Part shown: piece by piece, positions 1 to 64,000 of the stretch
Layout of the letters: each line of letters opens with the position of its first letter
Position numbering within the stretch: position 1 is the stretch's first letter
Assembly (NCBI GenBank): GCA_037137535.1
Contig: JBAXKC010000001.1
Coordinates: 224,001-288,000, forward strand
DNA length: 64,000 nucleotides
Direction: 5' to 3'
Origin: a bacterium
GTDB lineage: Bacteria > Cyanobacteriota > Vampirovibrionia > Gastranaerophilales > JBAXKC01
Notes under the pieces: model-generated
The model's input: the letters and a program-made list of their open reading frames with translations, nothing else
Told to the model about the DNA's origin: nothing
The model's database searches: none
Made by a program: the position numbers and the translations under genes

Positions 1-74
1 GACAATTTGTCCTTTTTAAAGTTATCCATATTAGAATTTATTCTTAAAACTTTATTCTCTAATCTTGTTTGCAT
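1..74 (-). CDS. 5' end of a gene running off the window (MQTRLENKVLRINSNMDNFKKDKL...), product unknown
   Basis: Manual translation: ATG at 74 preceded by GAGAGGA RBS, open to the window edge. Confidence 0.55.
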   Translation of the reverse strand, partial: MQTRLENKVLRINSNMDNFKKDKL

Positions 75-130
75 ATATCCTCTCAAATTTAATTCCACCT
101 TTTACTTAAATATTATTTAGTAACTTATAT

Positions 131-186
131 AAAATATTAAAAAAAGGAGTTTGTGTTTTGACACAAACTCCTTTTTTTAATATTTT
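131..186. terminator. Long inverted repeat, intrinsic terminator-like
   Basis: aaaatattaaaaaaaggagtttgtgt / acacaaactcctttttttaatatttt arms with A/T tails, downstream of the 351-1514 gene. Confidence 0.7.
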
Positions 187-350
187 TTAACAAACTCCTG
201 TAATTATTACTAATTACTTTTATTTTTAAATTCTGATTTAATAGTCTGTAGGGTGAGTTTAAATCTACTCTACAACTCTCCTTGTGAGGATCTTTTTAGT
301 ACAGTTATCATATTTTTTCGTTTATACAACCTTAAAGACACTATTTTATA

Positions 351-1514
351 TTATTGCCCTGCAACTCCATATGCCAGAGCATTAACCTTAAAAATATAAA
401 ATGGCTTTGATTTCATAATATGAGTTGCTGGTTGCATTATTACATCGGGGATATCACTGTCAGTTATATAAAGCTCACTGTTTTTTCCAAAACTTAATCC
501 GTCAGGCCAACGCATTATAGGCGATTTAACAAGAGTTTTAAGTTTTTTATCTTTAGTGATTACTGAAATTGCTCCATCTTCAATTGACGTCAGATAAATA
601 TTATTTTCTTTATCAAGAGAAATTCCATCACATTGCGGTTTTTTAGAATAAAACTCTACTTTTTGCGATAATTCTTTTGAAGACAAATCAGTATTATTTA
701 GAACAGCTGTTTTTATTCTATAAAGTTTACTTCCGGACATTGGTCCAAAATACAGCCATTCACCTTTTTTATCAAGCCCAATAGGATCAATAGCAGGGTG
801 CATCCAATAAAGACCAAATAATGGATACATTTTATGCCCTTTAGCATTTATTTCATATGATTCCGCTATTACAGAAGTATCTCTTTCTAATAATCTGCGA
901 GCTTTACGAGTTGTCGTATCAAAAGAGATTATGGCAGGCTTACCTGAAAACACACCAATATCAGCAATATAAATATGTTTTGATTGTGGATCAATTTGCA
1001 TATCTTGAATATAAGAGCCTTCTCCTGCAATATCAACAGGGAAATCATATTGATAAACAAGTTTATCGGTATTAAGATCAAATGCCATTAATCTAGGCTT
1101 GCGAAGTCCATGAAATCCTGTATCTAAAGTCCAAAGCCTATCTTTTGAATCTATCCTGAGATTAAAAACCATATCAAAATAAGGTTTATTTTTTCTTTCA
1201 TGTTGCATTTCTAAGTTTGGATATGGAACAGGTTTACCGTTTTTTATTTCCATCACTTTAAGTTCGGGATTTCCTTCAGGATGGTAATTAAAAAAAATTC
1301 GCCCTTTACTCGACACCGCAATATTTCCTGGTGGAATATCTAACTTCGCAACTATTTTTAATGCATTAGGAGGCAACATAGGTTTTGTTGACAAATCGGG
1401 AAAAGGCTTGCCCCTTCCTCCAAATTTAAGCCAAAATAAACAAATTGCTATAACAAAACACACTAAAAATATTATCATTAAATAAATTAATTTTTTTCTA
1501 ATAACTGATTGCAT
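351..1514 (-). CDS. Major royal jelly/yellow-like (SMP-30/gluconolactonase superfamily) beta-propeller protein with N-terminal membrane anchor
   Basis: N-terminal hydrophobic helix; IDSKDRLWTLDTG, IYIADIG, DGISLD, MRWPDGLSF propeller motifs. Confidence 0.8.
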   Translation of the reverse strand: MQSVIRKKLIYLMIIFLVCFVIAICLFWLKFGGRGKPFPDLSTKPMLPPNALKIVAKLDIPPGNIAVSSKGRIFFNYHPEGNPELKVMEIKNGKPVPYPNLEMQHERKNKPYFDMVFNLRIDSKDRLWTLDTGFHGLRKPRLMAFDLNTDKLVYQYDFPVDIAGEGSYIQDMQIDPQSKHIYIADIGVFSGKPAIISFDTTTRKARRLLERDTSVIAESYEINAKGHKMYPLFGLYWMHPAIDPIGLDKKGEWLYFGPMSGSKLYRIKTAVLNNTDLSSKELSQKVEFYSKKPQCDGISLDKENNIYLTSIEDGAISVITKDKKLKTLVKSPIMRWPDGLSFGKNSELYITDSDIPDVIMQPATHIMKSKPFYIFKVNALAYGVAGQ

Positions 1515-1704
1515 ATTTATCTCCTATAAAATTAAAAAGATAGCTACAATTAACAGTTTATTATCATTCTAAATTAGAGTGGTTGTCAATAAGAAATATA
1601 TTAAATTGCAAAAGTATTATTATCATTGAAGCTTAAATAATAATAAATATTTTTCAATAAACTCATAAACTTGCTATAATTAAGAGAAACTAAGGGAATA
1701 ATTT

Positions 1705-1854
1705 ATGACAAACGAAAAAAAACAAGAACAAACTAAAGAGAAAAAAATAAAAATCGAAATAAAAGGTCTTGATATTGATAAAGCTGAATATCAAGAGATA
1801 GTTTTATCTCATTCAAATAATCCTGACAGATACTTTAACGGACAAAATTATTAA
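1705..1854 (+). CDS. Small hypothetical protein, 49 aa (MTNEKKQEQTKEKKIKIEIKGLDIDKAEYQEIVLSHSNNPDRYFNGQNY), not in ORF track
   Basis: Extended -10 TGcTATAAT at 1672-1680, AAGGGA RBS, ORF fills the gap up to a terminator. Confidence 0.55.
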   Translation: MTNEKKQEQTKEKKIKIEIKGLDIDKAEYQEIVLSHSNNPDRYFNGQNY

Positions 1855-1863
1855 AATATACAA

Positions 1864-1899
1864 AATACCTCCGAAAATAATAAATTTCGGAGGTATTTA
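1864..1899. terminator. Bidirectional intrinsic terminator
   Basis: aaatacctccgaaa / tttcggaggtattt stem between convergent ORFs. Confidence 0.75.
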
Positions 1900-1912
1900 T
1901 ATAAAAATAAAA

Positions 1913-4135
1913 TTAAATTGAAGCACTTACAAGGTTTATAAACTCATTTTTAACCCCTGTATTAAGGTTTGCAATATCAATTGTTGTGTCAGGAGTATAG
2001 GCTGTCATTTGTTGAATAATATGATTTATTTGATCATTTGTAATTAAAGTCCCGTCATTAAACTGAATAGTTTCAATTTGATATTTTTCTTTCTGAAACC
2101 AATCTACAACAGTTATTCCATCATTAGTTCCTTTAATTGCTATGTTTAAATTATTAAAATCTTTTGAAATTTCAATATCTTCTTTTTTAATATCATTACC
2201 GAAAACAATTTTATCTTCTCCGCTGGAATCAGTAATAGAATCCCAGTCATCGCCTTTATTAAACAAATAAGTATCATTGCCCGAATAATCTTTTATTCTG
2301 TCATAACCTTTAGCTGCATAATAAACATCATCACCATTATAACCTGTAAACACATCATTTTTTTCAGTTCCGATTACGGTTGGAGTAATAGAATTATCAA
2401 ACATGTCGTCTATCTCTTTAGCAGTAATCGATGAACCATCTGTAAAATTCAGCGTTTCAATTTGGTTATCCAATGAAGCAAACCAATTATTTACAGTTAT
2501 TCTATCAGTTTGCCCATCAACATTTATTATCAAATTATCATTATTTTTAACAAAAGAAATATTTTTATTTGTTATACTTGCACCAAAATCAATAGCATCA
2601 TTACCGTGAACATCTGTAATAATATCTTGTCCATCTCCCTTATCAAAGAGATATGTATCGTTACTAAAGGCATTAGTAATAATATCATTACCTTTACCGC
2701 CTTTGATAATATTATTTCTCAACTCAGAATCAACATTATCTAAATAAGCAACTTTTATTAGATCATTGCCTTCTTTTCCGTCAATTATATTATCAGCTAA
2801 ATTTGAACCTGTTAAATCATCATCTCCTGAAGTTCCGTTTACGTTTAATTTGAAATCATTTATTGTTTTTATAGCTCCGTCAACGAACTTAAAACTGTCA
2901 AAAGAGCTATTTTCAAGATATTCGCCACCAGGTTTATAATAAGAATGCAAGAAATTTGTTTCTATATAAATTTCATCTTTTGGATTATTAATAAAATTTA
3001 TTTGAAGATCATCGTTGATTTTATTAAAAATCAAATCCTCTGAAGTAATGTAACACCCAAAGGCTAAAGTATTTCCGCCTTTAAGATTTGTACATGATTG
3101 ATCCTGAATTAGATTTTTACCACTATTTTGATTATAAACATAAGTGTCAAAACCTGAAAAATCCTTGAAAATATCACCATTCTTACTAGAATAATAAATA
3201 TCGTTTCCCCCGTTATCCATAACGGTAGACGTATTATTTAATGATTTAAAGAAAGTATCATTTGAATAAGCTTTTATTATACAATCAGCCGAAGCCTCTG
3301 AAATTATTGAAGGCAATAAACTTTCTAAGGTTTTCTCTGTTCCATCAGCAAATTTCAGGACAATTTCAGAAGTTTCTCTTCCATCTTCTTTCCACGCTTC
3401 TAAAGTAATAAAATCTGTAGAATTCTTGAATTTTATTGTCATATCATTTACAGCGTTACCATCAACATAATTAAGCGGAACTGTATCCGTAGGGTCAAAA
3501 AGGTCTTTATAATAAGCATTTTCATCAAAAATAAGATCATCTTCTGTTATACCTTCACCAAACTCAATAATGGTAATATTTTTATCCGTTAAAGCATTAA
3601 AAGTTATAACATCTTGACCGTCTCCTTTATTAAATACAAACGTATTATCACCACTACCGCCATATAGCGTATCATTACCCTGCTTACCAATGATAAGGTC
3701 ATTTGCAGCCGTTCCGTTTAAAATATCGTCGTATTGCGTTCCCTCAATAAGATTAGGCGCATTATTAATAATAAGGTCTAACTGTTCTTTTGTTAGAACG
3801 CTCCCATCAGCAAATTCCATTTGCTCTATTTTATATTTATCTAATTTACCGTCAATAATGGTTAATCCGTCATCAATTCCTTTTATTTGAACATTAACAG
3901 TATTTCCATAAATTGTTGAAAATACAAGATCATTTACTGTAATATCTTTACCGAATTTAATTGAATCAAAACCTTGAGAGTCTGTAATAGTATCCCAGTT
4001 ATCACCTCTATTGAACATATAAACATCGTTGCCGAAATAATCTTTTACAGAATCATACCCCTCTTTTAGATAATAAATATTATCCTCGTTATATCCGCTG
4101 AATTTATCGTTTCCGTTTGTTCCCTCAATATACAT
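1913..4135 (-). CDS. RTX/hemolysin-type calcium-binding repeat protein (probable T1SS substrate)
   Basis: GxxGND nonapeptide-like motifs, repeated 'FNKGDGQDxI...FGxxI...' blocks, no Sec signal, C-terminal 'INHIIQQMTAY' tail; GGGGAGG RBS. Confidence 0.85.
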   Translation of the reverse strand: MYIEGTNGNDKFSGYNEDNIYYLKEGYDSVKDYFGNDVYMFNRGDNWDTITDSQGFDSIKFGKDITVNDLVFSTIYGNTVNVQIKGIDDGLTIIDGKLDKYKIEQMEFADGSVLTKEQLDLIINNAPNLIEGTQYDDILNGTAANDLIIGKQGNDTLYGGSGDNTFVFNKGDGQDVITFNALTDKNITIIEFGEGITEDDLIFDENAYYKDLFDPTDTVPLNYVDGNAVNDMTIKFKNSTDFITLEAWKEDGRETSEIVLKFADGTEKTLESLLPSIISEASADCIIKAYSNDTFFKSLNNTSTVMDNGGNDIYYSSKNGDIFKDFSGFDTYVYNQNSGKNLIQDQSCTNLKGGNTLAFGCYITSEDLIFNKINDDLQINFINNPKDEIYIETNFLHSYYKPGGEYLENSSFDSFKFVDGAIKTINDFKLNVNGTSGDDDLTGSNLADNIIDGKEGNDLIKVAYLDNVDSELRNNIIKGGKGNDIITNAFSNDTYLFDKGDGQDIITDVHGNDAIDFGASITNKNISFVKNNDNLIINVDGQTDRITVNNWFASLDNQIETLNFTDGSSITAKEIDDMFDNSITPTVIGTEKNDVFTGYNGDDVYYAAKGYDRIKDYSGNDTYLFNKGDDWDSITDSSGEDKIVFGNDIKKEDIEISKDFNNLNIAIKGTNDGITVVDWFQKEKYQIETIQFNDGTLITNDQINHIIQQMTAYTPDTTIDIANLNTGVKNEFINLVSASI

Positions 4136-4304
4136 TTTTGACCTCCCCTTAAAATAACAATGTCGAAAATATCAACATATGATTATTTACAGGATAAAAA
4201 CAAAATGCATTAGACAAAACAAACCTACAATAAGGCATTTTTTTAAGCACTATTTGCTTATATTAGATTTATACTATTATTTCAACAACTATATCTTATT
4301 TAAT

Positions 4305-5627
4305 TTATATCAACTCTAATTTAAGTTCTTTTAGCTTTTTGATAATAAAAAATAAAAATATATTGGCGCAAGAAAATAGAGCAATGGCAAACCCTATCCA
4401 TAGACCAAATACATCGAGTTTTTGAGAAAAAGCAAAATATACACCGATAGGAATACCTATTGCCCAATAACCAAGAGCCATTGTATAAATAATAGGCTTT
4501 GTATATCCCAATCCTCTTAATGCACCTGATAAAGTTATTTGAACACCGTCAAAAAGCTGGAAAATTGCTACAATAAATAATAATCGTGCTCCTATTTTTA
4601 TTATGCCTTTATCATTAGAAAATAATTCTATAAAAAAAGCAGGAAATACAAAAAACATTAAAGCAAAAAAGCCCATTATCGAAAGAGATAATATTAATCC
4701 TGCAATAATATTTTTCTTAATTGACTTGTAATTTCTTGAACCATAAGCATAACCGACCTTTACGCTAAGTGCATTAGCTACAGAAAGAGGAAGCATATAA
4801 GTTATAGACGAAAGAGTTAACACTATATTATTAGCTGCAACCTGAATTGTACTTATTTGTCCTGCAAGTATCGTAACAAGCCCAAATGCCGATAATTCAA
4901 GTAAAAGACTGATAGCTATCGGATAACCTATTCTCATTATATTTTTTAAATATTTTATATTTATTAAAAAAACTTCTTTAAAATATTTTCTGCAATAAAT
5001 TAAGAGCGTCAGCCCCATAATTGTTCTTACGCTTAAACTTGCTATTGCCAAGCCTTTTACACCAAGAGAGGGAATAAAGCCAAATCCGAAAACAAAGATC
5101 CAACATAAAACAACATTTAACAAAACCGCAACTATCGAGATTAAATTTGCAAAATACAACTTTTCATGAACCTGTAAAAACTCTTTAAGTGCCTGATATA
5201 AATAAGCTCCAAAAAAAGAGAAACTGCATATAAATATAAACTCTTGAATATCAGGTATTAATTTTCTCTCAAAACCTAAATAAGGAATTATAGGAATTGT
5301 CAAAAGCGAAATAAGTCCAAAAATAAAGGCTAAAAGCAAGGAATATATTAAAGTAATCTTAAAAAAACTGTTTATTTTCTGTTTTTCTCCTCTTTTTTTA
5401 GCTAAAACGGGAGAAATAGAGAATAAAAAACCCAGCCCCGTGAGCAATACCGTATTAATAACAGCATTTGCAATACTAATTGAAGCAACTGTAGCTGTTC
5501 CATGCTTTGCCGCAACAAATACATCTCCTGCCCCAATCAACATCTGTCCTACCTGCCCTAAAATTATAGGAACTGCAAAGAGCAACAGACCTTTTATAAT
5601 TGAAATTAAATTATTATCTTCCTTCAT
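4305..5627 (-). CDS. MATE family efflux transporter
   Basis: About 12 TM segments; AVPIILGQ, VKVGYAYG, QLFDGVQITLSGALRGLG NorM-like motifs. Confidence 0.9.
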   Translation of the reverse strand: MKEDNNLISIIKGLLLFAVPIILGQVGQMLIGAGDVFVAAKHGTATVASISIANAVINTVLLTGLGFLFSISPVLAKKRGEKQKINSFFKITLIYSLLLAFIFGLISLLTIPIIPYLGFERKLIPDIQEFIFICSFSFFGAYLYQALKEFLQVHEKLYFANLISIVAVLLNVVLCWIFVFGFGFIPSLGVKGLAIASLSVRTIMGLTLLIYCRKYFKEVFLINIKYLKNIMRIGYPIAISLLLELSAFGLVTILAGQISTIQVAANNIVLTLSSITYMLPLSVANALSVKVGYAYGSRNYKSIKKNIIAGLILSLSIMGFFALMFFVFPAFFIELFSNDKGIIKIGARLLFIVAIFQLFDGVQITLSGALRGLGYTKPIIYTMALGYWAIGIPIGVYFAFSQKLDVFGLWIGFAIALFSCANIFLFFIIKKLKELKLELI

Positions 5628-5741
5628 AATTTCTATATTAATATAAAGATGTTTTCAAACTGTATTTAAAATAAAATCATTAAAAAACTTGCCACACCAT
5701 TGAACAGCAGATTATATTATAATTAACTAAAGGAAATAAAA

Positions 5742-6602
5742 ATGAAGAAAAAAATTATATTATCCGCTCTTTTAATTATTCTATCTATATTTATGGCTTC
5801 GCTAGTAAGCAATATTCACGACCTTGCTAAATTTTCATTATGGTCTTTGTGGCTTTCTTCAATAATGATTTTTGTAATTCCACGAAAAAATCTTTTCACA
5901 AAACGAAAATATCTTTTAATAATTCCAATTATTTTATTCGGTATTCTTCTCGGAGCAAGCCCAAGCCCAATGGAGTCAATAGGGAGATTAATTTCTTCAT
6001 TTGGAAAATCACCAAAACCTATTTTAATAATTTATTTTCTTATTTTTACTTTGTTTTCTTTATTCGGAGCAAAATTCATTTGCAGTTGGGGTTGTCAATT
6101 AGGCGCTTTACAAGAATCGTTGCATAATACACCTGTTTTCAAAACCAAATATAAGTGGCAAGTGCCTTTTGCAGTAAGTTTAAGTATTAGAAGCTTACTA
6201 TTTATAGCTTCTCTCTGTTTAACTTTTGGCTGGATATTTAAAATCAAGGGGTATCCACTTTATTATAATATTTCTTATTTCCCCATTTATAACTTAGGAC
6301 TAAGACCTTTTGCACTTACGGGATTACCTATATTTTTAATCTTATGCTTATTAACTTATCGCCCATTTTGCTCTTATATCTGTCCTTTTGGACTTTATGC
6401 ATGGATATTGGAACGATTTTCTTTTAATAAGATAAACATAAACGATTCAAAATGCGTTAACTGCAAAAAATGCACCAAAATCTGCCCTACAGAATCGATG
6501 AAAGGTCTTTATAATAAAGAAAGAAAATATTTACTTCCTGATTGCTGGGCTTGCGGAAAATGTATTGAAAATTGCCATGTAAATGCAATAAACTTTGACT
6601 AA
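5742..6602 (+). CDS. Membrane-bound 4Fe-4S binding protein (NapH/MauN-like)
   Basis: TM helices, CSWGC and CSYICP motifs, two CxxCxxCxxxC ferredoxin motifs at the C-terminus. Confidence 0.85.
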   Translation: MKKKIILSALLIILSIFMASLVSNIHDLAKFSLWSLWLSSIMIFVIPRKNLFTKRKYLLIIPIILFGILLGASPSPMESIGRLISSFGKSPKPILIIYFLIFTLFSLFGAKFICSWGCQLGALQESLHNTPVFKTKYKWQVPFAVSLSIRSLLFIASLCLTFGWIFKIKGYPLYYNISYFPIYNLGLRPFALTGLPIFLILCLLTYRPFCSYICPFGLYAWILERFSFNKININDSKCVNCKKCTKICPTESMKGLYNKERKYLLPDCWACGKCIENCHVNAINFD

Positions 6603-7474
6603 GCAGCTAAAAGTGCTCTTAATTTATCCACATATTTCTTGTTGAAAAATCTTAAAAGAATATATTTTGAATAATAAAGAAAATACATAAATTTAACTAA
6701 TTTTCTTACTGATTTATTATATCTTAATTCAAAAAACAGCAATTCGCTGGCAATATAATGCTTTTCTTTATTAAAATTAGGTTTTTTAGTAGACTGTCCT
6801 TCTAAATGAATAATTTGAGAGTCAGGGAACAGTTTTCCTAAATAACCATTTTTCGCCATACGATAATTCAATTCAACTTCTTCAAAGTACATGAAAAATC
6901 TATCGTCAAAAGCACCGACTTCATCTAAAACAGACTTTCTTATCATTAAATCTGCCCCGATAACACATTGAACATCTTGAGGCTTGGTTCTATCGCTTTG
7001 TTCCGATAAATGGTATCTCATATTAAAGAAAAATCTTATACCTAAAGTCTTATACATTAAGTGCTTAAGACATGGGAAACCACCGAAAGAATTAGCATAG
7101 TTCATATTAGCATCATACAAATTGCCTCCGCAATAACCAATATGAGAATACTCAGGCTTTTCCATATTATCAAACAATATTTTTACTGCATTATTAACCA
7201 ATAATGTATCTGTATTTAAAAGAAAAACATATTTTGCATCAGATTTTTCTATTGCAAGATTATTCCCTCTGCCAAAACCAAGATTTTCTTTACTTTCTAT
7301 TAATTTGACCTGTGGAAATTCTTCTTTTATCATTTCCGCAGAACCATCTTCGGAATCATTATCAACAACCCAAACATCAAAGTCCAAACCGCTGGTTTTT
7401 TCATATATTGAATTAATACAATTTCTTGTTAATTCTTTTGTATTATAGCTCACCAGAATGATCGACACGTCCAT
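6599..7474 (-). CDS. GT2 family glycosyltransferase
   Basis: VSIILVSYN, VVDNDSEDGS, NLGFGRGNN, LLNTDT, FFMYFEEVE. Confidence 0.9.
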   Translation of the reverse strand: MDVSIILVSYNTKELTRNCINSIYEKTSGLDFDVWVVDNDSEDGSAEMIKEEFPQVKLIESKENLGFGRGNNLAIEKSDAKYVFLLNTDTLLVNNAVKILFDNMEKPEYSHIGYCGGNLYDANMNYANSFGGFPCLKHLMYKTLGIRFFFNMRYHLSEQSDRTKPQDVQCVIGADLMIRKSVLDEVGAFDDRFFMYFEEVELNYRMAKNGYLGKLFPDSQIIHLEGQSTKKPNFNKEKHYIASELLFFELRYNKSVRKLVKFMYFLYYSKYILLRFFNKKYVDKLRALLAA

Positions 7475-7506
7475 TGATAGTTCTCCGATTATTAAATTAC
7501 TGATTT

Positions 7507-8223
7507 TTAGTGATAACTTATTGTTGTTGAAACAATTTGTCTTATTTTATGTTTATTTTTAACATAAGCCACAGATTTTTTAAACTCTTCGTCAATATGC
7601 CCCCTTCCAATATGATAGCAGTCAAATTGAACAGCTTTTGTATCTATATTATATGTTTTTTTAGCATTTATTGAAAATTCTTCCGCATACATATGAAAGG
7701 TTAAATTCTCATCAAATTTCAACTTGTATTTATTTAGTAAAGAAGAATGGACAATAAGACAACAACAATCCAAAGTCTGAACTATTTCAGGTTTATCCAA
7801 CTTTAAACCATCCAAGGAAAAATTATTTTCGTCATGAATTTGTTTAATCTGCCCAATAACTACGGGAAGCTTTTTTATTCTAAATCTATTTGAAACAAAA
7901 GAAAGTTTTTGCGTATATTTATTAACTCCTGTGGCACCGTATATAAAATTTTTATCTAAATCAGCAAGCACAATATAAGGATCATGATTAAATCCAAAAT
8001 CCTGATGAATAAATACACACCAGAAATCGCTGTCAGCATATACTTTTTCGGAAATAAAATTATTATATATTTTTGAAATAGAGGAATGTTCGGTTCTATT
8101 ATCAAAAACAGTAATCGGATAATGATTTACATTGTTATTATCACGTATAACCTTATTATAAATATCAAATTTATTTACAACAGTTATTATATTTATTTTA
8201 TCATTATTTTCAACTGGCTTCAT
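7507..8223 (-). CDS. GT-A fold glycosyltransferase-like protein
   Basis: SISKIYN, FIHQD, VQTLDCC, FDENLTFHMY motifs. Confidence 0.7.
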   Translation of the reverse strand: MKPVENNDKINIITVVNKFDIYNKVIRDNNNVNHYPITVFDNRTEHSSISKIYNNFISEKVYADSDFWCVFIHQDFGFNHDPYIVLADLDKNFIYGATGVNKYTQKLSFVSNRFRIKKLPVVIGQIKQIHDENNFSLDGLKLDKPEIVQTLDCCCLIVHSSLLNKYKLKFDENLTFHMYAEEFSINAKKTYNIDTKAVQFDCYHIGRGHIDEEFKKSVAYVKNKHKIRQIVSTTISYH

Positions 8224-8397
8224 TTTAACAGCACAAAACTTTCATTATTATCTTAATCCAAATCTTATCACAAAACATTATTATTTTTTTGCCGACTATT
8301 AATAAAAACTTTCATAAAAGTTAATGTAAAAATATAGCTAAATACACTTATTTTGTATTATTATTTTGTAGTTGACTCCAATTTTAAAGTGCAAAAA

Positions 8398-9627
8398 ATG
8401 AATAAACATGTATTATTAATTTCATATTATTTCCCTCCTACGCAAGGAATAGGAACTGTCAGACCTGAAGGAACAGCCAAATACCTTGAAAAATTAGGCT
8501 ATAAAGTAACAGTTTTAACTATAACTGCTGAAAATTCGGCTTATATCGAAAAATATAATACATTAAGAGTTCCATGCCCTCAATTTTTAAGAGCAACAAA
8601 ACAAAAAGGCTTTATCAATAAAATCAAAAGGTTCTTTGAACGACAATTCAAAGATATTCTGTTCTTTCCCGATGATAGATGCAAATGGATTGAACCTGCA
8701 GTGAAAGCCGCTTCTGAATTAATAGAAAAAGAAAGACCATGTGCAATTATAAGCTCTTCTTCACCTTATACGGTACATGTAATTGCTCATAAGCTGAAAG
8801 AAAAGTTTAATATCCCATGGATTGCCGACCTTAGAGATCCATGGTCGCAAACTATTTATTATGATCACAGTTTTTGGCGTAGACCTATTGATGCTCTTTA
8901 TGAGCTGAAAATATTAGGAACAGCCGATGTTTTAACGGTTATTTCAGATGGACAGAAAGATTTCTTACAAAAATTACATAAAACTAAAAATATTAAAGCT
9001 GTGACAAATGGTTTTGATCCAGAAAAAGTGCCTACTGTCTCTGTTGAGTTAGATAAAAAACTTTCAATTCTATTTGCGGGTACATTTTATTTAAAATATC
9101 AAAAACCTGAATTATTCTTTGAGGCTTTAGGTGAGTTAATCGCCGAAGGATTAATTGATGATAATAAAATCGAAGTTAATATTTATACAGGTTATTATGA
9201 AGAAATTCAAAAATTAATTAATAATGCCAAACTTGAAAAAGTAGCCAAACAATTTGGAAGAGTAGACCATGAAACTATTTTACAAAAACAAAGGTCAGCT
9301 CAAGTTTTATGGCTTTGTAACTTAGAATTAAACAAAGATAATTTTGGATGTCTGCCAGGTAAAATGTACGAATATTTAACGATGAAAAGACCTATTTTAC
9401 TTGTTGGCGGTGATAAAAATGATGAATTATCAAGACGATTAAAAGAAACAGGCGTTAGCTATGTCGCACATACAAAAAATGAAGTAAAATCCTCATTATT
9501 AGATATGTATAAAGAATTTGAAGAAAATGGATTCATTAAATATAAAGGAATTCCCGATATAGTTAATTCTTACAGTCATGAAAAAATGGCTGAAAAATTT
9601 GCATCAATAATTGAAGAAATTCAATAA
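8398..9627 (+). CDS. GT4 (GT-B) glycosyltransferase
   Basis: VLLISYYFPP, IPWIADLRDPW, TNGFD, PGKMYEYL; ATG at 8398 preferred over upstream TTG at 8353. Confidence 0.85.
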   Translation: MNKHVLLISYYFPPTQGIGTVRPEGTAKYLEKLGYKVTVLTITAENSAYIEKYNTLRVPCPQFLRATKQKGFINKIKRFFERQFKDILFFPDDRCKWIEPAVKAASELIEKERPCAIISSSSPYTVHVIAHKLKEKFNIPWIADLRDPWSQTIYYDHSFWRRPIDALYELKILGTADVLTVISDGQKDFLQKLHKTKNIKAVTNGFDPEKVPTVSVELDKKLSILFAGTFYLKYQKPELFFEALGELIAEGLIDDNKIEVNIYTGYYEEIQKLINNAKLEKVAKQFGRVDHETILQKQRSAQVLWLCNLELNKDNFGCLPGKMYEYLTMKRPILLVGGDKNDELSRRLKETGVSYVAHTKNEVKSSLLDMYKEFEENGFIKYKGIPDIVNSYSHEKMAEKFASIIEEIQ

Positions 9628-9633
9628 TAACAA

Positions 9634-10044
9634 TTAAACTATATCTTTTAACTGTTTAATACATTTTTTGTCATCAAAAAATAAATGTTTCATTAAATAA
9701 TGTAAAACCAACTGATTTGTCATTAAAGCTTTAACGACTACAGGATAATTATTTAAATCTAAATCATTTAAATAATCACTCATTACTTTATGCTGAATAA
9801 CATGTTTTTCAACATCAGGCAAGCCATGTTGCTTATATATGGTAATTTCATCTTCAAAATGCTTTAAAATAACACCTTTAGTTTCTTCGATCTCTGCAAT
9901 AAGATCACTTTCTTTTGTATTAATATCCGCACTCATTTCAAACAATCTATTTGCCATTTCGGCAACTTTTTTATGCCCATCATCAATTATTTCTATATTT
10001 GTTAAGTATTCATCAGAAAAATCTATTTGCCATAATTTATTCAT
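9634..10044 (-). CDS. Single-domain hemerythrin-like protein
   Basis: All di-iron ligands visible: H (DDGH), HFEDE, HVIQH, HLFFDD. Confidence 0.8.
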   Translation of the reverse strand: MNKLWQIDFSDEYLTNIEIIDDGHKKVAEMANRLFEMSADINTKESDLIAEIEETKGVILKHFEDEITIYKQHGLPDVEKHVIQHKVMSDYLNDLDLNNYPVVVKALMTNQLVLHYLMKHLFFDDKKCIKQLKDIV

Positions 10045-10083
10045 AATTATCCCTTTTCCGAATAAAAAATCATCAATTTTTTA

Positions 10084-10494
10084 TTACTTTGATTTTTTTA
10101 TCATTTCAATACATTTTTTATCTTCAGAATACAAATGTTGCACTAAATAACGTAAAATTATCTGATTCATCATCATTGCCTTCACAAGAATAGGATGAGG
10201 CTCTAAATCTAATTCATTAACATAATTTTTTATTTCTTCATGTTTTAAATTATGCTCTTCAACTGTTGGCAAATTATATTTTTTATATAAGGCAATCTCT
10301 TCTTCAAAATGCCCTAAAAGTGCTTGCTTACTCTCTTCAATATATTTAACAAGATCAGCTTCTTTTGTATTAAGCCCCGTACTCATTTCATAAAGTTTAT
10401 TTGCACGCATTGCAAGATCTTTATGGCTATTATCAATAATCTCCACATTTGTTAAATATTCATCAGAAAACTCTATTTCCCATAATATGTCCAT
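10084..10494 (-). CDS. Single-domain hemerythrin-like protein (tandem paralog)
   Basis: H (DNSH), HFEEE, HNLKH, HLYSED; same length as and collinear with its neighbour. Confidence 0.8.
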   Translation of the reverse strand: MDILWEIEFSDEYLTNVEIIDNSHKDLAMRANKLYEMSTGLNTKEADLVKYIEESKQALLGHFEEEIALYKKYNLPTVEEHNLKHEEIKNYVNELDLEPHPILVKAMMMNQIILRYLVQHLYSEDKKCIEMIKKSK

Positions 10495-10643
10495 AAGCTG
10501 ACCTCTTATATAACTCCAATAAATAGAATTGTTATTATATTGAATAGTATTACCAGTTTAAAACAGTAATACCAATATTTCATTAGCCAAAATAATGGAA
10601 TTTAAATTGATAATTAATTGAATATATAGCCACTACAAACAAG

Positions 10644-10670
10644 AAAAATCCCTCAAGATGAGGGATTTTT
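10644..10670 (-). terminator. Intrinsic terminator after kdsC
   Basis: aaaaatccctc-aagat-gagggattttt. Confidence 0.75.
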
Positions 10671-10671
10671 A

Positions 10672-11184
10672 CTAATGATGCATTTTTATTCTTGCACCCT
10701 GACTTTCGAGGATAAAATCAGTAATTTCTCTGACTGCACCTTTTCCGCCTTCTTTTGAAGCAATATAATGACAAACTTTTTTAACTTCAGTTACTGCATC
10801 AATTGGGCAAAAAGCCAATCCAACCTTTTCAAGAATACATAAATCCGGTAAATCATCACCTACATAAGCAACATGCTCAAATCCAAGATTATATTTAGAC
10901 ATAATTTCTTGTAGCGCAATTATTTTATGTCTTACGCCCTGATAAACATGGGCTATTTCAAGATCTTTTGATCTTTTTTCTACTATAGGTGATTTTCTTG
11001 CGGTAATAATTGCAGTTATAAGACCTGCTGACCTGAGCATATTCATCCCCTGACCGTCTTTTGCGTTAAAGATTTTTATTTCTTCACCAGCATCAGTATA
11101 AATTATCTCGCCATTAGTTAATACACCATCAACATCAAAGGCAATAAGTTTTATAATTTTAGCTTTTTCTTTAAGTTTATCCAT
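10672..11184 (-). CDS. kdsC: 3-deoxy-D-manno-octulosonate 8-phosphate phosphatase
   Basis: FDVDGVLTNG, FNAKDG, YVGDDLPD, GGKGAVRE HAD motifs; downstream of kdsD. Confidence 0.93.
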   Translation of the reverse strand: MDKLKEKAKIIKLIAFDVDGVLTNGEIIYTDAGEEIKIFNAKDGQGMNMLRSAGLITAIITARKSPIVEKRSKDLEIAHVYQGVRHKIIALQEIMSKYNLGFEHVAYVGDDLPDLCILEKVGLAFCPIDAVTEVKKVCHYIASKEGGKGAVREITDFILESQGARIKMHH

Positions 11185-11202
11185 TTATTTGACTCTCCAG
11201 TT

Positions 11203-12207
11203 CTAGGCTACGCCTGCTTTTAACAGATCGTGTATGTGAATTGTTCCTTCCGGAATATTATTTTCATCTGTAATTATAAGTGAAGTTATTGCAAATTTCT
11301 CCATTATTTGAAGAGCTTTTGCGGCTAGTGCAGTTTTTTCTATTGTCTTTGGATTATAGCTCATAACTTCATGTACTTTTAATTGATCCGTAGGCAAATC
11401 ATTTAACAAAGTTCTTCTTATATCTCCATCAGTCAAAATACCTTTAAGTTTATTTTCTTCATCAACGACGATTGCCATTCCCAGCTTTTTATCGGTTATT
11501 TTAACAATAGCTTCTTTAAAAGGCATTTCTGAAGACACAATAGGAAGTCTATCACCTGAAAGCATAAGATCTTCTACCTTCCAGAAAATACCTTTTCCAA
11601 GACTTCCTGACGGATGGAAAAGCAAGAAATCATCAGAAGTAAATCCTCTTTTTTTAAGAAGACATACAGCAAGAGCATCTCCAATAGCCAGCGTAGCTGT
11701 GGTGCTTGCTGTTGGTGCAAGCCCTAACGGACAAGCCTCTCTTTCGACAGAAATATCTATTGTTTCATCAGAAGCTAAAGCAAGAGTTGATTTGGTTTTA
11801 CCCGTCAATCCAATTAGTTTAACGCCAAATCTTTTAATAATTGGCAGTAATTTTAACAATTCCGCTGTTTCACCGCTGTTAGATATTGCTATTACGGTGT
11901 CTTCTCTGGTTAAAATTCCTGAATCACCATGAGTACTTTCAGCAGGATGCAGAAAATACGAAGGAGTTCCTGTGCTGGAAAAGGTGGCTGCAATCTTTTT
12001 ACCGATAAGACCTGATTTACCCATGCCTGTTATAATAACTCTGCCACGACATTTATATAAAATTTCAACAGCATTTATAAAGCTGTCATCTAATCTGTCT
12101 ATAAGGTTCTTAATTGATTCTGTTTCAATTTCAAGAACTTCTTTCGCTGTTTCTATTATTTGCTCTGATGAGCTTAAAGTTTTAATATTTATTACAGTTT
12201 CAGACAC
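11203..12207 (-). CDS. kdsD: Arabinose-5-phosphate isomerase (KpsF/GutQ, SIS + CBS pair)
   Basis: GMGKSG, HPAESTHGD, EACPLGLAPTAST, FHPSGSLG; GTG start at 12207 follows a GGAGG RBS. Confidence 0.93.
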   Translation of the reverse strand: MSETVINIKTLSSSEQIIETAKEVLEIETESIKNLIDRLDDSFINAVEILYKCRGRVIITGMGKSGLIGKKIAATFSSTGTPSYFLHPAESTHGDSGILTREDTVIAISNSGETAELLKLLPIIKRFGVKLIGLTGKTKSTLALASDETIDISVEREACPLGLAPTASTTATLAIGDALAVCLLKKRGFTSDDFLLFHPSGSLGKGIFWKVEDLMLSGDRLPIVSSEMPFKEAIVKITDKKLGMAIVVDEENKLKGILTDGDIRRTLLNDLPTDQLKVHEVMSYNPKTIEKTALAAKALQIMEKFAITSLIITDENNIPEGTIHIHDLLKAGVA

Positions 12208-12450
12208 TGTTAACCTCCGAAATTTATGTTTAATCTTATTATTTAACACTCAAAGGAATTTGCAAAATCGTTATGCCTTTAAATCCTTTTAACTACCTTA
12301 GGTTAAATTACATAAATAAAGTTTCATTAACCTGTAGTATAGAACAAAAAGGCTACTCTTGACTGTTTTTTAGTGCATTGACTTGTTGTGTTTTTTAATT
12401 TGTAAACTCATACTAATGGAGGAAAAACATTAAATTTTATTATGAAATGT

Positions 12451-12477
12451 TAAAGTTTTTTAATATAGAGCCGATTA
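12451..12477 (+). promoter_or_regulatory. Sigma28 (FliA-type) promoter
   Basis: TAAA(GTTT)-N15-GCCGATTA, one mismatch to the TAAA-N15-GCCGATAA consensus. Confidence 0.7.
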
Positions 12478-12517
12478 CTTTCATGTGACAAGGTTTAACA
12501 AAATTAAGAAGGATGAT

Positions 12518-12952
12518 ATGTTTTTGCAAAAAGCGTTTGTAGAAAATAAGAGCATCAGTTCGGCTGTTAAAAAAGGATTTTTAACAAAGTATTTTCAAGG
12601 CAATTCTGCATCAAACTATAAGATGGTTTATTTGCAAAATGGAAATACTGTTTTAATTAAAGTTGAACAAGATGATGATTTTGTAGCCGAAAAAATTGGC
12701 GGCATTGTTAAAGAAAAAATTCAAAATGAAAAAGTTAAAACGCTGGTTTTAGATTTATGCAGTATTAATTGCATTAATAGCGTAAAAATAGCAGGTTTAG
12801 TCGCTGCTCATTCATTAACAGCTTCTCAAGCATTTAAAGTCAATGTAATTACAAATGATTATCAAAGCAAAAGATTAATCGAAGTATTAAACCCAGGAAA
12901 TTTAAACGTAGAAGTATTGGATCAATCTCTTAAAACGGTTGTATCAGCATAA
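12518..12952 (+). CDS. STAS-domain-like (anti-sigma antagonist-like) protein
   Basis: 'LVLDLCSINCINSVKIAGLV' resembles the STAS core (lvlDls.v.fiDS.gl..Lv); ATG at 12518 after AAGGA. Confidence 0.55.
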   Translation: MFLQKAFVENKSISSAVKKGFLTKYFQGNSASNYKMVYLQNGNTVLIKVEQDDDFVAEKIGGIVKEKIQNEKVKTLVLDLCSINCINSVKIAGLVAAHSLTASQAFKVNVITNDYQSKRLIEVLNPGNLNVEVLDQSLKTVVSA

Positions 12953-14667
12953 ATCTTTTGTTTTTCACACGATTTTAAAATATTGTAGTAATCAGTTATG
13001 AAGTTTTCATCTGAAGAATAATCATTATCAAGAATAGCCTTTAAATACCTGTTTAACAAAACAGGTATTAATTTATGAGTTAAACCGCTAAAATCAATAG
13101 AAAACTCGTTAATTCCTGCATCCGCTATTTTGGGAATAGATTTAAACAGGTCTAATACTTTTTCCTCAAATAAGTGCATTCTGCAAAATCCATCAACTGC
13201 AATAGGAAATAACTTTTTCTTTAAAGGATCTGAAATTGCGTAACTGCCATGATGGCAAGGAGCAAAACATGAAAGCCTTGAAAGTATTGCAGGATCATTA
13301 TTTAATGGACATAACCCTGAGGATGGTATTCTTATATTACCGCCAATTGTAAGTTTTCTATTCGGTATATTACTTCCTATATTGTTTATACAGGTTTTTA
13401 TATCGTCAATATTTTTGTAATTGGAAAAATCAATGGAATTAATTTTTCCGAATTTTGTTAAACACTTGACAGAACTGCTTCCAATGACATTTAAACCTTG
13501 TCCCATCTCAATATTTAAGTCATCAAAGTCTACATCATTTATTATTGACCATAAAAGTCCTATATTATTGACAATAATCCCTTGCGGACGAGGGGACTCA
13601 AGACATAACTGCTTTATATAATCATTAACTCTTTCAAAATCACGTTCAATTAAAACCTTTGGAGTACTTAAAAACAATTGAATATTATATCGTTCACAAT
13701 CTCTTTTAACTTTTTCTATGATTTTATTAAAACTATTTTTAGCTAAATCAGCAGTCGATAAAATCTCTCCATATTCTATTGAATAAACGGGGTTAAATTT
13801 AAGCGATTTTATATAATTTTTCAAAGTTTTAAACTGCTCAAGAGTAGTAAGCCTAACGTTCAGACGTGGCAAGTTCTGTATATCTTTAAGAGCAGGTTTT
13901 TTATAGCTAAATCTTTTATATTTCCAATTAAATTGCTGGATATTACCTGTAAATTTAAAGGCTTTACCTTTAGAGCTTTGAAATTCCCCTGAGAAATGAT
14001 TTGTTCTGTATGAAGAATTTTCAAAATGCTTAAAAGGAAGTTTTGTACTTTCAGGAGTACATTTATTTTTCAAAATTTTCTCAACAGTTGTAATTCCCTC
14101 TAAAAGTGTTTTTGATTTTTTAATATCACCTTTAATAAAAACATAATCAACCGCTTTATTTTTTATTATATCGCAGGAAATCCAAGGAAGATTATCGGCA
14201 TCAATATAAACTTTGCATTTTGAATATTGCTTAATTTTAGAGAGATTTCTTATATAAATTTCTTCTGTTAAATTAACACTACTAACAGGATATAAATTAT
14301 TCAAAAAGTCTAATCCTGACATATTGTGAATGTTCAAGCCTGAGTCAATTATCACCTTAAAATTAATCTCTTTAGTATTAAGATATGAAAGTAAACCTAT
14401 ATTATTAATAAGAATTCCATCGATATTTTTATTTAATAAAATTTCTAGAATTTGAATATTTTCTTTTTCTTCTTTTTCAGATTCAGGTCGTTTAAATTTT
14501 ATATACAACTCAAACTTATGCTTTTGAACTTGTTCAAAAACACTCTTAAATATAGATTCGTCCCCTTTTTTCAAATAAGAACTTGCCAAATATACGCTAC
14601 GACATCCGGTTTGACTTATTATTTCAATATCTTCGGGTGAATTAACGGGGGCGATAATTTTTATCAT
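12922..14667 (-). CDS. Peptidase U32-family-like protein (two U32-like modules; possible Fe-S RNA-modification protein)
   Basis: N-terminal IIAPVNS...SVYL and LNIHN motifs; C-terminal module with SSGLCP...SCFAPC...FC cysteines. Confidence 0.6.
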   Translation of the reverse strand: MIKIIAPVNSPEDIEIISQTGCRSVYLASSYLKKGDESIFKSVFEQVQKHKFELYIKFKRPESEKEEKENIQILEILLNKNIDGILINNIGLLSYLNTKEINFKVIIDSGLNIHNMSGLDFLNNLYPVSSVNLTEEIYIRNLSKIKQYSKCKVYIDADNLPWISCDIIKNKAVDYVFIKGDIKKSKTLLEGITTVEKILKNKCTPESTKLPFKHFENSSYRTNHFSGEFQSSKGKAFKFTGNIQQFNWKYKRFSYKKPALKDIQNLPRLNVRLTTLEQFKTLKNYIKSLKFNPVYSIEYGEILSTADLAKNSFNKIIEKVKRDCERYNIQLFLSTPKVLIERDFERVNDYIKQLCLESPRPQGIIVNNIGLLWSIINDVDFDDLNIEMGQGLNVIGSSSVKCLTKFGKINSIDFSNYKNIDDIKTCINNIGSNIPNRKLTIGGNIRIPSSGLCPLNNDPAILSRLSCFAPCHHGSYAISDPLKKKLFPIAVDGFCRMHLFEEKVLDLFKSIPKIADAGINEFSIDFSGLTHKLIPVLLNRYLKAILDNDYSSDENFITDYYNILKSCEKQKIYADTTVLRD

Positions 14668-15020
14668 TTTTTTTGGCCGATAGTTTAAAAAGTTTTGTAA
14701 TAATTATATATTTTACCCTTAAATCACTAAAATGTTTGTAAAAAATTGTAATCTATATAAATAGATATTTCAGTTAAAGCCTTCTTTTCAACCTTCATCA
14801 TGCTTTTACCTTATTGCGGTTTGTAAACTTTTGTAAACACCTTTCAGCTTTCTCCTATTTATGGTATTTTAGCTGTACTACAAATGCGTGTAGCTGCTAT
14901 TAATTGACCATCCTAAAGTTTAATGAACTTTTACATAGAGTACTAAATCCTATATATAGTGTATAGGTATAGTAGATAGCTATAGGTACAATTGAATAAA
15001 GCATGGATTACTGGATTAAT

Positions 15021-15749
15021 ATGAAAAAAGTTTTCAACCTAATAATTATTATATTTGCTTGTTTATCAGTAGCAGGATGTGATTTTAATTCTGCAAGCAC
15101 TGATGAAACTCTAAACAAAGCAGATATGCCTACAATGATGGCAAATAATCAAAACGAAGCTAAACAGCCTGCCTTTAACTTTGAAGATGCAAGAAACTAT
15201 GATAATGACGAAGAAAAAGTTATAGAAGTAACAAATTCAAATATAGGAAGAAAAGATCCTTTTAAGCCATTTAATGAAAAAATTATCAGCTCACTAAAAG
15301 GAAACAATTCGTCTAATAATGATGCGCTTATTCTTCCACCCAGCACAAACCCTCTTATATTAAACGATGATAAAAGCCTTAACGGCGTACCATTACCTCC
15401 ATCCTACGATGCTGATTCTCCTTTAATTAAAATGATGAAAATAAGGATTGGCGGTATTCTATATGACACACAAGGATCTTCTGCCATTCTAAATGTTGAT
15501 GGTGATGATTATGTTGTTCATGAAGGTGATAAAATCTTTGATTTCCGTGTAAAAGAAATTACTCCTGACAAAGTAGCTATTGCCTGTGGCAAAAACATCT
15601 ATAAAAAAGGAGTTGGCGAAATGTTTACCGGCAAATTAAATTCTAGCCCGGTAAAAGGTGTTAATAACATGTATGCAGGTAAAAAAAGAAACAGTACCCT
15701 TGAAAAACTCCCTGATATAAGGTTTGTTTCCCCTACAACTTACCTATAA
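15021..15749 (+). CDS. Lipoprotein, PilP/GspC-like pilus assembly component
   Basis: Lipobox VAGC; GRKDPFKP motif; 'GILYD..SAIL.V...YVVHEGDKI..FRVKEI' beta domain; directly upstream of the secretin. Confidence 0.7.
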   Translation: MKKVFNLIIIIFACLSVAGCDFNSASTDETLNKADMPTMMANNQNEAKQPAFNFEDARNYDNDEEKVIEVTNSNIGRKDPFKPFNEKIISSLKGNNSSNNDALILPPSTNPLILNDDKSLNGVPLPPSYDADSPLIKMMKIRIGGILYDTQGSSAILNVDGDDYVVHEGDKIFDFRVKEITPDKVAIACGKNIYKKGVGEMFTGKLNSSPVKGVNNMYAGKKRNSTLEKLPDIRFVSPTTYL

Positions 15750-15780
15750 ACAAAACGACTGCGTAAGGAGCATATAAGCA

Positions 15781-17793
15781 ATGAACAAAAAGCATAAAAA
15801 TATATCAAAAATACTTGTTTCTTTATATTTATCGACAATTATATTATCAACTCCGGCACAAGCAATTGATAATATTAAACTTAGAGGCAATCTAAGCAAT
15901 GATAAAGCTCTTGAGCTTAAAGGAAATATTAAAATTGATGATTATGCTCAAAAAGTAAATGTAAGTTTACGCAATACAGATATCAGACAAGTGTTAAGAA
16001 TGCTTGCAGACAAAGCAAATCTTAATATTCTTATTCACGAGAGTGTGAGCGGGAAAATATCCTTAGACTTGATTGATGTTACTTTAAATAAAGCTTTTGA
16101 ATATGTAATGACAATGAATGGCCTTTCTTATGTAAAAGACGGCAATACTCTAATTGTTGCCTCAAAAGGAGTAAGCGGCAACCTTGGACTGACAAAGAAT
16201 AAGATGAAACCAATAGATATTAAATATATGGATGCAGTCTCAATATCTGATTTTCTTAATTCCAATATATTTAATCTAAACAGACCTGATATAACAACCG
16301 CACCAATAGTTATAACAAACCCCAGAACAAATCAGATTTATCTGTTTGGAAGTGACGAAGATATTGCTATGGCAGAAAAAACCATAGAAATATTAGACGT
16401 TAAACCTCATATGAAAACTTTTAACGTAAACTATTCAAATCCGACAAAAGTAGCCGGTAATTTATGTAATATTGTTTTTAACGCAAATTACTTTGTACAA
16501 GGCACATCTAGTAGTGGAAGCGGTTCCGGAGGAAGTACCGGTAGTGGAGCTGGCGGTTCTTCAGGAGGTTCTAGCGGATCTGGTTCTTCAGGTGGCGCTG
16601 GTGGCTCCTCTGGTGGAGCAGGAGCAAGCAGTAGCGGGTTTAAAGCCGTTACTATAGGATCAAGCAATGGTTTTGACCTTATATGCGGTCAAGCAAACAG
16701 GCAAACGGCAACAACAAGTGCATCAAGCGTAGGAGGAGGAAGTGCAAGTGGAACAGAAAGCACTAATTCTCCAACTAATGGAACGCAAAATAATGCAATG
16801 AATCAATCAAATAATTCTACCGATAATGAAAGTCAGTCAGCTAAAAAAGATGAAACTGAAAAAGAAAAAGAATTTTCAGGAGCTGGTTCATTTAAAGGAA
16901 TTGATTCAACATTGAAATCCTTAGATGTTGCAGGATATGCCGTATTTGCAAATGATGAAATAAGCCAGATAAGTGTTATGGGAACAGAGCAACAACTTGC
17001 TCTTGCGGAAGAAACAATAAAAAATCTTGATAAACGTCCTCTTCAAGCCTATTTTGATATTTCTATCATTGAAGTTAATGAAACTAACACAAAAACTCTG
17101 GACTCAACTATAGACTTTATAAACAAATACAGTCATGAAATAAAACTAAGCAGTGCAGGATTATCCTATGCACGTCAGGATCTTGCTCATAATGCAACTC
17201 AAGAATCCACTTCAAATTTTAACATTTCAAACGTACTGAAAATAACTAAAGGAAAATTACTCGCTAACCCGAGATTAATCGTATCAAGTAATAAAGAAGC
17301 TAAATTTAGTGTTATGGATAAAGAACCGGGACCTGTTTCTTCAACAAGAGAACCAGATGGTGCAGGCGGATATCGTACTACTTATTCAGTAGGAGCGCCT
17401 GTTGATGTCGGTATTACAGTAACATTATTACCGGTAATAAAACCTAACGGTGAAATTTCATTATCTGTTTCACCGACTTACAGCAATTTAAAAGCAACTG
17501 TAAGCTATGGTGATAGTACTAACTTTGCCCAACAAACCTTAACCTCAGAAAGAGATGTAAGCCTTAAAGATCTTATTTTAAAAGATGGTGAAACTTTTGT
17601 TCTAGGCGGATTAATCAAAGAAGCAGAAAATAAATCCTCAAATAAGCCTTCTCTACTGAATGTAATACCAATAATTGGCGGAATGTTTGGCTATCATGAG
17701 TCTAAAAAATCAAGAAGTGAACTTCTCTTTATAATAACGCCTCATATCGTTAAAGATCCTTCCAATGTAACTCCTCTGCCTGAAACTATATAA
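15781..17793 (+). CDS. pilQ: Secretin (PilQ/GspD family) with Gly/Ser-rich insertion
   Basis: Signal peptide (AQA), N0 'LRNTDIRQVLRMLA', C-terminal 'LKDGETFVLGGLI...IPIIGGMF...ELLFIITPHIV'. Confidence 0.85.
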   Translation: MNKKHKNISKILVSLYLSTIILSTPAQAIDNIKLRGNLSNDKALELKGNIKIDDYAQKVNVSLRNTDIRQVLRMLADKANLNILIHESVSGKISLDLIDVTLNKAFEYVMTMNGLSYVKDGNTLIVASKGVSGNLGLTKNKMKPIDIKYMDAVSISDFLNSNIFNLNRPDITTAPIVITNPRTNQIYLFGSDEDIAMAEKTIEILDVKPHMKTFNVNYSNPTKVAGNLCNIVFNANYFVQGTSSSGSGSGGSTGSGAGGSSGGSSGSGSSGGAGGSSGGAGASSSGFKAVTIGSSNGFDLICGQANRQTATTSASSVGGGSASGTESTNSPTNGTQNNAMNQSNNSTDNESQSAKKDETEKEKEFSGAGSFKGIDSTLKSLDVAGYAVFANDEISQISVMGTEQQLALAEETIKNLDKRPLQAYFDISIIEVNETNTKTLDSTIDFINKYSHEIKLSSAGLSYARQDLAHNATQESTSNFNISNVLKITKGKLLANPRLIVSSNKEAKFSVMDKEPGPVSSTREPDGAGGYRTTYSVGAPVDVGITVTLLPVIKPNGEISLSVSPTYSNLKATVSYGDSTNFAQQTLTSERDVSLKDLILKDGETFVLGGLIKEAENKSSNKPSLLNVIPIIGGMFGYHESKKSRSELLFIITPHIVKDPSNVTPLPETI

Positions 17794-17811
17794 AATTTAA
17801 AGGAAAGTGTA

Positions 17812-19860
17812 ATGAACGCGAGTAATGCACTTGAACAATTACTAAACAGTATAAATAAAACATATATTAATAAATTCCCGATTGATGTTCTTAAAGAAGA
17901 AATGTTTATTCCAATAAACAATGAAGGCGAGACCATTGTTATTGGAATGGTTAATCCTGAAGAAAAAGAACGCCGTAATTCAATATTAACCAAAATTATT
18001 CTTGCGACAAGATTAAAACCAAAAGTTCTTACGCTAAATAAACAGCAATTTGACGATATAATTAAATATTTTGAAGAACAGATAAATTCAGGGCAAGCGG
18101 CGCAGGCTTCGGCTTTATCCGCATCAATTAATCCTCCAACTAAAAAAATTGGAGAAAAGTTAATTGAGGAAGGTCTGATAACTAAAGAACAACTGACTCA
18201 AGCTCTTAGCGACGCAAAAAAAGAAGGTATTCCCGTCGGCTCTATACTTGTAAAACTTGGCTTTATTACTATTGAAGATTTAAAGAGAACCCTATCTAAG
18301 CAGCAGGGAATAGGACACGTTGAAGAAAAGATCGATGCTAAAGCTGTAAAACTTATTCCTGAAGATTTTATTAAATTAAATAAAGTAGTTCCAATAAGTA
18401 CTGATGGAAAAACCTTAGTAGTTGGAATGGTAGACCCCAAAAACAAACAAGCGTTAAATGAAATCATTTACATGACAGGCCTAAAGCCATTTCCTCTTAT
18501 ATTAACTCATATAGAATATGAAAATTACATTAAAACATATCTGGAAACAAAAAAAGACAGCGAAAAATTAATGGAAGAATTTACTAAAGAAGATGAATCC
18601 TCTTTAGTAATAGAAGGCTCTGAAAACCTATGGCAACAAGTAGAAAAAGAACTTCAAGACGAATCAAGCATCGTAGCTAAATTTGCAAGCTCAATCATAA
18701 CTGAAGCTATTGCAAAAAAAGCAAGTGACGTTCACATTGAACCAAGACTTGATAAATATATAGTAAGATACAGAATTGACGGTATCTTAAAACATATTAT
18801 GGATATTCCTAATAAAATTGAAAGTCTTCTTATTTCAAGGCTAAAAGTTATTTCAAGAATGAATATCGCAGAGCATAGAAGAACTCAAGACGGTAGATTT
18901 ACAATTAAATACGGCAGTAAAGTCTATGATTTAAGGGTAAATATATTACCTGTCGGCACTAAAGAAAAAATGGTAATAAGAATCTTACAACCAACTTTAG
19001 AGTTTAATGCAAACGCTAATAAAAATGATATTCAGCTAAACGGTGCAGCAAAAGACGATATTCAAAAAATCAATCTTATGACAACTTCACCACATGGTAT
19101 TATACTTGCAACAGGTCCTACAGGTAGCGGTAAATCAACAACACTCTATTCAGTTATAAATAAATTAAATAGCGAATATGTAAACATAACCACCATTGAA
19201 GACCCTGTTGAAATGAAAATGGATGGAGTAAACCAAGTACAAGTTAATGCAAAAGCCGACATTACTTTTGCAAGCTGTATGAGAGCTATATTAAGACAAG
19301 ATCCGGATATAATAATGGTCGGAGAGATAAGGGACTACGAAACACTGGAAGCGGCGATACATGCGGCTTTAACAGGTCACCTTGTAATCAGTACTATTCA
19401 CACAAACAGTGCAACGGCAACTATAACCAGATTAGTCGAAATGGGAGCTGCGCATCACTTAATAGCCTCTTCATTAATGGGAGTAATAGCACAAAGACTT
19501 ATAAGAAAAATTTGCCCTGACTGCAAAGAGCTTTATGAACCTACTGATGAAGAAATAAAAATGATTAGCTCTCCAATTTATGACGATTCTCGATTTAGAG
19601 GAAATAATATTTATAAAGCGGTTGGCTGTGATAAATGCTCCGGAAACGGTTATATTGGCAGAATAGGTATATATGAAATTATGCCTGTAAATAGAGAAAT
19701 ACGAAAAATGATATCGCAAGGAGCTGCTGGTCATGAAATCGAAGAAGTAGCTATAAGCTGCGGTATGAAAAGTTTAAAAAGAGCTGCTTTAGAAGCTATT
19801 TTAAATGGTAACACTACAATTAGAGAATATGTAAGAGTATTAGGCGCATCAAGCGACTAA
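17812..19860 (+). CDS. pilB: Type IV pilus/T2SS assembly ATPase (PilB/GspE) with MshEN-like region
   Basis: ASDVHIEP, GPTGSGKST, TIEDPVE, LRQDPDIIMVGEIRD, TGHLVISTIHTN, tetra-Cys Zn motif. Confidence 0.92.
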   Translation: MNASNALEQLLNSINKTYINKFPIDVLKEEMFIPINNEGETIVIGMVNPEEKERRNSILTKIILATRLKPKVLTLNKQQFDDIIKYFEEQINSGQAAQASALSASINPPTKKIGEKLIEEGLITKEQLTQALSDAKKEGIPVGSILVKLGFITIEDLKRTLSKQQGIGHVEEKIDAKAVKLIPEDFIKLNKVVPISTDGKTLVVGMVDPKNKQALNEIIYMTGLKPFPLILTHIEYENYIKTYLETKKDSEKLMEEFTKEDESSLVIEGSENLWQQVEKELQDESSIVAKFASSIITEAIAKKASDVHIEPRLDKYIVRYRIDGILKHIMDIPNKIESLLISRLKVISRMNIAEHRRTQDGRFTIKYGSKVYDLRVNILPVGTKEKMVIRILQPTLEFNANANKNDIQLNGAAKDDIQKINLMTTSPHGIILATGPTGSGKSTTLYSVINKLNSEYVNITTIEDPVEMKMDGVNQVQVNAKADITFASCMRAILRQDPDIIMVGEIRDYETLEAAIHAALTGHLVISTIHTNSATATITRLVEMGAAHHLIASSLMGVIAQRLIRKICPDCKELYEPTDEEIKMISSPIYDDSRFRGNNIYKAVGCDKCSGNGYIGRIGIYEIMPVNREIRKMISQGAAGHEIEEVAISCGMKSLKRAALEAILNGNTTIREYVRVLGASSD

Positions 19861-19881
19861 GTCTTATTATTAGGAGTATAC

Positions 19882-21108
19882 ATGTCTGTTTTTACATACA
19901 AAGCGATAAAAGACGGAAGTAATTTTGTTAAAGGAAGCATAGAAGCTACTTCTATTAAAGAAGTAAGAGATATGCTTAGAAAGATGGATCTTGTTCCTGT
20001 AAAAATAGAAGAAGGTCAGTCTAATTCTAATGCATCAAGCATGTTTAATTCAAACAGGTCTAAGCTAAAGCGATTAAGCATGAGAGAAAAAATTGATTTT
20101 ACAAATACAATGCACATTCTTTCAAAATCAGGCGTATCAATAATAGAATCTCTTATGTTTATGGAAACAAATGCCGCAACTCCGAATTCAGGAAAACTGG
20201 CAGAAGAATTAAGAAAATCCGTTTTAGCGGGAGCAAATTTAAGTGAAGCTATCACTAAATTCCCATTTATCTTTGATCAGGTTTTTATAGGATTAATTAA
20301 AGCCGGTGAAGAATCTGGGGAAATAGACACCACATTAGGAAGAATGGTTTTTCTTTTAAAAAAACAAGAGAAATTAAGAGGAAAAATTATAGCAACTATG
20401 GTTTATCCGACTATGGTAATTATTTTAGCGATGGCAGTTACCTTGATAATGCTTATGGTTGTATTCCCTGCCTTTAAAGATGTTTTTGCCACAAGTGGAA
20501 AAAAACTACCATTTATAACCCAATTTCTAATTGATTTAGGAGACTTTTTAAAAACATTTTGGATAGTAGTTCCCATTACTATAGGATCAATGGTATATGT
20601 GGCTTTAAATATAATGAAATGGCGCTTTACCAAGCGACTTATTGATAGAGGATTACTAAAATTACCAATTTTATCAGACTTTGTTAAATATGCATCACTT
20701 TCAAATTTCATTTCCGTTTTAAAAGTTGCATTTGATGCAGGTGTGCCAATTGTAGACAGTTTAATTCTATCAAATCTTACTGTAAGCAATACCGTACTGA
20801 ATCAAGCAGTAAGAAATTCTGCAACAAGTATTCAGAATGGTCAATCGCTGTCAAATTCTTTAAAAAGCACAGAATTTATGCCTCCAATTATCATGTGCAT
20901 GATCTCAACAGGAGAACAATCCGGGAATCTTGGAGAAATGTTAGATCAGGCAGGAGCCTATATAGATGACGAGCTGGAAAGAGTTGTTGATCTTCTGAAT
21001 AAAGCGTCAGAACCCTTCTTACTTGTAGTTATAGGTTCTATTGTATTAGTATTAGCTTTAGCTCTTTATTTACCGTTATTCCAATCTTACGCCAATATGT
21101 CAGGATAA
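19882..21108 (+). CDS. pilC: Type IV pilus/T2SS inner-membrane platform protein (PilC/GspF)
   Basis: AGEESGEID, MVYP, TGEQSGNL, EPFLL; 3 TM; follows the ATPase. Confidence 0.92.
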   Translation: MSVFTYKAIKDGSNFVKGSIEATSIKEVRDMLRKMDLVPVKIEEGQSNSNASSMFNSNRSKLKRLSMREKIDFTNTMHILSKSGVSIIESLMFMETNAATPNSGKLAEELRKSVLAGANLSEAITKFPFIFDQVFIGLIKAGEESGEIDTTLGRMVFLLKKQEKLRGKIIATMVYPTMVIILAMAVTLIMLMVVFPAFKDVFATSGKKLPFITQFLIDLGDFLKTFWIVVPITIGSMVYVALNIMKWRFTKRLIDRGLLKLPILSDFVKYASLSNFISVLKVAFDAGVPIVDSLILSNLTVSNTVLNQAVRNSATSIQNGQSLSNSLKSTEFMPPIIMCMISTGEQSGNLGEMLDQAGAYIDDELERVVDLLNKASEPFLLVVIGSIVLVLALALYLPLFQSYANMSG

Positions 21109-21125
21109 AGAAAAGGAGGAATGAA

Positions 21126-21437
21126 ATGGATGATCAAACAATGGAAGAAAAATTAATGATGATTCAATCTAGTGGATTTGCAGATTTATGGTCTGAAAAA
21201 ATACTTGTAATAACAGATGATTATGAAATAAACGGCTATGTCTTTCTACCTAAAACAGGAAGAAAAAATAGAGTTCTAACTGATATATTAAATGGAAGTA
21301 AACGCTTTATCGCAATTAAAGATGCGACATTAGTGCATAGAAAACAGCCTCATAAGCCAATAGAAGTACAAGATTTTATTCAGTTAAATCTTGATGCAAT
21401 AGTTATGATAAGACCAAGCATTAACACAGATACCTAA
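21126..21437 (+). CDS. Small hypothetical beta-rich protein ending the pilus operon
   Basis: AAAGGAGG RBS; 'EINGYVFLP...RVLTDILN...FIAIKDA' Sm-like pattern (inference). Confidence 0.7.
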   Translation: MDDQTMEEKLMMIQSSGFADLWSEKILVITDDYEINGYVFLPKTGRKNRVLTDILNGSKRFIAIKDATLVHRKQPHKPIEVQDFIQLNLDAIVMIRPSINTDT

Positions 21438-21495
21438 AAAAAGACTATAAAAAAAGGATTTATTTAAATAAATCCTTTTTTTTTATAGTCTTTTT
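21438..21495. terminator. Bidirectional terminator between the pilus operon and rplT
   Basis: Long palindrome aaaaagactataaaaaaaggatttat / ataaatcctttttttttatagtcttttt. Confidence 0.8.
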
Positions 21496-21507
21496 AATTT
21501 GTTGTAA

Positions 21508-21867
21508 TTAAGCAGAAACTTTTTCTTTTGCTAATTCAACAACTTTTTTGAATGCTTCAGCATCTCTTACTGCTAAATCAGCAAGCATTTTTCTGTTTAG
21601 ACCGATGTTAGCTTTTAAAACAGCATTGATAAATCTGCTATAGCTCATACCGTTTTGTCTTGCAGCAGCATTAATTCTAGTAATCCAAAGACGTCTGAAA
21701 TTTCTCTTTTTATTTCTTCTATCTCTGTATTGATATTTAAGAGCTTTCATTACAGCTTGATTAGCTACAACAAATAATCTGCTTCTAGCACCTTTAAAGC
21801 TTTTTGCAAGCTTAAGAATTTTTTTATGTCTCTTACGGAGAACGTTTCCGCGTTTAACCCTTGCCAT
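21508..21867 (-). CDS. rplT: 50S ribosomal protein L20
   Basis: MARVKRG...[23 protein letters not shown]. Confidence 0.98.
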
Positions 21868-21882
21868 TTATCCGACTCCTTT

Positions 21883-22092
21883 TTATCTGGAATATTTCAT
21901 ATATGGTAATTCTAATTTGATTTTAGCTAAGTTTGACTCTGATACTTCTAACATAGAGGAAAGACCTCTTTTTCTTTTAGCTGACTTATGTGAGAGAAGG
22001 TGGCTTATTCCAGCTTGTCTGCGAAGTATTTTACCGCTAGCTGTTACTTTGTATCTTTTTGCTCCTGAGCGGTGAGTTTTCATTTTTGGCAT
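21883..22092 (-). CDS. rpmI: 50S ribosomal protein L35
   Basis: MPKMKTHRSGAKRYKVTASGK; ATG at 22092 after GGGAG. Confidence 0.97.
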   Translation of the reverse strand: MPKMKTHRSGAKRYKVTASGKILRRQAGISHLLSHKSAKRKRGLSSMLEVSESNLAKIKLELPYMKYSR

Positions 22093-22301
22093 ATTTACTG
22101 CTCCCAATTATATTAATCTGCTATTTAATTATTATTAAATGAAATTCGTAATTTATAATCTCTCAAAAATAAATTAAAATCAAGCGGTTTTATAAACTTA
22201 TCAGTTAAAACTCATGTCATTCAAATGTTTTCAAATATAAAATAAGCAAAACAGCCTGCAACTCATGCTGTGGCTGTTTTGAATACGCTTAGTTTAAAAA
22301 C

Positions 22302-22844
22302 CTAAGTGCTTGCCGGAGCAAGAATCATAAGAACGTTTTTACCGTCCATACTTGGTTTTTTCTCCATAATCATCGGTTCATTCTGAAGATCTTCTTCCAC
22401 TCTTCTCATAAGTTTGAATGCCAAATCGGAGTGTTGAGCTTCTCTACCTCTCATCATAATAAGGATTTTAACCTTATTACCTGAAGCTAAAAACTTTTGT
22501 ATGTTTTTAAGTTTAACGTTATAGTCATGACTATCAATCTTATAACGCATTTTAATTTCTTTTACTTCAACAACGTGTTGTTTCTTTTTTGCTTCTCTTG
22601 CTTTTTTCTCTGCTTCAAATTTATATTTGCCGTAATCTATTATTTTTGCAACAGGAGGAGATTGGTTAGGGCTTACTACTACTAGGTCAAGACCTTTATC
22701 ATAAGCCATTTTTAATGCGTCCACTGTTTGCACTACGCCATGTTTTGTCCCTTCGTCATCAATGAGAAGAACTTCTTTAGATCTTATATCCTCATTAATT
22801 CCCGGCTGACCGGCTCTTGCTCCTGAAAATCTTGCGTTGCTAAT
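22302..22844 (-). CDS. infC: Translation initiation factor IF-3 (ATT start codon, 180 aa)
   Basis: Frame is open 37 codons upstream of the track start and includes INEDIRSKEVLLID; ATT at 22844 follows GGAGG; PPVAKIIDYGKYKFE, VKEIKMR. Confidence 0.95.
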   Translation of the reverse strand: MSNARFSGARAGQPGINEDIRSKEVLLIDDEGTKHGVVQTVDALKMAYDKGLDLVVVSPNQSPPVAKIIDYGKYKFEAEKKAREAKKKQHVVEVKEIKMRYKIDSHDYNVKLKNIQKFLASGNKVKILIMMRGREAQHSDLAFKLMRRVEEDLQNEPMIMEKKPSMDGKNVLMILAPAST

Positions 22845-23121
22845 GGGTTAATCCTCCATATATTTTAATATTATAATTGAACTTTATATAATATGCCTTT
22901 TAATTTGCATTTATACTATTTCACCATTTTGGCGAATATCAACTAATATAATGTTACTACACCACACTTATATTGTAAATAATCTTAATTGTTGTCTGAT
23001 TGGCCTAAAGACAATTTCTATTAATTTTTGTAACAGTATTTAAACTTTGCGCAATTTTCATAAATAGTTTGTTTTTATATATATACAAAGCAAAGCTCTC
23101 TCTTCTTAATTTTACTCACAG

Positions 23122-23147
23122 TAAGCTCCTTAATCGGAGCTTTTTTT
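23122..23147 (+). terminator. Orphan intrinsic terminator upstream of ppaC
   Basis: aagctcc-ttaatc-ggagc followed by T7, with no + strand ORF ending before it. Confidence 0.6.
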
Positions 23148-23250
23148 ATTTTTTGCCATAATAAAAAACTAAAAAATTAAAAATTATATATTTAAGTTAT
23201 CAGCAATTAATGATATAATTTGGCGGTAAATCAACGTAAATGGTGATAAA

Positions 23251-24879
23251 ATGCCGAAACCTATATATGTTATCGGTCACAGAAATCCCGATACTGACTC
23301 TATATGCTCTGCAATAGGATATGCCTATTTAAAACAATCATTAGGAGAGAATGCTATTGCTGCCAGAGCGGGCAAAATAAATGCTGAAACAAAATATGTT
23401 TTAGAATATTTCAATGTTGAAATTCCTGTTTATATTGATGATCTTTATCCAAGAGTTAAAGATGTAATGTCTGAAAGCTCCGCTACCATTAATGAAAATG
23501 GAAGTGTAAGAGAGCTAGGCAACATCATGAAAAAATATAACGTAAAATCTGTCCCTGTGTTAAAAGAAGACAAATCACTTGTAGGGATGGTGTCTGTAGG
23601 AGATTTGGCAAAAAGATATTTTGATGAGCTGGGAATTCAGGACTTAGGACTTGCAGATGTAACATTTGAAGCCATTTTAAAGACTATAGAAGCCTCAGTA
23701 GTATGCGGAAAAGATTTAGAACGAGGAATAGCCGGCAAAGTAAGAATTGCGGCGGCTAAAACAGATACTTTACTTAAAAAACTTCAAAAAAATGATATTA
23801 TTATCACCGGTGACAGAGTGCAAGCGCATCTTATAGCAATAGGAAGAGGCGTAGCCTGTCTAATAGTAACTGGAAACGGCGAAGTAGATTCAAAAGTTGC
23901 AAGAGAAGCAGAAAAAAACAATGTAATTATACTGAAAACAGCCTATGACACTTACACTTGCGCTAGACTTATAAATCAATCCATTCCTGTAAGAATGATA
24001 ATGGAAAGAAAAATTATTACCTTTAAACCTACTGAATTAGTTTCTGACATTAAAGATACAATAATTAATTCTCACTTTAGAAATTATCCTGTTGTCGAAA
24101 ATGGCAAGTTTGTAGGGTTTATCAGCAGAGATAGATTAATCGTTCCTGAAAGGCAAAAAGTTATTTTAATCGATCATAATGAATATACTCAAGCGGTTGA
24201 AGGTGTTGAAGAAGCACAAATTCTTGAAATAATTGACCATCACAGACTTGGCGGAATTCAAACCAGTGAACCTATTTTTATAAGACATGAACCTGTCGGA
24301 TGTACCGCAACTATAGTTGCTAATATGCTTTGGCATAGATGTATCCCTGTAAGCAGAACAATAGCAGGAGTTTTACTATCTGCTATTATCTCTGACACAA
24401 TGTTATTCAAATCACCGACCTCCACAACCAATGATAAAGAAACAGCAGAAAAGCTTGCGAAGATTGCTGAAATGGATCTGAATGCTTACGGTATTGAAAT
24501 GCTAAAAGCTGGTGGAACTCATACAGATATGACATCAGGCGAGATAGTCCACAATGACTTAAAAGAATTTAATATGGGAAGATATAGAGTTTCAGTCGGT
24601 CAATTCTCCGTTATGGATGCAGATCCTTTATTAAAAATGAAATTAGACATTTTAAAATATATGAATGAACTGCAAAGCCGTGAAAGATATGATATGAGCA
24701 TGCTTATGGTTACTGATATCATTAGTGAAAAAACTCATTTATTCTGCACAGAGGCGTCTACTGAGTTTGTTTCTCGTGCTTTCAAGAAAGAAGTTAATGA
24801 CAATATACTTCTTCTACCTAATGTAATGTCAAGAAAAAAACAAGTTATACCACCGCTGATAGAGGCATCAAAAATGTAA
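23251..24879 (+). CDS. ppaC: Family II Mn-dependent inorganic pyrophosphatase with CBS and DRTGG insert (CBS-PPase)
   Basis: GHRNPDTDS, IDHNE, IIDHH, SDT, SRKKQ; CBS pair flanking a DRTGG-like 'ITGDR' domain. Confidence 0.92.
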   Translation: MPKPIYVIGHRNPDTDSICSAIGYAYLKQSLGENAIAARAGKINAETKYVLEYFNVEIPVYIDDLYPRVKDVMSESSATINENGSVRELGNIMKKYNVKSVPVLKEDKSLVGMVSVGDLAKRYFDELGIQDLGLADVTFEAILKTIEASVVCGKDLERGIAGKVRIAAAKTDTLLKKLQKNDIIITGDRVQAHLIAIGRGVACLIVTGNGEVDSKVAREAEKNNVIILKTAYDTYTCARLINQSIPVRMIMERKIITFKPTELVSDIKDTIINSHFRNYPVVENGKFVGFISRDRLIVPERQKVILIDHNEYTQAVEGVEEAQILEIIDHHRLGGIQTSEPIFIRHEPVGCTATIVANMLWHRCIPVSRTIAGVLLSAIISDTMLFKSPTSTTNDKETAEKLAKIAEMDLNAYGIEMLKAGGTHTDMTSGEIVHNDLKEFNMGRYRVSVGQFSVMDADPLLKMKLDILKYMNELQSRERYDMSMLMVTDIISEKTHLFCTEASTEFVSRAFKKEVNDNILLLPNVMSRKKQVIPPLIEASKM

Positions 24880-24928
24880 TTTTTGTGTTATAACTCTATA
24901 AAGTGATGTTTTCTTTGGGAGTCTAACA

Positions 24929-25120
24929 ATGGAAAAAATAACCTTAAGATCAGACAGAAGCTCTGATTATGTATTTACTTATAAAGGCGAAGAAGTAGTT
25001 CTCGCAGCAGGCAAATCAATGGATGTAGCCGGTGGAATATCTGATTTGGTGCTTCCTACCTGCATAATGAAAATTATTAGAGGTGTTATTGTAATTAAAG
25101 ATGATGCACCAAAAGCATAA
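24929..25120 (+). CDS. Small hypothetical protein (63 aa)
   Basis: GGGAG RBS, protein-like composition, followed by a terminator. Confidence 0.65.
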   Translation: MEKITLRSDRSSDYVFTYKGEEVVLAAGKSMDVAGGISDLVLPTCIMKIIRGVIVIKDDAPKA

Positions 25121-25140
25121 TAATTTATAAAATATAAAAA

Positions 25141-25176
25141 AATTCCCTTTTGTTAATGAGCAAAAGGGAATCTTTT
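25141..25176. terminator. Bidirectional terminator
   Basis: attcccttttg / caaaagggaat stem between convergent genes. Confidence 0.75.
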
Positions 25177-26090
25177 TATATTTTAAATGTTTGAAATACA
25201 GACTGATTAGGAATGTTAATTACAGGCGGTTTAATAATTGCTTTATTTGATAAGGGAGGAGGCGTTAAATTTGACTTAGGTAAAGGCTCAACTGCCTTAA
25301 AACTGGCAACCAACGGGTGAGGAGTATCAACAGCATTTTCTAAAATATTCAAAGACGTTTTTGAAGCATTTTGACTAATTATTTCCTCTTTTTTAAGCTC
25401 ACCTTTTTTCATGTGCTCTTTAAATCCTTTAGCGACAAAGTTTCTGAGAGGAGGAGTAAGGATACTTAATCCAACAATCATTCCAGCAATATTTGTAAGA
25501 TTTCCCATTGCTCCATGAAAGTTTTTAACGGTTTTACATAAATTTGTATCTAATGTATTAATTTTTGAACGAAGAGCTTCAGCTGTCTCAACAATTGATT
25601 TATCGGGATTAATCGCAACCCCAAATCTAGAAGCAGTTGTATTAACAATATCCGTAAGATCTTTAACCTTTTTAGGCTCCTTAGGTAATTCTTCGCATAA
25701 AAGAGTCTTGATAAAATTTCCTATATCTTTATTTGTTACAATTTTATTATTGCCAGCAATTTTATTTTCATATTTAGTAATAAACTCATTTACTTCATGA
25801 GGAATAATAAGACCAGATTTAACCAAACCTTTTCCAATAAAACCAAAACCTAAAGCAGCACCCATAAATACACAAATTTTAATTCCTCCTTCAATTAATT
25901 CTTGAGGGATCATAAATTTTTTAGAGTCTTCAGGAACTTCCTTATTTATTTTTATAGCAACTGCTTGCAGTCCACAGAGTAAAGAAAAATTAAAAGCATT
26001 TGCTATTCTTAGAAAATTTTCATTATCTTTATATTTAAATGAAGTCATAGTTTGAAGAAGTTTGTCACGAAATTCTATAATCTTAGACAT
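25176..26090 (-). CDS. Hypothetical membrane-associated protein with Pro-rich tail
   Basis: Several moderately hydrophobic segments; TAATG coupling to the upstream gene. Confidence 0.75.
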   Translation of the reverse strand: MSKIIEFRDKLLQTMTSFKYKDNENFLRIANAFNFSLLCGLQAVAIKINKEVPEDSKKFMIPQELIEGGIKICVFMGAALGFGFIGKGLVKSGLIIPHEVNEFITKYENKIAGNNKIVTNKDIGNFIKTLLCEELPKEPKKVKDLTDIVNTTASRFGVAINPDKSIVETAEALRSKINTLDTNLCKTVKNFHGAMGNLTNIAGMIVGLSILTPPLRNFVAKGFKEHMKKGELKKEEIISQNASKTSLNILENAVDTPHPLVASFKAVEPLPKSNLTPPPLSNKAIIKPPVINIPNQSVFQTFKI

Positions 26091-26728
26091 TAGTGCCCCC
26101 CATTTTTCTTATGCTTTGTTGTTGCTTCAGGGCAAATCAATGACATAACTTTATTCATAGAATAATTCATTACCGGAATATCCAATGAAAGAGTAAAAAG
26201 TACTGTTGTTACTACACCTACGACATCACCAAAACAATCTGCAAGCTTTTTACCAGATTTAATAAGGCTTTCACCTGTTTTTTTATTTAAAATAACTTCA
26301 CTGTTTGGAGTTATAATATCGTGAAAAATATCATTTCCTGCCTTTTTACTAAGTCCGGGAAATGTTTCTTGAATCTTTTTTATCGCAAGCTCTGGACTGC
26401 CTTTTAGTTCTTCAACTGCAGGTTTTAACTTTTTTATAGCATTAATAAAACATTGTCTTCCCTGTTTTTGTCCTATATATCTTGCTGCAACTCCTGTTAA
26501 CGTTCCAATAATAATTTTAGAACAAGTTTTTACAACTGAATATTTTCTATCCTCTTTACTTAACTTTCTGTTGCTGTAATAATCCACCGCAGGCTCAATA
26601 GCAATAGCTCCTGCACCAATACCAAGCCTAGTTACATAATTGTCAAGATTTGCAAAATTTTCAAGAGTTTGCATTTTTATAGGTTTTAATACCATTCTAT
26701 TAGGGGTTGGAATTCCAAGTATCTTCAC
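26090..26728 (-). CDS. Hypothetical membrane-associated protein
   Basis: GTG at 26728 after AAGGAGAGGGG; hydrophobic segments LGIGAGAIAI, IIIGTLTGVAA, VVGVVTTVLFTL. Confidence 0.75.
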   Translation of the reverse strand: MKILGIPTPNRMVLKPIKMQTLENFANLDNYVTRLGIGAGAIAIEPAVDYYSNRKLSKEDRKYSVVKTCSKIIIGTLTGVAARYIGQKQGRQCFINAIKKLKPAVEELKGSPELAIKKIQETFPGLSKKAGNDIFHDIITPNSEVILNKKTGESLIKSGKKLADCFGDVVGVVTTVLFTLSLDIPVMNYSMNKVMSLICPEATTKHKKNGGH

Positions 26729-27002
26729 AAAATCCCCTCTCCTTCTAATCAATTACTCTATACTCATGAAAATTTGTTGTTACTTAAATTTAATTCTAAA
26801 TAACACCTTTCCAATGAGCATCTTTTTTGTGGTAACTCTTCATTAAAATGCCTAAATGGAAAAGTCTTTAAACTTTATCCATTTTATTTCGCCATTCATG
26901 ATCTCTTGCTTCTAAATATAAAAGCCTCATATATTATTTAAAACATATAAAATCAAAAAATTGTCGATTCTTTATATAATTTTTACATTTGTTTAGTACT
27001 AC

Positions 27003-27182
27003 CTAGAGTAAGTTCCAGCTTGTTCTCAGTTCAAAACCACTGTTGTCAGGGCGTTTATGAAAATAGCCGACGGTTTCGCTACATGCTGTGCCTTTTGCCA
27101 TGCTTTTAATAACTTGAGCAAATATTTTAGTTTTATGATCAACGATATAGTCATTGATGTTTGTTACAAATTCAACCTTCAT
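27003..27182 (-). CDS. Small hypothetical protein (59 aa)
   Basis: ATG at 27182 after GGGGA; sits alone in an intergenic gap; no recognisable motif. Confidence 0.45.
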   Translation of the reverse strand: MKVEFVTNINDYIVDHKTKIFAQVIKSMAKGTACSETVGYFHKRPDNSGFELRTSWNLL

Positions 27183-27253
27183 TTTTTTATTCCCCAATCG
27201 ACGATATTTAATTTTTATCCCTAAATAATTTCTTTTTGTATTAAAAATAGTAA

Positions 27254-27320
27254 AAACTTTTATTGCTTAACCTTATTGTAAAACAATTATATTTTACAAT
27301 AAGGTTAAAAGCAAAAAGTT
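27254..27320 (-). terminator. Long hairpin downstream of the SNF2 gene
   Basis: ttaaccttattgtaaaa / ttttacaataaggttaa arms. Confidence 0.65.
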
Positions 27321-27335
27321 GAAGTTATATTAATA

Positions 27336-30300
27336 TTAAAACCGATTGAGCGAGAAAATTTCCATAAGTTCTTCATTAGAAAGTTCGGATAACCAATTTT
27401 CCCCTGCAGATACGGTTAAATTAGCAAGTTCTCTTTTATTTTTGATCATCTCGTCAATTTTTTCTTCAAAAGTTCCAAGAGTTATCAACCTGTGAATAAT
27501 AACGTTTTTATCCTGTCCAATCCTATAAGCTCTATCAGTAGCCTGATCTTCAACGGCAGGATTCCACCATAAATCATAATGGATAATATTATTAGCCGCT
27601 GTAAGGTTAAGACCTGTTCCACCAGCTTTTAAAGACAGAATTAAAAACTTTACGTCATCTTTAGTTTGAAAATCTTCTACAATTTTATCTCTTTTTTTAG
27701 TTGAAAGACTGCCGTGGAAAAAATAAGATTTTTCGCCTAACTCTTTTTCAATCATTTTTTGCAGAATCTCACCCATACCTTTATATTGAGTAAAAATCAG
27801 CGCTTTTTCATTTGATTCAATAAGGTTTTCCAAAATTGACAAAGCTTTTTCTGATTTTCCTGATAAAGCCTTTCCTATTTCAGCACTTTCCTGATATAAA
27901 GCAGGGTGATTACAAATTTGTTTCAATGCGGTAATCAGCTTAAAAATTAAACCTTTTCTCTGAATACCTGCACTTCTTTCAATAAGCGAAACGGTACTTT
28001 CCAATGTTTTCTGATATAAAACAGCCTGTTCTTTTGATAAATAACAATATTCATCAAATACGATTTTATCAGGCAGGTCAGAAATGATGGTCTTATCTGT
28101 TTTTAATCTTCTCATCAAGAATGGAGAAGTTGCAAAACAGAGTTTTTCCGCTTTATCTAAATCATGATTTCTTTCGATAGGAATTGCATAACTTTTTTGG
28201 AAGGTCGACAAATCAGCCAAATATCCGACATTTATAAAGTCAAAAATACTCCATAGCTCAGTAAGCCTATTTTCAACAGGTGTACCACTCATCGCAATGT
28301 TATTTTCAGCTTTAATTGACTTAATCGCCAGAGTTTGAGCTGTTTCAGGGTTTTTGATGTTTTGAGCTTCATCGACAATTAAAACTTTCCAGTCCCTATC
28401 TTTGAATTTATCAAAATCCATTCTAAGCATAGTATATGTTGTTATTACGATATCAACTTTTTCCTCTGAAAAGACTCTGTCAGGTCCATGATAAATATAA
28501 GCATTCAGGTCAGGAGCAAATTTATTACTTTCCTTATACCAGTTACCTATAAGAGTAGTAGGACACACCACCAAAGCAGGTTTATCGAGCTTATTATCTT
28601 CTTTTAACTTTAAAATAAGTGAAAGAACTTGTATTGTTTTACCTAAACCCATATCATCAGCCAAACATGAACCAAATCCTTTTTTCATGTTTGAATAAAG
28701 CCACTTAAATCCTCTTTCTTGATAAGGTCTTAAAGTTGCATTTAATCCATGAGGAGTATCAATATCTTCAATTCTTACTATATTTTCAAGCACTTTTTTA
28801 ATAGCTTCATCAGGATAAAATTCTACATCCTGATATAGACCTGAAAAGGCTGTATGTAAAAATTCAGCAGAATTTTTAAGTTTCGGCGGTTCTTGATCAA
28901 GCTTTTTAAGCATTGAATCAATTTCACCGGGATTTAATAAAATATATTGTCCGTCATATTCTATAATGCCATCACTATCTTTTATCAACTCTTCAAATTC
29001 TTCTTTTGTTATTGTTTTATCACCAAGCGAAACCTCATAAGAAAAAGAAAGGATATCATCAATTTTTAAGGCGGAGTCTTTGCTTTCAGCGAAAAAAAGT
29101 TCAGGATTTAAATTTTTCTTTCTCAGTTTAGGTCTTGCAACAACTTTTGGAGAAACAACCTTTGTTAATTCTTTAGGAGTTTTAAACAATACGCCCAAGC
29201 GTTCAAGAGTTCTGGCAGTTCTTGTGATTATATCAAAAGCTGCATCTGCTCCAAGTGTAAAACTTTTTAAGTTTTCATCATCTACAATCTTGCCAAGTTC
29301 AGGAAAATAAACAGATGAATATTTAAGCTGTTTTAAAATATCCGAATAATTAAGTCCCTTTTCTTCCAATATAACTTTGTTAAAAGGCAATGGTGTTTCT
29401 TCAGGGCTATTTCTATTAATTATTTCAATAGTTACATCATAAACTATCTGCTTATTTTTATTCTGAATTTTTTCAAATTTAATTACGGGAGTATAATCAC
29501 AACTTCCGATAATAAGCCTAAAAAGCCATTCATTAATTTCATCTGCAAAATTCTGACCTTCTTGAGATTCAACTTTTAATACAAGATTTTTTATAAAAAG
29601 ATTTATAATATTGCTGTTTTTTACTTTTAAAGGCTTTATAAACAAAGCTTTATGGACAATATGATTTAAAAACAGGGCTAATATTTCTTTTAATTCAAAA
29701 TTTATTATATTTTTATTTTCGTCAAAGAAAATTATATTTGATTTTATTTCCCTTAAAGTTTCAGTTACCTCTCTTACAGCACTATTCTGCATAAAAGGAA
29801 CATAACTAACTTTAAATCTGCTATCTTTTTCATATTTAATTTGAGGAATTAAATTATAAGATTCAGCAAGTTTAATTGCAAAATCAGCACAAAGAGAATA
29901 AAAAATAGCTGATTCAGAGGCTTCTTCTCTATTTATACTTGAGTGGAGGTATAAGAAATACTCGATAAAATCATCAAGCGAAATGATTAAACCTTCTTTT
30001 TCGCTAAATTCAATACCATTTTCTGTTTTTTGCGGAATATTAATATATTCAGTTACTATTCTAGCTCTTGAGCCTTTAGATTTTAAATAGAATAAAAAAG
30101 AGTTATAAGGAGTAATAAGGACTTTTAACTGATTAGCATTGTCCCTATATATATAGAAACAGGAATCAGCCTTTATCGACTGACCAACAGGCTCATCATA
30201 CATTGTCTCAATGAGTTCGCCGACTGTTTCATAAATTTTCAATAAATGTGCTTTAAAATCGCCTTTTTCAAAGAAATCGGGTTTAGGCGGTAAAATTGAT

Positions 30301-30365
30301 AAAAAATCATTCAGATCATTTTTTTGAGGTGTGAAATTAATTGTTTTTTGGGCTTTTTCAAGCAT
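27336..30365 (-). CDS. SNF2-family helicase/ATPase
   Basis: LRPYQ, LADDMGLGKT, VDEAQNIKN, SGTPVEN, LKAGGTGLNLTAAN, WWNPAVEDQATDRAYRIGQ. Confidence 0.93.
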   Translation of the reverse strand: MLEKAQKTINFTPQKNDLNDFLSILPPKPDFFEKGDFKAHLLKIYETVGELIETMYDEPVGQSIKADSCFYIYRDNANQLKVLITPYNSFLFYLKSKGSRARIVTEYINIPQKTENGIEFSEKEGLIISLDDFIEYFLYLHSSINREEASESAIFYSLCADFAIKLAESYNLIPQIKYEKDSRFKVSYVPFMQNSAVREVTETLREIKSNIIFFDENKNIINFELKEILALFLNHIVHKALFIKPLKVKNSNIINLFIKNLVLKVESQEGQNFADEINEWLFRLIIGSCDYTPVIKFEKIQNKNKQIVYDVTIEIINRNSPEETPLPFNKVILEEKGLNYSDILKQLKYSSVYFPELGKIVDDENLKSFTLGADAAFDIITRTARTLERLGVLFKTPKELTKVVSPKVVARPKLRKKNLNPELFFAESKDSALKIDDILSFSYEVSLGDKTITKEEFEELIKDSDGIIEYDGQYILLNPGEIDSMLKKLDQEPPKLKNSAEFLHTAFSGLYQDVEFYPDEAIKKVLENIVRIEDIDTPHGLNATLRPYQERGFKWLYSNMKKGFGSCLADDMGLGKTIQVLSLILKLKEDNKLDKPALVVCPTTLIGNWYKESNKFAPDLNAYIYHGPDRVFSEEKVDIVITTYTMLRMDFDKFKDRDWKVLIVDEAQNIKNPETAQTLAIKSIKAENNIAMSGTPVENRLTELWSIFDFINVGYLADLSTFQKSYAIPIERNHDLDKAEKLCFATSPFLMRRLKTDKTIISDLPDKIVFDEYCYLSKEQAVLYQKTLESTVSLIERSAGIQRKGLIFKLITALKQICNHPALYQESAEIGKALSGKSEKALSILENLIESNEKALIFTQYKGMGEILQKMIEKELGEKSYFFHGSLSTKKRDKIVEDFQTKDDVKFLILSLKAGGTGLNLTAANNIIHYDLWWNPAVEDQATDRAYRIGQDKNVIIHRLITLGTFEEKIDEMIKNKRELANLTVSAGENWLSELSNEELMEIFSLNRF

Positions 30366-30465
30366 TTGTTATATATTCCGCAATCTATTTTAACTAACTA
30401 TATGCTATACAAGCATTATTTTATTTTAATATAAAAGTGCTTTGATTATTAGCTAAACTTTAGTT

Positions 30466-31329
30466 TTATTTATTTTTTCTTGCTATTATCACTCTGTCAA
30501 TTCCTGCAAAATCTGGAATAATAGCCATCACGGTGAAATTATTTTTTATAAACAATTCTTTAACACTTTGAGATTGATCAATTCCAAGCTCAAATAAGAT
30601 AAATCCATTTTTATTTAATTTTTCAACTGCTTGTTCAATTATATTTCGATAGAAAAAAAGCCCGTTTTCGTCTGCAAATAAAGCAAGATGAGGCTCATGT
30701 AAAGCCACTTCGGACTGCATTGTCTTTAACTCTTTTATATCAATATAAGGAGGATTTGAAACAATTATATCGATATTTTTATCTATATTTTGAAGTAAAT
30801 CAGAATTTAAAAAAGTTAAATTATTTAGAACTCCAAGTTTAGAAGCATTTTCTCGTGCCATATTAAGAGATTCTTCAGAAATATCAATACTAAAAATATT
30901 TATATCGCTCAAAAGCTTAGCAATCATAATGGCAATACAACCTGAACCAGTGCCTATATCAACAATAAAAGGAGTATCAAATAAATTTACGGTCTTTATT
31001 GTTTCATTAACAAGAATTTCAGTTTCAGGTCTGGGTATAAGCACATTTTTATTAACTTTAAAGCATTCCCCCATAAAATAAGCCTCTCCCGTAATGTATT
31101 GTACGGGAAGTTTTTCTTCTATTCTCAATTTAACAGCTTTTTGTATTTCTGTATAAACATCTTCATTTAAAATCATATTCGGATTTAATATTAAATCTTT
31201 TTTTGTTATTTTTGCAAAATGCTCAAGCAAAATATAAACTTCGCAAACCGCTTCCTCATGAGAAATACCGTCTCTTTCAAGCAAAGAAACGGTATTTTTA
31301 ATCAACTTATTAATGGAATAATTAGTCAT
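30466..31329 (-). CDS. prmC: Release factor glutamine methyltransferase
   Basis: [20 protein letters not shown]; overlaps the prfA 3' end. Confidence 0.95.
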
Positions 31330-32407
31330 TACTCTCCGCTAATTTTTCAAGCTTAACCTTTTGATCAGCCATTACAAGGCTATCAATAAGCTCTTCCAAA
31401 TCACCTTCGATAACTGATCTCAAAGTAAAGTTCTGATTTATTCTGTGATCGGTACATCTTCCCTGCGGGAAGTTATATGTTCTTATTCGCTCACTTCTAT
31501 CACCGGTACCGACTTGAGAACGTCTTAAATCAGTAATTTCTTTCATCTGCTTCTGGATTTCCATATCAAAGAGTTTAGCTTTTAATATTTGCATAGCTCT
31601 TTCTTTGTTTTGAAGCTGACTTCTTTCTTCTGTACAATGAACCATTAAACCTGTCGGTTTATGCACGATTCTAACAGCAGTTTCAACTTTGTTCACGTTT
31701 TGACCGCCTGCACCACCTGCACGAGCAGTTGATATATCAAGGTCTTTAGCTTCTATATTTACTTCAACATCATTTACTTCAGGCATAACCGCTACTGTAG
31801 CAGTACTTGTGTGAATTCTACCTTGTGATTCAGTAACAGGGACTCTTTGAACTCTATGAACTCCGGATTCATACTTTAAACGGCTATAAACACCATCGCC
31901 TTTGATAGAAATAGTCGCCTCAGAAATACCACCCAATTCACCTTGAGAGACACCAAGCACTTCAGTTTTCCAGCCTAATTTTTCCGCATATCTCAAATAC
32001 ATACGCATAAGATCCGCACCAAAAATATTCGCCTCATCACCACCGGCACTTCCTCTGATTTCAAGCATAATATCTTTTTCATCATTAGGATCTTTAGGCA
32101 GTAATAGAACTTTCATTCTTTCTTCATATTGTTTTATTTTTTCTTCTGCAGTTTCAATTTCCTTATTGAAAAATTCTTTCATTTCAGGATCAGTTTCTCC
32201 TCGAGTAAGAAGAGAGGCTTCTTCTTTACTGTCCATTGAAGCTTGCCAATTATGATAAATTTCTACAGTTTCTTCTATTGATTTTCTTTTTCTTGATAAG
32301 TTTCTGAACAGTTCATAATCTTGTATTACTTCAGGATCACTTAATTTTTCACCTAATTCAATATAAGTCTGTTCAATATTTTGAATTTTACCCAGCATAT
32401 CTTTCAT
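31322..32407 (-). CDS. prfA: Peptide chain release factor 1
   Basis: [12 protein letters not shown] (PxT), [15 protein letters not shown] at 32407 after GGAG. Confidence 0.97.
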
Positions 32408-32430
32408 TTGAGTTGATTCTCCGGTCTTTA

Positions 32431-33138
32431 TTATGAAGGAATAATTTCTTTTTTCTGTTTTTTTCTGCCACAGCATTTAATTTCATCACAGTAGCCTAAT
32501 GCTTCGCATTTAGGAACAAGATACTCTTTAAGCCATGGTTCTTTTTCAGCAACTAATTTGCACATTTTATCGACAATCATGCGTATTTCAAGTTGTGCAT
32601 TTACGCATAATCTTAAATTTGCAAGATGAATAAGTTCTCTCAAATTCAAACTTGCAACCATTGAGCTTGACGCTGCATTTGGCAATACAAATCTGGCATC
32701 TTCGGCAGGAATTCCTTCCTCTATCATTTTAGCGTAAAATTCTGATATTTTTTCCATAAACTCATTATATTCATCTAAAAGAGCCGAATTTTTCAATGTT
32801 GGAGGAACAATATATTCAAATTGCCCTGTTTCTGTAACATATCTTTGAGATTTCTGAGAAAAAGACATGTGACGATGACGAACAAGTTGATGAGTACAAG
32901 CTCTTGATACGCCACTTATTGAAAAAACTACGTAACAATGCTCTATTGTACTGTGATGACCTGATTCAATAACCTTTTTTACCAGCTTTTGCATTTTTTC
33001 GTTATCAGCATCTTTTTCCCATATATGTACGGGATATTCCGAGGAATAACAAGTTCTGCACGCAGTATAAACCGTTTTTAAAATATCTTCAGGTATCGTT
33101 AATATATCAACTTTTGATAATTGAGAATTTTCGTTCAT
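32431..33138 (-). CDS. thyX: FAD-dependent thymidylate synthase
   Basis: [18 protein letters not shown] signature, EDARFVLP. Confidence 0.96.
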
Positions 33139-33235
33139 TTTTTATCTTGCCAATTATTGTACATAAATTATTTATATACAAGAATAAGCCCGCCATGTAA
33201 AATATAACGGGCTTAAACTTGAAAATTTAATACTT

Positions 33236-33439
33236 TTATTTTTGTGTATTGTAACGCTTGTTGAATCTTTCAACTCTTCCTTCGGTATCAATAATTTTTT
33301 GTGTTCCTGTGAAGAAAGGATGACAGTTGCTGCAAATTTCAACTCTGATATTGTCATGAACTGATCCTGTCTCAATAGAATTACCGCAAACGCAGTTTAT
33401 GTTTATTTCTTTATAATTAGGATGAAGTCCTTCTTTCAT
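33236..33439 (-). CDS. rpmE: 50S ribosomal protein L31 (Zn-binding type)
   Basis: [35 protein letters not shown] at 33439. Confidence 0.96.
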
Positions 33440-33529
33440 TTTGATTTCCTCTTTTATTCTAACTATGTATGAACAGCATATTAGCATAACCATGAATTTA
33501 GGCAAATATAAAATAATAAATTTGTTTTA

Positions 33530-33568
33530 ATTAAAAGCAAGAAATCGTTTAATATTTCTTGCTTTTAA
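33530..33568 (-). terminator. Intrinsic terminator
   Basis: ttaaaagcaagaaat / atttcttgcttttaa. Confidence 0.7.
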
Positions 33569-33578
33569 ACATAATTAA

Positions 33579-35852
33579 TTATTTTTTAAATCTGTAAATT
33601 CTATACTCGGAAGGAGCAAGAGTTTTTAAAGAAATACCTGCACCAGCCAAATCTCTTATTTCCGATGTTTCGACAAAAGCTGCTTTATCGGAATCATAGC
33701 AAATTTCAGCAATTATTGAATAACCGCTTGGAATTTCAACTGCTTTATCGACTACAGCTTCATATTCTTTGATATAAGCAACACCGTCTTCTGTTTTTAG
33801 TTTTTCTGTTTCAGGATTTTGATTTGCCGCAATTAAAAGAACTTCATTGCTGCCATCTTTTGAAACTTGCCACATTACAAAACCGTCTTCATCTGTTTTT
33901 AACACTTCTGAACAACCGTTTAAAGTTAATTCATCGTGAAGAGCATAATTAATAATTGCGTTAAATTCTTTGAAAAATTCAAGATTATTTTCTCTTTTCA
34001 TAGCTCCTTCAAAGCCGATAGCCTTTTCAATTCCTGTTTTGTTGAAAGCTTCATCGCCATCAATAAACATAACAGGTCTTTGTGCCAAGTTACCGCCCGG
34101 CATAAACTTGAATTTGAAGAATTTAAACAATGCACCTTTTGCTCCTAATTGAGCAGGATATTGATCAATTGCGGAGAATTCACCGTCTTGATTATTATAA
34201 GTCTTAATTACGGACAATTTAGAGCTGTTTGCAGGAACTGTTGAATTGTACTCTGCAAGATATTTATTATCTGCTGCAATTGCTTTTGGTGTTTTTTGGA
34301 ATTGTGAAATAATATCGTTCCCCCAAAGAATATCAAAAGACATATCCTGATGGTATTCTTTGTAGAAATTATCCCAAAGCATATATTCAGCAAGGGTTGC
34401 AAAGTGCGGGCAAGCTTTTTTTATTGCTCTGTTTGACTCACCTAATACAAGGCTTGGCGCTCTATAACTGATTGGAATACCGGCAGCTGTTTGTGACACT
34501 TCATCAACGATATGGTCAATGTGATCAACTCTAAAACCGTCAAAATTATAATTATTTTGAAGTTTTTTAAGGAAATCCATATAAAAATCTATTACTTTTT
34601 GGTTATATTCACCTTTTTCAAAGTAAACAAAATAATATGGAGTCTGACAATCAAGGTTTGCAAAATGTGTAACATCTTCGCCTTTAACGTCATAATGCTT
34701 GAATATCGGATATCCAGCACCTTCACTCATTTTTTCAAATATTGCAACACCAGAAGAACACCATGCTCCACCCGGAGCAGGCCATAATCCGCTTCCAACA
34801 AGTTCACCTATAACTTCACCCTGACATGTAATATCATCTTCTGTAAGAACAGCATCTACAGATTTATTTATTTTTGAAGCAATAAGTTCTGTAGCTTTAG
34901 CACAAATTATTTCCTGTTGTTCTTTTGTCATCATTTTATTTGATATTTCAGCCCTAAAAGGTTTTAGTAATTCTTGAAAACCTGTATATACTTTAGTTAA
35001 AGACTCTTCAACCTGTAAATATTCGCCTTTTAATTCTTTTGAGATTATTTCTTTTACTTTTGCAATTTCATCAGAAGAATATTCAGATTGAAGTTTATCT
35101 CCAACAATTTCAAGAGTAGCTGTCATTTGTGAAATAAGTTCTTTTACATCAAACCATCTTGCTGCATAAGCATTTGCTAGAACCGTTTTTGAAAATCTTC
35201 CCGTTTGTGGAAGCACATCATACATTGTAGGGTGTCCGCAAAGCTGAGTTAACGCAAAATAAAGCTGAATCTGTTCTTTTGCATTTAATCCTAATTTAGA
35301 ATAAATATTTTTATCTTCAAAAGTCTGACTTACTCCGCTATCTGTCGGAATATATGCACATCCAAAATCTCTTGGATGGAAAGGAATAAAATAAGCGGTA
35401 GTAGAAAGAACTCCCTCTTTTAAATTTCCTGCAGGTAAAGTTAAAGTCTGCTTTAACCAATCAATCAGAAGTCCTGCCTCGTCGGAAACATTGCCGTTTC
35501 CAAGTCCTGCAAGATTCAGAAGTTTAATGTTGTGCTGTTCTCTTTTTATCCATTCAGAGTCAGTAATTCCTGCTCTTGTAACAGGACTTAAACTCTCAAA
35601 TGCAAATTTATCGTCATTATAGACATTATTAATTATAAGTTTTTGTTCAATACCAATTAATGTTTCGGCAGGTGTTAATTCTTCAAGTGCTTGCTGATGA
35701 GAAAATGGTAAGTATCCAAATTCTTTCACAAGGTTTTGAATATATGTTTTTCTTTCGGTTGATACATTCTGAACGTTAAAAATTTCTTTCAAAGATGAAA
35801 AAATTTCAGATAATACTTCTTTTGTCGGAGTAAATTTGATATTTGTAATCAT
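33579..35852 (-). CDS. Divergent GH13 (alpha-amylase superfamily)-like glucan-active enzyme
   Basis: FDGFRVDH (nucleophile Asp), TLAEY (acid/base Glu), YNNQD (region IV-like), C-terminal beta domain; ATG at 35852. Confidence 0.65.
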   Translation of the reverse strand: MITNIKFTPTKEVLSEIFSSLKEIFNVQNVSTERKTYIQNLVKEFGYLPFSHQQALEELTPAETLIGIEQKLIINNVYNDDKFAFESLSPVTRAGITDSEWIKREQHNIKLLNLAGLGNGNVSDEAGLLIDWLKQTLTLPAGNLKEGVLSTTAYFIPFHPRDFGCAYIPTDSGVSQTFEDKNIYSKLGLNAKEQIQLYFALTQLCGHPTMYDVLPQTGRFSKTVLANAYAARWFDVKELISQMTATLEIVGDKLQSEYSSDEIAKVKEIISKELKGEYLQVEESLTKVYTGFQELLKPFRAEISNKMMTKEQQEIICAKATELIASKINKSVDAVLTEDDITCQGEVIGELVGSGLWPAPGGAWCSSGVAIFEKMSEGAGYPIFKHYDVKGEDVTHFANLDCQTPYYFVYFEKGEYNQKVIDFYMDFLKKLQNNYNFDGFRVDHIDHIVDEVSQTAAGIPISYRAPSLVLGESNRAIKKACPHFATLAEYMLWDNFYKEYHQDMSFDILWGNDIISQFQKTPKAIAADNKYLAEYNSTVPANSSKLSVIKTYNNQDGEFSAIDQYPAQLGAKGALFKFFKFKFMPGGNLAQRPVMFIDGDEAFNKTGIEKAIGFEGAMKRENNLEFFKEFNAIINYALHDELTLNGCSEVLKTDEDGFVMWQVSKDGSNEVLLIAANQNPETEKLKTEDGVAYIKEYEAVVDKAVEIPSGYSIIAEICYDSDKAAFVETSEIRDLAGAGISLKTLAPSEYRIYRFKK

Positions 35853-36026
35853 TTCATTGTCCTTTAACAACCTCTAAACCACCGTCATTCTAACATAAAC
35901 ACCACAAATGATATAACTAAAAAAATAAATTATGTAAAAAAAAGATTTTTCATGTGTTATATTTTTAATTTAGCGGTTTTCAATCAAAATATGACAGTAT
36001 TATTCTATTTTTTAAGGGGAAGTATA

Positions 36027-37325
36027 ATGCAAAAATTGAGGATGGTTGATTTAATTTCAAAGAAAAAAGCAGGGGAAGCTCACTCAGTTGAAGAAATTAA
36101 ATTTATTGTTGATGGTGTAAAAAACAACTCAATTCCCGATTATCAGTTATCTGCATGGTTAATGGCGGTTTGCTTAAAAGGAATGACTTTTGACGAAAGT
36201 GCAATGCTGACGGAAGCAATGGCAAAATCAGGAGAAATTATTGATTTATCAGCATTAGGCGAATATATTTCAGATAAACACAGCACAGGCGGCGTTGGAG
36301 ATAAAACAACCTTGATTTTAGCCCCTCTTTTAGCGTCTGTTGGTGTTAAGGTAGCTAAACTTTCAGGCAGAGGGCTTGGTTATACAGGCGGAACAATTGA
36401 TAAACTCGAGTCAATTGAAGGCTATAATCCTTCATTAGAACTTGACAAGTTTATTGAGCAAGTCAATACAATAGGAGCAGCTGTTATTTCACAAACTGCA
36501 AAACTAGCTCCTGCGGATAGCAGACTTTACGCTTTAAGAGATGTAACTGCAACTGTTGACAGCATTCCACTTATTGCATCATCTGTATTATCTAAAAAAA
36601 TTGCATCAGGAGCCAATGTTATCGTCCTTGATGTTAAATACGGCAGCGGTGCTTTTATGAAAACACCTGAGCAAGCTGAAGAACTATCTAAAACGATGGT
36701 AGAAATCGGCAAAAAGCTAAACAGATCAATCACAGCAGTTATTACTTCCATGGATCAACCTCTAGGTAATGGCATAGGCAATGCCATTGAAGTACAAGAA
36801 TCAATAGACACCCTAAAAAACATCGGACCAAAAGATTTAACCGATCTTTCTGTCTATCTTGCCGCAGTAATGATGGTTAATACTAAAAATGCCAAAACAA
36901 TAGAAGAAGCAGAAAAAGCATTAAGAGAAAGCCTAGCAAACGGTAAAGCCTACTCTAAATTTATTGAAATGGTAGAGGCTCAAAGTGCCGTTAAAAACTT
37001 TGTATTGCCGACAGCAGAGCATTTAATTGAAGTAAAAGCTGACAGTGAAGGCTTTATAACCGAAACAGACGCTTTGACTATCGCAAAAGCAAGCAAAATC
37101 TTAGGCGCAGGAAGAGAAACAAAAGAAGACCCGATTGATTATGCGGTTGGTGTTGTGCTGACTAAAAAAATCGGTGATAAAGTAGCAAAAGGCGATACAA
37201 TTGCAGTTGTTCACGCAAATTCCCTTGAACTTGGAAAAGATGCTGTTAAAACTTGTAATAAAGCCTTTAAATATTCTTCAACACCAGTTGAAGTGCCACC
37301 AATTGTTCATAAAGTTATTGATTAA
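36027..37325 (+). CDS. pdp: Pyrimidine-nucleoside/thymidine phosphorylase
   Basis: DKHSTGGVGDK, SGRGLG.TGGT.DKLE, YALRDVTATV, DVKYGSGAFM; ATG at 36027 after AGGGGA. Confidence 0.95.
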   Translation: MQKLRMVDLISKKKAGEAHSVEEIKFIVDGVKNNSIPDYQLSAWLMAVCLKGMTFDESAMLTEAMAKSGEIIDLSALGEYISDKHSTGGVGDKTTLILAPLLASVGVKVAKLSGRGLGYTGGTIDKLESIEGYNPSLELDKFIEQVNTIGAAVISQTAKLAPADSRLYALRDVTATVDSIPLIASSVLSKKIASGANVIVLDVKYGSGAFMKTPEQAEELSKTMVEIGKKLNRSITAVITSMDQPLGNGIGNAIEVQESIDTLKNIGPKDLTDLSVYLAAVMMVNTKNAKTIEEAEKALRESLANGKAYSKFIEMVEAQSAVKNFVLPTAEHLIEVKADSEGFITETDALTIAKASKILGAGRETKEDPIDYAVGVVLTKKIGDKVAKGDTIAVVHANSLELGKDAVKTCNKAFKYSSTPVEVPPIVHKVID

Positions 37326-37339
37326 TATTTAATAGATTT

Positions 37340-37372
37340 AGAGCGGTTTCTCTGAGGAGAAGCCGCTCTTTT
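37340..37372. terminator. Terminator between convergent genes
   Basis: agagcggtttctc / gagaagccgctct followed by a T run. Confidence 0.75.
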
Positions 37373-37390
37373 GATTGACTTTTATTGTTT

Positions 37391-38644
37391 TTAACTCAAC
37401 TCTTCCCTTTTAATTGAATAATAATCAGAATCTCCACCCACGCTACTCTTTGCAATTAACTCTCCGCCTTCGGTTGAATCCATTGCCGCAACATGTAAAA
37501 TCTGGAATTTATCGGAAGAACCAACTAGATTTTGACCTGTTAAATCTAAATTTTCCATCATATGAGCCTTAATTAACTGTTCAGGATTTTGCCCCAAATC
37601 TTTCGACTTTTTCATGACAAACCCAACGAAAGCCCCTGTCAATACAGCTTTATCAGTTTTACCACCATCTACAAAATCAGCGATTACCTGACCTATTCCC
37701 TCATAAAACTGATTAGCAGCCTTATTAAATGCGGTTTCGTGCTGATTTTCTTTAATTGGGTTGCCGTTATTATCGTTAAGAGTCAATTTAACATTATCGC
37801 CATCAACTTTTTCCGTAAAAAGATTCAATAAATTAGCATCTTTTAGTTTTTTATAAGTAGCTTTTTGAGGATTTAAGCTAATTTCATGCTCGGTAACAAT
37901 TTTACCATCGCCAATTTTTCCTAATGCTTCTGCTTTTTCACTATTTATTCCTAAAGCTGTCGCATAATTTTTTATCATTGCTGGAACGGAGGTAGAAACT
38001 TGCTCAATGGGTCTGTCCGTTCCTCTTTTAAACAAATGTCCTTTTTCTCTAGGAACAATTTCAATAGTATCTTTACGTCCTCTTATTTCAGTTACGGCAA
38101 GCCCTCCTCCGGGAGTTATAACAGGCGTTTCTTTCCCATCAGGAAATAATTCATTAAGATCTTTTTTATCCGCAGCTAATCTTAAAAGAACCAGACCACC
38201 CCATGAAGCACCGTCATTACAGAAAATTACATTATTAAAATTTATTCCTTTTAATTCGGGCTGACTGCAAAAAGTTTTCTTATCGATAGGAATTGCACCA
38301 ATAGCTATATTAGTTTCAGGATTTTTTATATTAGGAGGATAACAAAAACCATTTTTTACAGGCCCCGGTAAAGCAATAGCAATATTGTTTCTCTCGGATT
38401 CATGACCTGTTAAGGCTTTGCTTGTGTATAAAGCCAAAGATTTCAACATGCCTGCGGGAGTTACAGGATTTTCACCAAATAAAGGTGTTCCTTTCTGAAT
38501 AACAGCTTCTCCGTTAACAGTCATCCCAATATTGGCAGGCTTCCTGCTTGTTCCTACATCTCCTCCGACATCAGCTCCAAAGGAGGTCTTTTTTATATTT
38601 TTAATTGCAACAACATTCGGGCTTATATTATAAATATTAAGCAT
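37391..38644 (-). CDS. Divergent ROK/glucokinase-like (ASKHA) sugar kinase with N-terminal extension
   Basis: GGDVGTS phosphate-1 motif, AIALPGPV, FCNDG, TPGGGL, EKGH. Confidence 0.6.
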   Translation of the reverse strand: MLNIYNISPNVVAIKNIKKTSFGADVGGDVGTSRKPANIGMTVNGEAVIQKGTPLFGENPVTPAGMLKSLALYTSKALTGHESERNNIAIALPGPVKNGFCYPPNIKNPETNIAIGAIPIDKKTFCSQPELKGINFNNVIFCNDGASWGGLVLLRLAADKKDLNELFPDGKETPVITPGGGLAVTEIRGRKDTIEIVPREKGHLFKRGTDRPIEQVSTSVPAMIKNYATALGINSEKAEALGKIGDGKIVTEHEISLNPQKATYKKLKDANLLNLFTEKVDGDNVKLTLNDNNGNPIKENQHETAFNKAANQFYEGIGQVIADFVDGGKTDKAVLTGAFVGFVMKKSKDLGQNPEQLIKAHMMENLDLTGQNLVGSSDKFQILHVAAMDSTEGGELIAKSSVGGDSDYYSIKREELS

Positions 38645-39019
38645 ATTATTTTCCTTTTTTTAAAACTTCATCTTATCTTTGATTAATTAAATTTACTAAT
38701 GAATACTAATATAAAAATAAATATTTTTTATTCATCTAAGTTTAAATAAATATCTTCTTAATGGGCAATGATTTAAACTAAATTATGTAAATTCCCCACC
38801 TTCTCTTTATATTTAAAAACAAAAACGATTTAATTGTTATTAAATAAATTTGCGAATACGCTTCCTCCTCTCCCTAATAAGAGGCAGACCTAATCGACTT
38901 TTTTCTTTATATATTGTTATAAATTTTCTTTCTACATTAACAATTTCCATGAAAAAAATTTGTTAATATAAACATAGGGTTTACATGTATTAGAGCAAAA
39001 CAAGAAAGTGGGTTTCTTT

Positions 39020-39694
39020 ATGCTAAAAGGTATCGGTGGAAATAATTTTCAGATACAACAGCAACAAGCATTTGAAAAGGTGCTAACCGATCATGGAACC
39101 AATTCTCAACAAGTAGCATCTATTTTTTCTCAAAAAGGAGATAAAGCTGCTATTGCTTTTATGGCATCAAAAGGAATTGATGTCCCACAATCACCTGATG
39201 GCTCAACTCAAACAGGTTCTGCACAAAAAAACTCTGCCGCTATTGATGCTGCTAAAAATTCCTTCAATCAGCTATTAGCAAGTGCCGGCCTAACTGAAGA
39301 AGAGGTAAAACAAGCTTATGAATCTGGTGGCGATACAGCTGTTAAAGAACTTTTGAACTCTAAAGGCCTCGAGATGGCAGAAGCTCCTGAAGGTACACCT
39401 AAGAATACAGGATCAGAACAAAGAATATTTTCAGGCAACTCCGGTAACAAAGACTTTAAAGAATATACAAAAATATTAAAAGATATAGGCGTAACTGAAG
39501 AAGTTATAAAAAAGGCGGGTCTAACTAAAAAGAATATAGAAGAAGCTTATGATTCCGGCGGAGATACCGCTGTTCGAGGACTGTTACAGTCTAAATCTGT
39601 CGATACTACAAAAGGACCAGAAAGCTTACCAAAGAATGGCTCTGGAATTGTACGCAGTGACCAAATTCCTGGTACATTTGATATGAAATCATAA
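39020..39694 (+). CDS. Hypothetical protein with three ~50-aa helical repeats
   Basis: Repeated AY[E/D]SGGDTAV..LL.SK motif twice, plus a weaker first copy. Confidence 0.7.
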   Translation: MLKGIGGNNFQIQQQQAFEKVLTDHGTNSQQVASIFSQKGDKAAIAFMASKGIDVPQSPDGSTQTGSAQKNSAAIDAAKNSFNQLLASAGLTEEEVKQAYESGGDTAVKELLNSKGLEMAEAPEGTPKNTGSEQRIFSGNSGNKDFKEYTKILKDIGVTEEVIKKAGLTKKNIEEAYDSGGDTAVRGLLQSKSVDTTKGPESLPKNGSGIVRSDQIPGTFDMKS

Positions 39695-39711
39695 AATATT
39701 AAAGAATTAAT

Positions 39712-39749
39712 AAAAAATGCTTCAATTGTAATGATTGAAGCATTTTTTT
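39712..39749. terminator. Bidirectional terminator
   Basis: aaaaaatgcttcaat / attgaagcatttttt. Confidence 0.75.
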
Positions 39750-39778
39750 GTTTGAATTTTGTAAAAGGTAAAAAAGAA

Positions 39779-42373
39779 CTAAGAATTTGCTTTACCATCT
39801 AACTTTTTCTTCACCAAAGAATTTAATTCAGAGTTATTATCTATAAATTTACCGTTTACTCTTGCTTCTTCTGTTAAAACAGCTATTTTAGCATTTAAAG
39901 TTTTTAACTCTTCTCTTCTGTTTCCTTTATCAAGCCAACTGTTTAATTCATTTTTGAAAGATTCAGCAGACATGGTATTTCCGCCTTTACCAAGATTTTT
40001 ATAACATTTATCGCCATATTCATTTATAAAATCTTTGTGAAAATCCACTATCATTTCTGCAATTTTAGAAGCGGTTTTTACCATTAAAGTAATATCTTCT
40101 TTATTTTCTTTTACCATCATTTTGTCATCGGTGACAAAACCTGTATGTGGACCTAATCCATATCTATTAACAGCTATTTTAGCACTATTCATAGCCATTT
40201 TTAAATCCATTGACGGACCATAGGTACTTCTACCGCCAAACATCATTCTTTCAACATATATTGAGCCATAATCAACAGCCATCTCATCAATTATAGTATC
40301 GAAGGTTTTACTTCCCCCTTCACCTCTATCAAAGAATACTGCTCCTAAGAAGCCTTCATGCTGATCAAAAGTTATAAAGTTTATTTCATCAGGTCTTAGC
40401 CATTTTTCATTGGCTTGATTAAATAAAGTTTGTCCTGTTATTGCATGTCCAATTTCATGTTTTATTGTAGCTTCATTATCCCACTCAGGAATATCAGCTC
40501 TCATCTTAGGACCTACCACTAACTCTAAATAGGCTTCTGTGAAATCATCAAGACCTAAAGCCTTATTATCTTTTCTTTTTTCTGCGATTGCAGTGGCTTT
40601 ATTCACAATAGTTTTTAAATCAGCTCCGTTAGAATAATTAGTTATTTTTGCAACTTCTTTAATTATTTTTTCTTTATTTGCAGGGTCAAATTTCAAATCT
40701 TTTGTCAGAACATTTAATGTTGCTATTCTTGTCTTCATACTGTTTGCATTATCAGGAACAGGCAGTTGAGTGTCAAATATACCAACTTTACTAAATTCAG
40801 GTTGTAGTGCTTCAGCTTGAGTAACCCCTGCTAAAACAACAAGGTTTACATCGCTATTTTTATTATCAATTTGTTTTATTTGCTTAGACATCTCATCAAA
40901 ACAAGCCGTATTCTCCATTAATTCCTCAAAGTTATCAAGATATAAGAAAGCCGTTTTATTATCGCTATCTTTTGCAGCTAATTTAGCACCTTCAAAAACA
41001 TTAGCGACTTCAAATGACACATCAGATTCGGGATTAATATAATTTAAAAACTCTGTCATGGAAACATTCACAAGCGGTGATTTTGCTTCTCCTGCTATAG
41101 CTTCGGCAAGTAAAGTCTTACCGGCACCTCTTTGCCCTGAAATTAATATACTGCTAGGAGGAACTTGAGCATTTTTTGTTCCTTTTTTACCTATTTTATT
41201 TAATATAGTTTCTTTAATAGTCTCTTCTAAAGGTTCTATTCCTCCGACATCTTTCAAGGACAAAGGAGGTTTTTCTTCATGAACACCCATAGCTAATTCA
41301 GGATAAGCCTTAACAGCTTTTTGAATATTTTTAGGAGTGATTATTGAATATTTTGCATTTGGCTTTGTAGTTTTCTTCATAAGAACAGCAGGAAGTGTAT
41401 CCATAATAAAATCTATAGCTTTACCGGGATATGAGCCCTCTTGCTCTTTTGTTAAATTAACTGCTTTGTCTATGGCTTTATCAGAAATAACAGTATTAGC
41501 AGGAAGATTAGGAGCAATTAAAAAATCTTTATTGGCTTTCAGGAATCTTTTTGTCTCTGGTGCTCCCGGAGTTTCTAATTGCAACTCTTGTAACGCAGGA
41601 TCTCTTTCCATTAATTGCTTAGCTGATTCAGAAAGGTAATTTTCAGGATGCTCATAATCTGTTTCTGCTTCGGTAAAGGATACTGTTTTTACCTTGTCAG
41701 ATAAACCAGGAAAGCTTATCGTCGGATCAGAAATAAATATTATAGTATTTTTATTCTCTTTTTCTGCTTTATCTATCCAATGCTTAACACATTTTTGAAT
41801 TGATGGGTCAGGTTTCATTTGTTCCTCTTGCTGAACCTGAGGAATATTAAGGAAAGGATCATCAGGGTTTAATCTCTCATTGATTCTTGAAACAGTATTT
41901 TCTTGTATTACCTCTTTTGCATAATTAACATCCAGAAAATATACATCAGTATTTTCTTTTGTCATTCCTAAATTTTTAAATTTATTATTAGCCAACATTC
42001 CGACAAAATTATTCGCCACTAACTCGGGCATTGCTCCTCTTTCATGAACCAGCATTGTATTTTGAGAATCAAAACAGTTCATAGCAATAAATTCAGCTGT
42101 TTTATCATATGGCTTAAATTTCATTAAAGTTGAAAGACTGTCAGGCGTCATCAAGTTTACTAAATAAGGAGGTTCAACAAACTTGCTTTCTTTTCTAACT
42201 AATCTGGCATTAAAACTTATAAAATTAGCTTTTAAATGGTCTAGACTCGGAGCGACTGTATTATTTGTCATATTTTGATTATGACTTACTGTTTGAGGAA
42301 TAACTTCCTTTTTCTTTTTTAAATCAATACTCTGATTTTTTTGAAAACTACATACATTTGATAACTTAATCAT
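39779..42373 (-). CDS. Soluble FtsH-like AAA + M41 zinc peptidase with upstream Clp-like lid region
   Basis: Walker A GQRGAGKTLLAEAIAGEA, NGADL lid, HEIGH Zn motif, GPSMDL; no TM segments; start could be GTG at 42403. Confidence 0.7.
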   Translation of the reverse strand: MIKLSNVCSFQKNQSIDLKKKKEVIPQTVSHNQNMTNNTVAPSLDHLKANFISFNARLVRKESKFVEPPYLVNLMTPDSLSTLMKFKPYDKTAEFIAMNCFDSQNTMLVHERGAMPELVANNFVGMLANNKFKNLGMTKENTDVYFLDVNYAKEVIQENTVSRINERLNPDDPFLNIPQVQQEEQMKPDPSIQKCVKHWIDKAEKENKNTIIFISDPTISFPGLSDKVKTVSFTEAETDYEHPENYLSESAKQLMERDPALQELQLETPGAPETKRFLKANKDFLIAPNLPANTVISDKAIDKAVNLTKEQEGSYPGKAIDFIMDTLPAVLMKKTTKPNAKYSIITPKNIQKAVKAYPELAMGVHEEKPPLSLKDVGGIEPLEETIKETILNKIGKKGTKNAQVPPSSILISGQRGAGKTLLAEAIAGEAKSPLVNVSMTEFLNYINPESDVSFEVANVFEGAKLAAKDSDNKTAFLYLDNFEELMENTACFDEMSKQIKQIDNKNSDVNLVVLAGVTQAEALQPEFSKVGIFDTQLPVPDNANSMKTRIATLNVLTKDLKFDPANKEKIIKEVAKITNYSNGADLKTIVNKATAIAEKRKDNKALGLDDFTEAYLELVVGPKMRADIPEWDNEATIKHEIGHAITGQTLFNQANEKWLRPDEINFITFDQHEGFLGAVFFDRGEGGSKTFDTIIDEMAVDYGSIYVERMMFGGRSTYGPSMDLKMAMNSAKIAVNRYGLGPHTGFVTDDKMMVKENKEDITLMVKTASKIAEMIVDFHKDFINEYGDKCYKNLGKGGNTMSAESFKNELNSWLDKGNRREELKTLNAKIAVLTEEARVNGKFIDNNSELNSLVKKKLDGKANS

Positions 42374-42447
42374 TACGTTAAAAGCCTTATTCTTCTCTTC
42401 CACATGTGGTTTTAAAACCCGCTAAAAAAAAAGTTTATAATAAATAC

Positions 42448-42489
42448 AAAAAAACTCCCAATATTTGTTAATATCTCGGGAGTCTTTTG
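42448..42489 (-). terminator. Terminator after trxA
   Basis: aaaaaaactccc / gggagtctttt. Confidence 0.6.
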
Positions 42490-42510
42490 TAATGTATTAT
42501 TAAGCTATAT

Positions 42511-42834
42511 TTAAATAACTTTTTCGATACTTTCGATTAATGTTGATTTTTGTAAAAGCCCTACTAATCTTTCAACAGCTTGACCATTTTTGAAGATTAA
42601 TAAACTTGGAATACCGCTAATACTAAATTCTTGAGCAGTTTTAATATTTTCATCGGTATTAAGTTTAACTACTTTCAATCTACCTTCAAATTGACCTGCT
42701 ATTTCATCTATTATCGGGGCGATTTTTCTGCATGGTCCACACCATGGCGCCCAAAAATCAACAAGAACAGGAAGTTCTGATTTTTTAACTTCTTGTTCAA
42801 AATTGGCATCGTTTACTTCTATTGCATTTGACAT
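42511..42834 (-). CDS. trxA: Thioredoxin
   Basis: VLVDFWAPWCGPC, SGIPSL; AGGAG RBS. Confidence 0.97.
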   Translation of the reverse strand: MSNAIEVNDANFEQEVKKSELPVLVDFWAPWCGPCRKIAPIIDEIAGQFEGRLKVVKLNTDENIKTAQEFSISGIPSLLIFKNGQAVERLVGLLQKSTLIESIEKVI

Positions 42835-42928
42835 AAATATTTGCTCCTATATAGAAATTTTCTCAAAAGTGTTATTAAATTATATTAATTGTATAACAAT
42901 AAGTCAAAACCTTGATAAAGGAATAAGC

Positions 42929-44056
42929 ATGAATAAATTATCCATTCTTGATAAATATATCTCAAAACAGCTTGTAGAATCATTCTTACTGGGTGTAATC
43001 ATCTTTACTTCTATAATGTTTGCCTCCGAAACATTTATTAATCTAGTTAAACAAATAACAATGTACGGTATTCCGTTTAAGATAGCATTCCTTGCATTCT
43101 TATTAAAATTGCCCTCTATTATAGTTCTTACTATACCAATGGGCTTACTTCTCGCAACAATTTTAACTTTTAATAAATTAAGTCTTAGCTCTGAAATATC
43201 AGTTATGAGAGCTTGTGGAATAAGTCTTGGAAGACTTGCACTCCCTGCAATCATCTTTGGAATTATTGCCTGCATTGGATGCTTCTTTATCAGCGAAATT
43301 ATTGTACCTGCGGCAGATAATCAGTCAAAAAAACTTACTATTTGGGCTTTATCCCAAAGAAATTTATCCGAAGGAAAGAAAAACTTTTCTTTTAAAGAAA
43401 CAAATGATGATCATTCTTTGAAAAGACTTTTTTATGTCAGTGATTATGATAATAAGATAATGAAAGGAATTACAGTACTTGATTTATCTAAAAACGGAGC
43501 AACTCAACTGATTCAGGCAAAAGAATGTACCGCTACAACAAGCGGATGGACTTTTGAAGACGGAATAGCTTACACTATTTCAAAATCAGGTAAATTATTC
43601 AATACAACTGCATTTGAAAAATCCTCCTTATCCGCAGGAATTGCAATCCCTGCAAGCCTGAGGGTTACAGATCCGAATGATTATAACTTTTATCAGCTAA
43701 GTCAAAAAATCAATGCAGTTGAACAAAAAATAAAAATCTCAGGAGATGTTGTCTTTTATCGTAATTTACTGGAAAATCTACAATTACAGCTTTATACAAA
43801 GTTCGCCGCACCTGCCGCAGGTCTATTTCTTGTACTTATAGGTGTTCCACTGGCAATAACTCCACCAAGAGCAAGAGTAAACAGAGGTCTACTTTTCAGC
43901 ATAGGCATTATCTTTGTTTTTTATATGATTAAAGCCTTTTCCATTTCATTAGGAGAAATGGGATTATTTCCTCCTATACTGGCAGCCTGGTCTCCAAATC
44001 TAATAATAGGTCTTTGGGGCTCTCATTTATTTTATAAAAAAGCCTTTAAAATCTAA
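42929..44056 (+). CDS. LptF/LptG family LPS export permease
   Basis: ILDKYI, SEISVMRACGIS, 3+3 TM around a periplasmic domain, LAAWSPN; ATG at 42929 after AAAGGA. Confidence 0.9.
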   Translation: MNKLSILDKYISKQLVESFLLGVIIFTSIMFASETFINLVKQITMYGIPFKIAFLAFLLKLPSIIVLTIPMGLLLATILTFNKLSLSSEISVMRACGISLGRLALPAIIFGIIACIGCFFISEIIVPAADNQSKKLTIWALSQRNLSEGKKNFSFKETNDDHSLKRLFYVSDYDNKIMKGITVLDLSKNGATQLIQAKECTATTSGWTFEDGIAYTISKSGKLFNTTAFEKSSLSAGIAIPASLRVTDPNDYNFYQLSQKINAVEQKIKISGDVVFYRNLLENLQLQLYTKFAAPAAGLFLVLIGVPLAITPPRARVNRGLLFSIGIIFVFYMIKAFSISLGEMGLFPPILAAWSPNLIIGLWGSHLFYKKAFKI

Positions 44057-44140
44057 TCTTTTAATATGTATCTAACTTAAAAAAAATGCAGTATGATTAT
44101 ATTGCATTTTTTGTATTGCTAAAGGGAGAGTTTTACTAAT

Positions 44141-45805
44141 ATGAGTTTAAAACTGAAAAGTTTAATTTTTATACTGTCTCTATTGATTTCACCTATTTTA
44201 ATATATTTTATTGACTTAAACTTTATTAAAGGTGGATTTACAGGCTGTTGGCTATTTGTCGCTTTAATTATTAGTATTTTCTTTTACACCTACATATATA
44301 AATTCTATCTAGAACCAATTGAGGAAAGCATAAAAATTCTTATGAAGATGAAACATGGTGATTTCAGCGGAAGTGAAAATAACTGCCAAAACATGTCTAA
44401 CGGACTAGAACCTTTAAAAACATCTATCAATGAAGTTCGTTTGAATATAAAAGAGCTTGTACAAAAACTTGAAAAAAATGTATCAGGTCTTAATGCATCA
44501 GGTATAAGCCTTGATAATATTGCAAAAACCTCTGCAAATATTGCTAATGAAGTTGCTACAACAGCAGAACAATTAGCAGCAGGAGCTACTAATCAAGTTC
44601 ACAATATTAATAGTTGCAGTCAAAACGTAGATGAAATAACTGAAGCTTCACAACAAATAAGCTCTCAGATTAACGATATAAATAACATTGCAAATGACTT
44701 CTCAAAAATTGCAAATTCAGGTAAATTAGACATTGAAAATGCACTCTCTAAAGTAAATGAAATCAAAGACTCAAGCGAACTTGTGTCTGATCAAATAGTA
44801 AAACTGGGGACTCTTGGTAAAGAGATTGGCGATATTGTAGACTTAATTAACAGTATTGCGAATCAGACAAACCTTCTTGCCTTAAATGCGTCCATTGAAG
44901 CCGCAAGAGCAGGAGAACATGGGAAAGGCTTTGCGGTAGTTGCGGATGAAGTTAAACAGCTTGCAGAAAAATCAGCAGATGCTGCAAATCAAATTAAGGA
45001 TATGGTTAAAAATATTCAATTAGGTGCTGAAAAAGCCGTTGTTCTCACCGATGACAGCTTAAATAAAGTAGAAGCAGGAGTAAAAGCCTTTGCTCTGATT
45101 AATTCAAATTTTGAAAAGATTTATAGCAATTCTCAAATTATTTACAATGAAACTAATCTGATATGCGATGCAATTCTAACACTATCAGAGAAAAATACCG
45201 AGGTTAATACTTCAATGACTAATGTTGCTGGTATTACAGAAGTTAATGCAGCCGCAGCGCAAGAAATATCAGCCTCTACGCAAGAACATTCAATAACAAC
45301 TCAACAGCTTGAATTAACAACAAAAGAAGTCTTAAAAATGGCTCGTAATTTAACTGTAAGCTCTTTTGTTTTTAAAACAGACGATAAACCTGAAATAATG
45401 TTCTGGAACAAGGATTTCTTTTCTAATAACTTAGACATTGATTATGAGCATTATAAAATAGTCAACTATATTAATACTCTATATCAAATGCATCTCGAGA
45501 AAAGACCGGCCAAAGATCTGGTTAAAGTCTCAAATGAATTGGCTGAATTTACCGTCAATCATTTTGCAAATGAAGAACGTATTATGGAAAAGTATAAATA
45601 TCCTGATTTTAATACTCACAAAAAAATCCATAACGATATGTATGCAAAACTTAAAATGTTCGCTGAAGCCTTAAATTCCGGTAAAGCCAACACGAATGAA
45701 GAATTCCTAGAGTTCTTAACACAATGGCTGACTAAACATATATTAAAAGAAGACATAAGAATGGCTTCGTATCTGAGAAGCAAAGGTGTTATCGAATTAA
45801 CTTAA
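44141..45805 (+). CDS. Methyl-accepting chemotaxis protein with C-terminal hemerythrin domain
   Basis: 2 TM + HAMP-like region, [50 protein letters not shown] ligands. Confidence 0.92.
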
Positions 45806-45816
45806 ATCAACTTAAT

Positions 45817-45849
45817 AGAAAGAAAGCTCCTAATTAGGAGCTTTCTTTG
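45817..45849 (+). terminator. Intrinsic terminator
   Basis: aaagaaagctcct-aatt-aggagctttcttt. Confidence 0.8.
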
Positions 45850-45890
45850 TTAAGAAATGTTTCACTTCTTCTAAAATACTCTAAATAGAC

Positions 45891-45917
45891 TAAAGAAAAT
45901 TTTAATATAGCCGATAA
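45891..45917 (+). promoter_or_regulatory. Sigma28 (FliA-type) promoter, perfect consensus
   Basis: TAAA-N15-GCCGATAA exactly. Confidence 0.75.
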
Positions 45918-45970
45918 CTTATTTGTAAGGCAAATTAAAAGAAGATAAACAAAGACAAGGAGATATAAAA

Positions 45971-46117
45971 ATGAACAGACAACCAGCTACAAACTCATCA
46001 GATGCAGTATTATTCTTATTAAGAGGCGCACAAAAAAGAAGATCACTAGCGGTGGCAAAGGCAAAAATGATTCAAAGTGAAGTTGGTGTTACACCAAGAT
46101 TAGTTGCAATAAAATAG
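45971..46117 (+). CDS. Small basic protein, 48 aa (MNRQPATNSSDAVLFLLRGAQKRRSLAVAKAKMIQSEVGVTPRLVAIK), not in ORF track
   Basis: AAGGAG RBS, sigma28 promoter upstream, terminator downstream. Confidence 0.7.
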   Translation: MNRQPATNSSDAVLFLLRGAQKRRSLAVAKAKMIQSEVGVTPRLVAIK

Positions 46118-46221
46118 TATTTAAAAAGAATTATTAAAAGTTATAGAGAATAGAAATTAACCAAATGGAGTGTTTGTAAAAAGATTAGATCGTGTCTTGT
46201 CTGAAATATGTAGCTGGTAAA

Positions 46222-46259
46222 AAAACCTGCCCTTGAGTGAAAAGGCAGGATTTTTTTTG
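46222..46259. terminator. Bidirectional terminator
   Basis: aaaaaa-cctgcc / ggcagg-atttttttt. Confidence 0.75.
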
Positions 46260-46286
46260 TTTTAATTTTACGAATTTTTTTTAAAT

Positions 46287-46676
46287 TTATTCTTTATTTT
46301 TTGGTTGTGAATTATGATCCTTTTTTATAACCACCAAGACTTCATTTTTCCCTACCATTTTAAGATTATTCCTAGCTAAAGCTTCAATACCTTTAATAGA
46401 AGTATAACTTTCTAACTGACTTTTCAAGTCGTCATTTTTTTCTTTTGCATCTCTATGTATATATTTTAACTCTGAGCATTGTTTATTGAGAGTTAAAAAC
46501 TTAAATGAATTTAAAGTCGCCCCTCTGACAGCTTGAAAAAGACATAAACCTAAAACAAAACTTATAAATAAATAATAAAGTTGTTTGGGATTAGACTTTA
46601 TTGCTTTTCTTGGCTTTATTGTTTTCTTAGAAGGTCTTAAATCAGTATGAACCTTTTTAGTTTTTTTCAAAATCAT
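46287..46676 (-). CDS. FtsB/DivIC-like septum formation initiator
   Basis: Basic N-terminus, single TM, coiled coil, IEALARNNLKMVGKNE signature. Confidence 0.75.
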   Translation of the reverse strand: MILKKTKKVHTDLRPSKKTIKPRKAIKSNPKQLYYLFISFVLGLCLFQAVRGATLNSFKFLTLNKQCSELKYIHRDAKEKNDDLKSQLESYTSIKGIEALARNNLKMVGKNEVLVVIKKDHNSQPKNKE

Positions 46677-46888
46677 TACCTCTTGATTTTTTATGAATTT
46701 GATTAAATATGAATATTTCTTCTGTTTACTATATTCTTTAAAAAAATGAATAATTTTAATTGCTAAAATTATTCATTTATTCTTAATATTAAAAAACACA
46801 TTGACGGTTGTCTATAAATATTAAAAATTATAAAATTTTGTAATGAATTATATTAACATTAATTAAACTCATAAAAATAAGGCGAATA

Positions 46889-47863
46889 ATGAAAAAAATA
46901 TTATTTATAACCCCGATAAGCATAGCCGGAGCGTTGATTATAAACGGACTTAACGAAGGATTTAAAAGCCTTGGACATGACACATTAAGCTATGATGTAA
47001 GAGATTTAAACGAGAATGAAATTCTTAACTTTAATCCCGATTTGGTTATAGGCTATGACTATGCGCATTTTGTTGAAGATCAAGCTGAAAATATCATCAA
47101 ACAACTTAATAAACCGATTATTCATTACTTTGGAGATGCTCCGCTTGAAAATTATTCTCACTCAGGAAATTTAAATCTCTTTGATAAACTTTCCACCTCT
47201 GATGGAATAGTATTTTGTTGGGATAAAGAATATATAAAGGCTTTTAAAAACAGAGCCTATTCTTTACCCTTAGCCGTTAATCCCTCGGTTTATATGACAG
47301 AAACACATAAAAAAAATGACAAAATTGTATTTGTCGGCAGACCTCTTACTGAAACAAGACTTGAAATTCTTTGTGAAGTATTAAAACAATATCCCGACAA
47401 TCTTGAAATTTATTCTTATGAAAAACACTTTGAAAAAAGTATTGAACAAATTAAAAAATTTAATTTATTAGATGAGAATCAAATTAACTTATACAAAAAA
47501 ACTTTCAAAGGCTTTTTAAAAACTGAAAAAGAACTGGCAAATATATATGCTCAATCGGCAATCAGTCTTAATATCACTCTTGATCAAGGAATCAGCAGTA
47601 TTAATTACAGAGTATTTGAAGTTTTAGCCTCAAAAGGCTTTTTAATTACAGATTATAAAAAAGATACAGCTATTGAATTTATAGCAGATGTCGAAGCTGT
47701 TTATTATTCAAATATAAATGAACTGATGGAAAAAATAGCCTTTTATTTATATAATCCTGAACAAAGATTAAAAATAGAAGAACAAGGTCATTTAAAAATC
47801 TTAAATAAACATACTTTTAAACATAGAGCAAAAGAAATTATAGAAAATATAAGTTCCATTTAA
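46889..47863 (+). CDS. CgeB-like GT-B glycosyltransferase
   Basis: LPLAVNP, FVGRP, ISLNI, NYRVFEVLASKGFLIT, HTFKHRA. Confidence 0.8.
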   Translation: MKKILFITPISIAGALIINGLNEGFKSLGHDTLSYDVRDLNENEILNFNPDLVIGYDYAHFVEDQAENIIKQLNKPIIHYFGDAPLENYSHSGNLNLFDKLSTSDGIVFCWDKEYIKAFKNRAYSLPLAVNPSVYMTETHKKNDKIVFVGRPLTETRLEILCEVLKQYPDNLEIYSYEKHFEKSIEQIKKFNLLDENQINLYKKTFKGFLKTEKELANIYAQSAISLNITLDQGISSINYRVFEVLASKGFLITDYKKDTAIEFIADVEAVYYSNINELMEKIAFYLYNPEQRLKIEEQGHLKILNKHTFKHRAKEIIENISSI

Positions 47864-48001
47864 AAGAAATTTCATTTATATTAGATTAACAAATATTTTG
47901 AACAATATAAGAAAAAGATTATTTTTTTAATTTTTTTGTTTTAAAATATTCTGATTACATAGGGGTTAAAAAACTAATTAAAAGACATTCGGAGAAAAAA
48001 A

Positions 48002-49192
48002 ATGTTACCTGAAACAAAAAAAATTGTTCCTGCTGAAAGGATCTTAAATCTTCCACCTTACGTTTTTGCTGAGCTTGATGTATGGAAAGAAGAAGCATTG
48101 GCCAACGGTATAAATTATATTGACCTTGGAATGGGCAATCACGATGGTGCCACCCCTGCACCGATAGTTGATGCCGCCGTAAAAAGTCTATATGAAGCTA
48201 AAAACCATGGTTATCCGAGTTTCAAAGGAAAAAAAGAATTCAGAGAAGCTATTTCTCAATGGATGAAAAAAAGATATGACGTTGAAGTATGTCCCGAGCT
48301 TGAAGTTCAAACTCTTCTAGGTGCTAAAGAAGGACTTGCGCACCTTGCTATGGCTTATACCAACCCAGGTGATATAAACATAGTTCCTGATCCATATTAC
48401 CCTGTTCATTCAAGAGGAACATGGCTTGCAAACGGTGAAATATATCATATTAAACTTGAAGAAAAAAATAATTTCCTTCCTGATTTAGATTCAATCCCTG
48501 AAGATGTAGCAAGAAGAGCTAAAATCTTCTTCATAAATTATCCTAATAACCCTACATCAGCAATTGCACCTGTTGAATATCTTGAAAAATTGGTTGCTTA
48601 TTGCAAAAAATATGGTATTTTACTTTGCAGCGACCTTGCGTATGGTGAAATTTGCTTTGATGGATATCGTCCACCAAGTATCTTCAGTATTCCCTGTGCA
48701 AAAGATATTGCGATAGAATTTCACACCTTCTCAAAAACCTTTAATATGGCTGGCTGGAGAATAGGCTTTGCTGTTGGAAATAAAGAGTATATTCATGCAC
48801 TTTATACATTAAAAACCAACGTAGACTACGGAACTTCCTCCATCTGCCAAGAAGCAGCTATAGCCGCTCTTAATGTAGACAGACCTCATATAGATGCCAT
48901 TGTCAATAAATATCAACAAAGAAGAGATTTACTTGTTGATGGATTCAAAAAACTTGGCTGGAATGTTTCAACACCAAAAGCAACAATGTATTTATGGTTG
49001 AAAGTACCGACAGGATTTGACTCAAAAAGCTGGTGCAAAATGGTTCTAAACACAGCAGGTATTGTATTTACTCCAGGTATGGCTTTTGGAGAGCATAGTG
49101 ACGGTTATTTCAGAGTTTCACTTGTTCAACCTGAGGAAAAGCTGTTAGAAGCACTCTCAAGACTTGAAAAAGCGGGCATCAGATACGCATAG
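48002..49192 (+). CDS. PLP-dependent class I/II aminotransferase (aspartate or LL-DAP aminotransferase-like)
   Basis: LPPYVFA, GAKEG, NYPNNPT, DLAY, SKTFNMAGWRIG. Confidence 0.9.
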   Translation: MLPETKKIVPAERILNLPPYVFAELDVWKEEALANGINYIDLGMGNHDGATPAPIVDAAVKSLYEAKNHGYPSFKGKKEFREAISQWMKKRYDVEVCPELEVQTLLGAKEGLAHLAMAYTNPGDINIVPDPYYPVHSRGTWLANGEIYHIKLEEKNNFLPDLDSIPEDVARRAKIFFINYPNNPTSAIAPVEYLEKLVAYCKKYGILLCSDLAYGEICFDGYRPPSIFSIPCAKDIAIEFHTFSKTFNMAGWRIGFAVGNKEYIHALYTLKTNVDYGTSSICQEAAIAALNVDRPHIDAIVNKYQQRRDLLVDGFKKLGWNVSTPKATMYLWLKVPTGFDSKSWCKMVLNTAGIVFTPGMAFGEHSDGYFRVSLVQPEEKLLEALSRLEKAGIRYA

Positions 49193-49301
49193 TCATGCTT
49201 TTCATGGGTGAGAGAAAAAATCACACTTTAAAGTGATTCCTATTTTATATTTTAAATTGTATTATTAAAATATAGAAAGAGCTTATGGAGATAGATAAAA
49301 A

Positions 49302-49532
49302 ATGAATAATGAAGTTTTAGCAACATTAAAAAAACCTTTAAAAAAAGGCAGACGAGGACAAAGTTTAGTTGAATACGGACTTATCCTTGCTCTTGTTTCA
49401 GTTGTTGCTATTACAGTATTAAATACAATGGGAACTCAAATTAAAAATACTGTGACTAAGGTAAATAATGAACTTACAAACGTCAGTAATACTGTAGGAA
49501 CAACACCAACTACTACTACGCCGACAACTTAA
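49302..49532 (+). CDS. Flp/type IVc pilin with Thr/Pro-rich tail
   Basis: Basic leader, G|QSLVEYGLILALVSVVAI. Confidence 0.88.
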   Translation: MNNEVLATLKKPLKKGRRGQSLVEYGLILALVSVVAITVLNTMGTQIKNTVTKVNNELTNVSNTVGTTPTTTTPTT

Positions 49533-49546
49533 TACCTAAGGTATTT

Positions 49547-49720
49547 ATGAATATAAATAAACTATTAAAGTTTAAAGCATATAAAGCACAAGGCATGGTT
49601 GAATGGGGGCTTGTAGTGCTAACAGTTACTGTTGTGTGTATGACAGTCGTTTTAGCCTTTGGCCCAAAAATGAAAGCTATCCTGCAAATAATTCAAAATG
49701 CACTGAATGCAACATCTTGA
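49547..49720 (+). CDS. Divergent Flp-like pilin, 57 aa (MNINKLLKFKAYKAQGMVEWGLVVLTVTVVCMTVVLAFGPKMKAILQIIQNALNATS), not in ORF track
   Basis: TAAGGT RBS, A|QGMVEW pilin-type cleavage motif with E+5 and a hydrophobic helix; lies between two Flp genes. Confidence 0.8.
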   Translation: MNINKLLKFKAYKAQGMVEWGLVVLTVTVVCMTVVLAFGPKMKAILQIIQNALNATS

Positions 49721-49779
49721 ATCTAAAAATATAACAATATGATACATATGAAGATAACTCCATTGGAGAATGATAAAAA

Positions 49780-49998
49780 ATGAAAAATAAAATTATATCA
49801 ATATTTAAAAAAAGTAAAAAGGGACAAAGTTTAGTTGAATACGGACTTATCCTTGCTCTTGTTTCAGTTGTTGCTATTACAGTATTAAACACAATGGGAA
49901 CTCAAATTAAAAATACTGTGACTAAAGTAAATACAGAAATTGATAATGTCAGTCAAAATGTAGGAACAACACCAACTACTACTACACCAACAACTTAA
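49780..49998 (+). CDS. Flp/type IVc pilin (paralog of 49302)
   Basis: G|QSLVEYGLILALVSVVAI; GGAG RBS. Confidence 0.88.
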   Translation: MKNKIISIFKKSKKGQSLVEYGLILALVSVVAITVLNTMGTQIKNTVTKVNTEIDNVSQNVGTTPTTTTPTT

Positions 49999-50048
49999 TA
50001 CCTAAGTATAATTAAAGGTTGAATAAAACAAGTTAAAGTTATAACATT

Positions 50049-51842
50049 ATGGCAAATATAAAGATAACTCCATTAAATATAGAATTAACTGCCTCAGTTG
50101 ATTCTAATTTAATGGAGTTTTTGACATTAAACGGGATAAATCTTAAAAACAATTGCGGATTTAGAGGAAGCTGCAAAAAATGTACCGTCAAGCTATTAAG
50201 CGGTAATTTAAATAATGATGCGCATTATATCGATAATATTTATTTAGCCTGTCAGTCTAAAATATCTGAAGATATTGAAATTGAATTAATTGAATATTCT
50301 TTGGATAAAGCCTTTAAAATAAATAAAAAATTCGACTTTCATTCCAGTTTGACCTGCTTACAGATGGAAAAAATCAATATTAATGTATTGCCACCGTCAA
50401 AAGAAGATAAAACAGCTGATTTTGAAAGAGTTATGGCTTTATTTCCCGATTACTCAATAGCAGGAGTTGAAGTATTAAAAAAATTACCTTTTGCATTAAG
50501 AGAAAACAATTGGAATATTTCAGTAATTAAAGATAATTTCAAAAAACTCATTGTTGATATTGATAAGCCGTCTGATAAACAGATACTGGGGCTTGCTGTA
50601 GACATTGGAACAACTACTGTTAATATCATTATTACAGATTTAACCAACGGAAAAATTATTGATAGTGCCTCCTCTTATAACGAGCAAATTTCATTTGGAA
50701 CAGATGTAATCAGCCGTATTATTTATTCTCAAAGAGAAAAAGGAATTGAAACGCTTAAAGCAGCTGTTGTTTCAACAATAAATAAACTTATAGACGACAT
50801 TTGCCAAAATAATAATTTAATCCCGAGTAATATTTATCAAGCAGTATTTGCGGGAAATACAACGATGATGCATATTTTGCTTGGTATTGTGCCTAATTTT
50901 TTAAGAATAGAACCTTATGTTCCTGCTTTCTTTAATTATAGTCCTGTTGCAAATGAAATAGGAATAAATATAAATAAATATGCCTCAATATATTGTTATG
51001 AAAGTTTTGGCAGTTATGTAGGCGGCGATATTTCTGCGGGAATATTAGCCTCAAGAATGTATAAAAATGATGAAATAAGTCTTTTAATTGATATTGGAAC
51101 AAACGGTGAAATTGTTCTAGGTAATGCCGACTGGCTAATATCTTGTGCATGCAGTGCAGGACCTGCTTTTGAAGGAGCAGGTGTTAAAAACGGATCCAGA
51201 GCAATAAACGGAGCAATTGACAGCGTAAAAATAAACAACAAGTCTTTAGAGCCAGAAATAACAGTAATAAATAAACAAAAACCCATAGGAATCTGCGGAT
51301 CGGGAATGATTGATGCAATTGCAGAATTATTCAAAGCGGGTATTATTGACAGACAAGGTAAATTTATAAAAAATAGCGAACGCATTAAAGATAAATCTTA
51401 TATTCTTGTAAATATTGGAGAAATAGACTCTGACAAAGAAATAGTTATAAGTGAAAGCGATATTCAAAATATAGTCAGAACAAAAGGGGCTATTTTTGCA
51501 GGAATATATTCGCTTTTAGAATATGCCGGAATAACTCTTGACGAGATTTCAAAAATATATGTGGCAGGCGGACTTGGCGAAAGCATAGACTTTAAAAATG
51601 CTGTTGCTATTGGTCTTTTTCCTGATATTGATCGTAATAAATATGAATACCTGGGAAATACCTCATTAAAAGGGTGTTACCTACGTCTTATTAATTATAA
51701 AGAAGAACAAGATATTAAAAAAATATCCGAAATAATGAATTATTTTGACATATCAGAAGATGAAGAATATATGAACAGATTTATAAGTTCGCTTTTTATT
51801 CCTCATACGGATTTGAGCTTATTTCCCAATATTTTTAAATAA
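50049..51842 (+). CDS. 2Fe-2S/ASKHA ATPase, RACo/AcsV-like corrinoid reductive activator
   Basis: CGFRGSCKKC...LACQ Fe-S domain; DIGTTT, GTDVISRI, DIGTNGE, CSAGPAFEG, GICGSG. Confidence 0.88.
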   Translation: MANIKITPLNIELTASVDSNLMEFLTLNGINLKNNCGFRGSCKKCTVKLLSGNLNNDAHYIDNIYLACQSKISEDIEIELIEYSLDKAFKINKKFDFHSSLTCLQMEKININVLPPSKEDKTADFERVMALFPDYSIAGVEVLKKLPFALRENNWNISVIKDNFKKLIVDIDKPSDKQILGLAVDIGTTTVNIIITDLTNGKIIDSASSYNEQISFGTDVISRIIYSQREKGIETLKAAVVSTINKLIDDICQNNNLIPSNIYQAVFAGNTTMMHILLGIVPNFLRIEPYVPAFFNYSPVANEIGININKYASIYCYESFGSYVGGDISAGILASRMYKNDEISLLIDIGTNGEIVLGNADWLISCACSAGPAFEGAGVKNGSRAINGAIDSVKINNKSLEPEITVINKQKPIGICGSGMIDAIAELFKAGIIDRQGKFIKNSERIKDKSYILVNIGEIDSDKEIVISESDIQNIVRTKGAIFAGIYSLLEYAGITLDEISKIYVAGGLGESIDFKNAVAIGLFPDIDRNKYEYLGNTSLKGCYLRLINYKEEQDIKKISEIMNYFDISEDEEYMNRFISSLFIPHTDLSLFPNIFK

Positions 51843-51913
51843 CTTGAGTCGCTAATTAATCAAAAAGTCTTATTATTATTAAGTTTTAAATTATCAACTC
51901 AAGTTATATTATC

Positions 51914-53380
51914 TTATTTTTTTATAAGATAGATTATTTTTTTATCTTGATAAGCGATTTTCCATCCATTTGACATTAACAATTTAAGATTAGGTGTGCC
52001 TATTAAATCTTTATTTTGCCTGGCAATATATTTAATATTCTTTTTTATATATAAAGTTTTCCAGTTTTTAGCTTGAGGTAATAAAGTTTCATAATATTCT
52101 TGAACATATTTATCTCCATACATATCAAATCTGGAATCCATAAAGGCTCTGTATTTTGTATAAAATAGCAGTTCCGACCCAATAAATTCATCAGTTAATA
52201 TCAAACTGGTAGGAGGATTTTGGTTTAAATATTTAATAAAACCAGTTGTTAATACTTTTCGTTGAGCTGGAACAGCAAAACTTTTATTGAAAGTAAAAAT
52301 AAGACCTATAACTATTGCAATTAAACTCCATAAAATTACATTATCTTTTTCTTTTGAATAATTTTCTGTATTTATAACTAAATTAATATATTTCGATAAA
52401 TATAACCTACTTGCTTCAGCGAAAAACACAGGAAAAATAATTATTAAAAAACATAAATGTCTTATAGAAAATAAGGACATTGTTAAAGTTATCACCCACA
52501 TAATTCTTTCAGCAGGACGAATAGCCTTTGATTGAGTTGTATAAGCAAAAGTCAAAATACCTAAAATCACTGTAACTAATAATAACTTATTATGAAAATT
52601 AATCGGACTTAATTCCATAATAAAATTATTCATAAATTTACTTGAACCTAGAGTCATTAAATAGGGATATAATTTATACCCATTTGGATTTATAAGAGTT
52701 ACAGCAACAGTAAACAGCAATGGAAGCATAGATTTAAATGACTTGTTTTTTATGGCAGTTAATAAATATTCAATAAAAAGCCATATAATTCCAAAAACAA
52801 AACCCAAATGAATATTTGCCCATAAAACAAACAATAACGGTATTAATACCCATTTCACCTTATTCTTTTCTTTATATACTAAAATAAAATTTAATATTGA
52901 AGCCAATAAAATAGTTACGATAAAAGGTCTAAGATCTTCAAACATTATAAGGCAAGGAATAATTCCAATTATTGCAACCGCAACTTCAGGCATACCTGTA
53001 TATTTTCTTTTATATAATGTAACAGCAATAACTGAAAGCGATAAAATCAATATTGATATAATTAACCATATTAATCCATGAACTCCTAGCAGTTTATAAT
53101 CAAAATAGACAACTAACTTAAATAACCATTGATATACAACATAATTAATATGTTCTATTTGCGGAAAATTAGTTCCTAAAATATTAGTATGTGGAATTCC
53201 ATGATTTTTATATATCCATTCACCAGTTTTAATTATCCAATTATAATCGGGACTGCTGAAAATTCTTTTGCTTGTTGATGCAGTAAAAAGCATATAAAAA
53301 AAACTACACATACATATTATAGAAGTAATTCCGGGAAGAAATTTTAATATAATATTATTTTGATCATGTGGTTGTTTCAT
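51914..53380 (-). CDS. Polytopic membrane protein, GT-C-type glycosyltransferase-like
   Basis: PDYNWIIKTGEWI, RP, LWANIHLGF, LINPNG, FMDSRFDMYG motifs; many TM segments. Confidence 0.6.
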   Translation of the reverse strand: MKQPHDQNNIILKFLPGITSIICMCSFFYMLFTASTSKRIFSSPDYNWIIKTGEWIYKNHGIPHTNILGTNFPQIEHINYVVYQWLFKLVVYFDYKLLGVHGLIWLIISILILSLSVIAVTLYKRKYTGMPEVAVAIIGIIPCLIMFEDLRPFIVTILLASILNFILVYKEKNKVKWVLIPLLFVLWANIHLGFVFGIIWLFIEYLLTAIKNKSFKSMLPLLFTVAVTLINPNGYKLYPYLMTLGSSKFMNNFIMELSPINFHNKLLLVTVILGILTFAYTTQSKAIRPAERIMWVITLTMSLFSIRHLCFLIIIFPVFFAEASRLYLSKYINLVINTENYSKEKDNVILWSLIAIVIGLIFTFNKSFAVPAQRKVLTTGFIKYLNQNPPTSLILTDEFIGSELLFYTKYRAFMDSRFDMYGDKYVQEYYETLLPQAKNWKTLYIKKNIKYIARQNKDLIGTPNLKLLMSNGWKIAYQDKKIIYLIKK

Positions 53381-53625
53381 TTTATAACTATTTCCTATTC
53401 AAACCAGCTCTATACTTTAAAGTATAACAAACGTATTTAAAACGGTTAAATAAAATTTCTTTTTATTGCTAATAAAAAACTAATTAAAATCTATTATTAT
53501 TTATTTTAATCTATAAGATGTGATTGTATTACGAACTTTTATTATTTTTGCAATTATAAAAAGAAAATTGTAAGATATAAAAAATTTAAAACTAGTTTTA
53601 GTGTAGTTTTTGTGAGGAAGAGAAA

Positions 53626-54180
53626 ATGGTATTAGCTCATCGTAGTGGTTTTACTGCGTCAAATTTTGGTATGCAAATTGGCTTTGGTTATTATTCAGTA
53701 ATGAAAAAAATTGCAACAAAAGAACATGTTCATTGTGCCTATGGAGGAGAAGAACTTAATGAAGATAATCCTGCAACAGCCGAACATGTAGAACCACATA
53801 GTAAGGGTGGAGCAGATGATGATTCTAATTTTTTACCTGTATGCGAAAAACACAATGGAGAAAGAGGATGTAGATCATATAAAAGATTTTTAAGAGAGAA
53901 ACCAAAAGTCTGGAATAATATAAAAAGAACCATTTTAGAAATAAATAAAATTAAAACTGAGAACTTTGATGGACATGAATGGGCTAAAAAAATTATAAAA
54001 GCAGTTGAAATCCAATCAAAACAAAAACTTAACATTGATATTGATAATGAAGAAAATAATATATTAAATAAAGAGGAAGACCATTCTGAAACGGAATACG
54101 ATTTAGATAAGACATTAATTACTACATCAGGTAAAAAAATATATATAAAACGTGAAAAGCCTTTAGATCTATTTGCTTAA
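53626..54180 (+). CDS. HNH endonuclease-like protein
   Basis: CAYGG...TAEHVEPHSKGG....SNFLPVCEKHNGERG; GAGGA RBS. Confidence 0.75.
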   Translation: MVLAHRSGFTASNFGMQIGFGYYSVMKKIATKEHVHCAYGGEELNEDNPATAEHVEPHSKGGADDDSNFLPVCEKHNGERGCRSYKRFLREKPKVWNNIKRTILEINKIKTENFDGHEWAKKIIKAVEIQSKQKLNIDIDNEENNILNKEEDHSETEYDLDKTLITTSGKKIYIKREKPLDLFA

Positions 54181-54286
54181 TATGATTTAAAGGCTTTTAT
54201 TTTTTAGGTGAAAATTTATATAATAAAATAATTTAAAACAATTACCCGAATATGTTTTTTTGTAAAAACATACAGTTTAAATACGC

Positions 54287-54321
54287 CAAAAGGCTTTATT
54301 TCTTAATAATAAAGCCTTTTG
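54287..54321 (+). terminator. Terminator after the first HNH gene
   Basis: caaaaggctttatt / aataaagccttttg. Confidence 0.7.
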
Positions 54322-54456
54322 ATTAAGAAATGTTAAACTTTTTTAAAAAAATAGCAATTTTTTAATTTTTAAGGTTTTAAGCCTACATCCAAAATAGAGA
54401 AAAAAGTTCATAAGTTACACTTATTATCATCAAGTAGAAAAATTTATAATCTTAAA

Positions 54457-54712
54457 TAGAAGAGGAGGATATCTCTGCATAAAGAGATACAATGATTTTG
54501 TGGGAAAACCATTGTATCAAACCTAATTATAGGACTTTATCGGCTCTGATTTTTGCTGAAAGTGTGGTGCGCTTTTACACAAAATAAACAAAACCCGCCT
54601 TTTAAATAGGTCTATTTTGTTTTGAAAAATTTCATATCACAACCCTTATTTGCATAAAAGTATGTAAAAGATAAGGGGATATCATTATGCAAAAATCTTA
54701 GCCCGAAAGCAC
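54457..54712. ncRNA. Candidate multi-stem structured RNA/leader of unknown class
   Basis: Several complementary segments, including long-range gatttttgc (54548-56) / gcaaaaatc (54689-97); TATAAT at 54445. Confidence 0.4.
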
Positions 54713-54776
54713 GTAATCATCAATACATTATTAAAATTTGTAAATTAGATTTAAAAGATGCTTAGGGGGAAACTAC

Positions 54777-55442
54777 ATGTCTTTATCAAATTACGGTTCT
54801 TTTGGTATGCAAAATTTACACGCTCAAATTGGTTTTGGCTATAACTCAACAATGAAACACGTTGCAACAAAAGAACATGTACATTGCGCTTATGGCGGAG
54901 AAGAGCTTACTAGCGGACATCCTGCAACAGCAGAACATGTAAAAACTCACTCTTCAGGTGGAGCAAACAGCGACTCTAACTTCTTACCAGTATGTCAAGA
55001 ACACAATGGAGAAAGAGCAAGCATTCCATTTCCTAAATTTCTTGCTACTCATCCAAAGGCATGGAATAACATTAAACAAACCATTCTTGAACTAAATGAT
55101 GTAAAAACATCTGACTTTGATGGACATAAATGGGCTCAAAATATTGTTAAAGTTGTTGAAAAAGAATCAGGCCGTCACATGGACATCACGCTGGGAGATG
55201 ATGATGAAGTGACAACAAGAGATTATTCCTCAGAAATAAAAGACTCTTCTGATAATGAAGAAATCGATAAAACTTTAACAACGAGAACAGGTAAAAAAAT
55301 ATATATTGGTCAAAATAAACCACTAGATATTATTGAAAATGGTGAAACAGAAACGGAGCCGGAAATCGATAAAACTTTAACAACCAGATCAGGCAAAAAA
55401 ATATATATTGGAGAAAATAAACCTATAAACTTCTTCGCATAA
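54777..55442 (+). CDS. HNH endonuclease-like protein (paralog) with duplicated C-terminal module
   Basis: CAYGG...TAEHVKTHSSGG....SNFLPVCQEHNGER; EIDKTLTTR.GKKIYIG.NKP twice. Confidence 0.75.
   Translation: MSLSNYGSFGMQNLHAQIGFGYNSTMKHVATKEHVHCAYGGEELTSGHPATAEHVKTHSSGGANSDSNFLPVCQEHNGERASIPFPKFLATHPKAWNNIKQTILELNDVKTSDFDGHKWAQNIVKVVEKESGRHMDITLGDDDEVTTRDYSSEIKDSSDNEEIDKTLTTRTGKKIYIGQNKPLDIIENGETETEPEIDKTLTTRSGKKIYIGENKPINFFA
55260..55423 (+). repeat. Intragenic direct repeat, 102-nt period
   Basis: gaaatcgataaaactttaacaac...aaaataaacc at 55260 and 55362. Confidence 0.85.
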
Positions 55443-55479
55443 AAATTTATATAGGTTTAATAACAGGAGGTTCTTATAC

Positions 55480-56163
55480 ATGTTCAATGCAATTGGACAC
55501 TCGACACAAACAAATATGTTGAGTTTTCAAGCGAGAAAAAAGCACGAAAAGCCACCATTAGATAGAGAACACACAGTCGCAATTCTTGGAACGGGAAAGG
55601 ATCTTGAAACTACTGAAAAATATACACAAATGGCCTATGAAGTTGCAAATAAACTTGCTAAAGACGGTTATAATGTTGTAACAGGAGGTGGTGACGGAAT
55701 TATGTCCGCTGCCAACAAAGGAGCAACCGATGCCGATGCTAAAAAAAGTTTTTCAATTATGGTCAAATACTGGCCAAATAAAATAGGTCAAAAATTTTTT
55801 AACGTTCTAAGCACAGTAATGAGTGGTCCAAAAAGAACTGATATGTTCGCAAAAGATGCAGGAACTTGGATAGTCTTCCCAGGCGGCACAGGAACTCTTG
55901 AAGAAATTGGAGTTGGAACAGAATCCAAATACTATGGTCATAAAGATGATAGAGTAGCACATCCTGATAAAATCATTATGGTTGATCGAGAATTCCAAAA
56001 ACCGCTTAAAGCCTATATTAATGGAATGCAGGAAATGGGATTAGCTCCTTTACCTCAAAATTCTGAAAAAGAAACACTCTTTGAAGAATTATTTGAAGAA
56101 GCTGATACTTCAAAAGAAATAGTTGATAAAGTAGAAAACAAAAAATTATCAACTATTACGTAG
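55480..56163 (+). CDS. LOG/SLOG family nucleotide phosphoribohydrolase-like protein
   Basis: VTGGGDGIMSAANKGA and FPGGTGTLEEI (PGGxGTxxE) motifs; AGGAGG RBS. Confidence 0.85.
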   Translation: MFNAIGHSTQTNMLSFQARKKHEKPPLDREHTVAILGTGKDLETTEKYTQMAYEVANKLAKDGYNVVTGGGDGIMSAANKGATDADAKKSFSIMVKYWPNKIGQKFFNVLSTVMSGPKRTDMFAKDAGTWIVFPGGTGTLEEIGVGTESKYYGHKDDRVAHPDKIIMVDREFQKPLKAYINGMQEMGLAPLPQNSEKETLFEELFEEADTSKEIVDKVENKKLSTIT

Positions 56164-56180
56164 TCTCTAACTATACATTG

Positions 56181-56208
56181 GGCTCAACTTTATGTTGAGC
56201 TCTTTTTT
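56181..56208 (+). terminator. Terminator after the LOG gene
   Basis: gctcaac-tttat-gttgagc followed by a T run. Confidence 0.7.
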
Positions 56209-56308
56209 TATATAAATTTTAAAATTTCACTAAACTATTTTCCCAAATAGCGGATTAAATTTCATTAATTTAAGTTTAAATTAATGAATAAAAATAGAGA
56301 GGTGAAAT

Positions 56309-56581
56309 ATGTTAGAAACATTAATAATAATTCGAAATATTTTACTAAGAACTGTTATTATAAGCATAATTTACGTGTTTATCATCTTCATCTGCTATCT
56401 TTCAATGCAAAATTTCATGATCTCAATGATTGACCAAGTATATAAGATTAATGCGGAGCAATCACACATTTTAATAGTTCATTTTATTGCATTGATTAAA
56501 TTCTTTATTTTATTTGTACTACTTTTCCCTGCACTTGCAATCCATTGGACAATTAAAAAAATAGAAACTAAAAAAAAGTAA
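56309..56581 (+). CDS. Small two-TM membrane protein
   Basis: GAGAGGTG RBS; two hydrophobic helices. Confidence 0.7.
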   Translation: MLETLIIIRNILLRTVIISIIYVFIIFICYLSMQNFMISMIDQVYKINAEQSHILIVHFIALIKFFILFVLLFPALAIHWTIKKIETKKK

Positions 56582-56656
56582 ATTTAAATTAATCCAAAAT
56601 AATAACAGACAATAAAAAGCTAAACAAAATCAAAAAATAAAATATTTTTAATATGC

Positions 56657-56686
56657 AAAAAGAACTCCCAATGGGAGCTCTTTTTG
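56657..56686. terminator. Bidirectional terminator
   Basis: caaaaagaactccc / gggagctctttttg. Confidence 0.7.
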
Positions 56687-56717
56687 TTGAACCTTTTTAC
56701 GTAGGCTATATAAATTC

Positions 56718-57005
56718 CTAGTAGGAATTTGAATAGCAAGATTTACATAATACAGGTCTGTCGCTTGATGGTTTGAAAGGAACTTGAGCAGCTCCACCAC
56801 AATCGGAACATACAGCATCGTACATTCTTTTTTGTTGGAATCCACCAGCACTTCTTCCGCCACCTTTTCTAGCGCTACGGCAAGGCTTACATCTTTTTGG
56901 TTGGTTTGTTAAACCTTTTGATTCGTAAAATTCTTGCTCGCTTACTGTGAAATCAAATTCACAACCACAGTCTGCACATTGTAAAGTAATGTCTTGATAC
57001 GCCAT
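56718..57005 (-). CDS. Zinc-ribbon + CxxC-x17-CxxC domain protein (putative nucleic-acid binding)
   Basis: LQCADCG.EF.F...EQEFY..KG..N.PKRCKPCR; CSDCG..AQVPFKP..DRPVLCKSC. Confidence 0.88.
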   Translation of the reverse strand: MAYQDITLQCADCGCEFDFTVSEQEFYESKGLTNQPKRCKPCRSARKGGGRSAGGFQQKRMYDAVCSDCGGAAQVPFKPSSDRPVLCKSCYSNSY

Positions 57006-57165
57006 TATAGGCCTCCTTTTGTTAATCGATACGCTTTGAATGAGGCCTAGATAATGATATTTAACTGGCTTACTTCAAAAAAGCTATCTTTTTAGTATGT
57101 AACTATCTCACTTGAGATTATAAGAAATCCTGCTTCCAAGCAAATAATTTCTTACAACTAAGACT

Positions 57166-57196
57166 TATTATATAACAAATAGTTCCACTTATGTCA
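57166..57196 (-). promoter_or_regulatory. Sigma70-type promoter giving a ~160-nt 5' UTR for the zinc-ribbon gene
   Basis: TTGACA (57196-57191) then TATATAAT after 17 nt. Confidence 0.65.
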
Positions 57197-57338
57197 ACAC
57201 CCAAAATAAAATATTTTTTTAAATAAAACAAAATATCCATAGATAGTTGATATAAAAGGACCTTTAAAAAACATTGAACTTAATAAATTAAAATATACCC
57301 GCCACAGATTCAATAAACTTATCCATAAAATTTCAAAC

Positions 57339-57381
57339 AAAAAGAAACTTCTACTATCCTAAAATAGAGAAGTTTCTTTTT
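57339..57381 (-). terminator. Intrinsic terminator
   Basis: aaaaagaaacttct / agaagtttcttttt. Confidence 0.7.
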
Positions 57382-57397
57382 TCAATTTACTTATTAA

Positions 57398-59056
57398 TTA
57401 AAATTTAAATTTTAATCCTGCTTGAGCCGAATAATCACCGTTGTCTAAAACATATGATAAGTTAGCATATGGATTTAATCCGTTATCTTTATTTCCTGAT
57501 AATTCAAGATCAAATTGTGGTGTTACGTTGCGTCCTGACTCAAGAGGTATATTTACAGCTACTCCCGCATTAACATTCACATCAGGAATACTTAAGTTAG
57601 GATATTTTGCTCTGTCCTCAACAGGAATACCAAAAGCATTATTATTGTAGAAAGCTCCTGCTCTTACATAAGGGGTATTACTAAATCCTGTTGTTTGACC
57701 TATAACTCCAAGATCTTTTGAAATTTGAGAACCATCATTAAATTTAGCAACTAAAGAACCTGATGTTTGAGTGTTATAAGGGTTATTTAAATTCAAACCA
57801 AGCCCTAATCCTAATCCATATCTTTCATTAGTAGTCGGATTGTTTTTATCGTCAAAAAGTTTATTTCCAATGTTTAAATTTGCTTGTAAAACTGCTTCAC
57901 CTCTTGCAGGAGTTGTATCCACAGATAAACCTGTTCCAATTGAGCCATCATTATTTAGCTTTTCAGTTCTAAATGAAATAGCAGGATCTGTTGGCAATAA
58001 TTGATTATTTGTTGAAAGTCCTAATCCTGTATTAACTATAATTCCTTCTTTTGTTTTTGGATCAACAGGTGCGTTTGTTAGGGTGCTTGCGACAGGAGAA
58101 CCAAGCCTTTTATTTGAAGTAACTAAACTTATTTGAGGCTGTTCCGGAGGAGTAGGTTTATCTTCGGGCTTTGTAGGCTCTACCGGTTTAGGATCTACGG
58201 GTTTTGTTGCGTCTGGAGTATCATAAGAACTGCTTAAGAGTTCCATTACGTTTTGATTTGTAATTTCTTTTCCATTTACATTTCCACAAAAATTCCAATG
58301 TCCAAAAGCTTCATCTTTTAATACTTGGACAGAATCACCATTTGGCATAAAGATAGCATACATTGTTTCATTATCTCTTTTTATTCTTGCTCCGTTAGGG
58401 AAAGATATTTCTTGCCCCGGCTGAATATCTTTACCATCAACCTTTAATGTATTTGAGCCTTCATTTATTTGAATATTATTTCCGCCGATTTTTATATTGC
58501 CGCTTGTTATGCCTTCATTTCCATTTGGCAATTTTCTTACGTTTACATCGATTGAATAATCTTTATCGCCTAAGTTTTCAGCATTAGCATCATGGTTTAC
58601 AAAATTTGTAGGCTTATTTAGAGTTGATACATCTGAAACTAGACCTGTTGCATCATTATTTCCTTTTACGGTCAAAAGATTTAAATTTTCATATAATCCT
58701 TTTGGAATATCAACAGTAGTCTTGTCATGAGTTGCATTAGGGTCGCTACCTGATCCCCAGAAGAAACCCGGTAACTTTGTTGTTGTAGGCTGAGAGACTG
58801 ACTTTATATCTGTACTAAAATGTCTTGCTGCATTTGCAGCTTCTACTGTTTTTTCAAAATCCGCAAAACCACTTTTAAAATCAGTGCTATTCATCAAGTT
58901 CTCTAAAGAATTTGCAGGAATATTAATACCATCCTTTTTCCAGATACTTGCCTGATCAGCCACAGCCTTTTTCTCAGCTCCGGGAACAAGTCCGGTGTTT
59001 AAAGTTACAGGTGCCTTACCTACGAGCTGACTAGCCTGATTAATGAATTCTCCCAT
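57398..59056 (-). CDS. Hypothetical protein: beta-rich (VWD-like) middle, Pro-rich linker, beta-barrel-like C-terminus ending in Phe
   Basis: ATG at 59056 after AAAGGAG; KPVDPKPVEPTKPEDKPTPP linker; alternating strands ending AQAGLKFKF. Confidence 0.6.
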   Translation of the reverse strand: MGEFINQASQLVGKAPVTLNTGLVPGAEKKAVADQASIWKKDGINIPANSLENLMNSTDFKSGFADFEKTVEAANAARHFSTDIKSVSQPTTTKLPGFFWGSGSDPNATHDKTTVDIPKGLYENLNLLTVKGNNDATGLVSDVSTLNKPTNFVNHDANAENLGDKDYSIDVNVRKLPNGNEGITSGNIKIGGNNIQINEGSNTLKVDGKDIQPGQEISFPNGARIKRDNETMYAIFMPNGDSVQVLKDEAFGHWNFCGNVNGKEITNQNVMELLSSSYDTPDATKPVDPKPVEPTKPEDKPTPPEQPQISLVTSNKRLGSPVASTLTNAPVDPKTKEGIIVNTGLGLSTNNQLLPTDPAISFRTEKLNNDGSIGTGLSVDTTPARGEAVLQANLNIGNKLFDDKNNPTTNERYGLGLGLGLNLNNPYNTQTSGSLVAKFNDGSQISKDLGVIGQTTGFSNTPYVRAGAFYNNNAFGIPVEDRAKYPNLSIPDVNVNAGVAVNIPLESGRNVTPQFDLELSGNKDNGLNPYANLSYVLDNGDYSAQAGLKFKF

Positions 59057-59477
59057 CTTAATACTCCTTTTATAAATTTTACATTTTAAATATTTCGTAT
59101 ATATTTCGTATATATTTATAAAAACATTTCGCATGAAAAAATTGCCTGTTAAAAGCCAATATTCATGTTTTTACCATAATTTTTATAAGAAAATACTACT
59201 AAACACTTTAATTACAGACCATTTGACAAATCTAAAGTTTTGTAACATTTGCTTGCGAATTATTAATTTTTTAGTCAAATAAAGAAATACCTCTTTATTG
59301 TTTGTTTTTTTATAATAAAGCATTAAAATTTAATTAAAATCAAACAATTAATTAAGTTTTAATCTATTTCAATAACCTTAGAGATTAAAATTCAGTTTAA
59401 AAACAAAAAAATAATGCTCTATCAATTAAGAACATATTTTATTCCCCAAAATATATTTATTTTATTTAATCTAAGAA

Positions 59478-59506
59478 TTGACCAATGACAATAAATTCTC
59501 TATAAT
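59478..59506 (+). promoter_or_regulatory. Sigma70-type promoter of the pilin-collar operon
   Basis: TTGACC-N17-TATAAT. Confidence 0.7.
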
Positions 59507-59622
59507 GAGATATATAGTTGAATCTACATGAATCAAACAAAAGAAATCACAATAAAATCACCATAACATCAGAAACTGACTTTCAAAAATTGTAATATTG
59601 TAAAAAAATAGGGCTGGATTGT

Positions 59623-60507
59623 TTGAAAATTAAAAATAAAAAATTATATTTTAAGACTGGCTTAACTCTTGTAGAGTCTTTATTTGTTATGGTAATAATG
59701 AGTACAGTTTTAATATCCAGTATTCCTATTTTTGCCAATAAAAAAATACTTAGAACAGACACTCCAAATATTGGAATTGTGGCAATTTGGGCAAACCCCG
59801 GAGCCATTCCTTCAAACTTTCTTGAATGTAACGGACAAGCATATAACGTAGCTGACTATCCTGATTTATTCAACATTATTGGAACGTCCTACGGTGGAGC
59901 AGGCTCAACTTTTAATGTCCCAAACTTACAGGGAAGAACTGCAATAGGAGCAGGAACTGGAGCTGGACTTACAAATAAAGTATATCAAACAACAGTAGGC
60001 TCTGAGGAAGAAAGTCTTACATTAGCTCAACTTCCAAACCATGTTCATATCTTTAACGACCCTGGACACAAACACTGGGACTCAGGACATGCTCATGGAA
60101 CAAGCGACCCTGGACACAAACACTGGGACTACGGACATTCTCACACTTTATGGGATGGCTGGCACAGTCATTATTATAGAGATGTTTATTATTCTGAGTT
60201 TGGCTCAACTCCTGTCCCATGGGACATAGGAACAAATGCCAGAAGTGATTATGACAATAAAGGTCTTGAAATTCGCAGAAATACAAACTGGACCGGCTCG
60301 AATATCGGAATATATAATGGTTATGCAAATGTATCCTATCAAAGTAGCAATCTTGCCGCTTCTACTAATAACGGTAATGCTTCCATTCAATCAGCTCTAA
60401 GCAATGTAACCGTACCTGTAAGCGGTGGAAGTGGAACTGCAACAGGAAATCCTCATGAAAATATGCTTCCTTTTAGAGCTTTAAGATATATTATTAGAGC
60501 AAAATAA
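59623..60507 (+). CDS. Prepilin-type N-terminus fused to phage tail-collar domain and HxH-repeat needle (paralog 1)
   Basis: KTG|LTLVE + hydrophobic helix; IGIVAIWA..IPSNFLECNGQ..YPDLFNIIGTSYG..TFNVPNLQGR; six HxH; HENMLPFRALRYIIRAK. Confidence 0.85.
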   Translation: MKIKNKKLYFKTGLTLVESLFVMVIMSTVLISSIPIFANKKILRTDTPNIGIVAIWANPGAIPSNFLECNGQAYNVADYPDLFNIIGTSYGGAGSTFNVPNLQGRTAIGAGTGAGLTNKVYQTTVGSEEESLTLAQLPNHVHIFNDPGHKHWDSGHAHGTSDPGHKHWDYGHSHTLWDGWHSHYYRDVYYSEFGSTPVPWDIGTNARSDYDNKGLEIRRNTNWTGSNIGIYNGYANVSYQSSNLAASTNNGNASIQSALSNVTVPVSGGSGTATGNPHENMLPFRALRYIIRAK

Positions 60508-60548
60508 TAACTGATTAATAATTACGTTTCATAAGAAAAGAGGCTGGA

Positions 60549-61526
60549 TTGACAAGAAATCTTAATACTAAAAAATCACTTAAATTTCCAAGAAATGGTT
60601 TAACTATTTCAGAAGTATTAGTTGTTATGGTTTTATTTGGTGTTATTGCTGTTTCTTCTATACCTGCTTTTACTTCTAATGAAACTCAAAACAGAGATTT
60701 AATAGCAAGTATTGGAAGTATTATGCTATGGGCAGGTAATGGAAATCCTCCGCCTAATTTTGTTGAATGTAATGGACAATCACTCAACAAAGCTGATTAT
60801 CCACTATTATTTGGTGTTATCGGAAATACCTACGGTTCTACAGCAACAAAATTCAACGTTCCTGACATAAGAGGCAGAGCCGTAATAGGGGCAGGACAGG
60901 GAACAGACCCAAGTCCCTATTCAGGAGTAAGCCCAAACCTGACTCTTAGAAATTTTAAAGATATAGGCGGAACTGAAACTGTCACTCTTACAGCCGCTGA
61001 TTTGCCTAATCATGCTCATGGAGTAACAGATCCCGGACATACTCATTCAGATGCGGGGCATGCCCATTCGGTTGCAGACTATGGACATTCTCATGTTGAT
61101 TGGGGGCATGTTCACTCAGTATGGGATGGCGGACATTCTCATTACTATGATGATATTTATTATGCAGAAAGTATGGGTTATGCTAAATGGATATCAGGTG
61201 GTGGAGCAAATCCACATGGATATAATCACCCAAGCCCTAACGGACCTTTTGTTGGTAATGGACAAGGAGATTGGACAGACTTTGACAATGGCGGACATGA
61301 TATGGGACGTTGGACAAATGCTTCACCTTCGAATTTAGCTCTTTATCCAGGCTATGCAAACCTTACCTATAATGGAACAAATGTAACCTTTGGGACAGGC
61401 TATGCTAATCTTACCTCTAATTCGGCAAACCTCACAATAGTTCCCAGCGGAGGAAGTAATCCGGTTACTCCGCATAATAATTTGTCAGCTGCTCTTGTAT
61501 TAAAATATGTAATTAAAGCCCGATAA
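60549..61526 (+). CDS. Prepilin-type N-terminus fused to phage tail-collar domain and HxH-repeat needle (paralog 2)
   Basis: RNG|LTISE + helix; IGSIMLWAG..PPNFVECNGQ..FNVPDIRGR; six HxH; HNNLSAALVLKYVIKAR. Confidence 0.85.
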   Translation: MTRNLNTKKSLKFPRNGLTISEVLVVMVLFGVIAVSSIPAFTSNETQNRDLIASIGSIMLWAGNGNPPPNFVECNGQSLNKADYPLLFGVIGNTYGSTATKFNVPDIRGRAVIGAGQGTDPSPYSGVSPNLTLRNFKDIGGTETVTLTAADLPNHAHGVTDPGHTHSDAGHAHSVADYGHSHVDWGHVHSVWDGGHSHYYDDIYYAESMGYAKWISGGGANPHGYNHPSPNGPFVGNGQGDWTDFDNGGHDMGRWTNASPSNLALYPGYANLTYNGTNVTFGTGYANLTSNSANLTIVPSGGSNPVTPHNNLSAALVLKYVIKAR

Positions 61527-61556
61527 AACATAATACGCTTATAGAAAGAGGACAGG

Positions 61557-62447
61557 ATGTTAAATTCTTTAAAAATTAAAAATAAGAATAAAAGATTTGG
61601 ACTATCTCTTACAGAAGCGTTAGTTGTTTTAATGGTTGCAGGTGTTGCAGTTGCTGCCTCTATGCCAACAATGTCGGTAAAGACATTACTTAAAACTAAT
61701 TCAGATGTAAGTATAGGTGCTATTGTAATATGGGCAAACAATGGAGCTATTCCTGCTAATTACCTTGAATGTAACGGCCAAACCGTAAACAAAGCAGATT
61801 ATATAAACTTATACAGTATTATTAGCGGTACTTATGGACAAACGGCAACTCAATTCAATGTTCCCGATTTAAGAGGCAGGACTGTTATTGGAATGGGAAA
61901 AATAAGTGCCTTGAGCAAACAACGTAATTTTAATGATGTGGGTGGTAAAGAAAAAGTAAGACTTATTGATACAAATTTACCTGCTCATTCCCATATAGTT
62001 AACGACCCGGGTCATACTCATGCAGACCTCGGGCATACTCATCCTGTTTATGATCCGGGGCATAAACACTGGGATTATGGTCATAGCCATGGAGTATGGG
62101 ATGGTGGACATAGCCATGAATATGGCGATATATATTTTTCAGAATCATGGGGCTGGGTTCCGACACCTGATGGTTTTGGACACTGTGCTAAAAGCGATAA
62201 TGACAACTATGGTTTTCAAATGGGACGCTATACTGATCTAGCCACAAGTAATATTGGTGTTTATCCTGGTAATGCAAATTTCACAACAGAACATACAGGT
62301 GTTTCAGCTGCTACAGGTACGGCAAATCTTGGCAATTCAGTCACAGGTGTTAACTTAAACGCACCTGCAACAGGTGGCGACGATAATAATCTTCATGAAA
62401 ATATGCCGCCGTTTTACACATTGAGATATATCATTAGAGCAAGATAA
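61557..62447 (+). CDS. Prepilin-type N-terminus fused to phage tail-collar domain and HxH-repeat needle (paralog 3)
   Basis: RFG|LSLTE + helix; IGAIVIWA..IPANYLECNGQ..FNVPDLRGR; six HxH; HENMPPFYTLRYIIRAR. Confidence 0.85.
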   Translation: MLNSLKIKNKNKRFGLSLTEALVVLMVAGVAVAASMPTMSVKTLLKTNSDVSIGAIVIWANNGAIPANYLECNGQTVNKADYINLYSIISGTYGQTATQFNVPDLRGRTVIGMGKISALSKQRNFNDVGGKEKVRLIDTNLPAHSHIVNDPGHTHADLGHTHPVYDPGHKHWDYGHSHGVWDGGHSHEYGDIYFSESWGWVPTPDGFGHCAKSDNDNYGFQMGRYTDLATSNIGVYPGNANFTTEHTGVSAATGTANLGNSVTGVNLNAPATGGDDNNLHENMPPFYTLRYIIRAR

Positions 62448-62472
62448 CTAATTTTTTATATTAAATATATTA

Positions 62473-62509
62473 AAAGAGCTGTTAAACTTAAAAATTAACA
62501 GCTCTTTTT
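62473..62509. terminator. Bidirectional terminator closing the pilin-collar operon
   Basis: aaaagagctgttaa / ttaacagctctttt. Confidence 0.8.
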
Positions 62510-62532
62510 GATAAATAATATAATAATGCCTT

Positions 62533-63126
62533 TTAATGCTTTTCCAACTCATTTTTTATAGCCTTTAACGTTGTAGGCAAGGTGTTGTTAAGCCCATAAG
62601 AACGTAAAAAAGACGGTAAATAGAAACCAAGATCAATATACATTGTATAGGTTAATATAGAATTACCCTGATACGGTTCGATTTCCCAAGATCCGTATAA
62701 TTCTTTAAAAGAACCTTCAGTTCTTTTATATATAATTGTTTTAGTTCTTTCATTTTCATCTAAATGCAATGTATATTGAAATACGGGTAAAGCAGGAGCT
62801 GTTTTAAGTGAAACCTGCACCTTTTGGAAATTATGTCCTTTTGCAAGAATTTTATTTTGACGAACCCCAGGGACTATTCGCCCCATTCTTTCCTGATTTT
62901 CAAGTAAAGCCCATACTTTTTCAGGTGATGAATGAATTAATACTTTTCCTTCAGTTCCTTTTAAATCACCCTTGCAATTAAAAAATCTTAAAGCGACTTC
63001 ACCCTTTTGCAATCTTGTAATATTTTCTATTGCCATTGCTTTATTTGGAAATTGCATTGAGAAAATCAAGGATGGGATAATAATAAGACTCATAAGTCCG
63101 TAATGTAGTTTGAGTTTTGTATTCAT
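62533..63126 (-). CDS. SRPBCC/START (polyketide cyclase-like) protein with signal peptide
   Basis: Signal ending AMA; SPEKVWALL, GSFKELYGSWEIEP, C-terminal helix. Confidence 0.75.
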   Translation of the reverse strand: MNTKLKLHYGLMSLIIIPSLIFSMQFPNKAMAIENITRLQKGEVALRFFNCKGDLKGTEGKVLIHSSPEKVWALLENQERMGRIVPGVRQNKILAKGHNFQKVQVSLKTAPALPVFQYTLHLDENERTKTIIYKRTEGSFKELYGSWEIEPYQGNSILTYTMYIDLGFYLPSFLRSYGLNNTLPTTLKAIKNELEKH

Positions 63127-63208
63127 ATTTAACCTAGCGTTTTAATAATCTTAAACTACTAGGTTATTGTAAACACTTTTTATAGTCAACAAATAATACA
63201 CTACAAAC

Positions 63209-64000
63209 TTAACAATTATCTATTTTCTTATAATTTGTTAATATCCAACTTTTTGACTTAATTTTTTCCTGTAGAATCAAATCTTGTGTTGTTAAAAACT
63301 CGATATATCTAGGATTTTTAGGATTAAGATCTTTAAATTTACAGGGATGAATAAGCATTTCAGTAATACAATTTTTGTCTTTAATACTGTTTAAGCCTGA
63401 TTCAATAGTTTGTGAGTCCATAAACCCTGTATAAGCTACACCGATTATGTAATCATTTGTTTTAACACCATATTGAGCAGCAGTTTTATGATTTATTGCT
63501 GATAAATGATTAAGCAGAGCCACTTTTATAGTATTTAAAGGATACCAGAGGTTTAAATGCTTTTGCAGTTGCGGGACTACATAAGGTTTTTCATATTGAG
63601 TCCTTACGTAAGTAATATTATATTCTTTAGCAAGTTTACATGTAATTTCAAATATTGGGGGAATAGCATGGATATGAACATGTGAATTCAAATGATCGAC
63701 TTCAACTTGAGAAAGAATAAGTTCTATTTGATTTCTGAAGTCGTGTTCAATTTCTAGCAATAATTTTTTATTTTTTGATTTTGCAAGAAGAGAATGAAAA
63801 CTATTTTGATAAGTTCCATCTGAAGAACATAATAACGAAGAAGCAGAATAATTTTTCAGAGTTGTTTTGCCTTCCATTATATTTAAGTGAACGCCAAGCC
63901 CCATCTCCTCACATTCAGGAAGCACTTCTTTTATAGCATGCTCAAAAGCCTCTCCATTTGCACAAAGACATGCACTTGTGAGAAAACCTTCTTTATATCC
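63209..64000 (-). CDS. ChbG/HpnK (YdjC) family deacetylase, 5' end outside the window
   Basis: Frame open to 64000 (GYKEGFLTSACLCANG...), LGVHLNI, DHLNSHVHIH, EMLIHP. Confidence 0.85.
   Translation of the reverse strand, partial: GYKEGFLTSACLCANGEAFEHAIKEVLPECEEMGLGVHLNIMEGKTTLKNYSASSLLCSSDGTYQNSFHSLLAKSKNKKLLLEIEHDFRNQIELILSQVEVDHLNSHVHIHAIPPIFEITCKLAKEYNITYVRTQYEKPYVVPQLQKHLNLWYPLNTIKVALLNHLSAINHKTAAQYGVKTNDYIIGVAYTGFMDSQTIESGLNSIKDKNCITEMLIHPCKFKDLNPKNPRYIEFLTTQDLILQEKIKSKSWILTNYKKIDNC

Follow-up and report, generated by a model that had tools for sequence, protein, structure and literature searches.

Three tandem genes predicted to join pilin-like N-termini to phage-type needle modules in a freshwater relative of cyanobacteria

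The locus and its predicted products

We analyzed a window of 64,000 nt, corresponding to positions 224,001 to 288,000 of contig JBAXKC010000001.1 (assembly GCA_037137535.1); all coordinates are given in the numbering of this window. We identified three tandem paralogous genes, referred to here as A, B, and C, all on the + strand and separated by spacers of 41 nt (A-B) and 30 nt (B-C) (Table 1). Pairwise identity among the three proteins in a three-way alignment was 44 to 47%. B differs from A and C by a 10-residue insert C-terminal to the collar and by 15+4 additional residues in the tip. A preliminary description of this DNA reported one promoter-like site and one terminator for the three paralogs, and we recovered this arrangement at 59478..62509. 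The promoter is only a candidate, because such sites were not enriched in the AT-rich stretch (20 observed versus 15.1 ± 4.1 in shuffles). The terminator hairpin was overlooked by a consensus terminator scan and was recovered by comparing folding energy with that of shuffles. We concluded that A, B, and C lie in a single apparent transcription unit.

Table 1. Positions of genes, needles, and sequence signals in the window
Feature	Position	Strand	Basis and details
Candidate secretion or pilus machine: secretin, PilB/GspE-type ATPase (T2SSE), and PilC/GspF-type platform (T2SSF)	15781..21108	+	Pfam; one of several candidate machines
Candidate sigma-70-type promoter, TTGACC-N17-TATAAT	59478..59506	+	11/12 consensus positions matched
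Gene A	59623..60507	+	ORF, 294 aa, TTG start
Parts of A (residues)			Leader 1-13, predicted cut after G13; alpha1N 14-38; linker 39-49; Collar 50-108; six HxH 140-183; tip 186-232; return and closing strand 233-294
HxH needle of A (H140 to H183)	60040..60171	+	Motif positions and 48-nt repeat unit starting at 60040
Gene B	60549..61526	+	ORF, 325 aa, TTG start; leader 1-17, part order as in A
HxH needle of B (H155 to H198)	61011..61142	+	Motif positions, alignment
Gene C	61557..62447	+	ORF, 296 aa, ATG start; leader 1-15, part order as in A
HxH needle of C (H144 to H187)	61986..62117	+	Motif positions and repeat analysis
Intrinsic terminator, 14-bp stem, 9-nt loop, U-run	62472..62509	+	-20.7 kcal/mol, z -6.27; 0/200 shuffles equally stable

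Contigs from two metatranscriptome libraries matched A, B, and C with 0 mismatches. These matches are compatible with transcription of the genes, and carry-over of DNA might also account for them. Bins 59214-59514 and 62525-62825 were covered by a DNA run (X3) and by neither RNA library, and we counted this as no evidence on transcript ends. An Rfam search of positions 56000-62700 gave no match to an RNA family. GC3 of A, B, and C was 0.21 to 0.24, within the genome's 5 to 95% range (0.156 to 0.266). This host-like composition suggests that the operon is a resident gene set.

Each protein begins with a leader of 13 to 17 residues that contains 4 to 6 K/R and leads into the pattern G|LxxxE (G13/L14/E18 in A). 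Reading the alignment directly, we found G(-1), L(+1), and E(+5) to be identical in all three proteins and P(+22) to be present in each; B and C also have G at +14. In an AlphaFold2 monomer of A, residues 16-33, within the alpha1N segment, are helical (pLDDT ~80 to 85). Profile scores are the weak point of this region. Scores for N_methyl (PF07963) were 13.2, 19.8, and 14.7 bits for A, B, and C, all below the Pfam cutoff of 21.2, and those for TIGR02532 were 12.2, 17.4, and 9.7, with only B above the cutoff of 16.3. The PF07963 cutoff is passed by the related fusions P0055, L275, L262, and L288. The class III signal ascribed to each paralog in the preliminary description is thus borne out by the motif register and only in part by the profiles. 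The other pilins of the genome have short leaders with F or M at +1, and A, B, and C differ from them in having longer leaders and Leu at +1. By both HMM search and the AlphaFold2 model, the Collar domain begins 11 residues past the hydrophobic helix, with no pilin head and no other domain detected. Filament packing through canonical alpha1C/head contacts is therefore impossible. Judged from sequence and model, A, B, and C are predicted pilin-anchored proteins and not canonical pilins.

Downstream of the helix, the Collar model (PF07484) scored 62.6 to 66.2 bits in A, B, and C, against a cutoff of 24. Each chain then has six HxH motifs, which start at residues 140/149/156/165/172/181 in A, 155/164/171/180/187/196 in B, and 144/153/160/169/176/185 in C. 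The spacing is 9/7/9/7/9 in every case, the alignment is gap-free across the needle, and the repeat unit is 48 nt (16 codons). Indels between the copies lie in the collar-needle link (10 residues), the tip (19 to 20), and the return strand (3 to 4). All three proteins end in the motif H-x-N...L-x-Y-[IV]-I-[RK]-A. Every element of the proposed body, from collar and needle to variable tip, return strand, and end motif, could be found in each paralog.

Comparison with known structures placed this body among phage fibers. PHROGs tail-fiber and tail-collar families matched A, B, and C, with some alignments reaching the final residues. A profile search of the PDB matched the long tail fiber of cyanophage A-1(L) (8kec_A; E value, 3e-10) across collar, HxH, and return strand, and T4 gp12 was also matched. 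In the AlphaFold2 monomer of A, the collar was modeled from residue 50 (pLDDT ~90) and the closing strand at residues 288-292 (pLDDT 77 to 93), and the needle was left unmodeled. Foldseek with this model retrieved 8kec_A (2.4e-6), the T4 gp37 tip (2xgf_A; 4.8e-5), and gp12 (1ocy; 1e-4); the TM-scores were merely 0.2 to 0.3 because the needle is unmodeled in the monomer. These results support the earlier suggestion that the body of each protein is a phage receptor-binding fiber tip, comprising collar, HxH needle, tip, and return strand, at the position of a pilin head. A joint complex prediction of the three ectodomains (A 48-294, B 53-325, and C 51-296; 26-row alignments each), run without controls, scored 0.29 relative to a mark of 0.32 and is neutral on whether they bind one another.

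Genome context and relatives of the fusion

The genome encodes no Collar proteins other than A, B, and C. Its single prepilin peptidase gene (Peptidase_A24; contig C1, region 305437-305814) lies 17 kb outside the window, and the genome also contains 3 secretins and 5 T2SSE-family (PilB/PilT-type) ATPases, two of which are of PilT size. For the machine at 15781..21108, the nearest named homologues carry the names PilB, GspE, or T2SS/T4P/T4SS ATPase. The PilQ/B/C-like genes mentioned in the preliminary description at 15 to 21 kb are indeed secretin, T2SSE, and T2SSF genes, but their linkage to the operon is weak: this nearest pilus machinery is 38 kb away and is one of several candidates genome-wide. 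No pilus machinery or other pilin gene adjoins the operon. The genome contains 12 other pilin-like ORFs, and on contigs C10 and C14 paralogous ordinary pilins likewise occur as tandem triplets. A PHROGs scan of seven flanking proteins matched phage structural families in none (0/7), in line with the earlier statement, as far as phage structural genes are concerned, that phage genes do not flank the operon. Two HNH endonuclease-like ORFs lie 4 to 6 kb upstream.

We used the Pfam Collar model to scan 401 genomes of the order, including the host, for co-occurrence of prepilin and collar sequences. ORFs with a prepilin-type N-terminus and a Collar domain were present in 21 of the 400 other genomes, all in one family (f3). 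N_methyl was above its cutoff in 3 of 6 scanned fusions, and these three (L275, L262, and L288) pass both the N_methyl and Collar cutoffs. Most fusions of the order are minimal collars of 116 to 128 aa that lack a needle, or proteins of 255 to 311 aa with one HxH; none of the prepilin-Collar relatives seen in the order has the six-layer needle and tip. The fusion nearest to A, B, and C is P0055, a 251-aa protein from a metagenome contig with an N_methyl score of 21.4 bits (above the cutoff), a Collar domain, and HxH motifs. It keeps P(+22) and has fewer HxH layers. Prepilin signals in relatives also occur on other trimeric fiber modules, namely, a YadA head with an S74 chaperone, and Lcl_C. 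For four mini prepilin-Collar genes of relatives, no pilus genes were found nearby, so that these neighborhoods are uninformative on function; in 3 of the 4 loci the neighborhood is conserved and of a non-pilus type.

A profile built from the three proteins gave a different picture. No match covered the N-terminus in 40 same-order genomes, in 400 same-class genomes (E ≤ 1e-9), in 14 GTDB loci, in the best 80 of 390 JGI metagenome loci, or in 79 viral loci, and none of the 79 viral loci had a prepilin-like N-terminus. The resulting view that the fusion is very rare was overturned by the scan with the Pfam Collar model. We also rejected weak profile matches over positions 1-100 as fusions: 9 of 14 fetched loci had an ORF with a prepilin motif, and 9 of these 9 were ordinary pilins. 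A word-based protein search with B returned neither A nor C, and hence its silence on relatives means little. The body has its closest full-length relatives on viral contigs (L140-L142), with 33 to 35% identity from collar to C-terminus. The novelty of the fusion is lower than the preliminary description assumed, given the 21 genomes of the order and the appearance of prepilin-Collar proteins in the available parts of Dataset S1 of PMC8179133 and of PMC9881135 (PilV-Collar). The portions of PMC4451040, on Melainabacteria and type IV pili, that were available to us make no mention of prepilin-Collar fusions.

Possible roles of the needle proteins

We somewhat favor the reading that A, B, and C are "headless" modular type IV pilin-like proteins that carry a trimeric phage-type needle on a pilin helix and may be displayed on a type 4 filament. 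The genome's single prepilin peptidase would cut the class III signal, leaving an alpha1N helix (E+5, P+22) joined through ~11 residues to a long-tail-fiber receptor-binding module. This module would trimerize, by analogy with solved relatives, and in each HxH layer six histidines would surround one metal ion, giving six ions per needle. The needle would be anchored in the inner membrane by three alpha1N helices, and these might also enable it to prime or cap a type 4 filament; the filament would then carry it through a secretin to the cell surface. There, the variable tip may bind a ligand on a particle, a surface, or another cell. The domain order, the motif register, the machinery genes, and the family of fusions within the order are observations; for all of A, B, and C, we infer that the signal is cleaved, that the module forms trimers and binds metal, and that the needle is displayed on a filament and acts in adhesion. 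Points against this reading are the N_methyl scores below the cutoff, the passing of the TIGR02532 cutoff by B alone, the missing head, the lack of adjoining pilus genes, the location of the mini prepilin-Collar gene apart from pilus genes in three relatives, and the longer leaders with Leu at +1.

The composition of the trimer can be read in two ways. We consider three homotrimers, each with its own tip specificity, the most probable arrangement, and in any case no less likely than one hetero-trimer. We regard it as doubtful that one A, one B, and one C form a single asymmetric needle that caps the pilus through a three-helix alpha1N bundle. The three genes share one apparent transcription unit, and the number and spacing of HxH motifs are identical at only 44 to 47% identity; among homologues, by contrast, the layer count ranges from 3 to 8 and the period is 7 or 9. 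If a hetero-trimer forms, the need to hold three chains in register would explain why all of them have retained one 16-residue needle period. Single chains with three different Collar modules, one HxH each, also exist (P0052, P0057, P0058, P0064, P0068, and P0130); one catalogued pilin combines FN3 and three Collar domains in a single chain, and the GspK-I-J tip complex is a heterotrimer, according to the available text of PMC8179133. However, solved relatives such as A-1(L) gp34 are homotrimeric, and the indels in link, tip, and return strand would disrupt three-fold packing unless absorbed by loops. No sister copies of P0055 were detected among its best 150 matches, and equal register is the one feature that speaks for mixed assembly. 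The tandem triplets of ordinary pilins on C10 and C14 indicate that three copies need not mean one complex. It seems quite unlikely to us that A, B, and C co-assemble into an asymmetric needle with six metal ions whose three pilin helices both seed and cap a type 4 filament.

Whichever chains pair, the needle might never enter a filament. The class III signal could serve purely for export or anchoring, with the needle staying at the inner membrane facing the periplasm or being released by a type II secretion-like piston. The proteins are headless and unlinked to pilus genes, and the mini prepilin-Collar genes of relatives sit in conserved non-pilus surroundings at 3 of 4 loci. Collar proteins with Sec signals (~200 aa; L026, L029, and L045) occur in the same class, which indicates that a Collar module can be exported by cells like any other protein. 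We nevertheless consider this explanation unlikely: the periplasm offers a receptor-binding needle no obvious target, the full alpha1N register (E+5, P+22), made up of residues that serve filament assembly, is kept, and work on Streptococcus sanguinis has shown modular pilins with adhesive modules acting on pili (available text of PMC8179133). It is very improbable that the operon is a prophage remnant, i.e., ordinary tail-fiber genes whose N-termini merely resemble prepilin signals. The viral origin of the closest full-length body relatives and the two upstream HNH endonuclease-like ORFs would fit such a remnant, but the flanking proteins and the viral loci examined argue against it. Moreover, G-1, E+5, and P+22 are kept across three diverged copies and P0055, GC3 is host-like, and the genes are intact, with their own promoter-like site and terminator.

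Under the favored reading of headless pilin-like proteins, a cell would have adopted an entire phage receptor-binding needle, of the kind found in T4 gp37 and cyanophage A-1(L) gp34, and set it straight onto the pilin assembly helix. The source is a freshwater relative of cyanobacteria, and sticky pilus tips are probably the purpose of the fusion. The three genes add a needle-bearing branch to the pilin-Collar family that is common in Melainabacteria. To our knowledge, this family has never been studied experimentally. If the needles are displayed on a filament, they would represent a compact, modular way of retargeting pili by exchange of phage-fiber tips, and a natural test case for docking a three-fold fiber on a helical filament. 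A hetero-trimer, if confirmed, would be the first hetero-trimeric phage-type fiber and a domesticated phage receptor-binding protein with which a non-photosynthetic cyanobacterial relative seizes particles, prey, or partner cells. The ectodomains are small (~245 to 275 aa) and could be expressed, which would bring their oligomeric state, metal content, and ligand within direct experimental reach despite the lack of a cultured organism.

Comparison with known systems

A, B, and C combine a prepilin motif with a domain that is not specific to pilus biology, the combination that defines modular pilins, and their pilin module consists only of alpha1N. We take IPR011083 to be the tail collar domain. 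The modular type IV pilins PilB (vWA module) and PilC (lectin module) of Streptococcus sanguinis have a binding module that is proposed to lie at the filament tip (Raynaud et al. 2021; PMC8179133, available text). The accessible part of Dataset S1 of that study lists 29 proteins with a phage S74 chaperone domain and two IPR011083 architectures with one protein each, IPR012902-IPR003961-3xIPR011083 and IPR012902-IPR007001-IPR011083. These two rows account for all 4 occurrences of IPR011083 there, and a bimodular signal-plus-Collar architecture is absent from that part. A, B, and C resemble these modular pilins in bearing, behind a class III signal and alpha1N, a predicted binding module from outside pilus biology. 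They differ in being headless, with the module ~11 residues after alpha1N, in having a fiber of the obligate-trimer type with six HxH layers, and in occurring as three tandem paralogs.

A fusion of a PilV N-terminus with a phage tail collar, the shufflon protein UCP91044.1, has been proposed to set pilus binding specificity in the manner of a phage fiber (Milman et al. 2023; PMC9881135, available text). It likewise joins a minor-pilin N-terminus to Collar. UCP91044.1 has a PF04917 domain and varies by programmed inversion next to pilus operons, whereas variation in A, B, and C takes the form of three fixed paralogs. A search of A, B, and C for PF04917, the PilV N-terminal domain, gave no match up to an E value of 1, with only Collar and N_methyl being found, and inverted repeats in 59400-62550 were limited to two short AT-rich pairs. 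Hence, we rejected a PilV-type shufflon adhesin. Sec-exported Collar proteins of the "microcystin-dependent protein" type, in which a Sec signal peptide precedes a Collar module of ~180 to 200 aa, were also rejected as a description of A, B, and C: our proteins begin with the class III pattern G|LxxxE, and their needle is much longer.

The bodies of A, B, and C share with A-1(L) gp34 (8KEC), T4 gp37 (2XGF), and gp12 (1OCY) a collar, HxH layers, a tip, and a returning chain that closes the collar. A-1(L) gp34 is a trimeric fiber, and the part that our proteins match is its 180-Å arm (residues 156-379; PMC10966104, available text); at 224 residues, this arm is similar in size to the region matched. 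In T4 gp37, HxH pairs coordinate seven iron ions, as quoted in the available text of PMC11705849. Phage fibers attach to baseplate or shaft through N-terminal phage domains, whereas A, B, and C would attach through a pilin helix, and phage genes are not nearby. Among tip pilins, the available text of PMC8179133 describes a CofB homotrimer predicted at the tip of enterotoxigenic E. coli type IVb pili and, for type II secretion, a heterotrimer of GspK, GspI, and GspJ. In both, three pilin helices lie below one tip structure, which provides a precedent for the homotrimeric and the hetero-trimeric readings alike. In contrast to the headless A, B, and C with their phage-type module, the subunits of those complexes retain a pilin head and have extra domains that do not derive from phages. 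What is new here is a gp37-like needle of six HxH layers placed directly on a headless pilin helix, in three copies.

Organization and surroundings of the operon

A, B, and C are three tandem genes for proteins that carry a class III signal, a tail collar domain (Collar, PF07484), and a needle of HxH motifs. The preliminary description of the operon proved correct throughout: its ORFs, their paralogy (pairwise identity, 44-47%), the Collar, the HxH spacing, the end motif, and the terminator were all found again. Its promoter is present as a sequence, but such sites show no enrichment here. The A-B and B-C spacers are 41 and 30 nt, and a purine-rich ribosome-binding site lies ahead of each gene. 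GC3 (0.21-0.24) is ordinary for this genome, whose 5-95% range is 0.156-0.266; total G+C is higher because the proteins are rich in Gly, His, Pro, and Ala. Contigs assembled from two metatranscriptome libraries, likely of the source sample, match parts of A, B, and C exactly, one spanning the A-B junction and another extending to the B-C spacer. These matches fit transcription of the genes, without proving it.

The assembly (2.95 Mb; G+C, 31%) represents an organism whose DNA was found in freshwater and lake metagenomes in two studies, and its PilB-type ATPase has its nearest named homologues in Melainabacteria, Gastranaerophilales, and ACD20 bins. A, B, and C are its only Collar genes. The genome encodes one prepilin peptidase, three secretins, and five T2SSE-family ATPases (two of PilT size); the operon is 38 kb away from the window's secretin, PilB, and PilC genes. 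A motif scan of the genome returned 22 ORFs, 7 of which are internal membrane segments and 15 pilin-like (A, B, C, and 12 on its contigs C2, C6, C10, and C14). Tandem triplets of ordinary pilin paralogs, with near-identical N-terminal helices, occur once each on C10 and C14. Pilin-gene triplication is a habit of this genome.

The preliminary description had claimed that no phage genes flank the operon. No phage structural genes were found in the flanks, where the seven proteins scanned matched no phage structural family in PHROGs. Present there are two HNH endonuclease-like ORFs, a protein resembling SLOG/LOG, a small ORF of the zinc-ribbon type, a 578-aa protein assigned to no family, an SRPBCC protein, and YdjC. 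The HNH-like ORFs, 4 to 6 kb upstream in a stretch of 24-28% G+C, are the only phage-like matches near the operon. The zinc-ribbon-like ORF (95 aa; two CxxC pairs) had no match in Rfam, PHROGs, or any other family; the RNA-library contigs over it are the deepest of the part examined (word depth, 176 and 51 versus 3-14 nearby). The 578-aa protein, encoded divergently from the operon and without a match in Pfam or PHROGs, has a Pro/Lys/Glu-rich linker, a Gly/Asn-rich C-terminal half, and F as its final residue. Outer-membrane barrels often end in F.

Coordinates of features (window positions unless a contig or locus is named)
Feature	Position	Strand	Evidence
Genes A, B, and C (294, 325, and 296 aa)	within 59623-62447	+	ORF reading
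TTGACC-N17-TATAAT site	59478-59506	+	consensus scan; sites of such type not enriched in the stretch
Strong hairpin and U-run, ending the unit	62472-62509	+	folding
HNH endonuclease-like ORFs	53626-54180; 54777-55442		
95-aa ORF	56718-57005	-	
RNA-library contigs	56675-57150		
578-aa protein	57398-59134	-	
Pilin triplet, ~190 aa	C10:3361-5307		
Pilin triplet, ~250-280 aa	C14:28574-30984		
Prepilin signals on other fibre modules, same order	L023:1507-2829; L024:1489-2613		
Mini prepilin-Collar genes	L302:6091-6432; L303:6144-6503; L304:5713-6198		
Collar-HxH protein, metagenome contig	L071:4881-5702		

A phage fibre body behind a pilin-like N terminus

Several comparisons bear on the body of the proteins. 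The Pfam Collar model matches all three at 62.6-66.2 bits (cutoff, 24). The HxH motifs number exactly six per protein, spaced 9/7/9/7/9 and made from a 48-nt repeat unit, and every protein ends with the motif H-x-N...L-x-Y-[IV]-I-[RK]-A. A profile of the three matched 8kec_A, the cyanophage A-1(L) long tail fibre (E, 3e-10), across the Collar, HxH repeats, and return strand, and also matched T4 gp12. Foldseek ranked 8kec, the T4 gp37 needle tip (2xgf), and gp12 at the top, and PHROGs matches were to tail fibre and tail collar families only. The A-1(L) fibre protein, gp34, is described as trimeric, with a 180-Angstrom arm to which the match of A, B, and C corresponds (PMC10966104); in T4 gp37, HxH pairs are reported to hold seven iron ions (quoted in PMC11705849). 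Full-length relatives of the body occur on viral contigs (33-35% identity), and a pilin-like N terminus was found at none of 79 viral loci. The HMM, profile, structural, and PHROGs results thus agree with the earlier reading of the body as a phage fibre tip.

Each protein starts with a basic leader of 13-17 residues whose last residue is G; L-[TS]-[LI]-x-E and a run of ~20 hydrophobic residues come next. Relative to the predicted cleavage site, E+5 and P+22 are present in all three proteins and G+14 in B and C, the register of type IV pilin alpha1N. The class III signal claimed earlier holds at G-1, E+5, and P+22, but the N_methyl model (PF07963) stayed under its cutoff in all three proteins and TIGR02532 exceeded its own only in B. 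In an AlphaFold2 model built from a 26-row alignment, helix 16-33 was confident, linker 37-44 was of low confidence, the Collar from residue 50 had a pLDDT of ~90, and the last strand was 77-93. The needle was unmodelled, as expected for a single chain of an intertwined trimer. The proteins lack a pilin head; the fibre module takes its place ~11 residues on. At the level of architecture, the data support a pilin-anchored phage fibre tip.

Distribution of the prepilin-Collar fusion

An hmmsearch of 1.84 billion representatives matched 54,389 proteins; among 12 chosen for N-terminal cover from the best 150, only a 251-aa metagenome protein (P0055) combined prepilin signal, Collar, and HxH, with N_methyl over the cutoff. 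Profile searches with A, B, and C found no fusion in 40 same-order or 400 same-class genomes, and pattern scans of species genomes, JGI metagenomes (best 80 of 390 loci), and viral contigs were equally negative. The near-uniqueness that these first searches suggested was rejected when the Pfam Collar model, run over 401 same-order genomes, matched in 72. ORFs were inspected at 56 loci, and a prepilin-type N terminus (G/A at -1, E+5, P+22) and Collar shared one ORF in 21 genomes besides our own, all of one family (f3). Of six fusion ORFs scanned, N_methyl exceeded its cutoff in three (L275, L262, and L288) and Collar in five, L298 falling short at 23.0 versus 24. We conclude that the prepilin-Collar fusion is a lineage-wide family.

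Its minimal form (116-128 aa) occurs in 18 of the 21 genomes. In one genome, G511, there are at least 14 paralogs of ~125 aa in which the signal is fused to the first part of the Collar (L262-L274); in L263, the ORF that comes next carries a Sec-type signal and has the collar-closing strand at its end, as if two genes shared the Collar. The forms in G391 are three, of 255-301 aa and with a single HxH, and that in G369 is longer. Only A, B, and C have so far shown the six-layer needle with its tip, and P0055 a shorter form of it.

In three genomes the mini genes share a neighborhood: each follows three conserved ORFs (one with CPHGLP...CP.C..MGGGG), opposite two ~300-aa proteins and two response regulators, with no pilus genes nearby. 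Relatives also carry prepilin signals on a YadA head with S74 chaperone, Lcl_C, and FN3. The two same-order examples, on YadA-head repeats with the S74 chaperone of phage tailspikes and on the Lcl C-terminal domain, are further trimeric fibre modules on pilin anchors. Gut relatives of the same order (L253, L254, L258, L261, and L256; genomes G560, G291, G478, G265, and G480) have head-to-tail arrays of 3 to at least 6 small Collar ORFs (165-225 aa) without a signal, whose N-terminal halves are conserved and C-terminal halves variable, like alternative fibre-tip cassettes. In a metagenome protein, Collar and HxH follow an ordinary N-terminal membrane anchor that does not resemble a prepilin signal, and the C terminus is a six-His run and then Pro-Thr repeats.

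Trimer composition, assembly, and known modular pilins

The preliminary description proposed that A, B, and C form a single hetero-trimeric needle. Layer number and spacing are kept among them at 44-47% identity, while homologues vary widely in both, and mixed pseudo-trimers do exist, in the form of one-chain proteins containing three distinct Collar modules. Against this, solved relatives are homotrimers, the ordinary pilins of the genome also stand in tandem triplets, and a mixed trimer would be strained by indels that are not alike in A, B, and C. Because, in addition, divergence and indels concentrate in the tip and loops, we favor three homotrimers with different tips.

Divergence of A, B, and C by region (identity as the range over the pairwise comparisons)
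Region	Identity	Indels
Collar	53-63%	none
HxH stretch	62-71%	none
Linker after N-terminal helix	8-27%	0-1
Collar-needle link	22-43%	5-10
Tip	38-46%	1-20; 19-20 extra residues in B
Return strand	27-40%	3-4

With the architecture and the presence of its parts established, the most likely course of assembly, judged from the families involved, would begin with cleavage after G(-1) by prepilin peptidase. The chains would be held in the inner membrane by their alpha1N helices while the ectodomains trimerise and the six HxH layers bind six metal ions. Through its three helices the needle might then start or cap a type 4 filament, which would carry it through a secretin, and the variable tip would bind a ligand.

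We take IPR011083, as it appears in a published dataset of modular pilins, to be the tail collar entry. In that dataset (Raynaud et al. 2021, Dataset S1; PMC8179133), two rows, of one protein each, bear a Collar, and 29 proteins have the S74 phage chaperone domain; the accompanying text defines modular pilins (>1,200 proteins, 264 architectures). Milman et al. (2023; PMC9881135) describe the fusion of a shufflon PilV N terminus with a tail collar domain, located next to pilus operons, and liken it to phage fibre variation. A, B, and C fall within the known modular-pilin kind: such fusions are in print, and 21 other same-order genomes carry them. The available parts of the literature on tail collar and prepilin or on Melainabacteria type IV pili yielded no account of prepilin-Collar fusions in Melainabacteria. 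A, B, and C differ from known modular pilins in being needle-bearing, headless, and triplicated.
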